The position numbers and the translations under genes are program-made. Positions 1 through 5,108 of a stretch of 5,108 nucleotides of DNA are shown in pieces. Under the pieces are notes generated by a model. The model saw nothing but the letters and a program-made list of their open reading frames with translations, had not been told where the DNA came from and did not search any database. How positions within the stretch are numbered: the stretch's first letter is position 1; every line of letters starts with the position of its first letter. Source of the DNA: a virus (taxonomy: Duplodnaviria; Heunggongvirae; Uroviricota; Caudoviricetes); IMG/VR virus record IMGVR_UViG_2663762648_000011; one strand, given 5' to 3'.

Positions 1-2
1 CC

Positions 3-1385
3 ATCACGTCGGCAAACATCGACCGTCTGCGCTTTACCTTCGGTGTGCAGGCACTGGTGGAAACCACCTCAAAGGGGGACCGGAATCCGTCGGAAGTCCG
101 TCTGCTGGTTCAGATACAGCGTAACGGTGGCTGGGTGACGGAAAAAGACATCACCATTAAGGGCAAAACCACCTCGCAGTATCTGGCCTCGGTGGTGGTG
201 GATAACCTGCCGCCGCGCCCGTTCAATATACGGATGCGCAGGATGACGCCGGACAGCACCACAGACCAGCTGCAGAACAAAACGCTCTGGTCGTCATACA
301 CCGAAATCATCGATGTGAAACAGTGCTACCCGAACACGGCACTGGTCGGCGTACAGGTGGATTCGGAGCAGTTCGGCAGCCAGCAGGTGAGCCGTAATTA
401 TCATCTGCGCGGGCGTATTCTGCAGGTGCCGTCGAATTATAACCCGCAGACGCGGCAATACAGCGGTATCTGGGACGGAACGTTAAAACCAGCATACAGC
501 AACAACATGGCCTGGTGTCTGTGGGATATGCTGACCCACCCGCGCTATGGCATGGGGAAACGTCTTGGTGCGGCAGATGTGGATAAATGGGCGCTGTATG
601 TCATCGGCCAGTACTGCGACCAGTCAGTGCCGGACGGCTTTGGCGGCACGGAGCCGCGCATCACCTGTAATGCGTACCTGACCACACAGCGCAAGGCGTG
701 GGATGTGCTCAGTGATTTCTGCTCGGCGATGCGCTGTATGCCGGTATGGAACGGGCAGACGCTGACGTTCGTGCAGGACCGACCGTCGGATAAGGTGTGG
801 ACCTATAACCGCAGTAATGTGGTGATGCCGGATGATGGCGCGCCGTTCCGCTACAGCTTCAGCGCCCTGAAAGACCGCCATAATGCCGTTGAGGTGAACT
901 GGATTGACCCGGATAACGGCTGGGAGACGGCGACAGAGCTTGTGGAGGATACGCAGGCCATTGTCCGTTACGGTCGTAACGTCACGAAGATGGATGCCTT
1001 TGGCTGTACCAGCCGGGGGCAGGCACACCGCGCCGGGCTGTGGCTGATTAAAACGGAACTGCTGGAGACGCAGACCGTGGATTTCAGCGTGGGTGCTGAA
1101 GGGCTTCGTCATGTACCGGGCGATGTCATTGAAATCTGCGATGATGACTATGCCGGTATCCGCACCGGCGGGCGCGTGCTGGCGGTGAACAGCCAGACCC
1201 GGACGCTGACGCTCGACCGTGAAATCACGCTGCCATCCTCCGGCACCACGCTGATAAGCCTGGTTGACGGGCAGGGGAATCCGGTCAGCGTGGAGGTCCA
1301 GTCCGTCACCGACGGCGTGAAGGTAAAAGTGAGCCGTGTTCCTGACGGTGTTGCTGAATACAGCGTGTGGGGGCTGAAGCTGTAG
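3..1385 (+). CDS. J: Phage tail tip / host-specificity protein J (lambda gpJ family), internal fragment A; 5' end lies upstream of the window; the TAG at 1383..1385 is an artefactual stop at the junction with an inverted fragment
   Basis: Frame 0 (codons start at 3, 6, ...) is open from the window start to 1382. Translation ITSANIDRLRFTFGVQALVETTSKGDRNPSEVRLLVQIQRNGGWVTEKDITIKGKTTSQY...MAWCLWDMLTHPRYGMGKRLGAADVDKWALYVIGQYCDQSVPDGFGGTEPRITCNAY...EYSVWGLKL matches my recollection of lambda J. The ORF track gives 45..1385 from an internal GTG. In the other copies (B, C, D) GLKL is followed by [16 protein letters not shown], so the stop here is not the natural end. Confidence 0.88.
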   Translation: MTSANIDRLRFTFGVQALVETTSKGDRNPSEVRLLVQIQRNGGWVTEKDITIKGKTTSQYLASVVVDNLPPRPFNIRMRRMTPDSTTDQLQNKTLWSSYTEIIDVKQCYPNTALVGVQVDSEQFGSQQVSRNYHLRGRILQVPSNYNPQTRQYSGIWDGTLKPAYSNNMAWCLWDMLTHPRYGMGKRLGAADVDKWALYVIGQYCDQSVPDGFGGTEPRITCNAYLTTQRKAWDVLSDFCSAMRCMPVWNGQTLTFVQDRPSDKVWTYNRSNVVMPDDGAPFRYSFSALKDRHNAVEVNWIDPDNGWETATELVEDTQAIVRYGRNVTKMDAFGCTSRGQAHRAGLWLIKTELLETQTVDFSVGAEGLRHVPGDVIEICDDDYAGIRTGGRVLAVNSQTRTLTLDREITLPSSGTTLISLVDGQGNPVSVEVQSVTDGVKVKVSRVPDGVAEYSVWGLKL

Positions 1386-1505
1386 CGGAACGGCGCGCCA
1401 TCATCCGGCATCACCACATTACTGCGGTTATAGGTCCACACCTTATCCGACGGTCGGTCCTGCACGAACGTCAGCGTCTGCCCGTTCCATACCGGCATAC
1501 AGCGC
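1383..1505 (-). repeat. 123-bp inverted duplicate of window positions 731..853 (an internal J segment in reverse orientation)
   Basis: The reverse complement of 1383..1505 is identical to 731..853 (gcgctgtatgccggtatggaacgggcagacgctgacg...gcgccgttccgcta). On the minus strand it encodes the J residues MPVWNGQTLTFVQDRPSDKVWTYNRSNVVMPDDGAPFRYS (seen in the minus ORF 1148..1498). It is bounded by the end of copy A and a single N at 1506. Confidence 0.9.
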
Positions 1506-1506
1506 N
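1506..1506. other. Single ambiguous base (N) at the junction between the inverted fragment and J segment B
   Basis: An n is present in the sequence; homology switches from rc(731..) to 918.. exactly here. Confidence 0.95.
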
Positions 1507-2556
<1,050 letters not shown>

Positions 2557-2648
2557 NNNNNNNNNNNNNNNNNNNNNNNNNNNNNNNNNNNNNNNNNNNN
2601 NNNNNNNNNNNNNNNNNNNNNNNNNNNNNNNNNNNNNNNNNNNNNNNN
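2557..2648. other. Assembly gap (92 N)
   Basis: Uninterrupted run of n. Flanking sequences are homologous J segments, so the true junction sequence is unknown. Confidence 0.97.
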
Positions 2649-3447
<799 letters not shown>

Positions 3448-3458
3448 NNNNNNNNNNN
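3448..3458. other. Assembly gap (11 N); reading frame changes across it
   Basis: Run of n. The J frame is frame 1 upstream and frame 0 downstream; the frame-1 ORF from the track terminates at 3480 just after the gap. Confidence 0.97.
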
Positions 3459-5108
3459 AACAGCCAGACCCGGACGCTGACGCTCGACCGTGAAATCACG
3501 CTGCCATCCTCCGGTACCATGCTGATAAGCCTGGTTGACGGAAGTGGCAATCCGGTCAGCGTGGAGGTTCAGTCCGTCACCGACGGCGTGAAGGTGAAAG
3601 TGAGCCGTGTTCCTGACGGCGTTGCTGAATACAGCGTGTGGGGGCTGAAGCTGCCGACGTTGCGCCAGCGCCTGTTCCGCTGTGTGAGTATCCGTGAGAA
3701 CGATGACGGCACGTATGCCATCACTGCCGTGCAGCATGTACCGGAAAAAGAAGCCATCGTGGATAACGGGGCGCACTTTGACGGCGACCAGAGCGGCACG
3801 GTGAATGGTGTCACGCCGCCAGCGGTGCAGCACCTGACTGCCGAAGTCACCGCAGACAGCGGGGAATATCAGGTGCTGGCGCGCTGGGACACGCCGAAGG
3901 TGGTGAAGGGGGTGAGCTTTATGCTTCGCCTGACCGTGGCAGCGGATGACGGCAGTGAGCGGCTGGTCAGCACGGCCCGGACGACGGAAACCACATACCG
4001 CTTCACGCAACTGGCGCTGGGACGGTACACGCTGACAGTCCGGGCGGTAAATGCCTGGGGACAGCAGGGCGATCCGGCGTCGGTATCGTTCAGGATTGCC
4101 GCACCGGTAGCACCGTCGCGGATTGAGCTGACGCCGGGCTATTTTCAGATAACTGCCACGCCGCATCTTGCGGTTTATGATCCGACGGTACAGTTTGAGT
4201 TCTGGTTCTCGGAAACGCGGATTACCGATATCAGGCAGGTTGAAACCACAGCCCGCTACCTTGGCGCGGGGCTGTACTGGATAGCCGCCAGTATCAATAT
4301 CAAACCGGGCCATGATTATTACTTTTATATCCGCAGTGTGAACACCGTTGGCAAATCGGCATTCGTGGAGGCCGTCGGTCGGGCGAGCGATGATGCGGAA
4401 GGTTACCTGGATTTTTTCAAAGGCAAGATAACCGAATCCCATCTCGGTAAAGAGCTGCTGGAAAAAGTTGATCTGACGGAGGATAACGCCAGCAGACTGG
4501 ATGAGTTTTCGAAAGAGTGGAAGGACGCTAACGATAAATGGAATGCGATGTGGGGCGTCAAAATTGAGCAGACCAAAGACGGCAAACATTATGTCGCGGG
4601 TATTGGCCTCAGCATGGAGGACACGGAGGAAGGCAAGCTGAGCCAGTTTCTGGTTGCCGCCAATCGTATCGCGTTTATTGACCCGGCAAACGGGAATGAA
4701 ACGCCGATGTTTGTGGCGCAGGGCAACCAGATATTCATGAACGACGTGTTCCTGAAGCGCCTGACAGCCCCCGCCATTACCAGCGGTGGCAGTCCTCCGG
4801 TATTTTCCCTGACATCAGACGGAAAGCTGACCGCTAAAAATGCGGATATCAGTGGTAGTGTGAATGCGAACTCAGGAACGCTCAACAATGTCACGATTAA
4901 CCAGAACTGTACGATTAAGGGCATGCTGGAGGCGACCCAGGTCAGAGGGGATTTCGTTAAAGCTGTATCAAAAGCCTTCCCGAAAAAAGTCGGTACGTGG
5001 GGTAACACGGAAACACCAGACGGTACGGTTACAGTCACCATCAGCGATGATCATAACTTTGACCGCCAGATTATTATTCCGCCCATTATTTTTAACGGTA
5101 TAGCGTAT
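3459..5108 (+). CDS. J: Host-specificity protein J, fragment D (third allele); covers the fibronectin-III-like module and the distal part of the protein; 3' end lies beyond the window
   Basis: Frame 0 is open for all 550 codons from 3459 to the window end (translated by hand, no stop). It is absent from the ORF track only because no stop lies in the window. Translation [38 protein letters not shown]...[229 protein letters not shown]... matches the distal half of lambda J as I remember it. Confidence 0.88.

Follow-up and report, generated by a model that had tools for sequence, protein, structure and literature searches.

Probable phage 434-type receptor-binding module at the 3′ end of a partial lambdoid J gene

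A reading frame at the 3′ end of the window (the whole stretch of DNA analysed here, 5,108 bases) resembles the J protein of phage lambda over most of its length and then departs from it. This departure raises the question of whether the divergent end is new or belongs to a J type that has already been described, and which host receptor it would serve.

Segment D and the other J fragments of the window

The frame, called segment D, starts at 3459 and runs through 550 codons with no stop, and its translation ends in exactly the peptide that was quoted in the first-pass annotation. In the numbering of phage 434 it corresponds to J codons 499-1048, or bases 1495-3144 of the 3414 bases of the gene. 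Its limits are a run of N at the left and the window end at the right. The body of the segment has the following features:

3459..5108, plus strand: segment D, a partial lambdoid J gene (tip attachment protein, central tail fibre), seen as an open frame of 550 codons
3792..4418, plus strand: two Ig-like or fibronectin-III-like domains (FNIII-1 and FNIII-2 in the lambda structure), from Pfam
4500..4880, plus strand: tail tip fibre shaft, composed of an alpha-helical shaft and the beta-prism "central straight fibre", from PF09327

Pfam domains were found in the order PF24421, PF24489, PF09327 and PF12421, all above the curated cut-offs, and the last of them was cut by the window end. PF24421 (Ig_J) covered residues 112-216 of segment D (E = 3e-43) and PF24489 (Ig_J_second) covered residues 218-320 (E = 5e-40); the names FNIII-1 and FNIII-2 for these domains of J are those of the lambda structure paper (PMC11101478). 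PF09327 (Phage_Tail_Tip) covered residues 348-474 (E = 6e-34) and ended at window position 4880. The shaft at 4500-4880 was the last portion conserved with lambda, and a match by sequence to residues 832-1043 of lambda J in the PDB (8iyk, 8xcj) spanned it and continued onward. At the DNA level, segment D was 99.1% identical to gpJ of E. coli 14EC007, 98.0% to J of mEp460_ev081, 96.1% to J of phage 434 and 93.4% to lambda J (over 1476 bases). By its domain order and the high identity of its conserved body, segment D is a lambda-like J. The window has J fragments only. In the related loci of 434, ev081 and 14EC007, the tail genes M, L, K and I are upstream of J, and lom and the side tail fibre genes are downstream. 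At the 14EC007 locus (NZ_CP024131, 4507-8557), gpJ is without its C-terminus and is followed by an IS1A insertion and then by lom and the side tail fibre genes.

Segment D is one of four pieces of J in the window, which are split by N runs at 1506, 2557-2648 and 3448-3458:

1-1385: piece A, J bases 308-1689
1507-2556: piece B, J bases 1225-2274
2649-3447: piece C, J bases 1476-2274
3459-5108: piece D, J bases 1495-3144

The pieces were 94-97% identical among themselves. The first 214 bases of C were identical to the end of A, and A and C are one allele. The window is thus not a true tandem array: faulty scaffolding has piled up at least three J alleles (A/C, B and D), which come either from a host that carries several lambdoid prophages or from a sample of mixed origin. 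Positions 1386-1505 hold a 120-base inverted copy of 731-850, joined straight to the end of A. The inverted join produces a false TAG stop at 1383-1385 and, with it, an apparent 446-codon ORF at 45-1385. This inverted duplicate (1383-1505) looks like an assembly artefact. No match to the junction at 1371-1406 was found in collections of genome, viral and metagenome contigs, and none to the partial product of segment A in an exact-sequence look-up. Pieces B and C both end at J base 2274 (window 2556 and 3447; ...GATATCAGGCAG), whereas D reads through. The break at this base is probably a branch point of the assembly graph where the alleles diverge.

In a search of 5,426 complete E. coli genomes, in which each query had more than 12,000 J-matching places, the best matches were 98.0% for A, 98.7% for B and 99.1% for D. 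The lack of closer matches suggests that the three are unusually mosaic alleles or a collapsed multi-copy consensus. Given the evident mis-joins and no match above 99.1%, segment D upstream of 4857 may be a natural mosaic or a collapsed consensus. An antisense ORF of 150 codons (minus strand, 5041 to 4589) was rejected as spurious, because the same frame has two stops in the viable phage 434.

Divergence from lambda J and identity with phage 434

The first-pass annotation had claimed that segment D tracks lambda J to about 4880 and diverges thereafter. Alignment with lambda J (NC_001416) bore this out. Residues 1-475 (3459-4883) were 95.2% identical to lambda (452/475), whereas the identity of residues 476-550 (4884-5108) was 52.9% (37/70, with five further gapped positions), and two indels were present from 4884 on. 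The difference between the conserved and divergent protein counts was highly significant (Fisher's exact test, P = 6.7e-19). The annotation had chosen an identity to lambda of more than 95% over this region as the outcome that would speak against its claim, and the value of 52.9% was far from it. The DNA showed the same change, from 94.2% identity over 3459-4884 to 55.8% over 4885-5108. Dense mismatches to lambda begin at 4874, 4877 and 4885, and a smaller cluster occurs earlier, at 4787-4817. The switch from conserved to type-specific sequence therefore lies at about 4874-4885, directly after the end of the shaft in Pfam (4880). Two features describe the sequence around and beyond the switch:

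4857..5108, plus strand: stretch 100% identical in DNA to J of phage 434 and to the h434 allele, with no mismatch after 4856
4885..4964, plus strand: diverged junction that links the shaft to the receptor-binding domain, from alignments and the model

It had also been claimed that the overall residue pattern is retained despite the divergence. This was found to be so: the motif NCTI.G.L ... VTVT.DDH.FDRQI consists of columns that are invariant or near-invariant among 20 C-terminal fragments of J from several receptor-binding types. Across all J types, the junction at 4885-4964 keeps the framework residues N, V, T, C, I, G, L, GD and VK. When the homologue P0003 was modelled as a monomer (see below), the junction formed no regular secondary structure. 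The G+C content dropped from 57.0% before the switch to 46.0% in the divergent stretch, and this drop is common to 434. The DNA identity to lambda of only 55.8%, together with the lower G+C content shared with 434, points to an old exchanged cassette rather than to drift by point mutation.

The divergent stretch matched phage 434 in every base. All 224 bases at 4885-5108 were identical to those of phage 434 (OL657226) and of the laboratory hybrid "lambda h434 imm21" (OM418627). The last mismatch to 434 was at 4856, and the 252 bases thereafter were identical. In the protein, 75 of the 75 residues of the divergent part (J codons about 974-1048) agreed with 434 J, and the 475-residue body was 96.6% identical to it. 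J of phage 434 (UMO75286.1), or h434 of lambda h434 imm21, has the same domain order as segment D; the 64 base differences between 434 J and segment D are scattered and all lie upstream of 4857. The best overall matches to segment D, J of mEp460_ev081 (LR597641) and gpJ of 14EC007 (NZ_CP024131), both have a 434-type tail. Within 4885-5108, however, ev081 J differs from the window at 5019 (Asp to Asn), and 14EC007 gpJ differs at 5019 and 5024.

Judged by sequence identity, the divergent stretch is the classical h434 host-range allele of J and not a new variant. This allele was sequenced in PMC9119081. It has been known since the 1950s, is widespread in E. coli and is structurally understood by homology. 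The first-pass annotation had treated the stretch as an unidentified variant. In this it was right that the divergence is real, but the stretch itself is the known 434 allele and is common in E. coli.

Visible and unseen parts of the receptor-binding domain

According to the first-pass annotation, the receptor-binding domain was not visible in the window. Our results differ on this point. PF12421 (Ig_GpJ_C, "C-terminal receptor binding domain") matched residues 503-548 of segment D with a score of 41.5 bits (cut-off 26.2), and 47 of its 135 profile positions (1-47) are present, starting at window position 4965. The part of the domain inside the window was described as two features:

4965..5108, plus strand: first third of the C-terminal receptor-binding domain, an Ig-like beta-sandwich, from PF12421
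4983..5018, plus strand: first variable loop or hairpin of the receptor-binding domain, 12 residues, from indel-rich alignment columns

The domain boundaries were taken from Pfam and from the model, as the main text of the structure papers does not give residue boundaries for the receptor-binding domain. The loop at 4983-5018 is the longest variable part in the window and the most indel-rich one. It is two residues longer than that of lambda and up to six residues longer than those of other J types, and is probably a receptor-contact loop. In published AlphaFold3 models, the third loop of 434 is predicted to touch OmpC and is far longer than its phi330 counterpart, residues 918-921 (PMC12502783). 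Going by sequence order, the loop at 4983-5018 is probably this third, OmpC-touching loop of 434.

Structural modelling, which the first-pass annotation had called for, was done on the homologue P0003 and not on the truncated sequence of the window. P0003 is a complete tail fragment of the 434/ev081 type with 186 residues. It was chosen since a large-database search with the last 109 residues gave only fragments of less than 200 residues. The AlphaFold2 model of P0003 (20-sequence alignment) had a mean pLDDT of 80.7, with a beta-sandwich from about residue 47. The strands 47-52, 56-58, 65-67, 69-75 and 83-94 and the start of 96-99 fall inside the window, and seven more lie beyond it. The model matched solved gpJ tails in Foldseek: the lambda gpJ tail (8xck, E = 7e-17; 8xcj, E = 4e-16) at 44% identity, and A8 gpJ bound to OmpC (9wcb, E = 6e-16) or alone (9wca, E = 1e-15) at 48-50% identity. 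As modelled, the 434/ev081-type tail shares the receptor-binding fold of gpJ, an Ig-like beta-sandwich (8xck, 9wcb).

The unseen part of the domain is smaller than had been thought. J of phage 434 is 1,137 residues long and the last codon visible here is 1048, which leaves 89 residues missing and not the approximately 130 given in the first-pass annotation. To what extent these residues can be predicted may be judged from related genomes. The visible 224-base stretch was present at an identity of at least 99% in 927 of the 5,426 complete E. coli genomes, about a sixth of them; it was found at 95% or more in 1,221 records of complete genomes, and 2,100 genomes had it at 80% or more. The entire 434 tail reached an identity of at least 95% in 1,212 such records, and the gap between this number and the 1,221 for the visible part is less than 1%. 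Among phage records, 23 had the visible 224 bases and 23 had the full 494-base 434 tail at this level of identity (at least 95%), and the phage records listed for both queries carried the full tail at 97.4-100%. These counts (23 and 23; 1,221 and 1,212) are matching totals rather than locus-by-locus comparisons; being nearly equal, they imply that the visible part predicts a 434-type remainder well. The remainder beyond the window is very probably of the 434 type. The common form of this tail in E. coli is 97-99% identical to 434 and differs from it in few residues, e.g. KIFQKGNQGAG against KVFHKGNQRAG.

Receptor use and alternative readings

Phage 434 uses OmpC, and lambda with the J gene of 434 binds OmpC instead of LamB, as described in PMC11101478 and in a passage of PMC3509688 that cites Fuerst and Bingham (1978). 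The first-pass annotation had held that this region sets receptor specificity and that its divergence signals another receptor. The identity of the stretch with the 434 allele bears this out and suggests OmpC as that receptor. We consider it highly likely that segment D is the partial J gene of a lambdoid prophage and that its 3′ end carries a receptor-binding module of the phage 434 type (h434) and not that of lambda. We further infer that OmpC is used, that the rest of the gene is intact and that the prophage is functional. Receptor use is extrapolated, since most of the variable loops are encoded by the final 89 codons, beyond the window end. Engineered J chimeras showed that related tails discriminate between OmpC variants (bioRxiv 10.1101/2022.09.30.509847), and the fine specificity of the 434-type tail in this locus is therefore uncertain.

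Two solved J tails can be compared with segment D. Lambda J (NP_040600.1; 8xck, 8xcj, 8iyk) belongs to the same family and has the same architecture and receptor-binding fold, but its variable loops are different and its receptor is LamB. The A8 gpJ chimera (9wca, 9wcb) was solved with OmpC of E. coli EDL933. It is an OmpC-binding J tail with the shared fold and, for the final 217 residues encoded in the window, gave the best sequence match in the PDB (E = 1.6e-113); however, it represents a different tail type (48-50% identical to P0003, as above) and its first loop is shorter. The solved complex of A8 gpJ and OmpC shows that OmpC is indeed bound by J tails with this fold. Because the A8 and 434 tails are distinct and both use OmpC, OmpC binding is found in at least two lineages of J tails. 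Being spread over distinct lineages, OmpC use is not transferable from similarity to A8 alone. Both entries were released in January 2026 and show A8 gpJ 713, an engineered chimera of lambda J, in its free form (9wca) and in complex with OmpC (9wcb). The A8 tail matches the tail type of another homologue, P0026, which is only 53% identical to P0003.

The J trimer of lambda has hub domains and two FNIII domains, a helical shaft and a beta-prism fibre, and a receptor-binding domain that inserts four bottom loops into LamB. On binding, the three receptor-binding domains move apart, the fibre is twisted, the shaft flips and the tail tip opens (PMC11101478). A similar course may be proposed here. 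J proteins have in common a conserved body, made up of the hub, FNIII, shaft and fibre parts named above, and they swap the last roughly 160 codons as a cassette through recombination. From the identity with 434, the trimeric J tip would dock on the trimeric porin OmpC and not on LamB. By analogy with the solved complexes of lambda J with LamB and of A8 gpJ with OmpC, this docking would push the three receptor-binding domains apart and twist the fibre, and the tail tip would open so that DNA can be ejected.

Some other readings of the locus should be considered. As the window has N runs at three places, J fragments that overlap and a 120-base duplicate in inverted orientation, it might be suspected that the lambda-like body and the divergent tail were joined in silico. 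However, the same order of body and 434-type tail is found without a break in lambda h434 imm21 and mEp460_ev081 as well as in phage 434 and many complete genomes, and segment D aligns to those sequences across the junction with no gap. A join made in silico is effectively refuted by these colinear matches in 434 and in complete genomes, and we give it almost no credence. Recombination inside the domain is another matter, as the window ends within it and the J gene is strongly mosaic, with patchy mismatches to lambda, 434, ev081 and 14EC007. The visible third could be of the 434 type while the 89 residues beyond the window come from another type of J, in which case the receptor would be something other than OmpC or a different OmpC variant. 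Alternatively, these residues might bear substitutions that retarget the tail to another porin or to one particular variant of OmpC. The difference between 1,221 and 1,212 records leaves space for a few unlinked cases. The totals nevertheless agree, with 23 and 23 phages and less than 1% between the E. coli counts, and the phage records listed for both queries carry the full 434 tail at 97.4% or more. A remainder unlike that of 434, or one retargeted by substitution, is thus very improbable. If it were true, it would be a natural case of host-range change via recombination inside the receptor-binding domain.

A third reading concerns function and leaves the identity of the sequence undisputed. 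The 434-type allele might sit in a cryptic or decayed prophage, with J broken just past the window and no present role in adsorption. The gpJ of 14EC007, 99.1% identical to segment D, is annotated as a pseudogene, with IS1A inserted 156 bases past the position of the window end. Since the nearest copy in a complete genome is a pseudogene cut by IS1A, the function of the J of segment D cannot be assumed. The source also has at least three J alleles, and polylysogens commonly carry defective prophages. Against this, all the 550 visible codons are open, and the end of the contig is more simply explained by assembly breakage at a repeat, as at the ends of the other segments. We regard a defective remnant as a possibility of some substance but rather doubtful.

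This finding is correct but ordinary, and it makes no open question testable. Its value is mainly in annotation, as a J fragment can be assigned to the 434 (OmpC) host-range type instead of the lambda (LamB) type. Such an assignment helps to predict the host strains of prophages and to pick natural J tails for lambda-based delivery particles. The locus is an example of the well-known, cassette-like exchange of J tails at the point where the shaft gives way to the receptor-binding domain.
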